Assembly: GCA_963719075.1 (NCBI GenBank)
Contig: CAVRAN010000007.1
Coordinates: 31,709-95,708 of the forward strand
Reading direction: 5' to 3'
DNA length: 64,000 nucleotides
Origin: an uncultured Verrucomicrobiae bacterium
GTDB lineage: Bacteria; Verrucomicrobiota; Verrucomicrobiia; Limisphaerales; UBA11358
Positions within the stretch are counted from its first letter, which is position 1. Every line of letters begins with the position of its first letter. The notes beneath the pieces were generated by a model, which was not told the DNA's origin, did not search any database, and saw only the letters and a program-made list of their open reading frames with translations. Below, piece after piece: positions 1 to 64,000 of this stretch. The position numbers and the translations under genes were made by a program.

Positions 1-363
1 ATGTTCACGCGTTTGCGGCATCGGACCTTCGGAGGCGTCCACTACGAGAATCGCGCCATCCATTTGCGCCGCGCCCGTAATCATGTTTTTTACGTAATCC
101 GCGTGGCCGGGACAGTCAACGTGCGCGTAGTGACGCTTGTCGCTCTGATATTCGACATGCGATACTGCAATCGTTACTGTTTTGGTTTCATCGCGCACCG
201 TACCGCCTTTCGTAATGTCTGCGTAAGAAATCGGTGTAGCCAAACCTTTGCGCGCCTGAGTTGCGACAATGGCGGCGGTTAGCGTGGACTTGCCGTGGTC
301 AATATGTCCAATGGTGCCGACGTTGACGTGCGGTTTGTTTCGTTGAAATTGCTCTTTAGCCAT
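1..363 (-). CDS. tuf: Elongation factor Tu, N-terminal part (runs off the window start)
   Basis: Manual translation from ATG at 363: [32 protein letters not shown] (G1 motif); lies downstream of tRNA-Thr. Confidence 0.97.
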
Positions 364-408
364 TTTTTTTCTCCTGCGTTGATGTCTTTAGTTTTTTAGC
401 AAATCGTC

Positions 409-484
409 TGGAGCCCATGATCAGGATTGAACTGATGACCTCGTCCTTACCAAGGACGTGCTCTACCAACTGAGCTACATGGGC
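409..484 (-). tRNA. tRNA-Thr(GGT)
   Basis: Reverse complement GCCCATGTAGCTCAGTTGGTAGAGCACGTCCTTGGTAAGGACGAGGTCATCAGTTCAATCCTGATCATGGGCTCCA; 76 nt, cloverleaf, encoded CCA. Confidence 0.97.
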
Positions 485-609
485 GCAAACAAGTCATTCA
501 TTCTATCCGATACGCAAAACGACAAAAAAACCTCACCCTTAGCTTTCATTTCTGAAAACTAAAGGAGCTACCGGCTTTTTGGCTTTTTTACGGACTACTG
601 ACGTCGAGC

Positions 610-638
610 AAATTATGAGACAAAGTGAATTCTGTCAA
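610..638 (-). promoter_or_regulatory. Putative sigma70 promoter of tRNA-Thr/tuf
   Basis: Minus strand TTGACA-N17-TAATTT. Confidence 0.6.
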
Positions 639-654
639 CAGCTTTTTTAAAAAA

Positions 655-1422
655 TTACTTACTAATTCCACGTTCACTAGTTCGGACAAATTGAACCAAG
701 TATTGAACTTCAGGTAACAATGGCAATTCTTTTTCAATTTTTGTCAGCGCATTGGAAATTGTCAGCCCTTCGCGAAATAAAATTTTGTAAACCTGCCGCA
801 ACACAACTTGCGCTTCTTCGGAAATACCTTTGCGTTCTATGCCGATTTTGTTGATGGTGCGCGTTTCAGCTGGATTGCCGTCGGCCATCATGAATGGCGG
901 GACGTCCTGCACAACTTTCGAGCAACCGCCGATCATGGACATCTTTCCGATGCGACAAAATTGATGAATCGCGGCAAGTCCTCCGATTACCGCGTAATCC
1001 TCAACCGTCACATGTCCCGCAAGCGTGGCAACATTCGACATAATAACGTGATTTCCGAGCAGGCAATTATGCGCGATGTGGCAGTAGGCAAGTATATTGT
1101 TGTGCGAACCAACACGCGTAACCTCGCCGTCGCCCGTGGCGCTGTGAATCGTGACGTATTCACGAAAAACATTAGCGTCGCCGATTTCTGTCCGCGTGAT
1201 GCCGTCTTTCCATTTCAAGTCTTGTGTTTTCAATCCGATACTCGCGAATGGAAAAATTTCGTTCTCCTGCCCGAGTTTCGTATGACCATCAATGACGACG
1301 TGCGAATGTAATTTGCATTCGTCGCCAAGCGTGACATTCTCGCCAATGACACAATACGGTCCGACTTCGCAGCCAGAACCAATTTGCGCTTTAGGGTGAA
1401 CGATGGCCGAAGAGTGAATCAT
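655..1422 (-). CDS. lpxA: UDP-N-acetylglucosamine O-acyltransferase
   Basis: MIHSSAIVHPKAQIG start, hexapeptide repeats, HIAHNC and HQF motifs; start overlaps the fabZ stop. Confidence 0.95.
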   Translation of the reverse strand: MIHSSAIVHPKAQIGSGCEVGPYCVIGENVTLGDECKLHSHVVIDGHTKLGQENEIFPFASIGLKTQDLKWKDGITRTEIGDANVFREYVTIHSATGDGEVTRVGSHNNILAYCHIAHNCLLGNHVIMSNVATLAGHVTVEDYAVIGGLAAIHQFCRIGKMSMIGGCSKVVQDVPPFMMADGNPAETRTINKIGIERKGISEEAQVVLRQVYKILFREGLTISNALTKIEKELPLLPEVQYLVQFVRTSERGISK

Positions 1423-2777
1423 GCGTCGCGCAACATGAAGGTGACTTCGGCTTCGCTTACGATTTCTCCGCCGACTTTGCAAACACCCTTGCCTTTGCCG
1501 ATTTTGCCACGTGCCTTAGTCAATTCTATTTCGATAACCAGAACATCACCCGGCATAACCGGCTTGCGCCATTTCACGTCTTCGGCGGACATGAAATACG
1601 CCACTTGATTCGCCGCCTCGAGTTTTTTAAGCAACAGCACGCCCGCAACCTGTGCCATCGCTTCAAGCTGCAACACACCCGGCATGATTGGATGAGCAGG
1701 AAAATGCCCTTGAAAATAAGACTCATTAATCGAGACATTTTTGACGCCGACAATTTTATCACCGTCGATTTTCAAAATTCTGTCCACCATCAAAAACGGA
1801 TAGCGGTGCGGGATGAATTTCATCACTTCTTCCACATTCATCGCGCCATCTTGGTTTGCAGGAATTTCAGGTATGGCTTCGCCAGCGGATTTTTTCATCG
1901 GCGGTGTAAAGGTTTGCGCCGCGCGCAACGGCTTGTTCATTTGCGCGAGAATTTGACGGACAAATTCACAATTCGCCGCGTGACTCGGCTTGACTGCGAT
2001 CAAATGCCCGCGAATCGGACGGCCGAGCAGCGACAAATCACCGACGATGTCGAGCATCTTATGCCGGACAAATTCTTCCGGATAACGTAACGGCTCGGTC
2101 GTCAGCACCGCGTCATCGCGTATCACAACGGCATTCTCCAAACTGCCGCCTTTGATGAGATTGTTTTTGATGAGATGCTCAATCTCCTCAAAAAAGCAGA
2201 ACGTCCGCGCGTGCGACAATTCTTTGTCCCATGTCTTCGGCGTAATTTCGGTGCTGTAAAATTGCGTAAAGCGACCTTTCTTGTCCGCGCTCGTGCAGGT
2301 GATCTTGAAACCGGTGTCGGGAAACAATGTCATCATCGTTTCGCCCAATTGCATTTCAATCGGCTCGGTGGGCGTGAACACTTCGCGTTTTTCAGCTAGT
2401 GGCCCGATGCCGGCGGTTTGTATAATTTTGCAAAACTCGCGCGAACTTCCGTCGGCAATCGGCGGCTCATTCGCGTCCAACTCAATCACGGCATTATCAA
2501 TTCCAAAACCCGCGAGCGCGGCGAGGACGTGTTCGACCGTGTGAACTTTTACATTTCCCTTGGCGAGCGTCGTCGAGCGGTTTGTTTCCGAAACATTTTC
2601 CACGCGCGCCTCGATTTCCGGTTTGCCTTCGAGGTCAACGCGACGGAAGCGCACGCCGCTGTTGGCGGGCGCGGGCAGAATCGTCATGTTGACCCGATTA
2701 CCGCTATGCAGGCCGATGCCGGAAAAACTGGCGGCGCGATTGAGCGTCTGCTGATTGAACACGGAGGGATTAGACAA
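1419..2777 (-). CDS. lpxC: Bifunctional LpxC deacetylase / FabZ dehydratase
   Basis: LpxC motifs GIGLHSG, TVEHVL, RHKMLD followed by FabZ motifs PHRYPFLMVDR and FQGHFP. Confidence 0.95.
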   Translation of the reverse strand: MSNPSVFNQQTLNRAASFSGIGLHSGNRVNMTILPAPANSGVRFRRVDLEGKPEIEARVENVSETNRSTTLAKGNVKVHTVEHVLAALAGFGIDNAVIELDANEPPIADGSSREFCKIIQTAGIGPLAEKREVFTPTEPIEMQLGETMMTLFPDTGFKITCTSADKKGRFTQFYSTEITPKTWDKELSHARTFCFFEEIEHLIKNNLIKGGSLENAVVIRDDAVLTTEPLRYPEEFVRHKMLDIVGDLSLLGRPIRGHLIAVKPSHAANCEFVRQILAQMNKPLRAAQTFTPPMKKSAGEAIPEIPANQDGAMNVEEVMKFIPHRYPFLMVDRILKIDGDKIVGVKNVSINESYFQGHFPAHPIMPGVLQLEAMAQVAGVLLLKKLEAANQVAYFMSAEDVKWRKPVMPGDVLVIEIELTKARGKIGKGKGVCKVGGEIVSEAEVTFMLRDA

Positions 2778-2813
2778 AACGCGGGCGCGCTTGGCAAGAT
2801 TGCACTTATTTGC

Positions 2814-3728
2814 CTAATCTTGACTGCATTCGTAATCGCAAAAATTTCTCCGCGTCAGTATGGGGATAATAACTGGCGTAATTTTATCCGAAGACTCTGC
2901 CTCGGTTTTATATTCCACCGGCTTTCGCGACCACCAAGTGCCATTGCTCCACAAGATTCTGTCTTTGACGATTTCACCGTGCATGTTCATTTCGGAATTG
3001 AAGCCCGGCATTGAACTATAACCGTTGAAACCATCGTAAATTTTCATCGCCCTCGGCAATTGGCTTTGGAGAATGGAGCCATCTGCACAAATCCCGGCTC
3101 GTGTTGCAAATCGGTTGTTCTGTATAATGAAAAGCGCATTGTCCGTGCCAGCAATCCAACAGGGTCGTTCCAACTTGCCGCCTTCATACCATGTGCCAAT
3201 CAAGTCGCGTTCTTGCTTGGACAGAGTTTTGTCATCTGCGTTGCCTGTTAATTCAACCACTCCGAACAGACGAGTGTTAAAATCGTTATCGCGCAAATCA
3301 TTCCATGTGCCGGGAGCGGTGGAATCTAAACTGTTCATGTGCGCGCAAGTTTCGATTCCGCCGACGTTGTTTGGTTCTCCTTGATTCCAGTTGGTATAAA
3401 CTAATTTCTCACCCGTCACCCAAGCGAAGGGACCTCCTAGACTTACTCTGTGCAGCCCAATCCAAAGTCCCGCGTGACCAGCTTCAGCGTAAGAACTAAA
3501 AGTAGAAAACACCCATTTTTGATTGTCCGCATTTTTGATAATGGCAAGCGTGCCACCGATGCTTTCAGCTTCCGCTTCCGACATTATCCAAGTGTTTGGT
3601 GAGAGCAAATAGTAATCATGCCCGTTGGCCGGATTTGTAATCGGGCCGGCAATGATGTCGGCGCGTGCGTTAAAGGCGGCAGCGAACAGCATGATTGCTG
3701 CGCTGCAAACTGCGATTGTGGTTTTCAT
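2814..3728 (-). CDS. Secreted C-type lectin domain protein
   Basis: Signal peptide, NGHDYYL, LWIGL, YTNWNQGEPNN (EPN) and WND motifs; C-terminal domain unrecognised. Confidence 0.8.
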   Translation of the reverse strand: MKTTIAVCSAAIMLFAAAFNARADIIAGPITNPANGHDYYLLSPNTWIMSEAEAESIGGTLAIIKNADNQKWVFSTFSSYAEAGHAGLWIGLHRVSLGGPFAWVTGEKLVYTNWNQGEPNNVGGIETCAHMNSLDSTAPGTWNDLRDNDFNTRLFGVVELTGNADDKTLSKQERDLIGTWYEGGKLERPCWIAGTDNALFIIQNNRFATRAGICADGSILQSQLPRAMKIYDGFNGYSSMPGFNSEMNMHGEIVKDRILWSNGTWWSRKPVEYKTEAESSDKITPVIIPILTRRNFCDYECSQD

Positions 3729-3855
3729 AAGCTAGATACATAGTATGACTTGGAAAACATCCTTTTGTTCAAATTGTTTGCGCAAATAAATTGTAATTCG
3801 CTCTTATTCCCGAATTGCCGCTTGCTCGTCGCGCGTCGTGGTTTAACCTGTCAAC

Positions 3856-4680
3856 ATGGGTTGGTTCACTGACCGGCATTTCTTTTTGCTCGCCGTAATT
3901 TTTTACGGCTTGAGTTCGGCCTACTCGGTTTTCCTCTGGCGAAAAGGTTTTCGCACGGCCGACCGCGCGAATTATTTCCTGCTGCTCACCGCGTTCTCGC
4001 TGCACACGCTCGCCATGTTCCTGCGCGGCTTTAATTTCAAGCAATGCCCAGTCAATAATCTTTACGAAGCCACAACCTTCATCGCGTGGACCATCGTTGC
4101 TGCGTATCTCGTCATCGGCCTGCTACCTCGACTGCGTTTCCTCGGCGCGTTCGCATCGCCGGTTCTGTTTGCCATGGGTGTCTTCGCGCTCATGCCCGCG
4201 CTCGATCCGCCGCACGCATTGCAGCCGAATTTTTCCAATGGATTAACGAGTCTGCACGCGGCCTTAATTCTTCTGGCCATCGGCGCGTTCGGATTAAGCG
4301 CCGTCGCCGCGCTGATGTTTTTGACGGAAGAACACGATTTGAAGTTTCACAAACTGCGCGCGATTTTTTCCATGCTGCCCCCGATTCAACGGCTCGAACG
4401 CGTGATGAATGGCCTTTTGCTTTGCGGAATTGTTTTGCTCACAGCGGGGCTTGCGTTCAGTCCGTTTCTGCTCAAGGAAAAATTCGGCGTCTATTTCAAA
4501 AACGACCCACTGCTCGATTATTCGATTTTTATCTGGCTGTTTTATTTTGTGCTGTTGGTTGCGCGCTGGAAATTCGGTCAAAACGGACGCCGTTTCGCCT
4601 GGAGCGCGGTCGGCAGCTTCGCGTTCATCCTGCTCACGTTTTGGGGATTTTTACTTTTGTCACCCATCCATCATCCATGA
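3856..4680 (+). CDS. ccsA: Cytochrome c biogenesis protein CcsA-like membrane protein
   Basis: Multi-TM protein with conserved His residues, directly upstream of hemA. Confidence 0.75.
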   Translation: MGWFTDRHFFLLAVIFYGLSSAYSVFLWRKGFRTADRANYFLLLTAFSLHTLAMFLRGFNFKQCPVNNLYEATTFIAWTIVAAYLVIGLLPRLRFLGAFASPVLFAMGVFALMPALDPPHALQPNFSNGLTSLHAALILLAIGAFGLSAVAALMFLTEEHDLKFHKLRAIFSMLPPIQRLERVMNGLLLCGIVLLTAGLAFSPFLLKEKFGVYFKNDPLLDYSIFIWLFYFVLLVARWKFGQNGRRFAWSAVGSFAFILLTFWGFLLLSPIHHP

Positions 4681-5747
4681 ACGTTGTCGTCATCGGCTTG
4701 AGCCACCATTCATCGCCCGTCGAATTGCGGGAACGATTCGCCTTTGCCGACGCAAAAATTCCCGGCGCGCTCAAATCGCTCCGCGAATCCGGCATTGTCG
4801 ATGAAGCCGTGATTCTCTCAACGTGTAATCGCGTGGAAATTTACGCCGCGACTCCGCTTGAACCGGCGCAGGCATTTGCCGGATTAAAACAATTTTTGAA
4901 AACCGCCCACGCTTTTGAAAATCCGCTCGGCGAGGAAATTTACACGCTCGCCGAGCCGCAGAGTTTACATCATCTTTTCAAAGTCGCCAGCGGCCTTGAT
5001 TCGATGGTTCTCGGCGAAACGGAAATTCTTGGCCAGATCAAAATGGCCTACAAACTCGCGCACCAGCACAAACACACCGGTGCAAAATTAAACAAAGCCT
5101 TTCAACGCGCATTTCACGTCGCCAAGCATATCCGAACCAACACGAGCATCCAACGCGGCAGCGTTTCCGTGTCGTCGGTTGCGGTGGAACTCGCGGAAAA
5201 GATTTTCAGCTCGCTTGCCGAGCGCGAAGTGTTGGTCATCGGCGCAGGCGAAATGAGCGAGAAGACTGCGCGCGCCTTACTCTCTCGCGGCGCAAAAAGC
5301 ATCATCGTTGCTAGTCGTTCGCACGAACGCGCGCAAACTTTCGCCAAAGAATTCGGTGGCCGCGCCGTGCAGTTCGACGATTGGAGCGCGGAATTTGAAA
5401 AAGTTGACATCGCCATCAGCAGCACCTCCGCGCCGCATCACATTTTGGACCGCGCGAAACTGGAGCCATTGATGAAGCTCCGCAAGAACCGTCCGCTGCT
5501 GCTGATCGACATCGCCGTGCCGCGCGACATCGCGCTCGAGGTGAATTTTCTGGAGAATGTCTATCTCTACAACATTGATGATCTGCAATCCATCGCCGCC
5601 GACTATCTGAAACAGCGTAAAGAAGAAATTGTTCGGTGCGAGCAAATTATCGCGGAAAAAGTAAAACTTTTGCTCGAAATAAAATCATCCATAGATTTCG
5701 CCGATGAACGTAGATTAGTTTTTTCTCATCTGCGAAAAACCGTGTAA
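4677..5747 (+). CDS. hemA: Glutamyl-tRNA reductase
   Basis: Start ATG 4677 (MNVVVIGLSH); LSTCNRVE, SGLDSMVLGETEILGQ, IGAGEM, DIAVPRD. Confidence 0.95.
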   Translation: MNVVVIGLSHHSSPVELRERFAFADAKIPGALKSLRESGIVDEAVILSTCNRVEIYAATPLEPAQAFAGLKQFLKTAHAFENPLGEEIYTLAEPQSLHHLFKVASGLDSMVLGETEILGQIKMAYKLAHQHKHTGAKLNKAFQRAFHVAKHIRTNTSIQRGSVSVSSVAVELAEKIFSSLAEREVLVIGAGEMSEKTARALLSRGAKSIIVASRSHERAQTFAKEFGGRAVQFDDWSAEFEKVDIAISSTSAPHHILDRAKLEPLMKLRKNRPLLLIDIAVPRDIALEVNFLENVYLYNIDDLQSIAADYLKQRKEEIVRCEQIIAEKVKLLLEIKSSIDFADERRLVFSHLRKTV

Positions 5748-5761
5748 TCTACGGACTGAAA

Positions 5762-6769
5762 ATGGAACGATCAATCATTATCGCCACACGCGGCAGTGCG
5801 CTCGCACTTGCGCAGGCAAATTTGATTGCCGAACAATGCCGTAAAATTTTTCCACGACTACGTTTCGATTTAAAAATCATCAAAACGACCGGCGACAAAC
5901 TGCAAAAATCTTCTCTCGTCGAAGGCGGCTTGCCGAAGGGGTTATTTACGAAGGAACTCGAAGTCGCGCTGCTGAAAAATCACGCCGATCTCGCCGTTCA
6001 TAGCCTCAAAGACTTACCGACCGAAATCCCAGCCGGTTTGATTCTCGCGGCCACACCGAAACGCGCTGATGTGCGTGATGTTTTGGTTTACCGGGACGCG
6101 GAATTTTTCGCAAATCTTGCAACACAAAAATCCGATGATTGGATTCCCGGCCAGAGTTCTTTGAATGGATTCAAGTCGCACGCGAAGCTTAAAGACTTTC
6201 CCGCCAAAGCTATCATTGCGACCAGCAGTACGCGGCGGAAAATGCAATTGCTCGCCGCGCGGCCTGATTTGAAGACCGTAGAGATTCGCGGGAACGTGCC
6301 GACGCGACTGCAGAAAGTTGCAGAGCGCGATGAGTTGGACGCGACGGTGCTCGCACTCGCTGGTCTGACGCGGTTGAATTTTGAAATCAAATCCGGAGGA
6401 AAACTCGTTGGCGATGCCGTGCCGGATGGTTTGCTCACGACGGTTCTGGACTTAGACGTAATGCTGCCGTGCGTCGGGCAAGGCGCGATTGGAATTGAAA
6501 TTCGTGCCAACGACGAGCGCATCGCAAAAATCTGCGAGCGGTTGAATCATTTCAACACGTTCCATTGCGTGACGGCGGAACGCGCGTTTTTGCGCGCGAT
6601 GGGCGGTGGCTGTCAAAGTCCGGTGGCGGCTTACGCGGAAATTGTCGGCGGCACAATTTTCATGCGCGCGGTTTCGTTCCGCGATAAACAAGTAATGCGT
6701 GGTGAAGCTAATCGTCCACTTGCAGAAGCAATTTTGTTGGGTGAGGAACTGGCAGCACGATTGAAATAA
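5762..6769 (+). CDS. hemC: Hydroxymethylbilane synthase
   Basis: TRGSALALAQ, KGLFTKELE, VHSLKDLP, IRGNV, GGCQSP. Confidence 0.95.
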   Translation: MERSIIIATRGSALALAQANLIAEQCRKIFPRLRFDLKIIKTTGDKLQKSSLVEGGLPKGLFTKELEVALLKNHADLAVHSLKDLPTEIPAGLILAATPKRADVRDVLVYRDAEFFANLATQKSDDWIPGQSSLNGFKSHAKLKDFPAKAIIATSSTRRKMQLLAARPDLKTVEIRGNVPTRLQKVAERDELDATVLALAGLTRLNFEIKSGGKLVGDAVPDGLLTTVLDLDVMLPCVGQGAIGIEIRANDERIAKICERLNHFNTFHCVTAERAFLRAMGGGCQSPVAAYAEIVGGTIFMRAVSFRDKQVMRGEANRPLAEAILLGEELAARLK

Positions 6770-6799
6770 AAACGGCGCGAACTTTTGTCCGCGCCGTTT
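6770..6799. terminator. Hairpin between convergent hemC and glnA
   Basis: AAACGGCGCG-loop-CGCGCCGTTT inverted repeat. Confidence 0.65.
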
Positions 6800-6832
6800 C
6801 CCCAGTTCCTCCTATGGGTTCTCAACGGTCCG

Positions 6833-7882
6833 TTATTTTTTCTTCGCCTTCTTGGGCGCGCCAGTCGGCACGGTGGCGATGGTCTGCAGAATGCGGCTGG
6901 CAATCTTGTAGGGGTCGCCCTGCGAATTCGGCCGGCGGTCTTCCAAGTACCCTTTATAGCCGTTATTGACAAAGCTGTGCGGGACGCGGACGGACGCACC
7001 ACGGTTGGCAACGCCATAGTTGAATTTGTCAATGGACTGCGTTTCGTGCAGGCCGGTCAGACGCAGGTGATTGTCCGGGCCGTAGACGGCGATGTGTTCG
7101 TTCTTATATTTGTCGAACGCGGCCATGAGTGCTTCAAAGTATTCCTTGCCGCCGACTTCGCGCATATGCTTGGTGGAAAAATTGGAGTGCATACCCGAGC
7201 CGTTCCAGTCCACATCCTTACCGAGGGGCTTGCAGTGCCAGTTTACGTCCACCTGATATTTTTCACAAAGGCGCATGAGGAGATAGCGGGCAACCCACAT
7301 TTGATCAGCAGCCTTCCTAGAGCCTTTGCCGAAAATCTGGAATTCCCACTGGCCTTTGGCGACTTCGGAATTAATGCCTTCGTGGTTGATGCCGGCATCT
7401 AGGCAAAGGTCGAGGTGTGTGTCCACGATTTCGCGCGCGATGTCCCCGACGTTTTTGTAGCCGACGGCGGTGTAGTATTCGCCTTGCGGAGGCGGGAAGC
7501 CACCTCCTTTCGGGAAGCCGAGCGGCGCGCCGTCCTTATAAAGAAAATATTCCTGTTCAAAACCGAACCAAGCATCCGGATCGTCAAGGATGCCCGCGCG
7601 AGAATTACTCGGATGCGGTGTCTTGCCGTCGGGCATCATGACTTCGCACATGACAAGCACTCCATTTTTCTTGGTGGTGTCGGGATAGACGGTCACGGGT
7701 TTGAGCATACAATCCGAAGTGCGACCTTCGGCCTGCCGGGTCGAGCTGCCGTCAAAACCCCACATTGGGAGTTCTTCAAGTTTTGGAAAGCCTGAAAATT
7801 CCTTGATTTGAGTTTTGCCGCGGAGGTTGGGGACGGGTTCATAGCCGTCGAGCCAGAGGTATTCTAATTTGTATTTTGCCAT
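6833..7882 (-). CDS. glnA: Glutamine synthetase, type II
   Basis: 349 aa; LEYLWLDG, WGFDGSST, FGFEQEY, GINSEVAKGQWEFQ, WNGSGMH, RLTGLHET, YLEDRRP. Confidence 0.93.
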   Translation of the reverse strand: MAKYKLEYLWLDGYEPVPNLRGKTQIKEFSGFPKLEELPMWGFDGSSTRQAEGRTSDCMLKPVTVYPDTTKKNGVLVMCEVMMPDGKTPHPSNSRAGILDDPDAWFGFEQEYFLYKDGAPLGFPKGGGFPPPQGEYYTAVGYKNVGDIAREIVDTHLDLCLDAGINHEGINSEVAKGQWEFQIFGKGSRKAADQMWVARYLLMRLCEKYQVDVNWHCKPLGKDVDWNGSGMHSNFSTKHMREVGGKEYFEALMAAFDKYKNEHIAVYGPDNHLRLTGLHETQSIDKFNYGVANRGASVRVPHSFVNNGYKGYLEDRRPNSQGDPYKIASRILQTIATVPTGAPKKAKKK

Positions 7883-7972
7883 GTGCGTTATGGTTGTTGT
7901 TGTCTTGTGAATACAGTTCGTTCAATTCAACTGTGCAAACATGTTCAGTTGAACCTGTGGTTTGACTTTTTT

Positions 7973-7988
7973 AGCAGGGCGAGTGCCA
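7973..7988 (-). promoter_or_regulatory. sigma54 (-24/-12) promoter of glnA
   Basis: Minus strand TGGCAC-TCGCC-CTGCT with correct GG-N10-GC spacing, about 90 nt upstream of the start codon. Confidence 0.75.
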
Positions 7989-8188
7989 CGTCGCAAGAAT
8001 TTTGCGTGTCAATCGGACAGAATTGTTTTTGCCCGGTCAAATAAGGGTTTTTTGATGCAGCAACTTATTCACAGGCTAAAAATAATTTGAAAACCTCTGT
8101 CGAAATTTTGCCGTGCTGTGCAAATTGTTTCCGCGTTTGCAGCACGACTTTTCAAGGCGTTCGGGATGTGCAATAGTGAATTGAATAG

Positions 8189-8584
8189 ATGTTGAAAGTC
8201 AAAGATACTTTGCGTGCAACCGTCCATTTGAGTTTTGATGGGCGCGTGTTCAAGACATATCATGGCCCGGACGCGAAAGAACGATTTAAAAATGAAGTGA
8301 ATGTTCTTAAATTTCTCGAATTACGCTGCTGCGATTTCGTTCCGCGATTGCTCGAAGCCGACGGAAAAAAACTCCGGATTGTCACCACGAATTGCGGCGC
8401 CCGTGTGGAGCATTTGGACGAGAAACGTGCGAAGGAATTGTTTGCCGAGCTAGGAAAATTTGGCGTGCGCCATGATGATCCCGGCATGCGAAACGTTACT
8501 TACCGGCAATCTGACGGACGCTTTTGTTTGATTGATTTTGAATTCGCGAGCATTCTTCCTGGTTTCAAGTCAACTCCGGCATGA
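8189..8584 (+). CDS. Minimal protein-kinase-like protein (131 aa)
   Basis: beta3 VFK, helix-C NEV, catalytic loop HDDPGMRN (HxDxxxxN), IDFE (DFG equivalent). Confidence 0.8.
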   Translation: MLKVKDTLRATVHLSFDGRVFKTYHGPDAKERFKNEVNVLKFLELRCCDFVPRLLEADGKKLRIVTTNCGARVEHLDEKRAKELFAELGKFGVRHDDPGMRNVTYRQSDGRFCLIDFEFASILPGFKSTPA

Positions 8585-9423
8585 ACCAAAAACCAGCTCG
8601 CAAAATTGCAACTCCATTGTCCCTGAAATGGTTTGGTTGGACAGACAAGGGTAGGATTCGTCTCAACAATGAGGATTCATTTCTCGGCCTCCAGTTTGAC
8701 GCGCGTGAAATTCATCGTCTCGGAAAATTTGGCAAAGCTTCGACGGAAAAATGGCATTTTGCATTTGCCGTGAGTGATGGAATAGGCGGTGCGCTCGCCG
8801 GAGAATTTGCGAGCCGAATTGCTGTTGAAAAAATCACGGCGTTGCTGCCGCCAGCGTTTCAACCATCCGTCCCCAAATTAAAAGCCGGCTTCGCCGACGT
8901 GTTGGCGAGACTGTTTAGTCAAATTCACGGCGCCCTCGTTTATGTCGGTAACAGTTACGAGGAGTGCGTGGGAATGGAAACCACTTTAAGCCTTTGTTGG
9001 TTTACTCCGAACTGGATGTGTTTCGGCCACATTGGCGACAGCCGTATTTATCATTTGCCCGCTGGTAAAAATAAAATTAAACAACTCAGCGAAGATGACA
9101 CTCATGTCGGCTGGCTTCTCCGCAACGGACAAATTAACGAACGCGAAGCGCGAACACACCCGCGTCGCAACGTGCTCCAAAAAGCGCTTGGCGGTGGCAA
9201 CCAATTTGTTGGCCCCCAGGTCGGTGCGGTGGCATATAAAACTGGCGATATTTTTTTACTTTGCACGGATGGTCTGGTGGAGGGGCTTAATGACAATCAA
9301 ATCGCTCATCTGCTTCTCGAATTTAAACCCGTAAAAACAAATTTGGCGCAATTTTTGGTGAAAATGTCGTTGAAGAATGACGGTCGTGACAATACGACGG
9401 CCCTGATAATCCAAGTTGTCTGA
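8581..9423 (+). CDS. PP2C/PPM-family Ser/Thr phosphatase
   Basis: NNEDSF, VSDGIGG, HIGDSR, LCTDGL, GRDNTT; start overlaps the kinase stop (ATGA). Confidence 0.92.
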   Translation: MNQKPARKIATPLSLKWFGWTDKGRIRLNNEDSFLGLQFDAREIHRLGKFGKASTEKWHFAFAVSDGIGGALAGEFASRIAVEKITALLPPAFQPSVPKLKAGFADVLARLFSQIHGALVYVGNSYEECVGMETTLSLCWFTPNWMCFGHIGDSRIYHLPAGKNKIKQLSEDDTHVGWLLRNGQINEREARTHPRRNVLQKALGGGNQFVGPQVGAVAYKTGDIFLLCTDGLVEGLNDNQIAHLLLEFKPVKTNLAQFLVKMSLKNDGRDNTTALIIQVV

Positions 9424-9441
9424 ATTCCAAAGATAAAAAAC

Positions 9442-9475
9442 TGCGCCGGTTGTAACTTTCGTCACAACCGGCGCA
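9442..9475. terminator. Hairpin between convergent phosphatase and amtB
   Basis: TGCGCCGGTTGT-loop-ACAACCGGCGCA, 12-bp perfect stem, A-tract on the left (U-tract on the minus strand). Confidence 0.75.
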
Positions 9476-9494
9476 CATTACAGACTTTCTTATT

Positions 9495-11078
9495 TTAGCT
9501 GTGGTAACCTTCTTCGCCGTGTTCCGGAAGGTCGAGACCAGATATTTCAACTTCTTCAGATACACGCAGGCCGACCAATGCCTTAGTGATGTAAGCGATT
9601 ACTATCGTGCCCACAATGAACAATACCAGCGAGACGCCGACAGTTTTTAACTGCTCAATCAATTGCGGCTGGAAGATTTTGTCGGTGACGTATTTACTCA
9701 AGTTGGTCGCCAAGTTTGGGTTGGCAGCCTGACGGGCAAACATGCCGGTCATGATCGCGCCGCACATGCCACCGATGCCGTGGACGCTCCAAGCATCCAG
9801 CGAGTCATCCATGCCGAGCCAGCCTTTGACTTTGTAGCAGAAAAACCACGGAATGGTTCCGGCGGCGATGCCAATCCAAATCGAACCTGACGGAAGGACA
9901 TAACCGCAAGCCGGAGTGATGAGTACTAAGCCCGCCACTGCGCCGGAGCAGAAACCAAGCACGCTCGGTTTGCCTTTGACAACCCATTCCCACATCGGCC
10001 ACACGAATGAGCCTACTGCCGTGGCAATCGTAGTAGTTGTAAAGGCGTTCGCCGCAATCACATCAGCCGCGACCGCGCTGCCGGAGTTGAATCCATACCA
10101 ACCAACCCAGAGCATGGATGCACCAATGTAAGTTAACACTATACTATGCGGTGTGAAGTTTTCTTTGCCGAAGCCAATGCGCTTGCCAAGAATGATGCAC
10201 AGCACTAGACCCGACCAACCGGAAGACATATGCACGACCGTGCCGCCGGCGAAGTCAAGACCGTGAATTGTTGCATTGGCATTCCAACAACCATTCATCA
10301 TACCGTTGACACCCCATACCATGTGACCTTGGGTAAAATACACAATCAGCATCCACAATGTCATGAATACGAGAATAGCTTTGATCTTCATGCGTTCAGC
10401 AATCGAACCAACGATGAGTGCTGGAGTGATTATGGCGAACATCATTTGGAACATGGCATATACGTTTTCCGAAACCCAATAGGAGTAACCCGGATTCGGC
10501 GCGGAAGTGACGTTTGTAAACATCCAGCAGTCCATTGGATTGCCGACGATGCCCTTAATCCAGTCATGAGTCATGCCTAACGGACCGGTGGCCGTGCCGT
10601 CACCGCCGAAGATCATTCCATAACCACAAATGATATACAGAATAGTTACGAGGCCGGTAATCAAGAAACATTGCGCGAGCACGGACAGCACGTTCTTTTT
10701 ACGAACCATACCGCCGTAGAACAGTGCCAGACCGGGCAACGTCATGAACAACACCAGTGCCGTGCTGGCAAGCAGCCACGCATTATGACCGGCTCCTGGA
10801 AAAGATACATAGTTTCCAACGCTATTGATGAGGTTGGTGTTGATGATTGAGGGTCCAAGGCCAAAATTGACTGCCCAGTTGCCATTGGTGTCCCTGTAAG
10901 TTGCAGTTGGGTCGCCGTTTGAAAAATAAGCTTCAATTGATTCAATCCGCTGTTCAGTGGTCGGCGCATTGGTAGTCCAAGCGGCCACGGGAGCGTTCGT
11001 AGTACTATCGGCATGCGTAGAACAGACGCTCAACGCAGCGGTTGTAATCAAAGCTAGTGTCAGTAGATATCGTTTCAT
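9495..11078 (-). CDS. amtB: Ammonium transporter with N-terminal extension
   Basis: PGLALFYGG, FQMMFAIITPAL, DFAGGTVVH, WVGWYGFNSGS, DDSLDAWSVHG, GLDLPEHGE. Confidence 0.95.
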   Translation of the reverse strand: MKRYLLTLALITTAALSVCSTHADSTTNAPVAAWTTNAPTTEQRIESIEAYFSNGDPTATYRDTNGNWAVNFGLGPSIINTNLINSVGNYVSFPGAGHNAWLLASTALVLFMTLPGLALFYGGMVRKKNVLSVLAQCFLITGLVTILYIICGYGMIFGGDGTATGPLGMTHDWIKGIVGNPMDCWMFTNVTSAPNPGYSYWVSENVYAMFQMMFAIITPALIVGSIAERMKIKAILVFMTLWMLIVYFTQGHMVWGVNGMMNGCWNANATIHGLDFAGGTVVHMSSGWSGLVLCIILGKRIGFGKENFTPHSIVLTYIGASMLWVGWYGFNSGSAVAADVIAANAFTTTTIATAVGSFVWPMWEWVVKGKPSVLGFCSGAVAGLVLITPACGYVLPSGSIWIGIAAGTIPWFFCYKVKGWLGMDDSLDAWSVHGIGGMCGAIMTGMFARQAANPNLATNLSKYVTDKIFQPQLIEQLKTVGVSLVLFIVGTIVIAYITKALVGLRVSEEVEISGLDLPEHGEEGYHS

Positions 11079-11117
11079 GGTTTTAATTTTTGAATTGGTT
11101 CACTTCGTTTTCGTTGT

Positions 11118-11462
<345 letters not shown>

Positions 11463-11542
11463 TCATAATTTAAATCCCGCTACGCTTTGCTAGCGGTGTA
11501 TAGTATTCTACTGTCATGGCTGTAACTGACCTACGCTGGCTA

Positions 11543-11558
11543 AGCAATGCCAGTGCCA
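11543..11558 (-). promoter_or_regulatory. sigma54 promoter of glnK-amtB
   Basis: Minus strand TGGCAC-TGGCA-TTGCT, near-consensus. Confidence 0.85.
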
Positions 11559-11752
11559 AACAAAAACACGAAATACAAACCGTCCGAAAAACCATTGAAT
11601 TGTAACGATTTCTCCAAAATCGAAATTTACTACAAATCGTCCTTTCTGTTTTCTTTTGCTCAGGCGATAAAATTTTCGCCATCATTTTAAAATGGGTGTT
11701 GTCCTGTGAATAATTTGTTGAAAACCTCTGGTTGAAGCAGCTATTAGAAAAA

Positions 11753-11829
11753 TGGTCGGAGCGACAGGATTTGAACCTGCGGCGTCTTGCTCCCAAAGCA
11801 AGTGCTCTACCGGGCTGAGCTACGCTCCG
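11753..11829 (-). tRNA. tRNA-Pro(TGG)
   Basis: Reverse complement CGGAGCGTAGCTCAGCCCGGTAGAGCACTTGCTTTGGGAGCAAGACGCCGCAGGTTCAAATCCTGTCGCTCCGACCA; 77 nt. Confidence 0.96.
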
Positions 11830-11941
11830 ACTCACGCACATCATCCCATGAATTTTCGCAGGTGCAATTCCAATCTGAAACAACTTTCATTTGCGATTCG
11901 GTGCTAGACGCTCGCGCGCGTCGTGTTAAGTTATCCCCGTC

Positions 11942-13177
11942 ATGTCAACGGAAGCTCCAGCAGCGCGAAAAAAAATCAACCTTCGCCGCCCCGATATCAT
12001 GGAAGCGGTGCAGGCGCAAGTGCTCTCGCATTATCGGAGCGAACTCGTCGAACGCATTCGCGCTGGAGGCGGCGTCCTTTCCGCCAGCGACCTCACTGTG
12101 AAACTCGCCAAGGAATTCGGCTTCTGCTACGGCGTGGAGCGCGCGATTGATCTCGCCTACGCCGCGCGAAAATATTTTTCCGACGTATCGCCGCACACGC
12201 CGATTTATCTGCTCGGCGAAATCATCCACAATCCCGAAGTCAACGACCAGATTCGCGCCATGGGCATCCAAATTATTTCGCCCAAGCCGACCGACGACGA
12301 AATCGAGCAGTTGCAAGCGGGCGACGCCGTCATCATTCCCGCGTTCGGTACCGAAGTCGGCACGAGGAAAAAACTCGAAGCCAAAGGCTGCGTCCTCGTA
12401 GATACGACTTGCGGTGACGTGATGAGCGTCTGGAAACGTGTGCGTCAGTATTCAAAAGAAAATGTCACGAGCATCATTCACGGCAAAGCCAAGCACGAGG
12501 AAACCAAAGCCACCACTTCGCAAGCCCGCGCTTATGGCAGCGGACATTATCTCGTCGTCTTCACCCTCGCGGAAACCGATTACGTCTGTAACTACATTTT
12601 GAAAGGCGGCGACAAAAACGAATTCCTGGAAAAATTCAAAGGCGCTTATTCCGCCGGTTTTGATCCAGACTTGCATTTGCAAGCCGTCGGCGTGGCGAAC
12701 CAAACCACCATGCTCCGCGGCGAAACCGAGGAAGTCCAGCGCCGCATCAAAAACGCGATGATTCAAAAATACGGCGGGGCCGAGATTGAAAAACACTTCC
12801 GTTTTTTTGACACGATTTGCGGCGCGACGCAGGATCGTCAGGACGCGCTCCAGAAACTTTTGGTTGAGCCGATGAATTTGCTCATTGTCATCGGCGGCTA
12901 CAATTCGTCCAACACCTCGCACCTCGCGGAGATGGGCGAGGCCAAGCTGCCGACCTATTTCATCAAAAACGCAGGCAAAATGGCTTCGGACAAACTCATC
13001 GTCCATTACAACCAGCATTTGCACAAAGAAGTCGAAACCCGCGACTGGCTGCCCTCAGGCAAAATCACCGTCGGCGTCACCGCCGGCGCGTCCTGTCCGA
13101 ACAATTTAATCGAAGACACCATCCGCCGACTCTTTGAACTGCGTGGAATTTCCGTGCAGGAATTGCTGGCAAATTAG
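11942..13177 (+). CDS. ispH: 4-hydroxy-3-methylbut-2-enyl diphosphate reductase (long form)
   Basis: FGFCYGVERA, IIHNP, DTTC, NQTT, DTICGAT, SSNT, TAGASCP. Confidence 0.93.
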   Translation: MSTEAPAARKKINLRRPDIMEAVQAQVLSHYRSELVERIRAGGGVLSASDLTVKLAKEFGFCYGVERAIDLAYAARKYFSDVSPHTPIYLLGEIIHNPEVNDQIRAMGIQIISPKPTDDEIEQLQAGDAVIIPAFGTEVGTRKKLEAKGCVLVDTTCGDVMSVWKRVRQYSKENVTSIIHGKAKHEETKATTSQARAYGSGHYLVVFTLAETDYVCNYILKGGDKNEFLEKFKGAYSAGFDPDLHLQAVGVANQTTMLRGETEEVQRRIKNAMIQKYGGAEIEKHFRFFDTICGATQDRQDALQKLLVEPMNLLIVIGGYNSSNTSHLAEMGEAKLPTYFIKNAGKMASDKLIVHYNQHLHKEVETRDWLPSGKITVGVTAGASCPNNLIEDTIRRLFELRGISVQELLAN

Positions 13178-13194
13178 TTTTTTATTTCTCCAAG

Positions 13195-14355
13195 ATGCCC
13201 CGCACGCGACAGGAACTGGAGCAAATCGAACGGCAAACACTCGCGCCTTATGCGCAATTCAGCGGCGAAACACGTGGCCGCGAATACAAAGAACCGCCGC
13301 CCGAATGGCGCACTCACTATCAGCGCGACCGCGACCGCGTTATCCACTCGCGCGCGTTTCGCCGCCTCGAATACAAGACGCAGGTTTTTCTCAACGGCAC
13401 GGGCGATCATCTTCGCACGCGGCTCACGCACACGATTGAAGTCGCCGCCATTTCGCGAAACATCGCCAGCGCGCTGAAATTAAATTCCGATCTCGCGGAA
13501 ACCATCGCCCTCGCACACGACCTCGGCCATTCGCCTTTCGGTCACAAAGGCGAAACCGTCCTCGCGCGCTTGATGAAAGGCCACGGTGGATTTGAACATA
13601 ATTCTCACAGCCTCCGTATTGTCGAGCAGCTTGAACAAAAATATCCGAATTTCCCTGGCCTCAACCTTTCCTGGGAAGTCCGCGAAGGTTTGGCCAAACA
13701 TCAAACCGCTTATGATCATCCCGGACAACGAAACGGTTTCAACGCAAAAAATTCTTCGCTCGAAGCGCAAATCGCCAATCTCGCCGACGAAATCACTTAT
13801 TACAGTCACGACCTTGACGACGGCTTGGACTCCGAATTGTTGTCCGAAAAAAAGCTCGCCGCCAACGTTCGCGTCTGGGCGCACGCCGCAAGCCTGGTAA
13901 AAAAGGAACACGGCAAGTTGGCCGATGAATGTCGCCGCTATTTCACCATTCGCACGATTATTGACACACAGATTCGTGACGTGGTTGAAAACAGCGAACG
14001 GATCATCCGCGAGACTGGCGTCAATTCAGCCGACGAGGTGCGGTTAAATTCCAAACCACTTATCATTTACAGTGCTGAACGACGCGCACTGAATCTTGAA
14101 TTGCGGAATTACCTCTACAAAAATTTGTATTACAACCCGATCGTCCATCAGCCGAACCTGCGCGCGGTCAAACTGCTCGGTGAATTGTTCAATTATTATC
14201 TGAAGCACCCGAAAGAAATCGGCGAAAGCTCGCGCAAACGCATCAAAAAATTCGGCCTGCACCGCGCCGTGTGCGATTACCTCGCCGGCATGACTGACCG
14301 TTACGTCATGCTCGAATACCAGCGCATCTTCGGCGAAACCTTCAAAGTTGTGTAA
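13195..14355 (+). CDS. dgt: dGTP triphosphohydrolase (HD family)
   Basis: QRDRDRVIHSRAFRRLEYKTQVF, RTRLTH, AHDLGHSPFGH, DYLAGMTD. Confidence 0.93.
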   Translation: MPRTRQELEQIERQTLAPYAQFSGETRGREYKEPPPEWRTHYQRDRDRVIHSRAFRRLEYKTQVFLNGTGDHLRTRLTHTIEVAAISRNIASALKLNSDLAETIALAHDLGHSPFGHKGETVLARLMKGHGGFEHNSHSLRIVEQLEQKYPNFPGLNLSWEVREGLAKHQTAYDHPGQRNGFNAKNSSLEAQIANLADEITYYSHDLDDGLDSELLSEKKLAANVRVWAHAASLVKKEHGKLADECRRYFTIRTIIDTQIRDVVENSERIIRETGVNSADEVRLNSKPLIIYSAERRALNLELRNYLYKNLYYNPIVHQPNLRAVKLLGELFNYYLKHPKEIGESSRKRIKKFGLHRAVCDYLAGMTDRYVMLEYQRIFGETFKVV

Positions 14356-14836
14356 GAATTTCGTCCGACGAAAGTTCGGCAAGCAATTGCGAAACGGTTT
14401 TGGTTTGATTTGGCAAAACCAATTCTGGCGCGATTTCGCCCAACGGCTGCAAAACAAATTTCCGCAGTTGCGCGCGCGGATGCGGCAAAATCAATTCCGG
14501 TGTGTTGCGGGTTTCCGAACCGAACGCGATCAGATCCAAATCTAGCGAACGCGGATCGTTCAAAACTTTTTTCGGCGCGCGGCCAAATTCCATTTCCAAT
14601 TCGCGCAGTTTTTTCAGCAACGACTCCGGCGTTTCACTTTTTTTTGGAATCAAACTAACAGCTGCGTTCACAAATTTCGACGAATCTGCCGGACAATCCA
14701 CCGGCGTCGTCTGCCAAAGCGAAGATTTAAGAATTGGCGCTTTGGAAAAGTTTTGCAGCCGCGCCATCGCGTCCAAAATTATTTTTCGAGAATCGCCGAG
14801 ATTGGATCCCAATGCAATGATTACTGAATTATTCAA
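14342..14836 (-). CDS. folK: 2-amino-4-hydroxy-6-hydroxymethyldihydropteridine diphosphokinase
   Basis: IALGSNLG, PRSLDLDL, LPHPR. Confidence 0.92.
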   Translation of the reverse strand: MNNSVIIALGSNLGDSRKIILDAMARLQNFSKAPILKSSLWQTTPVDCPADSSKFVNAAVSLIPKKSETPESLLKKLRELEMEFGRAPKKVLNDPRSLDLDLIAFGSETRNTPELILPHPRAQLRKFVLQPLGEIAPELVLPNQTKTVSQLLAELSSDEILTQL

Positions 14837-14843
14837 GGTGAAG

Positions 14844-15227
14844 TTATTTATATTCCTTCAGCGCCTTTTCGTAATCTTCAACCCCAACCCATTGTTTGAA
14901 GTAATCTGCGGTTGCTATAAACTCTTCGCGAGGAATCAATTTCGGTAAAATTGGGCGGGTTACTTCGGAATCAAAAAGTTTCTCATAAAAACTCACCGAA
15001 AGCATTGTATAAATATCATTACTTGCACTTTTACCTCGTGGTTGCGCTTTACACCATTTTGTAAAATCAACAATTCGTTCCAAAATTTCCGGTGTAATTT
15101 TTTGAAAGCTTTTTAACCAAAAAACCAAATAATTCATCAACAAATACGGAAGCTCTTCGTCCCCTTCATTAATTTGATTGTGGATTTCGGGGAAGCGTTG
15201 CGTGATTTCATTATATAGTATTTTCAC
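14844..15227 (-). CDS. Hypothetical protein (AT-rich, between dapB and folK)
   Basis: 127-aa ORF that fills the gap exactly on the same strand. Confidence 0.7.
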   Translation of the reverse strand: MKILYNEITQRFPEIHNQINEGDEELPYLLMNYLVFWLKSFQKITPEILERIVDFTKWCKAQPRGKSASNDIYTMLSVSFYEKLFDSEVTRPILPKLIPREEFIATADYFKQWVGVEDYEKALKEYK

Positions 15228-15240
15228 TTCACACTCCGAA

Positions 15241-15975
15241 TTATTTTAATCCCAAAACATCCTGCATATCGTAAAGGCCGGGTTTTTGTTTCACGGCCCA
15301 GAGCGCCGCGCGCAATGCGCCATTGGCGAACGTGTCGCGGCTAGATGCTTTGTGCGTAAGTTTCAGCCGCTCGCCAGTGTTCGCAAAAATGACCGTGTGA
15401 TCGCCGACGACATCGCCGCCGCGAACGGAATGAATTCCGATTTCCGACGCCGTGCGTTCACCGACGATGCCGACGCGTCCATGTCGCACGACTTTGTCGA
15501 GTTGCTGCTTGCGAACCTCAGCCAGAATTTCTGCCAGCGATTTTGCCGTGCCGCTCGGCGCGTCTTTTTTCAGACGATGATGCATTTCGATGATTTCCAG
15601 ATCGAAATCGTTGCCGAGAATTTCTGCGGCTTTGCGCGTGAGCCAGAACAGAGTGTTCACGCCGGTCGAAAAATTTGAGCTCCAGACGATGGGAATTTTC
15701 GCTTTGAATTGCAAAATCGTCTTTTTCTCTGCGTCCGAATGTCCTGTTGTGCCAATAACAATAGTCTTTTTATGCCGTGCGCAAAGACCGGCTATGTCTG
15801 CCGTAGCCGCGTGTGAACTGAAATCAATTAACACATCACAACCCGCAATAACCACTGGCAAATCATCGCCACGGTCAATCGCCGCGATGACTTCCAACTC
15901 GCGAAAGTTTTTCGCGCACGAGACGAGCGCCTGTCCCATGCGGCCTTTCGCGCCGGTGATGATGACTCGCGTCAT
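15241..15975 (-). CDS. dapB: 4-hydroxy-tetrahydrodipicolinate reductase
   Basis: GAKGRMG, IGTTG, EMHHRLKKDAPSGTA. Confidence 0.95.
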   Translation of the reverse strand: MTRVIITGAKGRMGQALVSCAKNFRELEVIAAIDRGDDLPVVIAGCDVLIDFSSHAATADIAGLCARHKKTIVIGTTGHSDAEKKTILQFKAKIPIVWSSNFSTGVNTLFWLTRKAAEILGNDFDLEIIEMHHRLKKDAPSGTAKSLAEILAEVRKQQLDKVVRHGRVGIVGERTASEIGIHSVRGGDVVGDHTVIFANTGERLKLTHKASSRDTFANGALRAALWAVKQKPGLYDMQDVLGLK

Positions 15976-15979
15976 AAAA

Positions 15980-16858
15980 TTATTCCAAAACGCCGCAGCG
16001 TTTCATCGTCGTGCGGAGCACGTCCCAATTCTTCGGGTTCATCGGCACGAGCGGCAGGCGATATTCTTCCTCAATCAGTTTCATCATCGCCAGCGCGGCT
16101 TTCACCGGCGTGGGATTCGTTTCGATAAACAAATCCTTGAACAATGGATAGAATTTCGTGTGAGTTTGCATCGCTTTCCGCGCATCGCCGCGCGCAAACG
16201 CGCTAACCATTTGCGAAACCTCTTTTGGAATCACATTGGACGCGACGCTGATGACGCCGTTTGCACCGACGGTCATGAACGGCAGTGTCAGTGAATCGTC
16301 GCCGCACAAAATTTCAAATTTCGAACCGAGCGCGGCGCGCAATTGCGAAACGCGATCAGGATTGCCGCCGGATTCCTTGATGCCGACGATATTTTTGCAA
16401 TCCGCCGCGAGCCGCTTTACCGTGTCAACGCCGATTTCAACGCCACAGCGTCCCGGAATGCTGTAGAGCACAATGGGTAGCTTGGTATTCTTAGCGATGG
16501 CTTTGAAATGCTGGAACAAGCCTTCTTGCGTCGGTTTGTTGTAATACGGCGCAACCTGAAGCGAACCGTCCGCGCCGACTTTTTCGGCGGCTTGCGTTAA
16601 TTCAATCGCCTCGCGTGTTGCATTTGCACCCGTGCCGGCAAGCACTTTGATTTTTCCGTCGGAAAATTTTACCGCGAGTTCGACGACGCGAATGTGTTCC
16701 GCGCAATCGAGCGTCGGCGATTCGCCGGTTGTGCCGACGGGCACAATGCCGTTCACGCCGCCCTTGATCTGGAATTTAATCAGATTTTCGAGCGCGTCTT
16801 CGTCAATCACGCTGTTTTTGAACGGCGTTACTAATGCTGTGTAAGTTCCCGTAAACAT
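15980..16858 (-). CDS. dapA: 4-hydroxy-tetrahydrodipicolinate synthase
   Basis: Start MFTGTYTALVTPF at 16858; GTTGES, PYYNKP, GIKES, ETNP. Confidence 0.95.
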   Translation of the reverse strand: MFTGTYTALVTPFKNSVIDEDALENLIKFQIKGGVNGIVPVGTTGESPTLDCAEHIRVVELAVKFSDGKIKVLAGTGANATREAIELTQAAEKVGADGSLQVAPYYNKPTQEGLFQHFKAIAKNTKLPIVLYSIPGRCGVEIGVDTVKRLAADCKNIVGIKESGGNPDRVSQLRAALGSKFEILCGDDSLTLPFMTVGANGVISVASNVIPKEVSQMVSAFARGDARKAMQTHTKFYPLFKDLFIETNPTPVKAALAMMKLIEEEYRLPLVPMNPKNWDVLRTTMKRCGVLE

Positions 16859-16986
16859 TTTCAGGCAAACAGCATCGGCGAAACGGATGCTTTTGGCGAG
16901 TCTGATTTTTAAAGAGCGTGTTTCGAAATAAAACGAGCGCCGCCGAAATATCTTGGTCAAAACGCATGGAGTTTTTATAGTGCGGC

Positions 16987-17463
16987 ATGGTTCACGTTGG
17001 CATCGGCTACGACGTTCACGCGCTGGTCGCGGGACGCAAACTCATCCTCGGCGGTGTCGAGATTCCGCACACGAAGGGCCTTGACGGCCATTCAGACGCC
17101 GACGCGCTCATGCACGCCATCTGCGACGCGCTCCTCGGCGCGCTCGGCGAACCGGACATCGGCCATTTTTTCCCGAACACCGACCCGCGCTGGAAAAACG
17201 TGCCGAGCAAGATTTTTCTGGCAGAAGCCGCGCGCATCATTGCGTTGCGAAATGGAAAAATCGTGAACGTGGACGCGACGGTCATCGCGCAGGCGCCGAA
17301 GATTTATCCGCACATCAAGGAAATGAAAATCCGCATCGGCGAAGCGTTGCAAATAAATTTCCAGCACGTTGGCATCAAAGCGACGACGAATGAACTGATG
17401 GGTTTTATCGGTCGCGAAGAAGGCATTGCCGCGATGGCTGTGGCGAGCGTGGATTTGCCGTAG
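16987..17463 (+). CDS. ispF: MECDP synthase
   Basis: GIGYDVH, GHSDAD, DIGHFFP, KATT. Confidence 0.96.
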   Translation: MVHVGIGYDVHALVAGRKLILGGVEIPHTKGLDGHSDADALMHAICDALLGALGEPDIGHFFPNTDPRWKNVPSKIFLAEAARIIALRNGKIVNVDATVIAQAPKIYPHIKEMKIRIGEALQINFQHVGIKATTNELMGFIGREEGIAAMAVASVDLP

Positions 17464-17467
17464 CATC

Positions 17468-17740
17468 ATGGCCGCCAAAGCAGAAATCAGTTGGAAGCGT
17501 GAAACCGAGGACGGCACGAAATTGCAAGTTTATGTGCAACGTGTGAAACGCGAATGGCGTTTCTTCCACCGCGAAAAACGTTACGACCAGTGGCGACCGG
17601 TCGCCGAGCCACCGTTGGAAGACTGGCTGGAATTACTCGACGCGATTCAACGGCTTATCACGCGCCGCCGTTACCAGCCGGACGACGAAGAACGATTGCG
17701 TCACCAAATCCGCGAACGTTTTCCCGAAGCGAGGGTTTGA
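17468..17740 (+). CDS. Small hypothetical protein
   Basis: ATG 4 nt after the ispF stop; MAAKAEISWKRETEDG... Confidence 0.75.
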   Translation: MAAKAEISWKRETEDGTKLQVYVQRVKREWRFFHREKRYDQWRPVAEPPLEDWLELLDAIQRLITRRRYQPDDEERLRHQIRERFPEARV

Positions 17741-17792
17741 GCGGTTGGTAATTTTGCCCTGACAATTCACTCGAGCATCTTTACATTTCGCG

Positions 17793-18569
17793 TTGATGGC
17801 CAGACCGCCTTTGATTCTTGTTTCGCCGAGCATTGAAAAATGCGGCGTTGAGTTTCACGATTTGTCCGTCAGTCTTTCAATCAAATACGAAAATGCAATT
17901 TTGCAATGTGGTGGCATTCCAGTTGCCATGCCAACAACAAATGAACGTGCATTGCTCGCCGAAATCGTTCGTCGCGTGGATGGCATTCTTTTGACCGGCG
18001 GCGACGACATCAATCCCAACCTCTACACGAAATCGCTGCCACGCGCGATTCGCAAAACTATTGAGCAAACTCCCGATGGCGGCGGACGCGATTTGCGAGA
18101 ACTGCTTTTGATCCATGAAGTTTTCCGTCAACACAAGCCCTTACTGGCGATTTGCCGCGGACATCAATTGTTGAACGTTGCGTTGGGGGGCAAATTGATA
18201 GCGGACATTCGCCGGCAGGTTCCCGGCGCGTTGAACCATCAGCGTTTGGACAAGGCGAGCGATTTAGTGCATGATGTGGAATTGACAGCAAATTCGCTGC
18301 TGGGTAAAATCGCTGGCGCGCGGACATTGGGGGTAAACAGTTCGCACCATCAAGCGGTGTTGCGACCAGCCAAACTGTTGGCAGCGACAGCCCGAAGCAG
18401 TGATGGGATTGTGGAAGCGATGGAATTGAAACCAGAAGCGACGCGGTTAATGCCATTTTTATTAAGCGTGCAATTTCATCCTGAGCGGCTCGTGGAGCGA
18501 AATGCAAAACACCGTGCAATTTTTGAACGATTCGTTCATGCTTGCACAAAGAAGATCAATCATAAATGA
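17793..18569 (+). CDS. PuuD-like gamma-glutamyl hydrolase (class I glutamine amidotransferase, peptidase C26)
   Basis: LLTGGDD, AICRGHQ, NSSHHQ, VQFHPE. Confidence 0.88.
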   Translation: MMARPPLILVSPSIEKCGVEFHDLSVSLSIKYENAILQCGGIPVAMPTTNERALLAEIVRRVDGILLTGGDDINPNLYTKSLPRAIRKTIEQTPDGGGRDLRELLLIHEVFRQHKPLLAICRGHQLLNVALGGKLIADIRRQVPGALNHQRLDKASDLVHDVELTANSLLGKIAGARTLGVNSSHHQAVLRPAKLLAATARSSDGIVEAMELKPEATRLMPFLLSVQFHPERLVERNAKHRAIFERFVHACTKKINHK

Positions 18570-19930
18570 AAGGCAAAATTCTCATTGTTGACGACAACGC
18601 CGACTGGCGCAGCTTGCTGAAATTAGAGCTGGCGAAGGAGAATTATCAAATTGCCGAAGCTGGGAATGGCGCGGAACTTAAACGACAATTCTCTCTTGGC
18701 GCGCCGGACGTGGTGTTGCTGGATGTGATATTGGGTGACGCCAACGGCATTGATCTGCTTCCGCAAATAAAAAAAATCTGGCCGGAAACAGAAGTGATAG
18801 TGTTGACGGGAACGCCGGAAGGTGAAGAAATCGTGTCGTGGGCCGTTGAAGCCACCAAGCGCGGCGCGTTCAACTTTTTAAGAAAAGCCGGCAAGTTCGA
18901 CGGCGAAAAACTTCTGGCCGACGTGAAGTGCGCGATTGAGCGCAAATATCAAAGCGAGGAAAATATCACGCTACGCCGCGCGCTGGAAACCATGAGTGGC
19001 GCGGCATCGCCGGTTTTTCGGAGTGCGTCTATGCAAAGTGTTGTGCGCACTGTCGAGCGGATTGCACCCAGTGATGTTTCAGTGCTCATCACCGGTGAGA
19101 GCGGCACGGGCAAAGAAGTGATTTCTGATCTTCTTCATGCACTCAGCCCGCGCAGTAAGGAAAGAATTATCAAAGTGAATTGCGCCGCGCTACCGCGCGA
19201 ATTGATCGAGAGTGAATTATTCGGTTCCGTCAAAGGCGCATTTACCGGCGCGCTGGCCGACCGCGAAGGTTTGTTCCGGCAGGCCGAAGGCGGCACGCTG
19301 CTTCTCGATGAAATTTCCGAGATGTCGGCAGACACGCAAAGTAAATTGTTGCGAGTACTTCAAGATCAGGAAGTTCGTCCTGTCGGCGGCAAGACCAGTT
19401 ACAAAACCAATTGTCGCATAATTGCCGCCACGAATCGCAGACCTGAAGAAGCCATCAAAACGGGCAAGCTGCGCGAAGATTTATTTTATCGCATCAGCGC
19501 AATCACGATTCATCTGCCGCCGTTGCGCGAGCGGCGTGATGACATTATGCCGCTGGCCAATGCTTTTTTGAAACGGTTCGCCGCGCAAGCCAACCGGCTC
19601 ATCAACGGCTTCACTCCGGTCGCAGCGGAACGATTGGCCGGTTTTAACTGGCCCGGAAACGTCCGCCAGTTGCAAAACGAAGTTCAACGCGCTGTGCTTT
19701 TATGCGAGGGAGACACTATTGATGAATCAGACCTTTCCATTGCGGGTGTCACAGAAACTGCAAATGGCAATCACGATGAAAACATCACACTGCTCGAAGG
19801 TGTCGAGCGGAACGCGATTATCCAAATGCTTAAAGAAACTGCTGGAAACAAATTGGAAACCGCTAAACGCCTGGGTATTGGCCGCCAGACACTTTACAAC
19901 AAAATCAAGTCATATGGCATTGAAGCATAA
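18566..19930 (+). CDS. sigma54-dependent response regulator (NtrC family)
   Basis: Receiver domain, GESGTGKE, ESELFG..KGAFTGA, WPGNVRQL, Fis-type HTH. Confidence 0.93.
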   Translation: MKGKILIVDDNADWRSLLKLELAKENYQIAEAGNGAELKRQFSLGAPDVVLLDVILGDANGIDLLPQIKKIWPETEVIVLTGTPEGEEIVSWAVEATKRGAFNFLRKAGKFDGEKLLADVKCAIERKYQSEENITLRRALETMSGAASPVFRSASMQSVVRTVERIAPSDVSVLITGESGTGKEVISDLLHALSPRSKERIIKVNCAALPRELIESELFGSVKGAFTGALADREGLFRQAEGGTLLLDEISEMSADTQSKLLRVLQDQEVRPVGGKTSYKTNCRIIAATNRRPEEAIKTGKLREDLFYRISAITIHLPPLRERRDDIMPLANAFLKRFAAQANRLINGFTPVAAERLAGFNWPGNVRQLQNEVQRAVLLCEGDTIDESDLSIAGVTETANGNHDENITLLEGVERNAIIQMLKETAGNKLETAKRLGIGRQTLYNKIKSYGIEA

Positions 19931-21145
19931 TCAGCCGGAACGCGTTCGCAAAATTAGCAGCGCCCCCAATGCAAATAAAATTGCGCTGTAACTAAAAGCC
20001 GCTCCCGTTCCAACTTCCGTCCAAAGCGCACCGACGATGATGCTTGAAAGAAAATCGCCGATGCCATTGACCGTCGCCAGCACGCCAAACGCCATTCCGT
20101 GATGTTCTTCGCCCACGAGTTCGGCGCAGAATGAATCTTCGAGAGTTTCGACAATCGAAACAAAAATTCCGGCGATCACGAACACAACGCCAAGCATCCA
20201 CACATTCATCGGCGCAAAGACGATCAACAAAGCCATCGCCGCCGCGAGTGCGTAGCCGGACGCGAGAATGAGATTTTTTTTGAAACGGTCGGCCAGCCAG
20301 CCGGCGATGGGCGCAAATGCCGCGTAAAAAACATTCCGCATTATGTAAAATCCCACGGCTATGCTTGCCGCTTTGGCCGCGCCAAATTCCGGCGTCATCT
20401 TTCGCGTGGCGAGCAAAATCAACAGCGTGGGCGCAAAATCGCCCGCGCCAAACAAGCCGACGGCCACGAGAAATTTCCGGTAATGCTTGGGTAACGACCG
20501 CAGGCGTTCGCCAAACGAAACATGCGAAACTGGTTTACGTTCTTTTTCTTTGACGAGAAACGCGATCACTCCGGCGGCCAGCAAACCGGGAATGAGCGTC
20601 GCCAGAAAAACGCGGCGATAATTATGTGCGAAGGCCGTGACCAGAATCAAAGCCGTTATTGGTCCGACAATTGCGCCGACCGTATCCATCATCCGCTCGA
20701 ATCCGAAAGCGCGACCATAAGTTTCCCGCGTCACGGCGGCGGCGAGCAGCGCCTTGCGAATGGGAGTGCGCACGCCGCGACCGAGCCACGCGAGCGAACG
20801 TGAAATCAAAACGTGCCACGCCGCCGTCGCCAAGCCAAAGGAAACCGTGCCGAGCGCGGTGACAAGATAACCAATGACAGCAATGGGTTTGCGGCGTTGC
20901 AATTTATCCGTGTAATAACCGGACGCCATTTTGGCGAAGCTGGAAAGTCCGTCGGAAACGCCTTCAATCAAACCGAGCCACGCCGCCGCCGCGCCGAACG
21001 AGGCAAGAAATGCCGGTAAAACCGCCGTTGCAATTTCATGCGACCAGTCGCTGAAGAGCGACGCGAGGCCGATGCCGAGAACGGTGCGATTGAGCCAGTG
21101 GAATTTTTTTGGCACGCGACCGTTTGCCGAATCAGAAGTGGCCAT
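19931..21145 (-). CDS. MFS transporter
   Basis: About 12 TM segments; GYYTDKLQRRK and GWLADRFKK MFS motifs. Confidence 0.88.
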   Translation of the reverse strand: MATSDSANGRVPKKFHWLNRTVLGIGLASLFSDWSHEIATAVLPAFLASFGAAAAWLGLIEGVSDGLSSFAKMASGYYTDKLQRRKPIAVIGYLVTALGTVSFGLATAAWHVLISRSLAWLGRGVRTPIRKALLAAAVTRETYGRAFGFERMMDTVGAIVGPITALILVTAFAHNYRRVFLATLIPGLLAAGVIAFLVKEKERKPVSHVSFGERLRSLPKHYRKFLVAVGLFGAGDFAPTLLILLATRKMTPEFGAAKAASIAVGFYIMRNVFYAAFAPIAGWLADRFKKNLILASGYALAAAMALLIVFAPMNVWMLGVVFVIAGIFVSIVETLEDSFCAELVGEEHHGMAFGVLATVNGIGDFLSSIIVGALWTEVGTGAAFSYSAILFALGALLILRTRSG

Positions 21146-21148
21146 GCG

Positions 21149-21577
21149 TCATTTTGAATTCAAACTTCTACCGATTGACCGGCCAATGTCTTCCAGCGCG
21201 CGCGTTTCTTCCGGTGTGTATTCATATTGGCGAACTGTGCCGATACCAAGGGTCCCGACAATTTTTTCGTTGTGACGAATCGGAACGCACAGCGCGCCGC
21301 CGACGCCGGTTTGTTTCGCGCTTGGCTTGGCGACGCCGCTGGAATCCGTTTGCAGATTACAAATCGAAACCGGCTTGTTTTGCGCGACGACTTGTCCCGC
21401 AATGCCTTTGCCGACGGGAATGATGGTCACCATGTCCAGCAACTGCGGCGGCAGGCCGACTTGCGCGATGAGGCGCAGGAGTTGCGTTGGTTCATGGAGC
21501 CGGTGAATCGTGCCGGTTTCGGAATTAAACTTGGCGAGCGTTTCGCGCAGAATTTTTTCTAAAGCGATTGTGTCCAT
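21149..21577 (-). CDS. Stand-alone GAF domain protein
   Basis: IPVGKGIAGQV, LCVPI...IVGTL. Confidence 0.85.
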   Translation of the reverse strand: MDTIALEKILRETLAKFNSETGTIHRLHEPTQLLRLIAQVGLPPQLLDMVTIIPVGKGIAGQVVAQNKPVSICNLQTDSSGVAKPSAKQTGVGGALCVPIRHNEKIVGTLGIGTVRQYEYTPEETRALEDIGRSIGRSLNSK

Positions 21578-21620
21578 AATTTGTATTGTCGCGAATAATT
21601 TGTTTTAGACCTAGATTTTG

Positions 21621-21965
21621 TTATGTCATAAAATAATCGAATACGAATGCAGCGCATAGTAAGCCCAAGCCAGAATAAGCTACAGGCCACCATGCCTTCT
21701 CGCACCAGCCGCGGTGTTTTGGTTTCAGATACATTTGAACAACAGGCAATATGAATAAAACCGCAATGGAAAATAGAAAACCGACCGCCAACTTGCATGC
21801 AACTCCATGCATAATCGAACCGTGATGACTGTATCGTCCTGGTGGCACATAAAAAGAATTGTATTGCCAACAAAACCATCCGTAGAGCAACACAACCAAA
21901 GCCCCACAACCATTCAATAATGTTTTTATTCTACGGATGCGATGACGTGGAGATTGCCTATTCAC
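21621..21965 (-). CDS. Hypothetical membrane protein
   Basis: 114-aa ORF with three hydrophobic segments filling the operon gap. Confidence 0.5.
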   Translation of the reverse strand: MNRQSPRHRIRRIKTLLNGCGALVVLLYGWFCWQYNSFYVPPGRYSHHGSIMHGVACKLAVGFLFSIAVLFILPVVQMYLKPKHRGWCEKAWWPVAYSGLGLLCAAFVFDYFMT

Positions 21966-22008
21966 AGATTCGGCTTTGTTTCGTGTTCAAGTTTTTATCC
22001 GAAATAAA

Positions 22009-22353
22009 TTATTTTTCTCCGTCACCCGAACGATAATGTAGCACTTTGACTTTTTCGAGTGTCACCAATCCGCCGCCAATCATTTTATCCAGAGTCGGCA
22101 GGAAAGCGTTGATTTTTTCCTCGCTGTCCACAATTTCGATGACGAGCGGCAAATCCATCGAGAGCCGTAAAATTTTCGCCGTGTGCAGATGGCTGGATTT
22201 GCCGAAACCCATCGGCCCGCGCAAAACCGTCGCGCCTGCGAGTTGCGCCTCGCGCGCGGCGAGGACGATGGCTTCGTAAAGCGGTTTGTGTTCCCAGCGG
22301 TCGCTTTCGCCGAGGAAAATTCGCAGGAGCATTGCTTCGTTTGGAATTTGCAT
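22009..22353 (-). CDS. DUF190 PII-like protein
   Basis: LRIFLGESD, GATVLRGPMGFG, LSMDLPLVIEIVD; next to crcB. Confidence 0.9.
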   Translation of the reverse strand: MQIPNEAMLLRIFLGESDRWEHKPLYEAIVLAAREAQLAGATVLRGPMGFGKSSHLHTAKILRLSMDLPLVIEIVDSEEKINAFLPTLDKMIGGGLVTLEKVKVLHYRSGDGEK

Positions 22354-22354
22354 T

Positions 22355-22759
22355 TTAATTTCCTTTCATTGAATTGAAGTTTGAGCCGAGCAAATAGCCG
22401 AGCCAGACGGCAATCATGCACAGCACCACGGACAGGATAATATTGCCGCCGGCGTAAAGCCATTCGCGGTCGCGCAACAGATTCAAAGTTTGCAGGCTGA
22501 ACGAGGAAAAGGTCGTGTAACCGCCGCAGATTCCGATCATGAGAAACTGGGTTGCGAACACGCGGGATTGCGGGTCGATCCGGCCTTCGGGCGTGGCGAA
22601 CCCGGCGAAAATTCCGATGAGGAACGAGCCGGTGACGTTGATGACGAGCGTGCCCCACGGAAAAGTTTCGCCGAAACGCGCGGCGACGAGACCGGAAAGC
22701 CAGTAACGACCCATGCTGCCGAGCGCGCCGCCGATTGCTACCCATAGATATGCGAGCAT
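22355..22759 (-). CDS. crcB: Fluoride channel Fluc/CrcB
   Basis: GGALGSMGRY, FPWGTLVIN, GGYTTFSSF. Confidence 0.95.
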   Translation of the reverse strand: MLAYLWVAIGGALGSMGRYWLSGLVAARFGETFPWGTLVINVTGSFLIGIFAGFATPEGRIDPQSRVFATQFLMIGICGGYTTFSSFSLQTLNLLRDREWLYAGGNIILSVVLCMIAVWLGYLLGSNFNSMKGN

Positions 22760-22786
22760 AAAATTTCTCCGATGCAACATCCATTG

Positions 22787-22855
22787 GTAGGAGTCATCAG
22801 CACTGAACGTCAGGCGGTTTTCCCACCCTGCGGCGAGAGGGCAAACTCCATTGCC
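22787..22855 (-). ncRNA. Fluoride (crcB) riboswitch
   Basis: Minus strand GGCAATGGAGTTTGCC...AAACCGCC...GCTGATGACTCCTAC with pseudoknot pairing GGAGT/ACTCC, directly upstream of crcB. Confidence 0.92.
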
Positions 22856-22861
22856 GAAGAA

Positions 22862-22890
22862 TTTATAACGCGTCAGTCAACGGTTGGCAA
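22862..22890 (-). promoter_or_regulatory. Putative sigma70 promoter of the riboswitch-crcB transcript
   Basis: Minus strand TTGCCA-N17-TATAAA, ending just before the riboswitch. Confidence 0.65.
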
Positions 22891-22897
22891 CGCTTTC

Positions 22898-24254
<1,357 letters not shown>

Positions 24255-24301
24255 AATTATTGAGTTTATCCGCTGCATCTTTGGGGAAAATCCTCTAAAC
24301 A

Positions 24302-27211
24302 TCAACGCGCGTTTGCAATGGTTGTGGGAACTGGCGTCACAGTGACGTTGTCAAATAGTGACGAGTTCAACGCCGAATTGTTGTGCGCGGTGAGCGCGAG
24401 ACCGACGTCAATGGTCTTATTCATCGGAATTGTCATGCTGTCCACGCGCTTCCAGTTGTTGCCATCCCTTGAAATATAGCCGGTGAATGTGTCGCCAGCG
24501 CGAACCAAGCGCACCCAGTAAGGGATATTTACCGATGGCCCATCAGTGTTGCGGCTGATTTTATCCGGGACTGGACGCCATTGAAATGCCGAGCCGCCGC
24601 CAGCGGTGACGACCATGAGCGCATGTTTTGAGCCGGGAGAAAGATTTTCGCGGAACATCACGCCTGCCTTCGCCCACGGATCAGTAAATTGCATGGACAC
24701 GACGCGCGCGATGATTTGTCCGTCGCCAGTCAATGGCGTGCAGGCAAAGTGAAAGCCGTCGGAATTTTCCCAGATGTCCGTGCCGGATGCGATCAGGTTG
24801 AAGCGTCCGTTTAAAAAACTGGCATCGCCAGAAAAGCCGACGCTGCCGACGTCCGCATGCGTCCAGTTTGGCGGCAGAGAAGGCGCGCTGACCGGCAATG
24901 AATTGATCCAGGCGGCAATCGTAGTGACGGCGTTGCGGTCGGTGACGTTTCGTGCGAGCGGCGGCATTTGCATGTTGCCGACCGTGTTGATGCGGTTAAT
25001 GAGAACAGATTTTGAAATCTCGCCCGGCACAATGATTTTTGCACCGGAAATTCCGAGCGGATTTGCGACCGGACCGTTGATGATGCCTTGTTTTTCCATC
25101 GGCGTATCAAAGCGCGCGTCAAAAAACGCCTCAACGCCACCGGGACGATGACATTGCGCGCAATTCGCGTCAAAGTAAGAACGGACGCGGACTTCCAGTG
25201 GCGCGGCTGTGTTCGTGATGGCCACAAGTTTTGCAAAATGAGGAATTTCATTTTCATCGAGTTTTGTGTTGAAAAGGCCGATGTGATTCCATGCGCGAAG
25301 CTGGTTGTCAGTCACGCCGTTTGGATATTTAAAATCGCCGTTGAGCTGGCGTGTTTTGACGCCGAGGATGCCGCCTGATGCTGGTGTGTGACAGGTCAAG
25401 CAGTCCTGGCGTCCCGGGAAAAACCATTTTTGCACACGCGTGCCAGTTGAAGTCTTAATCGGAATGTCTTCGGCGATGCCCGCAGTAACCAAATCCGCGT
25501 CGTGGTTATCCGCCCGCCATTTATAACTCGCACCGTAAACCGTGCCGTTCGTGTCGCAAACAAGCAGACGCGTTTCGAGCCGGCGCAAAATCTTCGGATT
25601 CGTGTCATCGACGGGCAGTTCAAAATTTTTGACAAACACAGTACCGGCGGGAAATTTCCATTCGCCGTTGGCGGAAAAATTGATTTTTGAATTTTCCGGC
25701 AGCGCCAGCCAGCGTGTTTTCACCGCGCCGTCCGACCACAACGGCGAATTGACGGAATAGGGAATCAAATAATTTGCCGGCTTTAATTTTTCCAAATTGG
25801 CCAACGCGCCAGTTTGCGAAAGCAATTTTGGCATCGGATGGGTCGGTGGCGGCGGGCCGCCGCGCGCCAGTTTGTAAATATGCCCGCCGATACTGCTCAT
25901 CTGGCAGAAATAAATTTCGCCATTGGCGTCCAGGCCGAACGATGAAAGCCCCGTGTAATCCGAACCGGAATTTGGCCCGCTACCTTTGGGCATCACGCAG
26001 AGAAGATTTTTTTGAATGGGCGTCGTCGTTTCATCCATCGCCCATATCACGCGATAAACGTTGTCGCCAAAAATATATTTGCCGCCAAGATCGCTCGCAA
26101 ATTCCCTGCCGCGATAAACGTAACCGCCAATGACCGCCCGCCCGTCACTGTGCGGATAATCTAAAACCGGTCCGCGGCTGATGCCAATGTAGGGTGATTT
26201 CATTTCGCCCAGCGTTCCTTCGCAGTAGGGCCATTGAAAATTCAAACCGGATTCGCCAGGTTCGATAATGTCCACTTCTTCGCGTGCGCTTTCACCAACG
26301 TCGCCGATGTAAATTCTTCCCGTCGGCGGGTCGTAAGTCATGCGATGCGGGCTGCGCAGGCCGAGGCAGAAAAACTCTTCCAACACGTTCGACTGGCCAA
26401 CGAACGGATTGTCGTTCGGAATAAAATAATTTGCCGTGTTTCCATTCAACGGCTGACGCGGAATCGGATGACTAATTGCGCCGCCGCGACAATCCACGTC
26501 AATTCTAAAAACGCCGGAGTACAGATTTTTGTCAATGATCTGGTCGTTGTCGCCGACTGAATTATCGCCGTCCGTCCAGTAAAGAAATCCGTTGATCGGA
26601 TGAAAAAAAATTCCGCCGCCGTGATGCCAGATGGTTTGGTCCTTCAAATCTACAAAAACTTTTTCTGAACCGGGAATCGCAACGCCGTTTGCGTCAAGTG
26701 TAAATCGCGAGAGCCGGTCGTGATAATCGCCAATCGGTGGCGGGCGGGTGTTTGCATCGCCGGCGACCGTGCCGGGTTTGGTCCAAGTATAATAAACAAA
26801 AACAAAGTGGTTTGTCGCATAGCCCGGATGAAACGCCACGCCGAGCAAGCCCGAATCATCCCAGCCTTGGCATTGGTTGCTGATATCGAGGAGTAGTTTT
26901 TTTTGTGTCGCGCCAGGATTGTTTTCAAATGTCCATATGCGGCCTTCGCGTTCCCACACGCATAATTCATCTGTGCCCGGCACAAACGTCAATCCGACAG
27001 AGTTGGTGAAGACCAGATTCGTGAACGCGTTGACCGCCGACCAGTTACCAGAAATCCCCGGTGCGATTTCCGGCATTGCGCCGTTCAGGAACGCACCGGC
27101 TTGCGGGTGTGAATTCAGCCCGTAGGGCTTGGCATTTGCAGAAAAAATGAAAATGCCCAGCAACCCGAGAAGCAAAAACAAGTGGCAATTTTTGAAAAAC
27201 GATTTTTTCAC
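24302..27211 (-). CDS. Secreted glucose/sorbosone dehydrogenase-type beta-propeller fused to a diheme cytochrome c and a C-terminal beta-sandwich
   Basis: Signal peptide; GLLGVAFHP, HHGG, GLRSPHR, GDVG; two CxxCH (CLTCH, CAQCH); WAKAGVMFRE domain. Confidence 0.82.
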   Translation of the reverse strand: MKKSFFKNCHLFLLLGLLGIFIFSANAKPYGLNSHPQAGAFLNGAMPEIAPGISGNWSAVNAFTNLVFTNSVGLTFVPGTDELCVWEREGRIWTFENNPGATQKKLLLDISNQCQGWDDSGLLGVAFHPGYATNHFVFVYYTWTKPGTVAGDANTRPPPIGDYHDRLSRFTLDANGVAIPGSEKVFVDLKDQTIWHHGGGIFFHPINGFLYWTDGDNSVGDNDQIIDKNLYSGVFRIDVDCRGGAISHPIPRQPLNGNTANYFIPNDNPFVGQSNVLEEFFCLGLRSPHRMTYDPPTGRIYIGDVGESAREEVDIIEPGESGLNFQWPYCEGTLGEMKSPYIGISRGPVLDYPHSDGRAVIGGYVYRGREFASDLGGKYIFGDNVYRVIWAMDETTTPIQKNLLCVMPKGSGPNSGSDYTGLSSFGLDANGEIYFCQMSSIGGHIYKLARGGPPPPTHPMPKLLSQTGALANLEKLKPANYLIPYSVNSPLWSDGAVKTRWLALPENSKINFSANGEWKFPAGTVFVKNFELPVDDTNPKILRRLETRLLVCDTNGTVYGASYKWRADNHDADLVTAGIAEDIPIKTSTGTRVQKWFFPGRQDCLTCHTPASGGILGVKTRQLNGDFKYPNGVTDNQLRAWNHIGLFNTKLDENEIPHFAKLVAITNTAAPLEVRVRSYFDANCAQCHRPGGVEAFFDARFDTPMEKQGIINGPVANPLGISGAKIIVPGEISKSVLINRINTVGNMQMPPLARNVTDRNAVTTIAAWINSLPVSAPSLPPNWTHADVGSVGFSGDASFLNGRFNLIASGTDIWENSDGFHFACTPLTGDGQIIARVVSMQFTDPWAKAGVMFRENLSPGSKHALMVVTAGGGSAFQWRPVPDKISRNTDGPSVNIPYWVRLVRAGDTFTGYISRDGNNWKRVDSMTIPMNKTIDVGLALTAHNNSALNSSLFDNVTVTPVPTTIANAR

Positions 27212-27325
27212 GAATTAAACTCGCACAAGATTCTCCGCCGCGCGCGTGCCGTCAAATTTTTAAATAAGAAATTTCACTCGAATTTTCTCCTTTGAACTTT
27301 TGCCGCGCGAATTTAGCTTGGGTGC

Positions 27326-28087
27326 ATGTTCCGTCCTTGCATTGACCTGCATGAAGGTAAAGTGAAGCAAATCGTCGGCGGCACGCTGGGCGATTCCGGC
27401 GTGCGCACAAATTTTGTCTCCGAGAAATCCGCCGCGTGTTTCGCGGAACTTTACAAACACGACGGACTGGCCGGCGGCCATGTCGTCATGCTTGGCTCCG
27501 GCAACGAAACCCAGGCGCGCGCCGCGCTCGCGGCGTTTCCCGGCGGCTTGCAAATTGGCGGCGGAATTAATTCTGAAAACGCGCGCGGCTGGCTCGACGC
27601 CGGGGCGTCGCACGTCATCGTCACGAGTTGGGTTTTTCGTGAAGGTCGGGTTGATTGGGAACGCCTTGGCGAACTTGTTAAAACAATTGGCAAAGAAAAA
27701 CTCGTTGTTGACTTGAGCTGTCGCAAGCGCGGGGAAAATTATTTTGCTGTTACCGACCGCTGGCAAAAGTTCACGGAACTTCCGGTTAATGAGGAATCGC
27801 TCCAAAAAATTTCTGTTTACTGCGCTGAATTTTTGGTTCACGCCGTTGACGTGGAAGGGTTATGTCGAGGCATTGACCGAGAACTTGTTGAAAAACTCGG
27901 CCAGTGGACGCCAATTCCGACGACGTATGCAGGCGGCGCAAATTCAATTTCCGATTTAAAAGAAGTCACGCGGCTGGGGCGGGGGAAGATTGACCTGACG
28001 ATTGGTTCTGCGTTGGATATCTTCGGCGGCAGCGGAGTGCTTTACAAGGATGTCGTAGCATTTAATCGGCAAACAACGCAGCGGTGA
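27326..28087 (+). CDS. hisA: ProFAR isomerase (His6/eukaryote-type HisA)
   Basis: FRPCIDLHEGKVKQIVG, LQIGGGI, DLSCR, HAVDVEG, TYAGG, DLTIGSALD. Confidence 0.92.
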   Translation: MFRPCIDLHEGKVKQIVGGTLGDSGVRTNFVSEKSAACFAELYKHDGLAGGHVVMLGSGNETQARAALAAFPGGLQIGGGINSENARGWLDAGASHVIVTSWVFREGRVDWERLGELVKTIGKEKLVVDLSCRKRGENYFAVTDRWQKFTELPVNEESLQKISVYCAEFLVHAVDVEGLCRGIDRELVEKLGQWTPIPTTYAGGANSISDLKEVTRLGRGKIDLTIGSALDIFGGSGVLYKDVVAFNRQTTQR

Positions 28088-28532
28088 CAAATTGAAATTC
28101 AGGTATTAGTTGTTCCAGCAGAATTTCGCTTCCGGCTAAAATGCCTTTCAAAACCAACCCGTATGCGGTGCTGTGATAAATTTCCACGTTGTCGTAGCGC
28201 GGGTCAATGATCCACAGTCGCGGCACGCGTATTTCCTCATAAAGCTGTTTTTTTATAACCGTGTCAGCGCGATGGTCTTCGCGGCTGATGACTTCCGCTG
28301 CCAGCCAAAGTTTGCCGGTCGCTGCGGTTACGAGCGCGAGATCAGGTCGAATGGTGGTCGTCGGTGAAACGCGGACTTCTTCGCGCGGCGAAAGCAGTCG
28401 TATCATTTTTAAATTTGCCACGCTCACGATCATTGCCATATGAAGCCGGTGGCAAATCATTTCGTGCCGCGCAGCGGGCGCGGGACGCCACAACGTCCCG
28501 CCTTCAAGAATTTCTTCATACGGATCGCTCAT
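28062..28532 (-). CDS. Uma2-family (PD-(D/E)xK) putative endonuclease
   Basis: RPDL, AEVIS, K..LY, WIIDP. Confidence 0.85.
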   Translation of the reverse strand: MSDPYEEILEGGTLWRPAPAARHEMICHRLHMAMIVSVANLKMIRLLSPREEVRVSPTTTIRPDLALVTAATGKLWLAAEVISREDHRADTVIKKQLYEEIRVPRLWIIDPRYDNVEIYHSTAYGLVLKGILAGSEILLEQLIPEFQFVTAALFAD

Positions 28533-28586
28533 TTGTTTAAGAAAGCAGTGATTCATATAATCAGCAAGTTTTCATTAAAACAAGAC

Positions 28587-28615
28587 TTGCAAAGTAACGC
28601 ATACATGACTAACCT
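28587..28615 (+). promoter_or_regulatory. Putative sigma70 promoter of the rpsP operon
   Basis: TTGCAA-N17-TAACCT. Confidence 0.5.
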
Positions 28616-28636
28616 CCGTGCTCTTTTGAAAAATTT

Positions 28637-28900
28637 ATGTCTGTAAAAATTCGCATGAAACGGGTCGGCACGAAAAACACGCCGGCATTCCGCATTGTCG
28701 TGGCCGATGGCCGCAGTCCCCGCGATGGCAAGTTCATCGAGGAGATCGGCACTTACAACCCGCTCAAGCAGGGCGAAAATTTCACGATCAAACTCGACCG
28801 CGCGCAATACTGGATCAGCAAAGGCGCGCAGCCGAGCGACACCGTCGCCAGCTTCATCAAGAAATTGGGCAAAGCGGCGACTGCTCCGGCGGCGGCTTAA
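28637..28900 (+). CDS. rpsP: 30S ribosomal protein S16
   Basis: [30 protein letters not shown]. Confidence 0.97.
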
Positions 28901-28914
28901 TTTAATTTTCAGCC

Positions 28915-29160
28915 ATGCAGGAGTTCCTCGAATACGTCGTCAAAGGACTCGTGCAAAATCCCGGCGCGGTGACGGTCACGCCGGTGGATCGCGCGGGCAT
29001 GACGGTTTATGAATTGCGGATGGATTCGTCCGACGTTGGGAAAATTATCGGTCGGCAGGGAATTACGATTAACGCGATTCGCTCGCTCTTGCTCGCGGGC
29101 AGTGCGAAGAAAGGTTTGCGTTGTTCGGTTGAGATTGTGGAAGACAAACCGGCGAGTTGA
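28915..29160 (+). CDS. khpA: KH-domain RNA-binding protein
   Basis: DVGKIIGRQG; located after rpsP. Confidence 0.9.
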   Translation: MQEFLEYVVKGLVQNPGAVTVTPVDRAGMTVYELRMDSSDVGKIIGRQGITINAIRSLLLAGSAKKGLRCSVEIVEDKPAS

Positions 29161-29178
29161 TTTACATTTGAGGCACGG

Positions 29179-29847
29179 ATGAAGATTGACGTGCTCACTT
29201 TGTTTCCGGCGATGTTCGCCGGGCCACTCGACGAAAGCATCGTCAAGCGCGCGCGCGAAAAAAGTTTGCTGGATTTGAAAATCCACAACCTGCGCGACTG
29301 GACGCACGATCGGCACAAGACAGTGGACGACAAACCGTTTGGCGGCGGCCCGGGAATGTTGCTGAAAGTCGAGCCGCTCTTTGAGGCGATTGAAAGTTTG
29401 CAGCGCGCGGGAACGAAAGTGATTTTGCTTTCGCCAAGCGGAAGAAAATTTTCGCAGGAAATTGCGCGCGAACTGGCGCAGGAAAAAGATTTGCTGCTGG
29501 TCTGCGGCAGTTACGAAGGTTTTGACGAGCGCGTGCGCGAGGCGCTGGCCGACGACGAATTGTCCATCGGCGATTACGTTTTGACGAATGGTGCGTTGCC
29601 GGCGATGGTCGTGATTGACGCGGTCGCGCGGCTGCTGCCCGGAGTTTTGGGCGACGACGAAAGTTCGCACGACGAATCGTTCAGCGCCGGATTGCTGGAA
29701 TATCCGCAATACACGCGGCCGGCGGAATTTCGCGGGATGAAAGCCCCCGACGTGCTGCTGTCCGGCAACCATGCCGAGATCGAGAAATGGCGGCGCGAAC
29801 AGGCGAAGTTGCGGACGGAAAAGCAGCGGCCGGATTTGTTGAAATAA
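29179..29847 (+). CDS. trmD: tRNA (guanine37-N1)-methyltransferase
   Basis: [35 protein letters not shown]. Confidence 0.97.
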
Positions 29848-29861
29848 AATTTTAGAAATTT

Positions 29862-30239
29862 ATGAACCAGATATTACAAAGAAAAATTGAATCGGAACAA
29901 TATCGCAAAGACGACTCGAAATTCGGCGTCGGCGATTCTGTGAAAGTCCACACCAAAGTCGTCGAAGGTGACAAGGAACGCATCCAGATTTTTGCGGGCG
30001 TCGTCATCGGCAAACGCGGCACCGGCTTGAACGAAACCTTCAGCGTCCGCCGCATCAGTTACGGCGAAGGCGTGGAGCGCGTGTTCCCGCTGCACTCGCC
30101 GCGCGTGGACAAGGTTGAAGTCGAGCGCCACGGTCAGGTGCGCCGCGCGAAACTCACCTACCTGCGCAAACGCCTCGGCAAAGGCGCGACGCTGGTGAAC
30201 GAAAAACAGGAAAAAGCCGTCGCCGCACCGGCGAAGTAA
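29862..30239 (+). CDS. rplS: 50S ribosomal protein L19
   Basis: [25 protein letters not shown]. Confidence 0.97.
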
Positions 30240-30260
30240 TTCCGCGAACAAAATTTCACG

Positions 30261-30287
30261 AAGGCGGGGCGAAAGCCTCGCCTTTTT
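30261..30287 (+). terminator. Intrinsic terminator after rplS
   Basis: AAGGCGGGGC-GAAA-GCCTCGCCTTTTT. Confidence 0.85.
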
Positions 30288-31290
30288 AATTTTGTCCTAG
30301 ACTCGCGGCTTTGTTTAAGTCGGACATCGCGCCGTCGTAATCATGGGTGAGACGCCGGAGTTCGCTTCGTTCGCGATAAATCTCCGCGTTTTTTGGATCT
30401 AGTTCGATTGCTTTTGTAAAATCAGCGATTGCGCCGTCGTAATTGGACATATGTTTTTTCGTCAGACCTCGATGCCAATAAGCTCGCGCATATTTCGGAT
30501 CAATTTCGATGGCTTTTGTATAATCAACAATTGCGCCGTCGTCATCGTAATTGCCTGCTTTAGCGTCGCCTCGACCACAATAGGCAAAAGCAAATTTGGG
30601 GTTTAGCTCAATAGCATGATTGTAGTCGGTGATGGCTTCGTCATAATCAGATTTGGTTCTTTCGGCGTTGGCTTTGCCGCTCCAAGCATCCGCGTATTTT
30701 GGATTCAACTTAATTGCGACGGTGAAATCAGAAATTGCTCCGTCTGTGTCAGCCTTTCTGATTTTGGCGAGTCCACGACCATAGTAAGCAGCCGCTTTCC
30801 AAAAATCACTTTCTCCTAATTTTATAGCTTGTGTGTAATTGGCAATTGCACTGTCGTAATCTTTTTGTTCGAGCTTCACATCTCCGATATTCTGATAAGC
30901 CTTCCAGAATTTTGAATCAAGTTTTAGAGCCATATCATAATCAGCCAACGCGCCATCGTAATCTTTTTTGTCATCCTTGATAATGCCGCGATGATTGTAA
31001 GCTGAAGCATACTTTGGATTCATTTGGATGACTTTTTCAGCATCGGTTAAAGCTCCGTCGTAATCGCCTTTTTCTGCCTTTGCGAAACTGCGGTCATCAT
31101 AAGCAGCGACGTAATTTGAATTGAGATTAATAGCTTGTGTAAAATCGGCAATGGCCTTGTCATAATCATTTTTGTCTAGTTCGCCAATCGCGCGATTGTA
31201 AAAATTTGTGGCGTTGTCTTGCCCATGAACAGAAAAGACAAAAATCCCGAATGTTAAAATCAGCAAAATGAGATTTGCGAAATTTTTCAT
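30286..31290 (-). CDS. Secreted tetratricopeptide repeat protein
   Basis: Signal peptide followed by about nine 34-aa TPRs (AY..RG......DYDGAIADFTKAIELDP). Confidence 0.9.
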   Translation of the reverse strand: MKNFANLILLILTFGIFVFSVHGQDNATNFYNRAIGELDKNDYDKAIADFTQAINLNSNYVAAYDDRSFAKAEKGDYDGALTDAEKVIQMNPKYASAYNHRGIIKDDKKDYDGALADYDMALKLDSKFWKAYQNIGDVKLEQKDYDSAIANYTQAIKLGESDFWKAAAYYGRGLAKIRKADTDGAISDFTVAIKLNPKYADAWSGKANAERTKSDYDEAITDYNHAIELNPKFAFAYCGRGDAKAGNYDDDGAIVDYTKAIEIDPKYARAYWHRGLTKKHMSNYDGAIADFTKAIELDPKNAEIYRERSELRRLTHDYDGAMSDLNKAASLGQN

Positions 31291-31299
31291 ACAATCATT

Positions 31300-32616
31300 T
31301 CACCTCAAATGATTCGCCGCATCGGCGAAGCCGGCGACGATTTCATCGCGCGACTTCAAGTTGCGGATGCGCACGTAGGATTCGCTTTCCATTTTGGCCG
31401 TGAACGCCGCCTTCAACTCCTGCGCGCGTTTGAATTGCTTGTCCGGCTTGGCGGGCGTGAGCGGATACTCGACGGCAAATCCGGCGGCGCGCAATTCCTG
31501 GATGAGTTTCAGCGACGGCGCGCGGAGGGTTTCGTCCTCGATCAAAACAAACACGTCCACGTGCGAGTCGAATTTCGGCAGCAGGCCGCGCGCCTTCAAA
31601 ATCTCCAGCAGCACCACGTCGCCCATGCCGAAGCCGAGCGCGGGCAAATTTACCTTGCCGCCGCTGATGAGCTTGACGAGGTTGTCGTAGCGTCCGCCGC
31701 CCGCGATGGCGCGGAACTCGCCCTTCGCGTCAAACGCCTCGAACACGACGCCGGTGTAATACGCGAGGCCGCGGATGACGCGGTAATCAATCTTGACGAA
31801 ACTGCCGAGGCCGCGTGCGGCGAGGTTTTTCAAAATGTTTTCCAGTTCCGCCGTCGGCTGGCCGGATTCGATGAATTGGTTCACGTCCGCGATGGAAAAT
31901 CCGAGCGCAGATAATTTTTTCTCGGATTCTTCCTTTGGCGTCCGTTCGAGTTTGTCAATGATCTGGAAAAAATTGTATTCGCTCGCGGAGTCGTTTTGGG
32001 TAGCACGCGCGCCTCGCGTCGCAGATTCGGTCGGCGAGGCGCCGACCGATGCGCCCGAGGCGGGCGCGCTCCCCATTTTTGTTTTATAAAATTCCTGCCA
32101 CGCATTGCGGCTGCTCAAGCGGATGACAAAATCCTGCTCGGTCAAACCAAACGCGCGCAACGTGTCAATGAGCAACGCGATCAATTCCGCGTCCGCCGCC
32201 GGATCGCTTTCGCCGATGATGTCGGCGTTGAATTGAAAATGTTCGCGCAGACGGCCTTTCTGCTGGCGTTCGTAGCGGAAGAGTTGCGGCAGCGCGAACC
32301 ACTTGATGGGTTTTTTGTAATTGCGTTCGTGCGCGGCGACCATGCGCGCGAGGGTAGGGGTCATTTCTGGACGAAGGGAAACGGCGCGTTCGCCTTTGTC
32401 CGTGAAGTTGTAGAGCTGCCCGACAATTTCCTCGCCGCTTTTGGTCGTAAAAAGTTCAAGCGGTTCAAGTGGCGGGCCGTCGTATTCGCGAAAGTTGTAA
32501 CGCTTGGCGGTTTCGCGCCATTTGTCAAAAATGAACTGGCGCGCGTCGGCGCTCCAAGTGTCGGCGTGCGGGAGCGGTTCGGGATAAAAATCTCTAAATC
32601 CGGGCAATCGTTCCAT
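31300..32616 (-). CDS. hisS: Histidine--tRNA ligase
   Basis: LPGFRDFYP, LRPEMT, FRYERQQKGRLREH, RGLAYYTG, GGGRYD, GFGMG. Confidence 0.93.
   Translation of the reverse strand: MERLPGFRDFYPEPLPHADTWSADARQFIFDKWRETAKRYNFREYDGPPLEPLELFTTKSGEEIVGQLYNFTDKGERAVSLRPEMTPTLARMVAAHERNYKKPIKWFALPQLFRYERQQKGRLREHFQFNADIIGESDPAADAELIALLIDTLRAFGLTEQDFVIRLSSRNAWQEFYKTKMGSAPASGASVGASPTESATRGARATQNDSASEYNFFQIIDKLERTPKEESEKKLSALGFSIADVNQFIESGQPTAELENILKNLAARGLGSFVKIDYRVIRGLAYYTGVVFEAFDAKGEFRAIAGGGRYDNLVKLISGGKVNLPALGFGMGDVVLLEILKARGLLPKFDSHVDVFVLIEDETLRAPSLKLIQELRAAGFAVEYPLTPAKPDKQFKRAQELKAAFTAKMESESYVRIRNLKSRDEIVAGFADAANHLR
31998..32074. repeat. GC-rich palindromic (REP-like) element inside hisS
   Basis: Perfect inner hairpin TCGGTCGGCG-AGG-CGCCGACCGA nested in an imperfect outer inverted repeat. 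Confidence 0.75.
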
Positions 32617-32657
32617 GCGTTGAAACTAATTTGCCCGCACCAAAAAGAGAAGGCTAA

Positions 32658-32957
32658 TCAGTTTTTCGGGGTAAGCTTCAAAACTTCCGCGCGCATTTCT
32701 TTGCCGGCCTTGAACTTCACCATGGCGCGGGCGGGAATGGGCACGTCCGTTTCGGGCGCGTTGGGATTTCTGCCGACGCGCGCCTTGCGGATTTTCACTT
32801 CGAAGACGCCGAAGTTGCGCAGTTCCACCTTGTCGCCTTTGGCCAGCGCCTCGGCGATATAATCCAATGATTTCTGCACCACGTCCAATACCTGTTGCTG
32901 GACAAGCCCGGTTTCATTGCTGATCCGCATGACCAAATCACGTTTTGTGAGAGTCAT
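32658..32957 (-). CDS. HU/IHF family DNA-binding protein
   Basis: LTKRDL, VELRNFGVF, GRNP, VKFKAGK. Confidence 0.93.
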   Translation of the reverse strand: MTLTKRDLVMRISNETGLVQQQVLDVVQKSLDYIAEALAKGDKVELRNFGVFEVKIRKARVGRNPNAPETDVPIPARAMVKFKAGKEMRAEVLKLTPKN

Positions 32958-33130
32958 AATTTTCCTGGGTTGATTTTAAATCATTAAACGGCGGAAAAAT
33001 CGCCTGTTAATTTTTCCGACGTTTACCATAGGTATTATTTTAACTTAACTTAACCATGTCAACGATATTGAATAAACATTTTTGGCGCCACGGTTGAGTT
33101 TTAATTGAATGTCTGATAGCCTTCCCGCCT

Positions 33131-33691
33131 ATGTCAATCGACGATATTTTACTGGAAGCAGAAGAAAAGATGATCAAGACCGAGCAGGTGGTCGTGAATG
33201 AATTCGCCGGCGTGCGTACCGGCAAGGCGTCGGCGTCCCTCGTCGAAAACATCATGGTGGAGGTTTACGGCTCGCAAATGCGCATCCGCGAACTCGCCGG
33301 CATCACCACGCCCGAGCCGCGACTGCTCGTCATCCAGCCGTGGGACGTGACCTCCGTTCAACACATTGAAAAGGCGATTCAAAAATCAAATCTCGGGCTG
33401 TCACCGGCGGTCCAGGGAAAGGTCATCCGCCTCGCGTTTCCCGAATTGAGCACGGAGCGGCGGCAGGAATTTGTGAAGATCGTCAAGAAAATGTCCGAAG
33501 ACGGTCGCGTGGCCATCCGCCATGTGCGACGCGATGCGATTGAACTTTTGAAAAAGGAGAAAACTTCGGGCGGCGTCGGCGAAGAAGAAACTGAACACGC
33601 CGAAAAGGAAATTCAAAAACTAACCGACCAATACATCGCGAAAATTGACGGCCACGTCGTTCACAAGGAAAAAGAAATCATGACGGTGTGA
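33131..33691 (+). CDS. frr: Ribosome recycling factor
   Basis: RTGKAS, IQPWD, LSTERR, AIRHVRRD, IQKLTD. Confidence 0.96.
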   Translation: MSIDDILLEAEEKMIKTEQVVVNEFAGVRTGKASASLVENIMVEVYGSQMRIRELAGITTPEPRLLVIQPWDVTSVQHIEKAIQKSNLGLSPAVQGKVIRLAFPELSTERRQEFVKIVKKMSEDGRVAIRHVRRDAIELLKKEKTSGGVGEEETEHAEKEIQKLTDQYIAKIDGHVVHKEKEIMTV

Positions 33692-33764
33692 CCGGTCTTG
33701 TTTGAATTCACTTTACTCATTACGACTGTTCGCTATTCTGCCTTCTCTTTTTTAGGAAAATTTT

Positions 33765-35018
33765 ATGGCAAAACTCACAGTTCGAAATTTGGAGGTGCGC
33801 GGCAAGCGTGTTTTTATGCGCGTGGATTACAATGTGCCGTTGGAGGAAAAGGACGGCAAAATGGTTATCACCGACGCGACGCGCATCGTTGAGACTTTGC
33901 CGACGCTGAAATTTTTAATCGAAAAGGGCGGTAAACTGATTTTGACCGCGCACCTCGGTCGTCCCAAGGGCGAGCGCGAAGCCACCATGTCGCTCGCGCC
34001 GGTCGCGGTCAAATTGTCCGAACTGCTCGGCAAGCCCGTCGGCTTCGTGGACGATTGCATCGGCGAAAAAGTTGAGAAGGCTGTCGCCGCGATGAAAGAC
34101 GGGGACGTGGTGTTGCTTGAAAATGTCCGTTACTACAACGAAGAGGAAAAAAACGATCCGGTGTTCGCAGAAAAACTGGCGAAGGTAGCGGATGTTTATG
34201 TGAACGACGCGTTTGGCGCGGCGCATCGGGCTCACGCTTCGACGGAGGGCGTCGCGCGTGTCGTGACGAAACGCGGCGGAAAAGCTGCTGCTGGTTTGTT
34301 AATGGAGCGTGAATTGAAATTTCTCGGTGATGAACTGGAAAATCCGGCGCGTCCGTTCGTCGTCATTCTCGGCGGTGCGAAGGTTTCCGATAAAATCAAG
34401 GTCATTGACCGTTTGCTCGAAAAGGCGGACACAATTTTAATCGGCGGTGCGATGGCCTACACTTTCAAACTCGCACACGGCGAAAAGACTGGTAAATCCC
34501 TCGTCGAGCCTGATCACAAACAAACGGCTTTGGATGCTGAAACCAAAGCGAAACAACGCAAAGTAAATTTTCAATTGCCAACGGACATTGTTGTCGCGAC
34601 TCCGGTTGACACGGGTAAGTTGAACAAAAAGGGCAAGCCGGTTTTTGATTTTGTAAATGTTCGCACCGTGAAAGGCGACATTCCTGACGAAGCGGAAGGT
34701 TTTGGCATTGGTGAAGAGACCGCAAAGAACTACGCAAAAATCATTAGCAGTGCCAAAACAATTTTGTGGAACGGCCCGATGGGAATGTTTGAGGACGCAC
34801 GTTTTGCCGTCGGCACAAACATCGTCGCGCAAGCCGTGGCCGATGCGACACAAAAAAACGGCGCAAAAAGCATCATTGGCGGCGGTGACAGTGTGAAGGC
34901 GTTGAATAAAGCCAAGCTCGGCGATAAGGTCACATTCATGAGCACTGGCGGCGGCGCAAGCCTGGAATTTTTGGAAGGCGCGGTTTTGCCCGGTGTGGCG
35001 GCACTTTCGGATAAATAA
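33765..35018 (+). CDS. pgk: Phosphoglycerate kinase
   Basis: RVDYNVP, HLGRP, NDAFGAAHRAHAS, WNGPMG, STGGGASLE. Confidence 0.97.
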   Translation: MAKLTVRNLEVRGKRVFMRVDYNVPLEEKDGKMVITDATRIVETLPTLKFLIEKGGKLILTAHLGRPKGEREATMSLAPVAVKLSELLGKPVGFVDDCIGEKVEKAVAAMKDGDVVLLENVRYYNEEEKNDPVFAEKLAKVADVYVNDAFGAAHRAHASTEGVARVVTKRGGKAAAGLLMERELKFLGDELENPARPFVVILGGAKVSDKIKVIDRLLEKADTILIGGAMAYTFKLAHGEKTGKSLVEPDHKQTALDAETKAKQRKVNFQLPTDIVVATPVDTGKLNKKGKPVFDFVNVRTVKGDIPDEAEGFGIGEETAKNYAKIISSAKTILWNGPMGMFEDARFAVGTNIVAQAVADATQKNGAKSIIGGGDSVKALNKAKLGDKVTFMSTGGGASLEFLEGAVLPGVAALSDK

Positions 35019-35024
35019 TTTTGC

Positions 35025-35792
35025 ATGAACAAAGAACGTAAATTGATTATTGCCGGCAACTGGAAGATGAACAAGACCGTTGCCGAGGCGCTGGCTTTGG
35101 TCAACGATCTCAAGCTCGAACTCGCGAACATAAGGGAAGTGGACATTGTCATTTGCCCGCCGTTTACTGCGCTGGAATCGGTTTCAAAGGCGGTGATTGA
35201 CGATTCAAACATCCGGCTCGGCGCGCAAAACATGAGCGAAAATAATTTTGGCGCGTTCACCGGTGAAATTTGCGCCGGAATGTTGAAGGAATTTTCCGTG
35301 CGCTATGTCATTCTTGGCCATTCGGAACGGCGGCAATATCAAAAGGAATCCGACGCGCTCGTTGCCAAAAAAGCCGCGGCAGCGCACGCGGCGTCGCTCA
35401 AGCCGATTGTTTGTGTTGGCGAAACGCTGGCCGAACGTGAGGCGAAACAAACTGAGAAAGTTTTGGAAACTCAGGTGCGTGGGAGCCTCGCCGCTTTGAT
35501 GAAAGAGCAAATGGTTGAGACCGTCATCGCTTACGAACCGGTTTGGGCGATCGGCACCGGCAAAACGGCGACGACGAAGCAGGCGCAGGATACGCACGCG
35601 TTTATCCGCGATTTGGTGGCACAAATATTCGGTGAAACCGTTGCCAAAAAAGTCCGCATTCAATACGGCGGCAGCGTGAAGCCGGCAAATGCGTGCGAGT
35701 TGATGAGCCAGCCGGACGTGGACGGTGCGCTCGTTGGCGGAGCTTCACTGGAAGCGCGGAGTTTCAGCGACATCGTTAAAAATTCGATTTAG
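35025..35792 (+). CDS. tpiA: Triosephosphate isomerase
   Basis: AGNWKMN, GHSERR, AYEPVWAIGTG, YGGSV, LVGGASL. Confidence 0.97.
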   Translation: MNKERKLIIAGNWKMNKTVAEALALVNDLKLELANIREVDIVICPPFTALESVSKAVIDDSNIRLGAQNMSENNFGAFTGEICAGMLKEFSVRYVILGHSERRQYQKESDALVAKKAAAAHAASLKPIVCVGETLAEREAKQTEKVLETQVRGSLAALMKEQMVETVIAYEPVWAIGTGKTATTKQAQDTHAFIRDLVAQIFGETVAKKVRIQYGGSVKPANACELMSQPDVDGALVGGASLEARSFSDIVKNSI

Positions 35793-35800
35793 AAAACAAT

Positions 35801-36226
35801 ATGACTTTTATCATTGGTATTTTGACGGTTTTAATGGTGTTGAATGCTTTGTTGTTGATTTTGCTGGTGCTGATTCAATTGCCAAAAAAAGACGCCGGTG
35901 CCGGCCTGGCTTTTGGTGGCGGTGCGGCAGACGCGCTGTTCGGCGCGGGTTCGGGTAACGCGCTGACGAAAATCACAAAATATGCGGCCGGCATTTTCTT
36001 CGTGTTCGCGATCTTTCTCGGTCATTTGCAAAGCAGCCTGCATCACACAAATTCGTCCGAGTTCGAGAAAAAAGTTCAACAGCAGCAAGAATCACCGCAA
36101 ACTCCGTTGGCTGCGCCCGCACAACCGGAGTCAACGGTTTCAATTCCGGCCACAACCACAACGCAAACAAATCTCTTGGCAGTCCCATTACAACCAGCGA
36201 CGAATTCGTCGGCGCAATCAAAGTAA
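35801..36226 (+). CDS. secG: Preprotein translocase subunit SecG
   Basis: Two TM segments, VLIQ..K..G.G..FGG, LTKIT; follows tpiA. Confidence 0.9.
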   Translation: MTFIIGILTVLMVLNALLLILLVLIQLPKKDAGAGLAFGGGAADALFGAGSGNALTKITKYAAGIFFVFAIFLGHLQSSLHHTNSSEFEKKVQQQQESPQTPLAAPAQPESTVSIPATTTTQTNLLAVPLQPATNSSAQSK

Positions 36227-36235
36227 AATTTCCCG

Positions 36236-37870
36236 ATGGATTTTTTGAAGCGCGCCCGAAGAAATTTTCTGCGGGCACGTTTTGTTTTGTGCCTCGCCGC
36301 TTGCGTTTTTATTTCCGGCTGCATCCGGCGCGATCCACCCGCTGACGTGACCATCATCAACAACGCCGAGCCGGAATCGCTCGACCCGGCCATCATCACC
36401 GGCCAGCCGGAATTCCGCATCGTCATCGGTTTGTTTGAAGGTTTGACGCGGCTTGATCCAAAAACCGCGCGCGCGATTCCCGGCCTCGCGCAAAGCTGGG
36501 AAATTTCGCCGGACGGGAAAATTTACACGTTTCATTTGCGGACGAATCTGGTCTGGTCAACGGGCGAACCGATCCGCGCGGACGACGTTGTTTATTCATG
36601 GATTCGTTCGTTGAGTCCGGCGACGGCTTCGGATTACGCCGGGCAGCTTTATTATTTGAAAAACGGCGAAGATTTTAACACGGGCAAAATCAAAGACCCT
36701 TCGCTCGTCGGCGTTCATGCAATTGACCCGTTCACCGTTCAAGTGGAACTGAATCATCCCACGACTTTTTTTCTCGATTTGATCACCGCGCCGATTTTTT
36801 CCGTGGTGCCGCGCTGGACGATTGAAAAATACGGCGACCGCTGGCTGGCGGCGCGGCCATTGCCGAGCAGCGGCCCTTACGAACTCGCCGAGTGGCGGCT
36901 CAACGACAAAGTCCGCCTAAAAAAAAATCCGCGCTACTGGGACGCGGCAAATACGCAGTCGGAAATCATTGACCTGTTGCCCATCGGCTCGGCCAACGCG
37001 GCGCTGAACCTTTACGAACACGGACAAGCGGACGTTGTTTGGGACAAGGAATTGATTCCGTCCGAACTGCTCGACGTTCTGCTCAAGCGCGCGGATTTTC
37101 ACACGTTCAATTATCTCGGCAGCTATTTCATCCGATTCAACGTGACAAAAAAACCGTTCGACGACCCGCGCGTCCGCCGTGCGTTGTCGCTGGCGATTGA
37201 CCGCGACCGCATCGTAAAAAAAATCACGAGGGCAGGGGAACAGCCCGCGTTTCACCTCGTGCCAAATGGAACGGCCAATTATCTTCCGCCCGAAGATGAC
37301 AGCTACAATCCCAAACTCGCGCGCAAACTTCTGGCCGACGCCGGCTATCCCGGCGGGAAAAATTTCCCGCGCTTTGAATATACGTTCAACGCGCCCGCCG
37401 GTGGCGGTGGAAAAATCCATGAAAACATCGCGATCGAATTACAGCAGATGTGGCGCGACGAACTCGGCATCCAGATGGATTTGCGCCAGCTTGAGTGGAC
37501 GGTTTATTTGAGTTCGATGGATCATCTGGATTACAAGCTTACGCGGTCAAGCTGGATCGGCGACTACAACGACCCGCAGACTTTTCTCGGAATGTTCACG
37601 AGCAACGACGGCAACAACCGCACTGGCTGGAAAAATCCGCAATACGATTCGCTCATCGAACAGGCGAACGAACAAACCGATTTGCAAACGCGTGAAAAAC
37701 TGTTTCAACAGGCGGAAACGCTTTTGACCCGCGACGAAATGCCCATCATTCCGCTTTATTTTTACGTCGGCATCAATTATTTCGACCCGAACCAAATCAC
37801 GGGCATTTACGAAAATATTTTGGACGACCATCCGTTGAATTACATAAAAAAGATCAAGCCGAATAAATAA
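36236..37870 (+). CDS. oppA: Peptide ABC transporter substrate-binding lipoprotein
   Basis: Lipobox ISGC, EPESLDP, LFEGL, YTFHLR, WIGDY. Confidence 0.9.
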   Translation: MDFLKRARRNFLRARFVLCLAACVFISGCIRRDPPADVTIINNAEPESLDPAIITGQPEFRIVIGLFEGLTRLDPKTARAIPGLAQSWEISPDGKIYTFHLRTNLVWSTGEPIRADDVVYSWIRSLSPATASDYAGQLYYLKNGEDFNTGKIKDPSLVGVHAIDPFTVQVELNHPTTFFLDLITAPIFSVVPRWTIEKYGDRWLAARPLPSSGPYELAEWRLNDKVRLKKNPRYWDAANTQSEIIDLLPIGSANAALNLYEHGQADVVWDKELIPSELLDVLLKRADFHTFNYLGSYFIRFNVTKKPFDDPRVRRALSLAIDRDRIVKKITRAGEQPAFHLVPNGTANYLPPEDDSYNPKLARKLLADAGYPGGKNFPRFEYTFNAPAGGGGKIHENIAIELQQMWRDELGIQMDLRQLEWTVYLSSMDHLDYKLTRSSWIGDYNDPQTFLGMFTSNDGNNRTGWKNPQYDSLIEQANEQTDLQTREKLFQQAETLLTRDEMPIIPLYFYVGINYFDPNQITGIYENILDDHPLNYIKKIKPNK

Positions 37871-37871
37871 A

Positions 37872-38819
37872 ATGTATTTCCTCAAACGCCTGGCATTTTC
37901 GGTTCCGCTGCTGATCATCATCAGCGCGCTGGCGTTTTTGCTCGTGCATCTCGCGCCCGGCGGCCCGTTCGACCGCGAACGTGCGCCCGCGTCGCCGGAA
38001 ATCGAGCGGAACCTGATGGCGACCTATCATCTGGACGAGCCGGTTTGGAAACAATACCTGCGCTACTTTGGCCTGGTCTGGGAAAAAGACGCCAGCGGCA
38101 ACTGGCATCACGCGCCCGCGAGCTTCGATGTCTCCTACAAATATCGCAACCACCGCGTCAGCGACATCATCGCGCAGGGTCTGCCGGTCTCAATGACGCT
38201 CGGCGCGCTCGCGTTCGGCTTCGCGATGGGCGTCGGCTTGCCGCTCGGATTTTTCACCGCCGCTCGACGCGGACGCTGGGAAGATTACGCTGGAAGTTTT
38301 CTGGCCGTCCTCGTCGTGTGTGTGCCGGGATTTGTCGTCGCACCGGTTTTGATTTTAGCTTTTTGCATCAAGTTAAATTTATTTCCCGTCGCGCTCTGGG
38401 AATCGCCGCTGCACATGATTTTGCCGACAGTTGCGCTCGGATTGTTTTTCGCCGGGAAAGTCGCGCGTCTCTTCCGCGAGGGAATGTTGAACGCGATGCA
38501 ATCCGAATTCGTCACCGCCGCGCGCGCGAAAGGCCTCGGCGAAAATCTCTTGCTGCTCAAGCACGCGGTCCGCACCGCCATCCTGCCCGTCGTTTCCTAT
38601 GCTGGCCCGATGCTGGCAGATTTGCTGACCGGCTCGTTCGTCATCGAAAACATTTTCCAAATTCCCGGCATCGGCGTTTTTTTTATCAACAGTTCCATCA
38701 ATTCCGATTACATGATGACCGTTGACCTCGCGTTGCTCTACGCGATTCTGCTTATCGGGCTGAATCTGATCGTGGATTTTTCCTACACGTTGCTCGACCC
38801 GCGCGTGAAATATGAGTGA
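37872..38819 (+). CDS. oppB: Peptide ABC transporter permease
   Basis: APGGPF, FVTAARAKGL, IENIFQIPGIG, LLDPR. Confidence 0.9.
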   Translation: MYFLKRLAFSVPLLIIISALAFLLVHLAPGGPFDRERAPASPEIERNLMATYHLDEPVWKQYLRYFGLVWEKDASGNWHHAPASFDVSYKYRNHRVSDIIAQGLPVSMTLGALAFGFAMGVGLPLGFFTAARRGRWEDYAGSFLAVLVVCVPGFVVAPVLILAFCIKLNLFPVALWESPLHMILPTVALGLFFAGKVARLFREGMLNAMQSEFVTAARAKGLGENLLLLKHAVRTAILPVVSYAGPMLADLLTGSFVIENIFQIPGIGVFFINSSINSDYMMTVDLALLYAILLIGLNLIVDFSYTLLDPRVKYE

Positions 38820-39759
38820 ACCAAAGCAACAAAATCTTTCGCCAAACCAACGTGCGTGGCGGCGGTTCAAAAAAAACCGCCCGGCGATTTTAAGCGCATG
38901 GTTTCTGGTTGTTTTGCTGATTGCAATTGTCGCGTGGCCAATTGTTTTGAAAATCAGCGGAACAAATTTCGCGCAATTGCATAATCCAAACCAATTGTCC
39001 GACGCGCAATTTTTACCGCCGGACGCGCAACATTGGTTCGGCACAGACGTCCACGGACGCGATATTTTCTCACGCGTGCTTTTCGGCGCGCAAATTTCGC
39101 TGCTCGTTGGCGTCGTCGGCACACTGGTCAGCCTGGTCATCGGAGTTTTGTGGGGCGCAATCGCCGGTTACGTCGGCGGAAAAACCGATGACATTTTGAT
39201 GCGCATCGTGGACGTTCTTTATTCTTTGCCTTCAATCATTTTTGTCATCGTTCTCATCACCACGCTCGGCGAATTGCTGAAGCGATCGGATTACGTCAAA
39301 AATTCTCCGACACTAGCGGGGGCATTGCAGGTCATTTTACTGTTCGTCGGCCTCGGCGCAGTTTCGTGGCTCACGATGGCGCGGATTGTTCGCGGACAGG
39401 TTTTGTCGCTGCGCACGCGCGCGTTCGTCGAAGCCAGCCGCGCGCTCGGCGCAAAACCGCATTGGATTCTCGCGCGCCACATCATCCCGAACATCTTCGG
39501 CGTCGTGATCACTTATCTCGCGCTCACGATGCCTGCGATCATTCTCTACGAATCATTTTTGAGCTACCTCGGTCTCGGCGTGCAGCCGCCAATGGCCAGT
39601 TGGGGCACGCTCATCGCGGAAGGCGTCGGGCAAATAAATCCAATTCGCGTCTATTGGTGGCTGATCGTTTTCCCCGGCGGCGTTTTGGTGACGACGTTGC
39701 TCGCACTGAATTTCCTCGGCGACGGCCTGCGCGACGCGTGGGATGTGAAAGCGAAATAA
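38812..39759 (+). CDS. oppC: Peptide ABC transporter permease
   Basis: HWFGTDVHGRD, ARIVRGQ, FVEASRALGA, GDGLRDA. Confidence 0.9.
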   Translation: MSEPKQQNLSPNQRAWRRFKKNRPAILSAWFLVVLLIAIVAWPIVLKISGTNFAQLHNPNQLSDAQFLPPDAQHWFGTDVHGRDIFSRVLFGAQISLLVGVVGTLVSLVIGVLWGAIAGYVGGKTDDILMRIVDVLYSLPSIIFVIVLITTLGELLKRSDYVKNSPTLAGALQVILLFVGLGAVSWLTMARIVRGQVLSLRTRAFVEASRALGAKPHWILARHIIPNIFGVVITYLALTMPAIILYESFLSYLGLGVQPPMASWGTLIAEGVGQINPIRVYWWLIVFPGGVLVTTLLALNFLGDGLRDAWDVKAK

Positions 39760-39762
39760 ATC

Positions 39763-39834
39763 AACAGAAGCGAACGCAGGAAACAAAGATTTTTTGCGAA
39801 CCAATTGTCTTCGTTGACTTCGTTATCTTTTGTT
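39763..39834. repeat. Imperfect inverted repeat with internal 9-nt periodicity (REP-like)
   Basis: Left arm AACAGAAGCGAACGCAGGAAACAAAGA; right arm TCTTCGTTGACTTCGTTATCTTTTGTT; 20/27 complementary. Confidence 0.6.
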
Positions 39835-41598
39835 CAATTCTTCAATCCGCCATTTCAAAAACGGCGAACAATGTTTCGTCGTCCCCTTGTTTCGCAACGG
39901 CCAATGCGCGATGAAATCTTTTTCCAACTCGCGCAATTTGCGAATGTTTTTTTGCGCCAACGATTTCGCCTGCGACTTTGTTCCGGCGACGGACTGTTGC
40001 CACAGCATGAATCGGCACGATTGCACCGCCATGCGCGCCGCCAGATCCAGTTCGCGCGCCAGAATTTTTCCTGATTCTAATTTTGGTTTTGCGCGCGCGA
40101 GAACTTTTCGTTGCTCTTCAATTTCTTTCAAGGCCGAAATAATTTTCGTCGCTGGAATTTTGGCGAACCATTTTAATCCGTTCCGGCAAAACAGTTCGCG
40201 GTCTTCCGGTTTCGGCGCGGCGATGACCGTGCCGAGCGGCGTTTCGTTCAACGCCTGCACGTCGAGCTTCTGATGCGCGAAACCTAGCTTGAATCCTGCT
40301 CGCGCGATCTTGCCGGTCGAATCTTCAAAAACATCGCGGCTCAAGACGGCGAGGAGATTTTGGTCGTCCAACGTTTTGGAATTCCACGCGAGCGCCGCGC
40401 CGGCGGCGAACAGCGGCCAGCTCACGGCCAACGGCTGTGGATGTCCGCCGTCGCCCCAATCGGTGTTGAGAAAGCCAATCGCGCCGAATTTCTTCCCGGC
40501 TTTGGCGGCGGCGCGAAGATTGGCGAGTGCGTTGTCGTGTTTGCCGATGAGCGTCTGCCATGTCGAAGTTCCCGGACAAACGTAAAATGGAATTTTAGCC
40601 TTGGCGAACTGAGCTGCTTCCTTTTCAAACGGATGATTGGCTTCGTAACCCCAAGTTAGAGCGATAACATTTTTCGGCAGCGCGCAAATCAGTTTCGGAT
40701 ATTTCAAAATGATGTCGCCCCAGAACATCATTTTTTTTTCGCGCGCAGAGACTTGGCGGCGGATTTTTTTTAGAAAATCCAGATAGACGCGGCCTTTGCC
40801 TCTGGCTTCGCAAAGTTTTTTACTCTGGCCTTTGCCCAAATCCCAAGTCTCATCGCAGCCGACGTTAAAAAACTTACTGGAAAAATTCGGCAGCAGTTCG
40901 TTATAAAGCCCACGCAAAAATGGAATCGTGCCGGGATTGTTTGGCGCGAGCGTGGTCGGACGACGGACATATTCGCCGTTTGCACATTCGTAAGGTTTGG
41001 AAACTTCAGCGAGTTTTTTCAGGCGTGGGTCGGCGAGAAAATAGCGCAGGTGGCCGAAGGAATTTTGGTTGGGCACGAGATCAATGCCGAGTTCGCGGCA
41101 GCGCGCGTCGAGGGTTTTAATTTCACTGGCGGTGAGCGCGCCCCAGCTTTGCCAGACGGATTTGTATTGCGTGTAGGCGAACGTGTGCTCGGTGTAAAGT
41201 TGCAGCTCGTTGATCTTAAGATCGGAAAGTTTTTCGGCGAGGTCGAGCAGGGTTTCCAGCTTCGGCACGCGACCACGCGAGATGTCGAGCATAACGCCGC
41301 GACGCGGAAAATCCGGCCAGTCGCGGATGCGCAGGCAGGGCAGGCGGCGACCGTATTCGCGCAGCAATTGCCGCAATGTCGCCGTGGCCGCACGCAGGCC
41401 GCCGGTTTCGCGGAAGGAAATTTCAATTCCAGTTTTGGAAATTGCCAGCGCGTAGCCTTCGGGGTGATTTGGCGCGGAATGGGTGCGGACGACTTTGATT
41501 GCGGCGAGCGGTTTCTGCTTCGGCAGCGTGAACGTGCCGCGAAGAATTTTCAGCGAGCGGGGGCAGGGCAGCAGGTTCGAGGCTTTGCGGTTCGGCAT
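39823..41598 (-). CDS. GH20-family beta-N-acetylhexosaminidase (no signal peptide)
   Basis: IRDWPDFPRRGVMLDISR, NSFGH, VGCDE catalytic pair, FWGD, TWGY. Confidence 0.85.
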   Translation of the reverse strand: MPNRKASNLLPCPRSLKILRGTFTLPKQKPLAAIKVVRTHSAPNHPEGYALAISKTGIEISFRETGGLRAATATLRQLLREYGRRLPCLRIRDWPDFPRRGVMLDISRGRVPKLETLLDLAEKLSDLKINELQLYTEHTFAYTQYKSVWQSWGALTASEIKTLDARCRELGIDLVPNQNSFGHLRYFLADPRLKKLAEVSKPYECANGEYVRRPTTLAPNNPGTIPFLRGLYNELLPNFSSKFFNVGCDETWDLGKGQSKKLCEARGKGRVYLDFLKKIRRQVSAREKKMMFWGDIILKYPKLICALPKNVIALTWGYEANHPFEKEAAQFAKAKIPFYVCPGTSTWQTLIGKHDNALANLRAAAKAGKKFGAIGFLNTDWGDGGHPQPLAVSWPLFAAGAALAWNSKTLDDQNLLAVLSRDVFEDSTGKIARAGFKLGFAHQKLDVQALNETPLGTVIAAPKPEDRELFCRNGLKWFAKIPATKIISALKEIEEQRKVLARAKPKLESGKILARELDLAARMAVQSCRFMLWQQSVAGTKSQAKSLAQKNIRKLRELEKDFIAHWPLRNKGTTKHCSPFLKWRIEELNKR

Positions 41599-41697
41599 CG
41601 ACCTTCAGTTAGCCATAGATCGAAGGCAGATTAAACCTGAAATTTCGCCCTCTTGGCGGCAGAGTGTCGTCAAGATGCGTTCCAACGGCTTCTGCGG

Positions 41698-43083
41698 TCA
41701 TTTAGAAAAGGGCCGGTGATATATCTGCCATCCATAGCCATTAAGGCTGAAGTCAGGAAGGGTGGTGTCAACCGATTCAGACATGCCGCTGATGTTCACA
41801 GGCTCAAAACCGTCTCCATTTGGCAATTCAACCGACCCGGCCACACGGCGGCTGGAAAGATTGATCATGACCAGAAACTGATCTTTTTCATCCTGTCGCA
41901 GGAAGCTGATGATTTCTCCCGAAGCGGTGTTTTCGAGCCAGACAACATCTCCATTGTATAGCGCGGGGGATTGCTTGCGAAGCTTGATCAGATTCCGGTA
42001 AATGTCGCGTAGGGGAGGGCGTCCGCTGGGGTGCCAAAAAACCGGCATCTTTTCAAACAAGGCCGGGTCGGCGGACTCGGTCGCATCACCCACTTCCATG
42101 CCGTTATAAAAGAGCGGCACGCCGTCGAGCGTCAACATTAACACCTGCGCCGCGAGTGCTCCATTCAAACCATAACGTGCAATAGACCGTGTTTCCTCGT
42201 GACTGTCCGAGAAACGCAGGTGCAATGCGTCCTTGGGGAACTGCTGATAGGTGTGCTCCCACGAATCTTTCATGAAGTATGCTGGAACCACTCCACTCAT
42301 AACGGTGTCCAGTGTGCTGACCAAGGCCCAAGAGGAATCTACATCAAAGGCTTTATCAAGCAGTGCAGGTTTGGCGCCGGCATCGGCAAGGATGATGACT
42401 TGTGGATTAATCTTCTCAAGTTCGGCCCGGGTGGCTTCCCAAAAATCAACGGGCACCGTGGGGGACACATCGCAACGAAACCCGTCCACGCCGTAGTCCT
42501 CCAACCAGTATTTCATCATGTCAATCATGTATTGCCGCACGTCCGGATTTGCATAATTCAAGCCCGCCACATCCGTCCATGCAGGATCAGGTGGGACAAT
42601 TACGCCATTCGTGTCCTGAAGAAAAAAATCCGGGTGTGCCATGAGCACGCTGTCCCAGGCGGTCTGGCCGGCCACGATTTCCATGATCACTTTCATGTCG
42701 CGCTTGTGGGCCTCCTCAATCAGATGCTTGAAGTCGTTGGTGGTGCCATAGTCGGGGTTGATGGCGTAAAAGTCGCGCACCGCGTAAGGGCTGCCAATCG
42801 ACCCTTTCTTCATCTTTTCGCCGATCGGGTGGATTGGCATGAGCCAGAGAATGTTCACGCCAAGATCGTTTAATTCATCCAAACGGGCGGTAATCGCATT
42901 GAGATCCCCTTCCTGGGAGAAGTTGCGCGGGAAGATTTCATACACGACTGAACTTCGAAGCCAGTCGGGTGATTTGTGAGGGCTCGAAATGGAAGAATCT
43001 GCCGCTGAAACGGCGGTGGAATAAATCGCCAGCCAACCAATAAAAACTATGGCGAGCAAACACTTTATCAGAGTTAACTTCAT
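41698..43083 (-). CDS. Secreted GH13 alpha-amylase family protein
   Basis: Signal peptide from ATG 43083; LWLMPIHP, GSPYAVRD, DGFRCD, GVPLFYNG; acid/base region appears divergent. Confidence 0.85.
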   Translation of the reverse strand: MKLTLIKCLLAIVFIGWLAIYSTAVSAADSSISSPHKSPDWLRSSVVYEIFPRNFSQEGDLNAITARLDELNDLGVNILWLMPIHPIGEKMKKGSIGSPYAVRDFYAINPDYGTTNDFKHLIEEAHKRDMKVIMEIVAGQTAWDSVLMAHPDFFLQDTNGVIVPPDPAWTDVAGLNYANPDVRQYMIDMMKYWLEDYGVDGFRCDVSPTVPVDFWEATRAELEKINPQVIILADAGAKPALLDKAFDVDSSWALVSTLDTVMSGVVPAYFMKDSWEHTYQQFPKDALHLRFSDSHEETRSIARYGLNGALAAQVLMLTLDGVPLFYNGMEVGDATESADPALFEKMPVFWHPSGRPPLRDIYRNLIKLRKQSPALYNGDVVWLENTASGEIISFLRQDEKDQFLVMINLSSRRVAGSVELPNGDGFEPVNISGMSESVDTTLPDFSLNGYGWQIYHRPFSK

Positions 43084-43438
43084 GGTATTTGTCGGATTTG
43101 AAATGACCTTATCAAAAGGCCCAAACGCTGTCCACTGACACAAACATGCGGTAGTCCCCATGAACTCTCATCGTCGATCAAGCGCCAATACGCACGCCGC
43201 CATCTTTGAATAGATCGAAATCTTTTATTAACCGGGGCGGCTCCACAGCCCGCTCGGTTTCAAATCTCCTGTGGACTTTGAAACCCAACTCAACTAAAAC
43301 ATCCATGTCTTATGCGCTCCGCAGTAGTCCACAGAACCGAGACAAGACCACCTTTGAGCCTGTCGGCTTCGTTTGGATATGGCTTTAGTGTCGCGTTTTG
43401 TTCAGACACAGTCATCTCAAAGCAACCACTGTAATAAG

Positions 43439-43942
43439 ATGAAAAACTTTGACTTCAAAAACGCCGAGACTGCGGGTGCCTGCTGGGCAATTCATCTTAT
43501 CTTAACCTTTTTGCTGGCGATAGGTCTGGCAGCCTACGACGGGGTCGAACATACTTATCCGATATTGGCTGGTTATATGTCATGCGGTTGGATTATTCCA
43601 TTTTCCTTCTGGAGAACCGTAAAAAAAATTGTTAGCCTACCCGTTAGTTCTACAAGATTATCCATAAACATATATGGTCCGCCTATAATGGGCATGGTTT
43701 TAGGAACGCTTTTTTTCGTTTTGGGCGTGTTCGTGCCAGCATCTTGGGTGGATTATATCAAAGATAATAATGGAATTACCATTTGGAATTCCGACCCTCG
43801 ATTCGCAAAGGAGCTGTTGAAAAACCGAATTGAAACTGGTGGTATGGGATTATCAGGAGTTTTGATATGTTATTTTATTCTCCGCTTTATTCGTAAGCAC
43901 GATGCAAAAAATCAGGAGCAAAAACCGGAATCGGAGCAATGA
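43439..43942 (+). CDS. Hypothetical membrane protein
   Basis: AT-rich ORF with about four hydrophobic segments. Confidence 0.6.
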   Translation: MKNFDFKNAETAGACWAIHLILTFLLAIGLAAYDGVEHTYPILAGYMSCGWIIPFSFWRTVKKIVSLPVSSTRLSINIYGPPIMGMVLGTLFFVLGVFVPASWVDYIKDNNGITIWNSDPRFAKELLKNRIETGGMGLSGVLICYFILRFIRKHDAKNQEQKPESEQ

Positions 43943-44057
43943 TTGCTTATATGCTTTTTTACTGCGATTTTTATTTTGGGTTCAAAGATTTTTTGGCGGA
44001 CACAGCCTGAAAAGGCGCAAATAGCTGTAAAACAGTAGCTTGGGATTGTTTTCGAGC

Positions 44058-44245
44058 GCGCAGGATTTCGCGGGAACGACCTGGGATTTTGCGGGAAGGG
44101 TTCAGGACTTCGTGGGAGCAGTCCAGCATTTCGCGGGAGGAGCGCAGACTTTGCGGGAACGATTCAGGATTTCGCAGGAGTCATCCGGGATTTCAAGGGG
44201 ACGATTCAGGATTTTGCAGGAGCAGTCGAGGATTTTGCGGGAGCG
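44058..44245. repeat. Degenerate 21-bp tandem array, 9 units (unit 5 is 20 bp)
   Basis: Consensus RTYCAGGATTTYGCGGGARCR, e.g. gcgcaggatttcgcgggaacg / attcaggatttcgcaggagtc / attcaggattttgcaggagca. Confidence 0.9.
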
Positions 44246-44275
44246 GCGGAGAAAATTATTTTCACTTCGCAAGCT

Positions 44276-44575
44276 TCAAGTTTTTTTCGGCGGCAGTTCA
44301 CGAATAAATGCCCACGAGACTTCGGCGGTCTGGCCGTTGTCGTAATGGATGTCAAAACCGGCCTGACACCAATCGTCAACTTCCAGATGGTCGAACTTGG
44401 CCTTTGGCGAAATTTTATTTGCCTTGCGGATGGTGGCGTGCGGTTCGAGGATGCAGAGGCCGTCGGCAAATTCCACGTCAAAGGCATCCTCCCAGCTCAA
44501 ATAGCGAACGTTTTTGATCTTCGAGAATTTGCCTTTGGTAAAAGGCATTTTGGCATTTTGAATCACAGTTTTCAT
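44276..44575 (-). CDS. Putative antitoxin-like protein (DUF2442-like)
   Basis: 99 aa, coupled (ATGA) to the upstream DUF4160-like gene; FDVEFADG motif. Confidence 0.55.
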   Translation of the reverse strand: MKTVIQNAKMPFTKGKFSKIKNVRYLSWEDAFDVEFADGLCILEPHATIRKANKISPKAKFDHLEVDDWCQAGFDIHYDNGQTAEVSWAFIRELPPKKT

Positions 44576-44760
44576 ATTCGGCCTTCGCGTTTCAACTCCA
44601 CAATTTTACGCTCAATTTTGGGAATGTCCATCGGTTGCATCGTTTCCAGATTCACGCGGGTGATCAATCGCTCATTTTTGTCGAACACATGAATGTGACG
44701 CGGCGGATGATCGCCAACCCACCACATGAACATATAATCGCCGCGACGAACCTTGCCCAT
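44572..44760 (-). CDS. DUF4160-like small protein (putative toxin)
   Basis: GDHPPRHIHV motif; 62 aa. Confidence 0.7.
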   Translation of the reverse strand: MGKVRRGDYMFMWWVGDHPPRHIHVFDKNERLITRVNLETMQPMDIPKIERKIVELKREGRI

Positions 44761-44773
44761 AATTCAAATTGAT

Positions 44774-45325
44774 TCACTTCGCAATCATCCCGCTTTGGCG
44801 CGCATAATTGAACAGGCCGCCAGCGTCCACGACGGGGCGGACGTCGCCGAGCGGTTTGAAATGATAGACTTTGCCGGTCGCCTGGACGGTGACGGTGGCG
44901 GCGTCGAGGTCAACGGTCACGACGTCGCCGGTCTTCAGCGTGTCGCAGAGGCGTTCGGTGATTTCGCACGGATAGAGTTCGCCGGTGGCGACGGAATTAC
45001 GGAAGAAAATGCGCGCGAAACTTTCGGCGAGGATGATTTTGCAACTGGCCGAGCCGAGCGCGATGGGCGCGTGTTCGCGCGAGCTGCCGCAGCCGAAATT
45101 TTTCCCGCCGACGACGATGGGATATTCGCTGTCGAGCTGGCCTTCCTTGACGTAGCGCGTGGCGTAGAGGGATTCGGGCAGGCCGGCGAGTGCGTGGCTG
45201 CCGAGCTTCTCGTATTCCTCGGGAATGGTCGGGACGAGGTTTAGATATTGCGCGGGGATTATCTGGTCGGTGTCAATGTTGTCGCGCACGACGTAAACGG
45301 AGCCGGTGAAAACAGATTTCGTCAT
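44774..45325 (-). CDS. leuD: 3-isopropylmalate dehydratase small subunit (LeuD/HacB type)
   Basis: NIDTDQIIPA, NFGCGSSREHA, SFARIFFRN. Confidence 0.9.
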   Translation of the reverse strand: MTKSVFTGSVYVVRDNIDTDQIIPAQYLNLVPTIPEEYEKLGSHALAGLPESLYATRYVKEGQLDSEYPIVVGGKNFGCGSSREHAPIALGSASCKIILAESFARIFFRNSVATGELYPCEITERLCDTLKTGDVVTVDLDAATVTVQATGKVYHFKPLGDVRPVVDAGGLFNYARQSGMIAK

Positions 45326-45360
45326 GCGGTCAATGTGCCGCTTGCGAAGGAAATTTTCAA

Positions 45361-45705
45361 TCAGATTTCAATCGTTGGTTTTTCTGACGGAGGAACGTTG
45401 CGCTGTTCGTGTTTTCTTATCGCGATGACGGCGATGGTGCAAGCCGTCCAAGTCGGCAGGTCTTCCAAAACGGGAACGAGTTCGATGACAAACGTCGGCA
45501 ACAGCAGCCAATGAAAACCAATCGCCCAACTCGTCAACACCATCGCCACCACGTCAATCACTTGATCTGGAAAAGCCCAGCCGACCGGGCCGAGGAGAAA
45601 TTGCAATCCATCGGCCGCCAGGGCGATGGCCAGTGCCATGACGATGCGAACGCGAGTCAATCGCGGCGTGCGGAACAGGCGATTTAATTTTTCCGGCAGT
45701 TTCAT
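45361..45705 (-). CDS. Hypothetical membrane protein
   Basis: Hydrophobic ORF: ALAADGLQ...LLPTFVIELVPVLEDLPTWT. Confidence 0.7.
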   Translation of the reverse strand: MKLPEKLNRLFRTPRLTRVRIVMALAIALAADGLQFLLGPVGWAFPDQVIDVVAMVLTSWAIGFHWLLLPTFVIELVPVLEDLPTWTACTIAVIAIRKHEQRNVPPSEKPTIEI

Positions 45706-45890
45706 TTTGCGAATGGCTTTGATGTTCCATCGCCGCGCCTGAATTTTCAATCGCCGTATGTTGAAATTTGCAAAGAAACTCCCGGCCTTTAATGCAAAAA
45801 ATGCCGAATCGAAATGTTCCGCGTTGTTGTTTTTTCATCCGCTTTAGTGCGCACTAAAAACTTTACAGTTTTTCCGCGAAGCCGCAAAGT

Positions 45891-47885
45891 ATGCGCGTGT
45901 TGACTGACAGTGGAAAAAGGGTTCAACCGGAGTCGCCTGCGGCAGCCCGGACTAAAGCCAGCGCGGCGAATGATTTGGAAACCGCCATTTTGCGGGCGCA
46001 GGAGAATCTTCTTGGGCTGCAGCGCCCTGAAGGCTACTGGATCGGCGAACTGATGGTGGATTCGACGCTCGTTTCGGACATGGTCGCCTACGATCATTGG
46101 GACGGCAGCATGGATAAAAAATGGCAGCGCAAGGCGGTTAATCATATTTTTTCCAAGCAATTGCCCGATGGCGGGTGGAATATTTATCACGGCGGCCCGG
46201 CGGAAGTGAACGCGACAATCAAAGCGTATCTGGCGCTCAAACTTGCCGGTGTGCGCGTGACCGACCCGCGAATGTTGCGCGCGCGGCAGGTGGCCTTGAG
46301 TCTCGGCGGCGTGCCGCGCATGAACACATTTTCCAAGCTGTATCTTGCATTGATCGGTTTGTATCCATGGGAGTATGTACCGACGATTCCGTGTGAAGTG
46401 CTGCTGCTGGGCAAATGGTTTCACGTGAATTTCTGGGACATGAGCAACTGGTCGCGCGGCATGCTTGTGCCGCTGGCCATCATCAACCATTTCAAGCCGA
46501 CGCGGCCAGTAAGTGTGGATTTGGACGAACTTTACCCTGAAGGCATCCATGAACGCGACCTCGCACCCACGCCCGATCCAGAGAAGATTTCCCTCCGTAA
46601 TTTTTTCCTGTGGCTGGACCGGTTGCACAAACTAGCCGAATGGTTCGCCGAACATAAAATTCATCCGTTCCGCAAGCTCGCCTTAAAAAAGTGCGAGAAC
46701 TGGATGCTGGAACGCTTTGAAGGCACGGACGGTCTGGCCGCGATTTTTCCGGCGATGCTCAATTCGCTCATCGCGCTCAAGGCCCTCGGCTATCCCGACG
46801 ACCATCCGCAGGTCATCCGTGCTGTGCGCGAGTTAAAAAAACTTCAACACGAAACGGACAATGACGTTCGTATTGAGCCATGTTTTTCGCCGGTTTGGGA
46901 CACGGCCATCGTCGCCATTTGTCTGCGCGAGTCGGGCATTTCAGAAAATCATCCAATGATGAAGAAAGCGGCTGAATGGCTGATGGAAAGGGAAATCCGT
47001 TTTCGCGGCGACTGGGTTCATAAAAACCCTGCGAGCGTCGAGCCGAGCGGCTGGGTTTTTGAATTCAACAACAAATGGAATCCCGATGTGGATGACACGG
47101 CGATGGTGCTGCTCGCGTTGCGGAAAATTCCCACGGACGATCCACAGAAGCGCGACGAATGTTTCCGGCGCGGACTGAAATGGATGATGACGTTTCAGTG
47201 TAAGGATGGTGGTTGGGCCTCGTTTGATAAAGATTGCACCAAGAACATTCTGGAAAAGGTTCCGTTTGCCGACCACAACGCAATGCTCGACCCTGAATGC
47301 GCCGACATCACCGCACGCATCCTTGAACTGCTCGGCTACGAAAATTGGAAAGTCACACATTCACAAATTGAGAAGGCGCTGGATTTTATTCGCGACACAC
47401 AGGAAGCCGACGGCTCTTGGTATGGCCGCTGGGGTGTGAATTATATTTACGGAACATGGCAGGTTTTGCGCGGCTTGCGCGCGATGAACCTGGACATGAA
47501 CCAGCCGTGGCTGCTCAAGGCGCGCGAGTGGTTCGAAAGCGTCCAGCACGAAGACGGCGGCTGGGGCGAACGCTGTAACACCTACGACGACCCGGTTTTC
47601 AAAGGGCAGGGGCCAAGTACTGCATCGCAAACCGCGTGGGCGGTCATGGGCTTATGCGCGTTTGACGACCCGGAGAATCCCGCGCTCAAACGCGGCATCG
47701 AGTATTTGATTCGAACGCAAAATCCCGATGGCTCGTGGACGGAACACGAGACGACTGGCACCGGTTTTCCAAAAGTTTTTTATTTAAAATACGACATTTA
47801 CCGCAACGCGTGGCCGCTACTCGCGCTGGCGACTTACCAGAAGATTTCCGAACGTGCCGGGGCAAACAACGGCGCGCAAACCTGA
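45891..47885 (+). CDS. shc: Squalene-hopene cyclase
   Basis: QxxDGxW repeats, DVDDTA catalytic motif, WYGRWGVNYIYGT, TGTGFP. Confidence 0.95.
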   Translation: MRVLTDSGKRVQPESPAAARTKASAANDLETAILRAQENLLGLQRPEGYWIGELMVDSTLVSDMVAYDHWDGSMDKKWQRKAVNHIFSKQLPDGGWNIYHGGPAEVNATIKAYLALKLAGVRVTDPRMLRARQVALSLGGVPRMNTFSKLYLALIGLYPWEYVPTIPCEVLLLGKWFHVNFWDMSNWSRGMLVPLAIINHFKPTRPVSVDLDELYPEGIHERDLAPTPDPEKISLRNFFLWLDRLHKLAEWFAEHKIHPFRKLALKKCENWMLERFEGTDGLAAIFPAMLNSLIALKALGYPDDHPQVIRAVRELKKLQHETDNDVRIEPCFSPVWDTAIVAICLRESGISENHPMMKKAAEWLMEREIRFRGDWVHKNPASVEPSGWVFEFNNKWNPDVDDTAMVLLALRKIPTDDPQKRDECFRRGLKWMMTFQCKDGGWASFDKDCTKNILEKVPFADHNAMLDPECADITARILELLGYENWKVTHSQIEKALDFIRDTQEADGSWYGRWGVNYIYGTWQVLRGLRAMNLDMNQPWLLKAREWFESVQHEDGGWGERCNTYDDPVFKGQGPSTASQTAWAVMGLCAFDDPENPALKRGIEYLIRTQNPDGSWTEHETTGTGFPKVFYLKYDIYRNAWPLLALATYQKISERAGANNGAQT

Positions 47886-47890
47886 AACCA

Positions 47891-48997
47891 ATGGGCTGGC
47901 CGTATCAAAAACTCGTCAGCCCGCTGCTCTTCGCGCAGGACGCCGAAAGCGCGCACGATTTTACCTTAAAAATTTTAAGCCGCGCCAGCGAAGATAAATT
48001 CATCTGCAACGCCGTCGGAAAATTTTTTTCGGCACCGGAACTGCCCGTTGAACTTTTTGGTTTGAAATTTCCAAACCCAATCGGCGTTGCTGCCGGAATG
48101 GACAAATTCGCCGCCGCCGTTCCCATTTGGGAAAAATTCGGCTTCGGTTTTTGTGAGCTTGGCGGCGTGACATGGCACGCGCAGCCGGGAAATCCACCAC
48201 CGCGAATGTTCCGCGCCGTTGCAGATGAAGCGATTATAAACCGCATGGGCTTCAACAATCCCGGCGCGGAAGCTCTCGCGCAAAAACTTTTCGATTGGAA
48301 AAAATCCAGTCGCTGGCCAAAGCATCCTGTCGGAATCAACTTGGGAAAATCGAAAGTCGCGCCGCTGGAAAAGGCCGCCGAAGATTACGCAAGCTCGTTT
48401 CGTGTTCTGCGCGATCTTGCGGATTTTTTTGTCGTCAATGTCAGTTCACCCAACACGCCCGGTTTGCGCCAGCTTCAGGACAAAGTCTCGCTCGACGGAA
48501 TTCTTGTGGCGTTGCAAGAAGTCCAAAGTCCGAAGTCTGAAATCCATGATCAGAAACCAGTCCTTGTGAAAGTCGCACCCGATTTGTCATTTGAAGCTCT
48601 CGACGAAATTTTGGAACTCGCCGTTCCGCGGCAAATTGCCGGCATCGTCGCGACAAACACAACTATTTCACGTCCGCATACAAATGATTCGATTTTGCAA
48701 AAAATTTATTCCGAAACCGGGGGTTTAAGCGGCAGGCCGCTGCGCGCGCGCAGCACGGAAATCATCCGGCACATTTTTAAACAGACACGCGGACAATTGC
48801 CAATTATCGGCGTTGGCGGAATTTTCAACGCGGATGACGCCTGGGAAAAAATTACGGCGGGCGCGTCGCTGGTTCAAATTTACACCGGTTTGGTCTATGA
48901 AGGGCCGGCCCTTGCAAAAAAAATCGTGACCAGCCTGGTTGAAAAACTTAAAAAATCCGGCATGAAAAATTTGCCAGAAGCTGTCGGTTCAAGTTAG
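47891..48997 (+). CDS. pyrD: Quinone-dependent dihydroorotate dehydrogenase
   Basis: NPIGVAAGMDK, INRMGFNN, NVSSPNTPGLR, KVAPDL, GGLSG. Confidence 0.95.
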   Translation: MGWPYQKLVSPLLFAQDAESAHDFTLKILSRASEDKFICNAVGKFFSAPELPVELFGLKFPNPIGVAAGMDKFAAAVPIWEKFGFGFCELGGVTWHAQPGNPPPRMFRAVADEAIINRMGFNNPGAEALAQKLFDWKKSSRWPKHPVGINLGKSKVAPLEKAAEDYASSFRVLRDLADFFVVNVSSPNTPGLRQLQDKVSLDGILVALQEVQSPKSEIHDQKPVLVKVAPDLSFEALDEILELAVPRQIAGIVATNTTISRPHTNDSILQKIYSETGGLSGRPLRARSTEIIRHIFKQTRGQLPIIGVGGIFNADDAWEKITAGASLVQIYTGLVYEGPALAKKIVTSLVEKLKKSGMKNLPEAVGSS

Positions 48998-49006
48998 ATA
49001 AATGGC

Positions 49007-49999
49007 ATGAACTATTTGCCCGCAGATTCGCGTTACCAGGACATGCGCTACAATCGCACCGGCCGGAGCGGCCTCAAACTACCCGCCATTTCGCTCGGAC
49101 TTTGGCACAATTTCGGCGGCGTGGACGTTTTTGAAAATGGCCGGACCATGGCACGCCGGGCATTCGATTTGGGCATAACGCATTTTGACCTAGCGAACAA
49201 CTACGGGCCGCCGCCCGGTTCGGCGGAGGAAACGTTCGGGCGCATCCTCGCCAAAGACTTTAAACCTTTTCGCGACGAACTTGTCGTTTCTTCAAAGGCA
49301 GGCTACACAATGTGGGCGGGGCCTTACGGCGACTGGGGTTCGCGCAAATATCTGGTCGCAAGTCTGGAGCAAAGCCTGAAACGTCTCGGGCTGGATTACG
49401 TGGACATTTTTTATTCCCACCGGCCCGACCCCGAAACGCCGCTGGAAGAAACGATGGGCGCGCTGGATTACATCGTGCGCAGCGGGCGGGCGGTCTATGC
49501 GGGCATTTCCAATTATCCCGCCGACAAGGCAAGACAGGCGGCGCAAATTCTTCGTGCGCTCGGCACGCCCTGCCTGATTCATCAGGCGTCTTACAGCATG
49601 TTCAACCGCTGGATTGAAGACGGCCTGCTCGACACGCTTGCGCAGGAAGGCTTCGGCTGCATCGCCTTCTCGCCGCTCGCGCAGGGAATGCTCACGGACA
49701 AATATCTTCGCGGTATTCCTGAAGGTTCGCGTGCGTCCAAGCCGCACGGTTTCCTGAAACCAAATCAAATCACCGAAGATAAACTGGCCAGGGTGCAGCG
49801 GCTCGACGAACTGGCGAAGGCTCGCGGCCAGACGCTCGCGCAAATGGCGCTAGCGTGGGTGCTGCGCCATCCGGGCATGACCTCTGCTTTGATCGGTGCC
49901 AGCCGCGTCGCTCAAATCGAAGATGCCGTCGGCGCGTTGAAAAACCTTGCTTTCACCGACGCCGAACTGCAGAAAATCGAGACTGTCCTGAAAAGTTAG
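49007..49999 (+). CDS. Aldo/keto reductase (L-glyceraldehyde 3-phosphate reductase, YghZ/MgrA-like)
   Basis: SGLKLPAISLGLWHNFG, HFDLANNYGPPPGSAE, YVDIFYSHR. Confidence 0.9.
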   Translation: MNYLPADSRYQDMRYNRTGRSGLKLPAISLGLWHNFGGVDVFENGRTMARRAFDLGITHFDLANNYGPPPGSAEETFGRILAKDFKPFRDELVVSSKAGYTMWAGPYGDWGSRKYLVASLEQSLKRLGLDYVDIFYSHRPDPETPLEETMGALDYIVRSGRAVYAGISNYPADKARQAAQILRALGTPCLIHQASYSMFNRWIEDGLLDTLAQEGFGCIAFSPLAQGMLTDKYLRGIPEGSRASKPHGFLKPNQITEDKLARVQRLDELAKARGQTLAQMALAWVLRHPGMTSALIGASRVAQIEDAVGALKNLAFTDAELQKIETVLKS

Positions 50000-50044
50000 G
50001 CGCATTCTGTTTTGCGCTTCGGTTCGGTCACGCTATCCTTTGTC

Positions 50045-50887
50045 ATGCGCTGGGCATTTGCAAAATATCATGGACTGGGCAACGACTACCTCGTCATTGA
50101 CCCGAAGAACCTACCGTCGCCGCTGACGCCGGAACAAATCAAAACGATTTGCCACCGCAACTTCGGCGTCGGCTCGGACGGCATCCTGCTCGGGCCGCTG
50201 CCATCGAAAAAAGCGATGTTCGCGCTGCGTATTTTTAATCCTGACGGCAGTGAAGCGGAGAAAAGCGGCAACGGACTGCGGATTTTTTCGCGTTATCTTT
50301 GGGATATGAAACTCGTTGGCAAGGAAGAGTTCACCATCGAAACGCGCGGCGGCCTTGTTCAAGCCACGGTCATGGAACGCGGCAAGATTGTGCGTGTCGA
50401 AATGGGCAAGGTCAGTTTTTGGAGCGACGACATTCCCGTTGCCGGTCCGCGCCGCGAGGTCATCAATGAACCGATCCATCTGCGCGGCCAGAAATTCAAC
50501 TTTTGCGCGGCCACCGTGGGCAATCCCCACTGCGTGCTGCCGCTGCCGAAAATCACCGCCGACCTCGCGCGACAACTCGGCCCGCTGCTGGAAACGCACC
50601 TGCGTTTTCCGAACCGCACCAATGTGCAACTCATGAAAGTGCTTGACCGCAAAAATATCCAGATTGAAATCTGGGAGCGTGGTGCGGGTTACACGCTCGC
50701 CAGCGGCAGCAGCAGCAGCGCTGCTGCGGCCGTCGCATACAAACTGGGACTCTGCGACCGCGAGATTTCCGTCCATATGCCCGGCGGCACCATCGCCATC
50801 CAGATCGGCGACGATTTTACGATTCGCATGACCGGCGCGGTAATGAAAATTTGCGACGGTGTTCTGGCGAAAGAAATATTTGCGTGA
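50045..50887 (+). CDS. dapF: Diaminopimelate epimerase family protein (Ser/Ser active-site variant)
   Basis: KYHGLGNDY, GVGSDG, NPDGSEAEKSGNG, GNPH, TNVQ, WERGAGYTLASGS. Confidence 0.88.
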   Translation: MRWAFAKYHGLGNDYLVIDPKNLPSPLTPEQIKTICHRNFGVGSDGILLGPLPSKKAMFALRIFNPDGSEAEKSGNGLRIFSRYLWDMKLVGKEEFTIETRGGLVQATVMERGKIVRVEMGKVSFWSDDIPVAGPRREVINEPIHLRGQKFNFCAATVGNPHCVLPLPKITADLARQLGPLLETHLRFPNRTNVQLMKVLDRKNIQIEIWERGAGYTLASGSSSSAAAAVAYKLGLCDREISVHMPGGTIAIQIGDDFTIRMTGAVMKICDGVLAKEIFA

Positions 50888-51040
50888 ATCTGGAACGTCC
50901 GTATACATGCTAATCTCTTCCAGCCACTAGGGATTTCAAAAATCTGTGCTTATCGTAACTGAAAATTTCCGTCCGTCGCTCCATGACTTCATGTGACAAA
51001 TCCAGTTGCCTAAATAGATTTGCCCGTTCACATTTTGTTC

Positions 51041-51358
51041 ATGGCATCGGAAACATTTCAAGCAAGCCGCTGGACGCACGGGAATTTTCTTTTTCCGACG
51101 GTCATCGAAGTGACGGACAAAGCTGTCATCCGCCACAAGCGCTCATGGTTCAGTAAGGACGAAATCAGCATCAGCATCACCAAGGTCGCGTCGGTCCACA
51201 TCAAAACCGGCCTGATCTGGTCAAATATCTTGATTGAATCCAGCGGCGGCAGCGATCCGTTGGCCAGCCACGGTCATCGAAAAAAAGACGCACGCCGCAT
51301 CCGCGAATTGGTTGAAGCGGCGCAGGGAAATCCGGGCGCGGCGGAAAAATTGTCCTGA
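51041..51358 (+). CDS. Small bacterial PH-domain-like protein
   Basis: Beta-rich; ISITKVASVHIKTGLIWSNILIESSGG. Confidence 0.65.
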   Translation: MASETFQASRWTHGNFLFPTVIEVTDKAVIRHKRSWFSKDEISISITKVASVHIKTGLIWSNILIESSGGSDPLASHGHRKKDARRIRELVEAAQGNPGAAEKLS

Positions 51359-51394
51359 GCGTTTTGTTTTTCCCATTTCGTTTCACCCGCTAAA

Positions 51395-53944
51395 ATGGGC
51401 GCGTTCATGAACAACCGTCTGCCTATTTACGAAATCGAACGCGAAATCATCTCGCGTTTGAAAAAAGATCGCCGCCTGATCCTCTCTGCGCCCACCGGTT
51501 CCGGCAAATCCACGCAAGTGCCGCAGATGCTTTTGAAACATGGTTTGCTTGGCAATGGACAAGTTGTCGTTCTCCAGCCGCGCCGCCTCGCTACGCGTTT
51601 GCTCGCCGCGCGCGTTGCGCAGGAACTTGGCGTGAAACTTGGCGAAGAAGTCGGTTATCAAATCCGTTTTGAAAACGTCACCTCGTCGAAGACAAAAATC
51701 CGTTTTGTCACCGAAGGCGTTTTGTTGCGGCAGATGATCAATGATCCGAAACTGCCTGGCGTTTCGGCATTGATTTTCGACGAATTTCACGAGCGGCATC
51801 TTTACGGCGACATCACGCTCGCCCGCGCGCTGGATTTGCAGGAGCAACAGCGTCCCGATTTGCTGCTTGCGGTAATGTCCGCGACGCTAAACGCGGGTGA
51901 ATTGGTAAAATATCTTTCGCCCTGCGCAACACTTTCATCCGAAGGCCGCACGTTTCCGGTGGAGATTGAATATCTGTCGCATCGCGTCGGCGCGAACGGG
52001 CCGCCGGTTTGGGAACTTGCGGCGGAAGAATTTTCGCGCTTCGTCGGCGACGGCGGGGCAGGGGACGTTCTGGTTTTCATGTCCGGCGGATTTGAAATTT
52101 CCCAAACCATCGAAGCCATCCGTCATACTTCCGAAGCGAAGGGCTACCTCATTTTGCCGCTGCACGGCGAGTTGCCGCCGCGCGATCAGGATGCGGCCGT
52201 TGCGCGCTACGAACAGCCAAAAGTTGTCGTGGCCACGAACGTTGCCGAAACTTCAATCACGATTGACGGCGTGCGGCTCGTGATTGATTCCGGTTTGGCG
52301 CGCATCGCACGTTACGATTCCAATCGCGGCATCAACACGTTGCTGATTGAAAAAATTTCGCAAGCGAACGCCGACCAGCGCACGGGTCGCGCCGGTCGCA
52401 CTGCGCCGGGAAAATGTGTCCGGCTTTGGTCGCGGTCGGAACACGACGAGCGCGCGCCGCATGAAATGTCCGAAATAAAACGGCTCGATCTCGCGGAAGT
52501 CGTACTGACGTTGAAGGCGGCGGACGTGGATGATTTGCGGAAATTCCGCTGGCTGGAAAAGCCGGACGAAATCTCGCTCACGCACGCGGAAGAATTGCTC
52601 GAAGACTTGGGCGCGGTTGGTCACGACAAAAAAATCACAGCAGTTGGTCGCAAGATGCTCGCGTTTCCTTTGCATCCGCGTTACGCGCGGATGCTGCTCG
52701 CCGCGCAGGAATTTGGCTGCGTGCGCCAGGCGTGTCTCGTCGCCGCGCTCACGCAGGGACGCGATTTGTTGCTGCGCAATTGCGGCAAGGAAGTGGAATC
52801 TGCGCGCGAAGATTTATTTGACGAAAAAGCCTCGTCCGATTTCTGGATTCTCATGCGCGCGTGGAATTTTGCGGCGAACAACCAGTTCCGTCTCGACGCG
52901 TGCCGCAAACTCGGCATTCACGCCGTCACCGCGCGGCAGGTCGGGCCGTTGCTAAAACAATTTCTCCGCATCGCTCAAGACGAGGGACTCGACACGCAGC
53001 CGCGCGAGGTGAAAGACGAGGCGTTGCAAAAATGTATTTTAACCGGCTTCAGCGACCGCGTCGCGCGACGACTCGATCTGGGAACATTGCGCTGCGAACT
53101 CGTCCATAATCGGCGCGGCGTGCTCGCGCGCGAAAGCGTTGTGCAACACAGTCCGCTGTTCGTCACGGCAGAAGTGCGCGAGATCGAAAGCCGCGACAAG
53201 GAGATGAACACGATTCTTTCGATCGCGACGGCGATTGAAGCGGAATGGCTGCGCGAACTTTTTCCTGACGATTTGAAAAGCGATTTGCACGTCCAGTTCG
53301 ACGCGCAGCAAAAAAGGGTTTTGGCGGCGGAACTGTTGCGTTTTCGCGGGCTGGCATTGGCGGCCAAACGGATTGATCCGCCGCCCGCCGATGCCGCCGC
53401 AAAACTTTTGGCGGATGAAATCATCGCCGGGCGATTGCTGCTGCCAAATTGGGATCACGGCGTCGAGCAATGGCTGGCGCGGTTGAATCTGCTTTGTGCG
53501 AACTGTCCCGAATTGCAGTTGCCGCAAATTTCTGATGACGACAAGAGGCACATCATCGAACAGCTTTGCCACGGCGCGAGCAGTTACAAGGAAATCAAAG
53601 AGCGCGAAGTCAAACCGGTCGTGATGTCGTGGCTCTCGCATGCGCAGCGCGAACTTTTGGACAAACACGCGCCGGAGCGGTTGACGCTGCCAAACGGTCG
53701 CACGCCGAAGGTGAATTATGAAGACGGCAAGACGCCGTTCATCTCGCTGCGCATCCAGGAACTTTACGATGTGAACCAGACGCCGAAAATCGCCATGGGT
53801 CGCGTGCCGGTGGTCGTCCACATTTTGACGCCGGGCATGAAGCCGATTCAAGTGACGCAGGATTTGGCGAATTTCTGGCGCGAGCATTATCCGAAGATCA
53901 AATCCGAGCTGGCGCGAAAATATCCGAAGCATTTCTGGCGGTGA
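51395..53944 (+). CDS. hrpB: ATP-dependent RNA helicase HrpB
   Basis: APTGSGKST, QPRRLA, DEFHER, MSAT, ATNVAETSITI, QRTGRAGR, C-terminal YPKHFW. Confidence 0.93.
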   Translation: MGAFMNNRLPIYEIEREIISRLKKDRRLILSAPTGSGKSTQVPQMLLKHGLLGNGQVVVLQPRRLATRLLAARVAQELGVKLGEEVGYQIRFENVTSSKTKIRFVTEGVLLRQMINDPKLPGVSALIFDEFHERHLYGDITLARALDLQEQQRPDLLLAVMSATLNAGELVKYLSPCATLSSEGRTFPVEIEYLSHRVGANGPPVWELAAEEFSRFVGDGGAGDVLVFMSGGFEISQTIEAIRHTSEAKGYLILPLHGELPPRDQDAAVARYEQPKVVVATNVAETSITIDGVRLVIDSGLARIARYDSNRGINTLLIEKISQANADQRTGRAGRTAPGKCVRLWSRSEHDERAPHEMSEIKRLDLAEVVLTLKAADVDDLRKFRWLEKPDEISLTHAEELLEDLGAVGHDKKITAVGRKMLAFPLHPRYARMLLAAQEFGCVRQACLVAALTQGRDLLLRNCGKEVESAREDLFDEKASSDFWILMRAWNFAANNQFRLDACRKLGIHAVTARQVGPLLKQFLRIAQDEGLDTQPREVKDEALQKCILTGFSDRVARRLDLGTLRCELVHNRRGVLARESVVQHSPLFVTAEVREIESRDKEMNTILSIATAIEAEWLRELFPDDLKSDLHVQFDAQQKRVLAAELLRFRGLALAAKRIDPPPADAAAKLLADEIIAGRLLLPNWDHGVEQWLARLNLLCANCPELQLPQISDDDKRHIIEQLCHGASSYKEIKEREVKPVVMSWLSHAQRELLDKHAPERLTLPNGRTPKVNYEDGKTPFISLRIQELYDVNQTPKIAMGRVPVVVHILTPGMKPIQVTQDLANFWREHYPKIKSELARKYPKHFWR

Positions 53945-54251
53945 TACCGAATGATCAAAGGATGAACAACCGCCCCAGACTTCGATTGGGCTTCCAGACC
54001 GCCCAACGAGATTTGCTGCTAATTTTTTGTCGCGCTTCAAATGTGAAACTAAACGCACACATTTTCATCCAATGCGAAAAACCAGAGCAAAAGGCGCAGA
54101 AAATTTTACCAAGAATTTCTCCGGCTTTATTTTCAGTCCGTAATTTTCAATTTTGATGAACCCCGTCAAACCATTGAAGTGCAACCGAGAAATTGCCAGT
54201 TTCACGCCGCTTAACATTGCACTTTCAGGCTGTGGTGCTGGTTCAGTGGCC

Positions 54252-55868
54252 TTATTGACCACCGCCGAGTGATAACCGGTAGAACATCTGCGTGTTTGTC
54301 GGTGTCACCGTGTAAGGTGACACCGCAGCGTTTGTCACCCAAGGTCCAGATAAATTGGTTGCCTCCAGCAGAGTTCCGGTTGTCCAATTTAAAACCGGGT
54401 TTGGCATAACTTGCATGTAAAGAAAGTCGGTCAATCCCCATACGCTTAAATTATTGCTGGTTCCCACATACACCTTTCCATTCGCTATCGTCGGGCACGT
54501 CATCTTTACATACGTGCCCACGCTCCCGCTCCACAGCAACGTCGGAAACTTCACCGCATCATACGCCCGCAGATTGTTGTCGCTGCTTATTTCCCACAAA
54601 ATGCCGTTGGTCGTTCCGTTGGCGGAAAGTGAAAGGCCGCCGCAACGGTCGCTTTCTGAGAAAGACGCCGTGCCCAGCGGTGTGGTGATAATGTTCGTGC
54701 CGGTGAATTCAAAGGATTTGGTCGGGCTGTTGCTGTGCTGGACGAAAATATACTGCAGGGCCGGCCCCTGCCAATAAACCGGCGACTTACCAACCGTATC
54801 GCCAAACGACTGGGCTGAGAACTCTTGCGTAAAGTTGCCTACATGACCCATGTGGTTGATATCGGCCAGACAGAGGTTTCCATCCTTGCCGATTCCAACG
54901 ACATAGTGCGTCGGCAGCAACACCGGTCCGCCGGAGCCAAAATCCGTGTCATCATTGTTGAGCGTTGTATAATCGCTCGGAGTGGCATAATCCTGCACCG
55001 CCAAACTGCTGTTCAATTTGATCATTGATTCGCCGTAGTTGGTGGTGCCATCAAAGGTTCCGTTGCCGGTCATGATGTAGATGTTACCGTTTGTATCCGC
55101 CGCCGGTGCCATGCCGCCAGACCAAACCGCGCCCTGACTGCCGGTGGGGGTCACGTTGAAAGCGGCTACTTGCGAAAGATTCGTGGCATTGTAACCCAGC
55201 ACATAGCCATGATAGGGTGTGTGATCACAGTGCGAGCCAAAGGCGACATAAACCACCCCGTTGAGCAATAGCAGACCCGGACGCTGGTGCTCCAAACTGG
55301 CGCTAAAACCACTGGCAGAAATGGTTGCCGGCCCGCCGAATTTTTCATTGCCAGTCGTAATATCTAGCGCATGCAGCACTTGGGCAGGCCCCGATGCCAG
55401 TTTCGTATCCACATAAAGCGTGCCGCTGCTTAAATCTATGACTGGAGTGCCGGTGATGCCGACGGCTGGCGTCAAATCGCCGCAATCGATGGAGGAGGGA
55501 TTAAATGGTGTGCCAAAATTGACGTGCCAGTAAATGATGCCAGGGGTGTCCGCATCAAACGCATACACACTGTTGCTCTCCGTGCAGACAAAAATCACAT
55601 TATGCGTCCCGCCGTTCAAGTTCAAGTTTTCAACATAAAGCGGCTGGGCATAGACCTCGCCGTCCACCGCATCGGTGAACAGTTTGCCAAAGGTGGTTGT
55701 ATTGACGTTGGCAGGTGTCAGTATGGTTTCCGAGGTGTTGGCGCCGGTGCGTGAAAGGTCGTTGTGTTGCGTGAGCACATTCGCAGCCTGTGTCCGGGGC
55801 AATAGCAGCGCGGTTGCAAGCAAAACGAGCGCTGTTCGGTGAATGAAAAATTTCAATGAACCGTCCAT
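54252..55868 (-). CDS. Secreted PQQ-binding-like beta-propeller protein with C-terminal FYR domain
   Basis: Signal peptide; VLTQHNDLSRTGANTSETILTP, YAQPL, GITGTPVID, DFGSGG, PTIANGKVYV; start chosen at MDGSLK. Confidence 0.8.
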   Translation of the reverse strand: MDGSLKFFIHRTALVLLATALLLPRTQAANVLTQHNDLSRTGANTSETILTPANVNTTTFGKLFTDAVDGEVYAQPLYVENLNLNGGTHNVIFVCTESNSVYAFDADTPGIIYWHVNFGTPFNPSSIDCGDLTPAVGITGTPVIDLSSGTLYVDTKLASGPAQVLHALDITTGNEKFGGPATISASGFSASLEHQRPGLLLLNGVVYVAFGSHCDHTPYHGYVLGYNATNLSQVAAFNVTPTGSQGAVWSGGMAPAADTNGNIYIMTGNGTFDGTTNYGESMIKLNSSLAVQDYATPSDYTTLNNDDTDFGSGGPVLLPTHYVVGIGKDGNLCLADINHMGHVGNFTQEFSAQSFGDTVGKSPVYWQGPALQYIFVQHSNSPTKSFEFTGTNIITTPLGTASFSESDRCGGLSLSANGTTNGILWEISSDNNLRAYDAVKFPTLLWSGSVGTYVKMTCPTIANGKVYVGTSNNLSVWGLTDFLYMQVMPNPVLNWTTGTLLEATNLSGPWVTNAAVSPYTVTPTNTQMFYRLSLGGGQ

Positions 55869-56190
55869 ATGGTTTCTATTTTTGGGCATGGACAACACTT
55901 TCACAAACTGGCCGTCTGTCAAATTGTTAATGAAACTTTGCCGGCGGTTTGGCCTTGGGAGGGTTTGAAGAAACGGTTCGGCTGTTTTTGAAACGCACTT
56001 TCGTCCCTTCAGGCTATTTTGTTTTTACGCTCACTCTCATTTTTCATCCTCTCCCGGAGAGAGGGCAGGGAAAGGATGGTCGGGCAAACCAAGCTATTGG
56101 AGGTTTGCCTGACTAAACGTTCAATCACACGACACGAAACATCCGTTAAAATCTTGAATTCGTTTTTTAATAATCTATTTTGCCGGCCAT

Positions 56191-57030
56191 ATGCCCGGTT
56201 TTAGGACCATTCGTATTTTGGCCCTCTTGATCTTTCTGCTTCCTCTTGCCCGCGCCGGAACGCTCGTGCAATTTCGGACGCCTTTCGGGGATATGGAAGT
56301 AGAACTTTACGATCAGGACAAGCCGGTCACGGTGCAAAACTTTCTTCGCTATGTGCAGAACGGGCTTTATGTGAATGAATTCAGCCACCGGCTGGTTCCG
56401 GGCTTTGTGTTGCAAGGTGGCGGATATACGCTCACGAACACCATCATCAGCTCCATCCCGACGTATCCGCCAATCATTAACGAATATGGCGTGGGTAATC
56501 AGTATAGCAATGTCTTCGGCACGATCGCGATGGCACAATCAGGAGGCGAGACTAATTCGGCCACCTCACAATGGTTTTTCAATCTCACCAACAATCCATC
56601 TCTCGACGAGCATAACACCAATGGTTTTTTTGTGGTGTTTGGCCATGTGATTCAAGGCACGAACATTCTGAACCTGTTCAATAGTTTTCAATACTATACC
56701 GGAATCCAAACCAGCAACCTCATCGCCAACGAAGGAAATTATTATGGCCCGGCGTTTGTAGACCTGCCTGTGTTGCATTCGAGCTTAGCCCCCACAAATT
56801 TTGTTTACATTGACATCACCCTTTTGCAGGTGGCCATTACCAACAACGGTGGTGCTGAACAGATTTCTTGGAACAGCGCCACGGGATTAACCAACATTGT
56901 CGAGTTCACCACCAACCTGCCGCCCGTTTGGAACACCCTGATCACCACGAATGGAACCGGAGCCAGGATGACCGTGACCGATCATGCCGCTGCCCAAAGC
57001 CGGTTTTACCGGATACAGGTTACGTATTAA
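56191..57030 (+). CDS. Secreted cyclophilin-type peptidyl-prolyl isomerase with C-terminal FYR domain
   Basis: PVTVQNFL, HRLVPGFVLQGGG, GTIAMA, SATSQWFFN, VFGHV. Confidence 0.9.
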   Translation: MPGFRTIRILALLIFLLPLARAGTLVQFRTPFGDMEVELYDQDKPVTVQNFLRYVQNGLYVNEFSHRLVPGFVLQGGGYTLTNTIISSIPTYPPIINEYGVGNQYSNVFGTIAMAQSGGETNSATSQWFFNLTNNPSLDEHNTNGFFVVFGHVIQGTNILNLFNSFQYYTGIQTSNLIANEGNYYGPAFVDLPVLHSSLAPTNFVYIDITLLQVAITNNGGAEQISWNSATGLTNIVEFTTNLPPVWNTLITTNGTGARMTVTDHAAAQSRFYRIQVTY

Positions 57031-57086
57031 CGGAATCCAGCAGCAGCTTTAAATCGCCACTCAAGTGGACCAACAGCCTTTCGGTT

Positions 57087-59639
57087 TTAGGGGCCGGAAG
57101 TTCTGTAAAACCGAATTTGATAGTTGCTGGCGTTTGTGTCCACATATTGCAAGGACCCATTGGCATCGGCGGGCAGCGTTACAATCGGCGCCCAATGTAT
57201 CAAGTCGGTCGAGGCGAGGATTTGGTAATTTTGATTGGCCACGCCGCCGGTGAAATTTAAAGTTACTCCCGCCGGGCTGTAGCTAGGCAGGGTTATGATT
57301 TCGGGAACGGAAAACAGTTTGAAAATGGCACCATTGTTCATGCTGCCACCCAAGGAGGCCACTCCCCAGAGCGAACCATCAGCCGCCAGGGCCAGACCGC
57401 CGACGGGATAGCTGCAATCCTGGTTGGAAAATTCATGCAGGACGGCGAAATTTTCTCCGTTGGTGTTTAATTTGAAGACAGTCCCGTCATAGTTGATGTC
57501 ATCGGACGAACAGGTTCCGTATAATGATCCATCGTGGCCTTGGACAAGTTGTGCCTGCGGTTCAGCACCATCGAAACCGCCGGTGAAGTTATACAAAACG
57601 TTGTAGTTGGAGCCGTTCGTATTCATATTGAACACGGTTCCGCTATAATTCGTGCCGCCGCCGTAAGTCGTGCCGTAAAGCATGTTGTTCTGACCCAGCA
57701 ACAAGCCGGCTTGAGGATTGCCGCCATCACCAGTCGCGCCAGCGAAGTTATGCAAGACTTGGTAGCTGGTGCCGTTGGTCGTCAAACTGAATACGGTTCC
57801 GTAGCCGTTTGACCCGCCGTCTTCGGTCGTGCCGTAAAGTACACCGAAGCTATCCTGGATCAGTGGCGCGACCGGATAAGAGCCGTCCGGGTTCCCGGCA
57901 AAACTGCACAATATGGTATAACCGCTGCCGTCCGTGTTTAGTTTGAACACTGTGCCGTCATAGTTGCTGCCTCCCTCGCTGGTCGTTCCGTAGAGAGCGC
58001 CGTCGGCTCCCTGAATCAAGCTGGCGAACGGCGCGCTTCCGTCGCCGGGGGCGTTGGTGAAGGTGTGCAATATGGAGTATTGACCGCCATCGGCACTCAC
58101 TTTGAAGACAGTGCCGTAGCCGTTGGTTCCACCATACTCCGTCGTGCCATACAGAAACCCGTCCGCGGCTTTGAGCAAAGCCGCCTGAATTTGGTAGCCG
58201 TCGCCATTGCCATTGGTGAAACTGTGCAGGAATTGATAGTCCGAACCGTTCAGGTTCATGGAAAAAGCGGCGCCTGCTCCGGCACCCGCGCCACCGGAAG
58301 TCGTCCCATAAACGACGTTTCCAAAAACGCTCACCGGCCCTTGCGGGCTCGTGCCGTCACCGCCTGCCAAGGAGGTGAAATTATGCAGGACGGAAAAACT
58401 GCTGCCGTCGTCGGCCACCTGGAAAGCTGTGCCAAAACCAAAACTGCCGCCGCCATAAGCCGTGCCGTAGAAGGTGGTGCCACCGGGTCCCGGAATGATG
58501 GCTGCGTCCGGCGCGCTGCCGTCGGTGCCGGCGAAATTATGGATGATGGTGGGGGTGCCGCCAGTCGTGGGGATTTTAAACAGACTGCCTGCCTTGCCGG
58601 GCCCGCCGCTGGACGCCGCCCCATAAAGATAGCCATCAGAGCCGAAATGAAGACCGCCAAACGGGTTGGCCCCGTTGGTGGCGGAAGTGGGAAATTCATA
58701 AATGATCTGGTAGGAGTTCCCGTTGGTATTGATCTTATAGAGGGTGCCGTTGCCAATGTAGCTATAAATACCCATGCTGGGGTTTCCCCCTTGCTCGCAC
58801 GTGCCGTAAAGATATCCGTCGCTGCCCTGAACCAGCCGCCCATCTGCCACATCTCCATCAAAGGGTTCGTATTGAAAATAGTGGAGGTTCTGAAAGGAGG
58901 AGCCGTCCCGGGACAATTTAAAAATACCCCCGTTGTAGCCGGCGCCTTCATAGTCGCCGTCGGCAAATGTAGTCCCGTAGAGGTAGCCGTCAGCCCCTTC
59001 CACCATTCCGCACAAAGGGTCCGTGCCGGTCTTGACGTTTAAATTGGTCAGGACGAGAAAACCGCTGCCATCGGTGTTGACCTTAAAAATAGTTCCGCCA
59101 TAGCCGGTGCCCCCGGTTGAGGTCGTGCCGTAAAGCACGCCATCCTCCCGGCCTTGGAGCAAACTGCCTTGAGGCTCTTCGCCGTCGGCGTAGCCGTTGA
59201 AGGCATGCACCTGGCTGAAGCCAGTCCCGTCGGTGTTGATCTTAAAAATGATGCCGCAGTTGTTGGTTCCGCCATCTTCAGTTGTTCCGTAAAGCATGCC
59301 GTCGCTGGCTTGCAGCAATTCCGCCGCCGGATAGGAACCGTCGTTTGTGCCGCCGCCAAACGAATGCAACACCTGATAACCGGTGCCATCCGTGTTGACG
59401 CTAAAAACCACTCCCAGCAAATTGCTGCCCCCCTGCGTTGTCACTCCGTAGAGCACCCCGTCGTTTCCAAGAATCATCTGCGATCGTGGCGACGACCCGG
59501 TGGACAGCGCCGGAAAACCAAATGATTTGATTATTTCAAAATTGGTCTGGGCCTGACTGACACCTATAAATCCAGTCCAGCAAGCGATCCAAGCCAGCCT
59601 GCGCAGCCACGAAAAGCGGAACCAGAAGGAATTGTTCAT
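57087..59639 (-). CDS. Secreted tandem-repeat (GloVer-type choice-of-anchor) beta-propeller protein with C-terminal FYR domain
   Basis: About 14 repeats of DG..P...L.QG.DG.LYGTT..GG....GTVFK.NTDGS.Y.VLH.F. Confidence 0.85.
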   Translation of the reverse strand: MNNSFWFRFSWLRRLAWIACWTGFIGVSQAQTNFEIIKSFGFPALSTGSSPRSQMILGNDGVLYGVTTQGGSNLLGVVFSVNTDGTGYQVLHSFGGGTNDGSYPAAELLQASDGMLYGTTEDGGTNNCGIIFKINTDGTGFSQVHAFNGYADGEEPQGSLLQGREDGVLYGTTSTGGTGYGGTIFKVNTDGSGFLVLTNLNVKTGTDPLCGMVEGADGYLYGTTFADGDYEGAGYNGGIFKLSRDGSSFQNLHYFQYEPFDGDVADGRLVQGSDGYLYGTCEQGGNPSMGIYSYIGNGTLYKINTNGNSYQIIYEFPTSATNGANPFGGLHFGSDGYLYGAASSGGPGKAGSLFKIPTTGGTPTIIHNFAGTDGSAPDAAIIPGPGGTTFYGTAYGGGSFGFGTAFQVADDGSSFSVLHNFTSLAGGDGTSPQGPVSVFGNVVYGTTSGGAGAGAGAAFSMNLNGSDYQFLHSFTNGNGDGYQIQAALLKAADGFLYGTTEYGGTNGYGTVFKVSADGGQYSILHTFTNAPGDGSAPFASLIQGADGALYGTTSEGGSNYDGTVFKLNTDGSGYTILCSFAGNPDGSYPVAPLIQDSFGVLYGTTEDGGSNGYGTVFSLTTNGTSYQVLHNFAGATGDGGNPQAGLLLGQNNMLYGTTYGGGTNYSGTVFNMNTNGSNYNVLYNFTGGFDGAEPQAQLVQGHDGSLYGTCSSDDINYDGTVFKLNTNGENFAVLHEFSNQDCSYPVGGLALAADGSLWGVASLGGSMNNGAIFKLFSVPEIITLPSYSPAGVTLNFTGGVANQNYQILASTDLIHWAPIVTLPADANGSLQYVDTNASNYQIRFYRTSGP

Positions 59640-59838
59640 TGGGGTGGATTTCCTTGTTATACACATATGTCCTTAGGCAGTTGATGACAATCTGAGAAGA
59701 AAATATCCAACGCTGCACAAAGGTCAAGTCGGCCCACACGCCGCGAAAATACTGGTGCGGCGATTAGAGGTCGTCTGCAAAGACCGTGTAAAATCAGACG
59801 GATTGAAATTTCTGGAATCATGGGATTGAAGCTCGCAA

Positions 59839-60051
59839 ATGAAACGCGGACAATTGAAAAACTGGTTGAAGAAGCAACCCGCTCCGTGTAAATTATTGTC
59901 AAAAGGTATGGTGTCGGATAAAGAAAATCGGCGTGACATAAATCGAATTAAAAAAACCATCGAAGAAAATAGAAGATTGCTTCGGGGGGAGATTCATGTC
60001 AGTGACCAGAAAGGCGTCAAATCTTCAAAATCAAAGCGGAAAAAACGCTAG
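59839..60051 (+). CDS. Possible small basic protein (start uncertain)
   Basis: 70-aa ORF with no recognisable motif. Confidence 0.3.
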   Translation: MKRGQLKNWLKKQPAPCKLLSKGMVSDKENRRDINRIKKTIEENRRLLRGEIHVSDQKGVKSSKSKRKKR

Positions 60052-60184
60052 CACAATCTAATCACACACGGCCAGGCGCGCTTTTTTTGCGATGAAGCAC
60101 TTGTTTAAAATTCGCAAGTTTGATTCCATAAGCCCGCGAACAGGAGGGTTGTAAAAGCAACATTGGACGCTGGATCGTCACCCT

Positions 60185-60460
60185 ATGCGCAACATCATTC
60201 CAATCATATTTGTCGCCGCGACCGTGCTTGCAGGATGCTGCTCGACTGCGCCGGTTAACAAAACAACGGCTCCCGGCACCAATACCGTTGCCAGCGCCAA
60301 TGCCATGGTCGCCACCCCGGCCCCAGCCGTGGTCGCCCCGCCAGTCCCAGCCGGTCCCAATACTCCGGCAGAGACTTTGTCCGAAAACCTCCGGCTTGGC
60401 AACCTTGGTGCCGCCTTCATTGTCATCCTGACTATTTTGGCTGCAAGGAGTCGCCCCTGA
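60185..60460 (+). CDS. Putative small lipoprotein
   Basis: Lipobox LAGC, Pro/Ala-rich linker, C-terminal hydrophobic helix. Confidence 0.6.
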   Translation: MRNIIPIIFVAATVLAGCCSTAPVNKTTAPGTNTVASANAMVATPAPAVVAPPVPAGPNTPAETLSENLRLGNLGAAFIVILTILAARSRP

Positions 60461-60619
60461 CCATTCGCTTTGTGCCTTTGTGTCTTGGCGATTGAATAAA
60501 CGGCTCAACCTTCCAAAAAAATTCTCGACACGATCCAGAAACGGTCTTAAACCAGCACCATTCTGAATCCGGAACATTCCATCTCTCGCGAGACGGCACA
60601 CCGGCTGGCGCGACGCACC

Positions 60620-61114
60620 TTGTTCGGCTTTCTCGTCACGTTTCTGCTGTCGCGGGTCTGCGTATTTCTCATCATGTCCGATGAAATGCCGAACTTTTAT
60701 TTCTTCCTGCACGGGACGCATGTGCATCATCTGAACTACGGCATCTTTCTGCTGGCGGCGGTGTGCGGTTACAGCGTGTTCCAACGTCCGGTCGGCCGCG
60801 CGGCGGAAATCACGGCGCTCATATATGGCGTGGCGATGGGGTTGACGTTCGATGAATTCGGGATGTGGTTGCATTTGGGCGGCAGTTACTGGCAGCGGGC
60901 GAGCGTGGATGCCGTGATCGTGGTGGCGGCGTTGTTCGGGCTGGTGGCGTTTGGGCGGACGGTGAAACGGTTTGAAGCGCGTCACTTCTGGGCGTTCGTC
61001 ATCTTGCTGGTGCTGGTGATCGGCTTCGGCTTCGTGTTGGACGTGGCGGGCAATCACATCGGCAATCAAGTGGGGCCGACGCTGGAAACACTGGAAGCCG
61101 CGTCTTCGCCGTAG
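60620..61114 (+). CDS. Integral membrane protein (HVHH motif); true start uncertain
   Basis: GTHVHHLNYG and GLTFDEFGMWL motifs; several TM segments. Confidence 0.75.
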   Translation: MFGFLVTFLLSRVCVFLIMSDEMPNFYFFLHGTHVHHLNYGIFLLAAVCGYSVFQRPVGRAAEITALIYGVAMGLTFDEFGMWLHLGGSYWQRASVDAVIVVAALFGLVAFGRTVKRFEARHFWAFVILLVLVIGFGFVLDVAGNHIGNQVGPTLETLEAASSP

Positions 61115-61172
61115 AACGGACAGATTGAAATTTCTCGACCCGGTTCGGAAATCTTTGCAGAAGGCCACTGTT

Positions 61173-61385
61173 TTAAGCCACACTTGCCCGGTCAACTTTC
61201 CTCATCGAAACGTTTGTTGACTCCATTGCTGTAAAAATCGAGAGGCCATCAATGTCCCTTGTTCCAAGCTCATTGAGCCGGTGCAGAATATCCAGTCTTT
61301 CCTGCAGAACACCCCGGACAGTCATCGCCTCGCCCGGCTCGTTGAGCAGGACATGCCAGCGTGCTAAAAGTTCTTTGGTTTCCAT
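61173..61385 (-). CDS. Small hypothetical protein
   Basis: ATG preceded by AGGA, downstream of the 61413-61841 gene. Confidence 0.5.
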   Translation of the reverse strand: METKELLARWHVLLNEPGEAMTVRGVLQERLDILHRLNELGTRDIDGLSIFTAMESTNVSMRKVDRASVA

Positions 61386-61412
61386 TTTATCCTGCTCGCT
61401 TTTCGTGCGGAA

Positions 61413-61841
61413 TCAATGTCCGTCTTTCCTGTCCTTTCCATGCGTGGCGTCACGCCTTGGCTGAAAATGTCCATTGTAATCCGTTCGGTAATGGTCATTG
61501 CGAATGGCGTGGTCCCGCCAATCAGCATGGCCTCTTTCCCATCCATGGAAACGCTCCAGCCTGAACGGTTCACAGAACAGCCAGACATTGCCGGGTCCCA
61601 GATAATAATATTGGTCACCCACGAGACCGACGTATTCGTAACCATCCCAGGCGTAGCTGTCAGGAACCATTACCGGAGCCACATACACCGGTGGCGGAGC
61701 TGCATACACCGGCGCCGGGGCCACAATCACGAATGGTTGAAACGCCACCTCTCCATTCGGCTCAACGACACAGCCTGACACCAACACCAATCCCCCTGCC
61801 GCCATTGACAGGATAAAGACACGCAAAGATTTTGTTTTCAT
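61413..61841 (-). CDS. Putative lipoprotein (Pro-rich, His/Arg-rich tail)
   Basis: Lipobox VSGC, APPPVYVAP, W/Y-rich segment. Confidence 0.7.
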   Translation of the reverse strand: MKTKSLRVFILSMAAGGLVLVSGCVVEPNGEVAFQPFVIVAPAPVYAAPPPVYVAPVMVPDSYAWDGYEYVGLVGDQYYYLGPGNVWLFCEPFRLERFHGWERGHADWRDHAIRNDHYRTDYNGHFQPRRDATHGKDRKDGH

Positions 61842-62075
61842 TGTTCAGTCATTTCTTGTCTTTTGATTTTCAATGAAAATACGAACGAGGCGGCGCTCCT
61901 GCAATGGGGTGTTCACCCTATGGAGCCGCCTGCGAACGGCTCATTTAGGCATCAAACGGGTGGGGGTGAACAAATAACCCGGACAATGGCAGGCCAATTT
62001 TTAGAGTCGTGCATTGACCTGAACCATTGCCCGGTCGCGGCCGGTTCCAACCAGCCGCCAAGCCCGTCCACTTTT

Positions 62076-62690
62076 TCAGGTCACCATTGCCGGCATCGTC
62101 GCGCTCCACTCGCTGTATTGCGTCGAACCGCCGATGGCGCGGATGCGCACGTTACACATCGTGCCCGGCGTCAGACCCGTCAGCACGATGCCGCGCGTGT
62201 TCGGATAAATGCCCGCTTCCTGCCATGCGCCCGTGCCGATGCTGAACTGCACCTGATACGCCTTGGCGTTCGTCACCGCCTGCAAATCCACCGTCATCTG
62301 CGCCGTCAAGGAATTGTCCAGCGTGAACACCGGCTGTGTCAGCGGCGACTGCGCCGTGTTGGGAGTCACCACGTCGAAGCCCGAGGAGAGCACCTGCGAG
62401 ACGTTGGGCAGCGCGAGGCTTTGCACATACGCCGCTGTCTGGCGCAACGCCGAGACCAGCGCATCCCGCGCCTCGTTTTTAGCGGCAGTATCCATCGTCC
62501 CGCCTTGCGCCGCAGCCGTGATGGCATTTTGAAACGCCGTCTGTAATGCTATCAATGCGGCGATCAACACCGGCAGGTTTGGAAACAGCGGGTTTGTTTT
62601 GATGCACGCGATGACGAGGATCGCGAAGCTGTTCAGTTCATCGTCAGGAAAGGCCGCAAATGAAAGTGCGACCCGTATTATCTTTTTCAT
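62076..62690 (-). CDS. Helical-bundle plus fibronectin type III domain protein (no clear signal peptide)
   Basis: N-terminal amphipathic helices, SGF hinge, C-terminal FN3 signature LTGLTPGT..NVRIRAIG...YSEWS. Confidence 0.8.
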   Translation of the reverse strand: MKKIIRVALSFAAFPDDELNSFAILVIACIKTNPLFPNLPVLIAALIALQTAFQNAITAAAQGGTMDTAAKNEARDALVSALRQTAAYVQSLALPNVSQVLSSGFDVVTPNTAQSPLTQPVFTLDNSLTAQMTVDLQAVTNAKAYQVQFSIGTGAWQEAGIYPNTRGIVLTGLTPGTMCNVRIRAIGGSTQYSEWSATMPAMVT

Positions 62691-62759
62691 TGTCCATTTT
62701 AGTTTTCCCTCTAAAAAGGTTCCCAGAAGCGTTGCTGCCCTGTTCCCCTGCACACCGGG

Positions 62760-62788
62760 ATTTAATCAAACACCATTCCAACCGTCAA
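62760..62788 (-). promoter_or_regulatory. Putative sigma70 promoter between the array and the FN3 gene
   Basis: Minus strand TTGACG-N17-TTAAAT preceded by an A/T tract (UP-like). Confidence 0.45.
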
Positions 62789-62820
62789 GTGAAATTTTTT
62801 TCCCTCTTCTTTTTGGCATA

Positions 62821-63135
62821 ACTCACTGTGATAAAATGGCAACTCGCTGTGATTTTGAAACAACTTACTGTAATAAAATGACAACTCACTGTAATTCCGG
62901 TGCAAAACACTGTAATGGAGAGACAACTTACTGTAATAAAACGTCAACTCACTGTGATTCCAGAACAACTTACTGTAATGGAGAGGCATCTTACTGTAAT
63001 AAAATGACAACTTACTGTGATTCCAGAGCAAAACACTGTAATGGAAGGACAACTTACTGTAATGGAGAGACAAAACACTGTGCTTTTGGAACAACTCGAA
63101 GTGATTTTAGAACAAAACGCTTTGATAAAATGGCA
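62821..63135. repeat. 21-bp tandem array, 15 units, conserved 14-nt part plus 7-nt variable part
   Basis: Units A(C/A)(T/A)(C/T)ACTGT(A/G)AT-N7-CA at exact 21-bp spacing. Confidence 0.95.
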
Positions 63136-63214
63136 AAAACGGCTGCTTTTGACCTGTTGCGCTGGAAAATGTCTTGTTTCAGACAGCAATAATCAAAAAA
63201 ACGGGCGAAATAAC

Positions 63215-63960
63215 GTATGCGGCTGACGGTCCACGTCTAGTTTCCGGCGACAGACCGTGAGACCATGGCCGGATGGATACATTAAAAACTGGAACGAGCC
63301 GGCGGCATTTCACTTCTAAACGGCGGCAGCGATTACTGGCAAAATTCCATCAAAGCCGATTAACCCAAAACGAGTTTGCCGCCCAGCACAACATCGGGCT
63401 GTCCAGTCTGAGCCGATGGTTGCGGCTGGAACGTGACGCCGTTCCGCCAAAGGTAAAATTCCAAGAAGTCCGGCTGCCCAACCCGGCTTCACGCTGGCCG
63501 GTCGAAGTCGTCAGCCCACAGCCGGTATTGAATCGGCTGCACCGGGCTATGGAGTTGATACGGAGAAAGACCTTGCCGCAAGGGTTGCTCTGACAGGCGA
63601 TTGATTACACGCTGAAACGATGGACGGCTTTGAACCAATTTATCACCGACGGCATTCTTGAAATTGATAACAACAAAATCGAAAACTCGATTCGGCCGTC
63701 GGCCCTTGGAAAACGCAATTGGATGTTCATTGGCCATCCCGAAGCTGGGGAACGCAGCGCCGTGATTTACACTTTGCTGGGTGGTTGCCGGCGGCTCGGC
63801 ATCAACCCGTTCGATTATCTGAAAGATTTGTTTACCCGTTTGCCCGCCGCCAAAATTACTCAGATCAAGCAGTTCACGCCAGCGATGTGGGTCCGGGCCA
63901 GAACTGGAGCCAGCCTGCCCGCCGAGCAAACTTGCCCTAAACTTGACAATAAACAATTGC
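63215..63960 (+). mobile_element. Internally deleted IS66-family element (tnpA fused to the C-terminal part of tnpC); right boundary approximate
   Basis: Left end GTATGCGG at 63215; TnpA-like HTH ORF from 63273; TnpC motifs AIDY, LEIDNNKIENSIRP..LGKRNWMFIG, GINPFDYL; in-frame TGA at 63591; no tnpB. Confidence 0.85.
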
Positions 63961-64000
63961 CCCCCCATTCAATTGTATTTAATTTGGCTGCTAGGAACTG

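Follow-up and report, generated by a model that had tools for sequence, protein, structure and literature searches.

A 21-bp tandem array upstream of an FN3-domain gene family in Verrucomicrobia: a candidate enhancer-like element

Organization of the locus

The window (the whole 64,000-nucleotide stretch analysed, from the genome of an uncultured Verrucomicrobiae bacterium) carries near its end a minus-strand gene, a short promoter region, and a tandem array. The features are as follows.

62076..62690, minus strand: gene of the 204-aa protein, stop codon included; N-terminal domain and C-terminal FN3 domain
62691..62753, minus strand: predicted 5' untranslated leader, its start site placed from the promoter elements
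62760..62765, minus strand: -10-like hexamer TTAAAT, read by eye
62765..62780, minus strand: decayed sigma-54-type element TGGAATGGTGTTTGAT, homologous to TGGCAC-N5-YTGCT of orthologs
62783..62788, minus strand: -35-like hexamer TTGACG, read by eye, 17 nt before TTAAAT (the pair is absent from the consensus-scan list)
62789..62801, minus strand: A-run and TTTCAC, AAAAAAATTTCAC, adjoining the array on the gene side
62806..63139, no strand: whole repeated element with sharp ends, CTTCTTTTTGGCAT ... ATGGCAAAAA
62821..63135, no strand: array of 15 units at 21-bp pitch, laid out unit by unit
63273..63998, plus strand: IS66-family fragments on the far side of the array

An earlier sequence-only reading had placed on the minus strand the array, then the A-run with TTTCAC, TTGACG (62788-62783), and the 204-aa ORF (62690-62076), and this order was confirmed. 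The element 62806..63139 is the stretch held in common with a second copy elsewhere in the genome, and the bounds of that homology are these bases. The IS66 fragments comprise a helix-turn-helix (HTH) ORF (63273-63593) and the C-terminal part of a transposase from 63630.

The 204-aa protein was divided into an N-terminal domain without a named match (about residues 1-105) and a C-terminal FN3 half. Pfam alone gave a weak FN3 match (E 0.017); a profile of 37 family sequences matched fibronectin in PDB with an E of 3.1e-15 over profile positions 116-198, which identifies the domain as fibronectin type III, and PF00041 was present in many relatives. Thus, the FN3 half of the earlier domain reading stands, whereas for the helical bundle proposed for the N-terminal half the best PDB profile matches were weak ones to helical proteins (E 0.35). 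In public data, 5952 cluster representatives (50% identity) match the N-terminal domain, and the family consensus begins with an alternating [RHK]-V-x-L-x-F, followed by a helix. As counted from the sequence, the protein has a net charge of zero (11 K+R versus 11 D+E). Searches with Pfam, NCBIfam, PHROGs, PADLOC, and PDB profiles found no DNA-binding domain in it. NCBIfam, PADLOC, and Pfam returned no names for the proteins, PHROGs gave only FN3-type tail matches (E 3e-4), and a search for longer fused forms of the family returned multi-FN3 proteins only.

Structure of the array

Laid out at 21-bp pitch, the array resolves into the 15 units and all 15 seven-nucleotide blocks that had been listed for it. 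Each unit, in the orientation of the gene, consists of the 14-nt core AT[CT]ACAGT[GA]AGTTG and a 7-nt variable block. Tandem Repeats Finder reported the 21-bp repeat at 62820-63081 (12.5 copies), with a degenerate continuation to 63126, and recovered the expected 63-bp higher order at 62860-63063 with 3.2 copies, 84% matches, and a score of 310. Autocorrelation of the array gave a match fraction of 0.85 at lag 63, with the background at about 0.40, a periodicity far in excess of chance. Units do decay at the distal end, as had been noted, but degenerate units occur at both ends of the array. Among the arrays of this kind, the triplet structure is not general; 42-bp higher orders are the commonest, and 63 bp occurs in some.

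Across 50 units from the arrays of the window and three relatives (L096, L074, and L093), the core carries 1-2 bits per position, with the anchor forcing 7 of the core positions, against 0.1-1.0 bits for the 7-nt block. The 10.5-bp phasing of A/T dinucleotides in the window array is the strongest in the genome (5.7; background 95th percentile 0.87). With head-to-tail copies and a variable copy number, the array is also by definition a tandem repeat or minisatellite (VNTR).

Arrays upstream of the gene family

The sequence-only reading had proposed a test of whether homologs carry upstream periodic arrays of non-conserved sequence, and the result was strongly positive, with negative controls run alongside. 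A region was scored as carrying an array when, inside 800 bp, the best autocorrelation lag (range 5-70) fell at 20-22, 41-44, or 62-66 and a 105-bp window reached 55% matches or more. The counts were as follows.

Paralogs in the window's genome: upstream arrays 6/6, downstream 0/6
Homologs in other genomes of the order: upstream arrays 18/24, downstream 0/23
Metagenome relatives, including two near-identical kin of the window: upstream arrays 16/21, downstream 0/18
Random 800-bp windows of the window's genome: 27/2000 pass the periodicity criterion
Upstream of acs, other genomes of the genus: arrays 1/28
Upstream of icd, other genomes of the genus: arrays 1/28

Pooled, the downstream flanks gave 0/47 arrays and the housekeeping upstream regions 2/56; since the relatives are not independent, these figures are counts and not probabilities. 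The order homologs share 27-48% identity and come from matches in 21 of 121 genomes. Loci were obtained for 27 of the 36 places outside the window's genome, from which two partial matches and one locus with a short upstream region were dropped.

The window's genome encodes five further full-length paralogs of the 204-aa protein. The six paralog arrays end about 120-220 bp before the start codon and have a pitch of 21 or 22 bp, and their unit sequences are mutually unrelated. A search of 40 relatives for the window array's own sequence gave a single weak match. In this genome, acs and icd each carry an array.

The gene and its array had been taken to form one module. The conserved pairing stands, but a private partnership does not, as about 36 arrays lie beside many unrelated genes. 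In the window's genome (2.93 Mb, 15 contigs), Tandem Repeats Finder found 36 arrays with a 21/22-based period and a length of 90 bp or more; about five of them are atypical or likely to be coding, and there are two duplicate pairs. The smallest period was 21, 22, 42, or 66 in 35 of the 53 arrays of at least 90 bp. They represent about 15 sequence families, and those of four paralogs recur at further loci. In 31 of 35 arrays, about 12 positions form a high-information core next to about 7 positions of clearly lower conservation (mean-information difference of at least 0.6 bit), and four arrays fell below that value. The neighbours include acs, icd, nadC, squalene synthase, an ABC transporter, a papain-like peptidase, and others.

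Two more unnamed small-protein families have upstream arrays, one of 204 aa and one of 234 aa. For the second 204-aa family, arrays were found upstream at 15/22 loci, own-genome members left out, and downstream at 1/26, members counted; the corresponding counts for the 234-aa family were 8/23 and 0/23, and four partial loci were dropped from each set. The second 204-aa family, in which about 55-70 nt separate the array from the start codon, was treated as unrelated to the FN3 family because hhalign gave a probability of 0.1 for the pair. In sampled DNA from genomes with the families, two arrays were counted in 400 kb (G140), four in 400 kb (G067), and 36 in 2.93 Mb (G000, the window's genome), versus none in 400 kb (G033), none in 400 kb (G045), and one atypical heptamer-based array in 302 kb (G037) among those without. 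This co-occurrence of arrays and families, three genomes against three, is only suggestive.

History of the locus and variation of the array

The second copy of the element lies at G000:C5:54884-55223, has 79% identity to the window element, and has no FN3 gene beside it. An ortholog of 90% identity (L074) lies on a metagenome contig that is collinear with two places: beyond the far side of the array with the C5 locus, and on the near side with the window, through the array, promoter, gene, and downstream genes at 90% identity. Because one contig joins the two sides in this way, a single ancestral locus was split at the array in the window's genome, and the window half now abuts the IS66 fragments, which mark the rearrangement. 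The C5 copy had been considered as a twin array and regulon member; it was rejected as such, since by the same collinearity it is the other side of the rearrangement.

One metagenome DNA run contains a form of the array shorter by 63 bp net (three units), and in L096, a 100%-identical relative, the units differ from those of the window. Orthologs sharing 66-100% identity show slow drift of the core (ATCACAGTGAGTTG, ATCATCGCGAGTTG, ATCAAAGCGTTTTG) and free change of the 7-nt block and copy number, while the pitch remains constant at 21.

Promoters and expression

In the alignment of the 175 nt upstream of 15 relatives, TGGCAY-N5-YTGCT is conserved about 90-125 nt before the ATG and reads as a textbook sigma-54 promoter. 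In several relatives it is preceded by a TGTGA-N6-TCACA palindrome, which we take to be CRP-like; the place of this palindrome in the window is 62789..62801, where one half-site is kept in the promoter alignment. The window has TGGAAT-N5-TTGAT in the same alignment column as the sigma-54 motif of the orthologs. Here the -12 GC is lost, and the sigma-70-like TTGACG-17-TTAAAT overlaps the decayed element.

A strict sigma-54 motif was present in 11/24 order homologs and 13/23 metagenome relatives, that is, in 24/47 family members outside the genome, at 30-173 nt before the start codon and mostly at 70-125 nt. It was found in 0/28 acs controls and 0/6 paralogs of the window's genome, and the whole 2.9-Mb genome has 42 matches on both strands. 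At the 20 sigma-54-positive loci with an array, the array is at least 111-324 bp long and ends 13-523 bp before the -24 element (rough median about 140); these array-to-promoter distances are the zone where sigma-54 activators bind. The genome encodes one rpoN and has seven Sigma54_activat matches at E<=1e-43, corresponding to enhancer-binding proteins. Beside its arrays, about 38 in this count, no strict motif was found (about 0.14 expected), so the arrays of this genome, if functional, would use sigma-70-like or ECF-like promoters. Its other modules have a common TTGAAAGATT-N13-CGTATTA promoter or sigma-70-like boxes, and in one pair of close paralogs the homology is confined to the stretch from -143 through the stop codon. 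Arrays, promoter types, and genes thus occur in free combination.

The gene is expressed, being covered by contigs from three peat metatranscriptome libraries. Two of these contigs extend as far as 62714 and 62740, slightly short of the predicted start (near 62752-62755). On the array itself there was one low-depth contig from a single library (62985-63135); 62741-62984 had no contigs in two RNA libraries that cover the gene, and contigs break in repeats.

An enhancer-like element as the favoured reading

Our tentative preference, held with considerable doubt, is that the array is a set of phased tandem protein-binding sites that would act as an enhancer-like or UAS-like element upstream of the promoter of the helical and FN3 gene. 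The 15 sequence-specific sites, two helical turns apart, would all face the same side of the DNA, and the array, lying directly upstream of the promoter, would work as a bacterial enhancer (upstream activating sequence). For most of the family, the promoter served would be sigma-54-dependent, the class that needs an upstream-bound activator. In the window's lineage, the sigma-54 promoter has lost its -12 GC and is overlapped by a sigma-70-like promoter, with the array retained. A protein on the core, either an enhancer-binding protein or another factor, would activate transcription by binding.

This preference follows from the position of the array, its two-turn pitch, the constrained core beside a free spacer, and the retention across the order, together with sigma-54 promoters below about half of the arrays. 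Of the three functions that the sequence-only reading had put forward, the protein-binding scaffold fits best, as the array lies upstream of a promoter, keeps a two-turn pitch, and retains its core. The same gene-plus-array pairing across the whole order points to a candidate enhancer-like control element of an undescribed sort.

Several results argue against it. Arrays persist at non-sigma-54 promoters, which enhancer-binding proteins do not serve, and this tells against that form of the reading in particular. The cores of the paralogs are wholly different, and there are about 15 array families versus seven enhancer-binding proteins. Dyad symmetry, typical of known activator sites, is missing from many units, which are direct repeats. 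A gene for an enhancer-binding protein lies beside the module of one paralog, and tblastn gave none at the other loci fetched. In the second 204-aa family the array leaves little room for a separate promoter, and at housekeeping genes even genomes of one genus do not share the upstream arrays.

For the protein that would bind the array, two candidates seem to be live, a trans-acting activator and the product of the module itself. Two other binders were tried and rejected. A LytTR regulator was set aside as PF04397 had no matches in the 93%-complete genome, while control genomes gave matches; an AraC-type neighbour was found in 1/21 metagenome relatives, and the other upstream neighbours are all different.

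Alternative explanations

In the second of these candidates, the product of the downstream gene would bind and coat its own array, after the manner of plasmid iteron-Rep pairs or ParR/omega-type centromere binders, regulate itself, and act on arrays of the same family. Each paralog has its own array family, and four of these families turn up elsewhere in the genome; upstream arrays are carried by no fewer than three unrelated small-protein families (204-234 aa), and arrays and families co-occur by genome; by eye, the [RHK]-V-x-L-x-F strand could read DNA. We nevertheless regard this as unlikely, as the Pfam, NCBIfam, PHROGs, PADLOC, and PDB profile searches gave the protein no DNA-binding domain, its net charge is zero, the twin of the window array is a rearrangement remnant and no regulon member, and the genome co-occurrence is based on 3 genomes versus 3. 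A wider version, in which the arrays and the three small-protein families would form one undescribed chromosomal system, seems equally unlikely to us. There, each protein would polymerise on its own array as a phased nucleoprotein filament, much as plasmid iteron or centromere binders do, and arrays of the same family newly seeded before other genes would place those genes under its control.

A lower probability is given to architectural DNA, in which in-phase bends would make a curved or stiff spacer or a looping aid with no sequence-specific binder. Curved DNA can substitute for a bending protein at sigma-54 promoters. The conservation of the 21/22-bp pitch and not of the sequence agrees with this reading, as does the 10.5-bp A/T phasing of the window array, the strongest in the genome. 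However, only 15/35 arrays exceed the background 95th percentile for such phasing, G+C-rich array families lack it, and uneven conservation within units and a core kept among orthologs would be unexpected if the period alone mattered. Pure curvature accounts for the pitch but not for the core, and we consider it improbable.

An ordinary or selfish minisatellite, arisen by lineage-specific slippage or duplication with the 21-bp repeats merely persisting, would account for the varying copy number (the form shorter by 63 bp and the differing units of L096), the sporadic arrays beside acs and icd, and the involvement of arrays in rearrangements. A neutral repeat would not, however, stay confined to the upstream side of family members in many genera and at identities as low as 27%, which makes this explanation quite improbable.

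Finally, the two other earlier proposals, processed small RNAs and a heptad-repeat peptide, are very unlikely, as is a role of the transcribed array as a protein sponge, and none of these was borne out. In their favour are one low-depth RNA contig inside the array (62985-63135) and 3/6 frames open through it. Against them, Rfam gave 0 matches at E<=1, and the two strands fold no better than shuffles (z-scores +0.73 and -0.90). A 22-bp pitch, with which heptads cannot be encoded, was found in the array of one paralog and in two others of its sequence family. By our own arithmetic, a stop-free frame in a 21-mer has a chance of about 0.7, so the number of open frames is near the chance level and carries no weight, and for each of the three frames the homology with the second copy gives out ahead of the stop codon.

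Comparison with known systems

Among the known systems closest to the arrays are sigma-54 enhancers, in which several adjacent activator sites stand tens to hundreds of bp before a GG-N10-GC promoter. In about half of the gene family, a promoter of this type follows the array. At the sigma-54 promoter norVW, each of three neighbouring NorR enhancer sites is reported to be required (PMC2831303). In contrast to the arrays, known sigma-54 enhancers have 1-5 usually dyad-symmetric sites, whereas here there are 5-15 contiguous direct repeats at an exact 21-bp pitch, which also precede non-sigma-54 promoters, that of the window included.

Plasmid iterons (R6K, F, P1, RK2) are direct repeats of about 20 bp at two-turn pitch, with a T-rich far side and a promoter and gene next to them. 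Iteron replicons carry 17-22 bp direct repeats in tandem with a pitch of about 22 bp, a form that the array shares. Unlike in iteron replicons, the downstream protein has no Rep or winged-helix signature in Pfam, NCBIfam, or PDB profiles, and the chromosomal contigs of a single genome carry six modules plus about 30 more arrays.

In type Ib/II centromeres and omega heptads (parC of R1/pSK41, pSM19035), phased repeats stand before a promoter, and a small protein encoded downstream binds them cooperatively and regulates itself. No ParA/ParM-type NTPase gene was found in the ORFs flanking the window module or the other modules examined. Unlike partition centromere binders, the proteins here have 204-234 aa and no ribbon-helix-helix match.

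AraC/XylS and LytTR operators consist of non-palindromic direct repeats 21 bp apart, with conserved boxes and a free spacer. Those operators have two repeats, versus 5-15 here. CRISPR and TIGR arrays share the alternation of a conserved unit with a variable block and an A/T-rich, leader-like flank. CRISPR repeats have 23-55 bp with spacers of similar length, whereas this unit has 21 bp in all and a variable part of 7 nt, too short for a guide; moreover, folding gave no RNA structure beyond shuffles on either strand, and dozens of arrays per genome stand before ordinary promoters, unlike either system.

Significance

Bacterial promoters are usually controlled via one to few operator sites. Here, runs of 5-15 phased candidate sites precede a large family of unnamed genes, with conservation over an order of Verrucomicrobia from soil and peat. 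We searched the literature for such arrays and found no description.

If the arrays are enhancers, they would be, to our knowledge, the most extended natural sigma-54 enhancers known, and they would offer a natural series for the effect of site number and helical phase on output. If instead the small proteins bind the arrays, these proteins would be a new DNA-binding family within a new kind of chromosomal array-protein module, and if arrays and proteins are one system, the N-terminal domain would be a new DNA-binding fold. On either reading, the promoter class and the cis-element give a first handle on a large unannotated family.

A split ancestral locus and the array flanks

Comparison with L074, a metagenome contig carrying a 90%-identical ortholog of the FN3 gene, indicates that two loci in the genome of the window (G000; contigs C1 to C14 below) are the halves of one ancestral locus:

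G000 C5:54884-55223 (L002), second array copy
window 62806-63139, array element of the FN3 gene

By the same comparison, the ancestral locus comprised a hybrid kinase/response-regulator gene, a leader, the array, and the FN3 gene. Both derived loci keep a full array copy, IS66 fragments adjoin the window half, and the rearrangement breakpoint falls at the array.

The far end of many G000 arrays is flanked by leader-like stretches, in which T-runs with a terminal G (TTTTTGCC and GTTTTTA types) are spaced about 10 bp apart. The leader is common to arrays within one sequence family. Examples are as follows:

window 63136-63200
C13:~3900-3940
C5:~115450-115520

Other repeats

Some 21-bp repeats lie inside ORFs:

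window 61673-61725, 2.5 copies, within the lipoprotein-like ORF (142 aa) that follows the FN3 gene
C1:354269-354491 and C9:201329-201581, near-perfect, in long ORFs

The window repeat, a coding sequence with no relation to the intergenic arrays, specifies a stretch rich in proline, valine and tyrosine. The other two (10-12 copies, 95-99% matches) could be either heptad repeats that are coding or arrays of very recent origin; one of them sits in the 5' end of an ORF for a GHL10 glycosidase.

Many G000 intergenic regions carry a palindromic element (GTAGGGAC...GTCCCTAC type), roughly 30-60 bp long, which looks like a REP-type repeat; these flanks are examples:

C3:35180-35260
C13:~3640
C1:~202560

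Promoter-associated elements

In the ortholog promoter alignment, several orthologs (L081, 2880-2925; same column in L084, L088, L091, and L092) have a perfect, CRP/FNR-like TGTGA-N6-TCACA palindrome immediately 5' of their sigma-54 promoter. Only TTTCAC remains of it in the window promoter region. A response-regulator-type sigma-54 activator gene (C3:366717-368078; Response_reg, Sigma54_activat, and HTH_8 domains) lies directly 3' of the FN3 paralog C3:368234-368839; such a neighbour was seen at this paralog only and at none of the other loci examined.

Five unrelated G000 genes, each behind a different array family, share a near-identical promoter-like block of about 55 bp:

C3:~368950
C14:~36370
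C1:~403520
C1:~535010
C1:~227050

This block, TTTTTTCACTTTTTTTGAAAGATT-N13-CGTATTACTAT-AGGGG, may be an ECF-type promoter.
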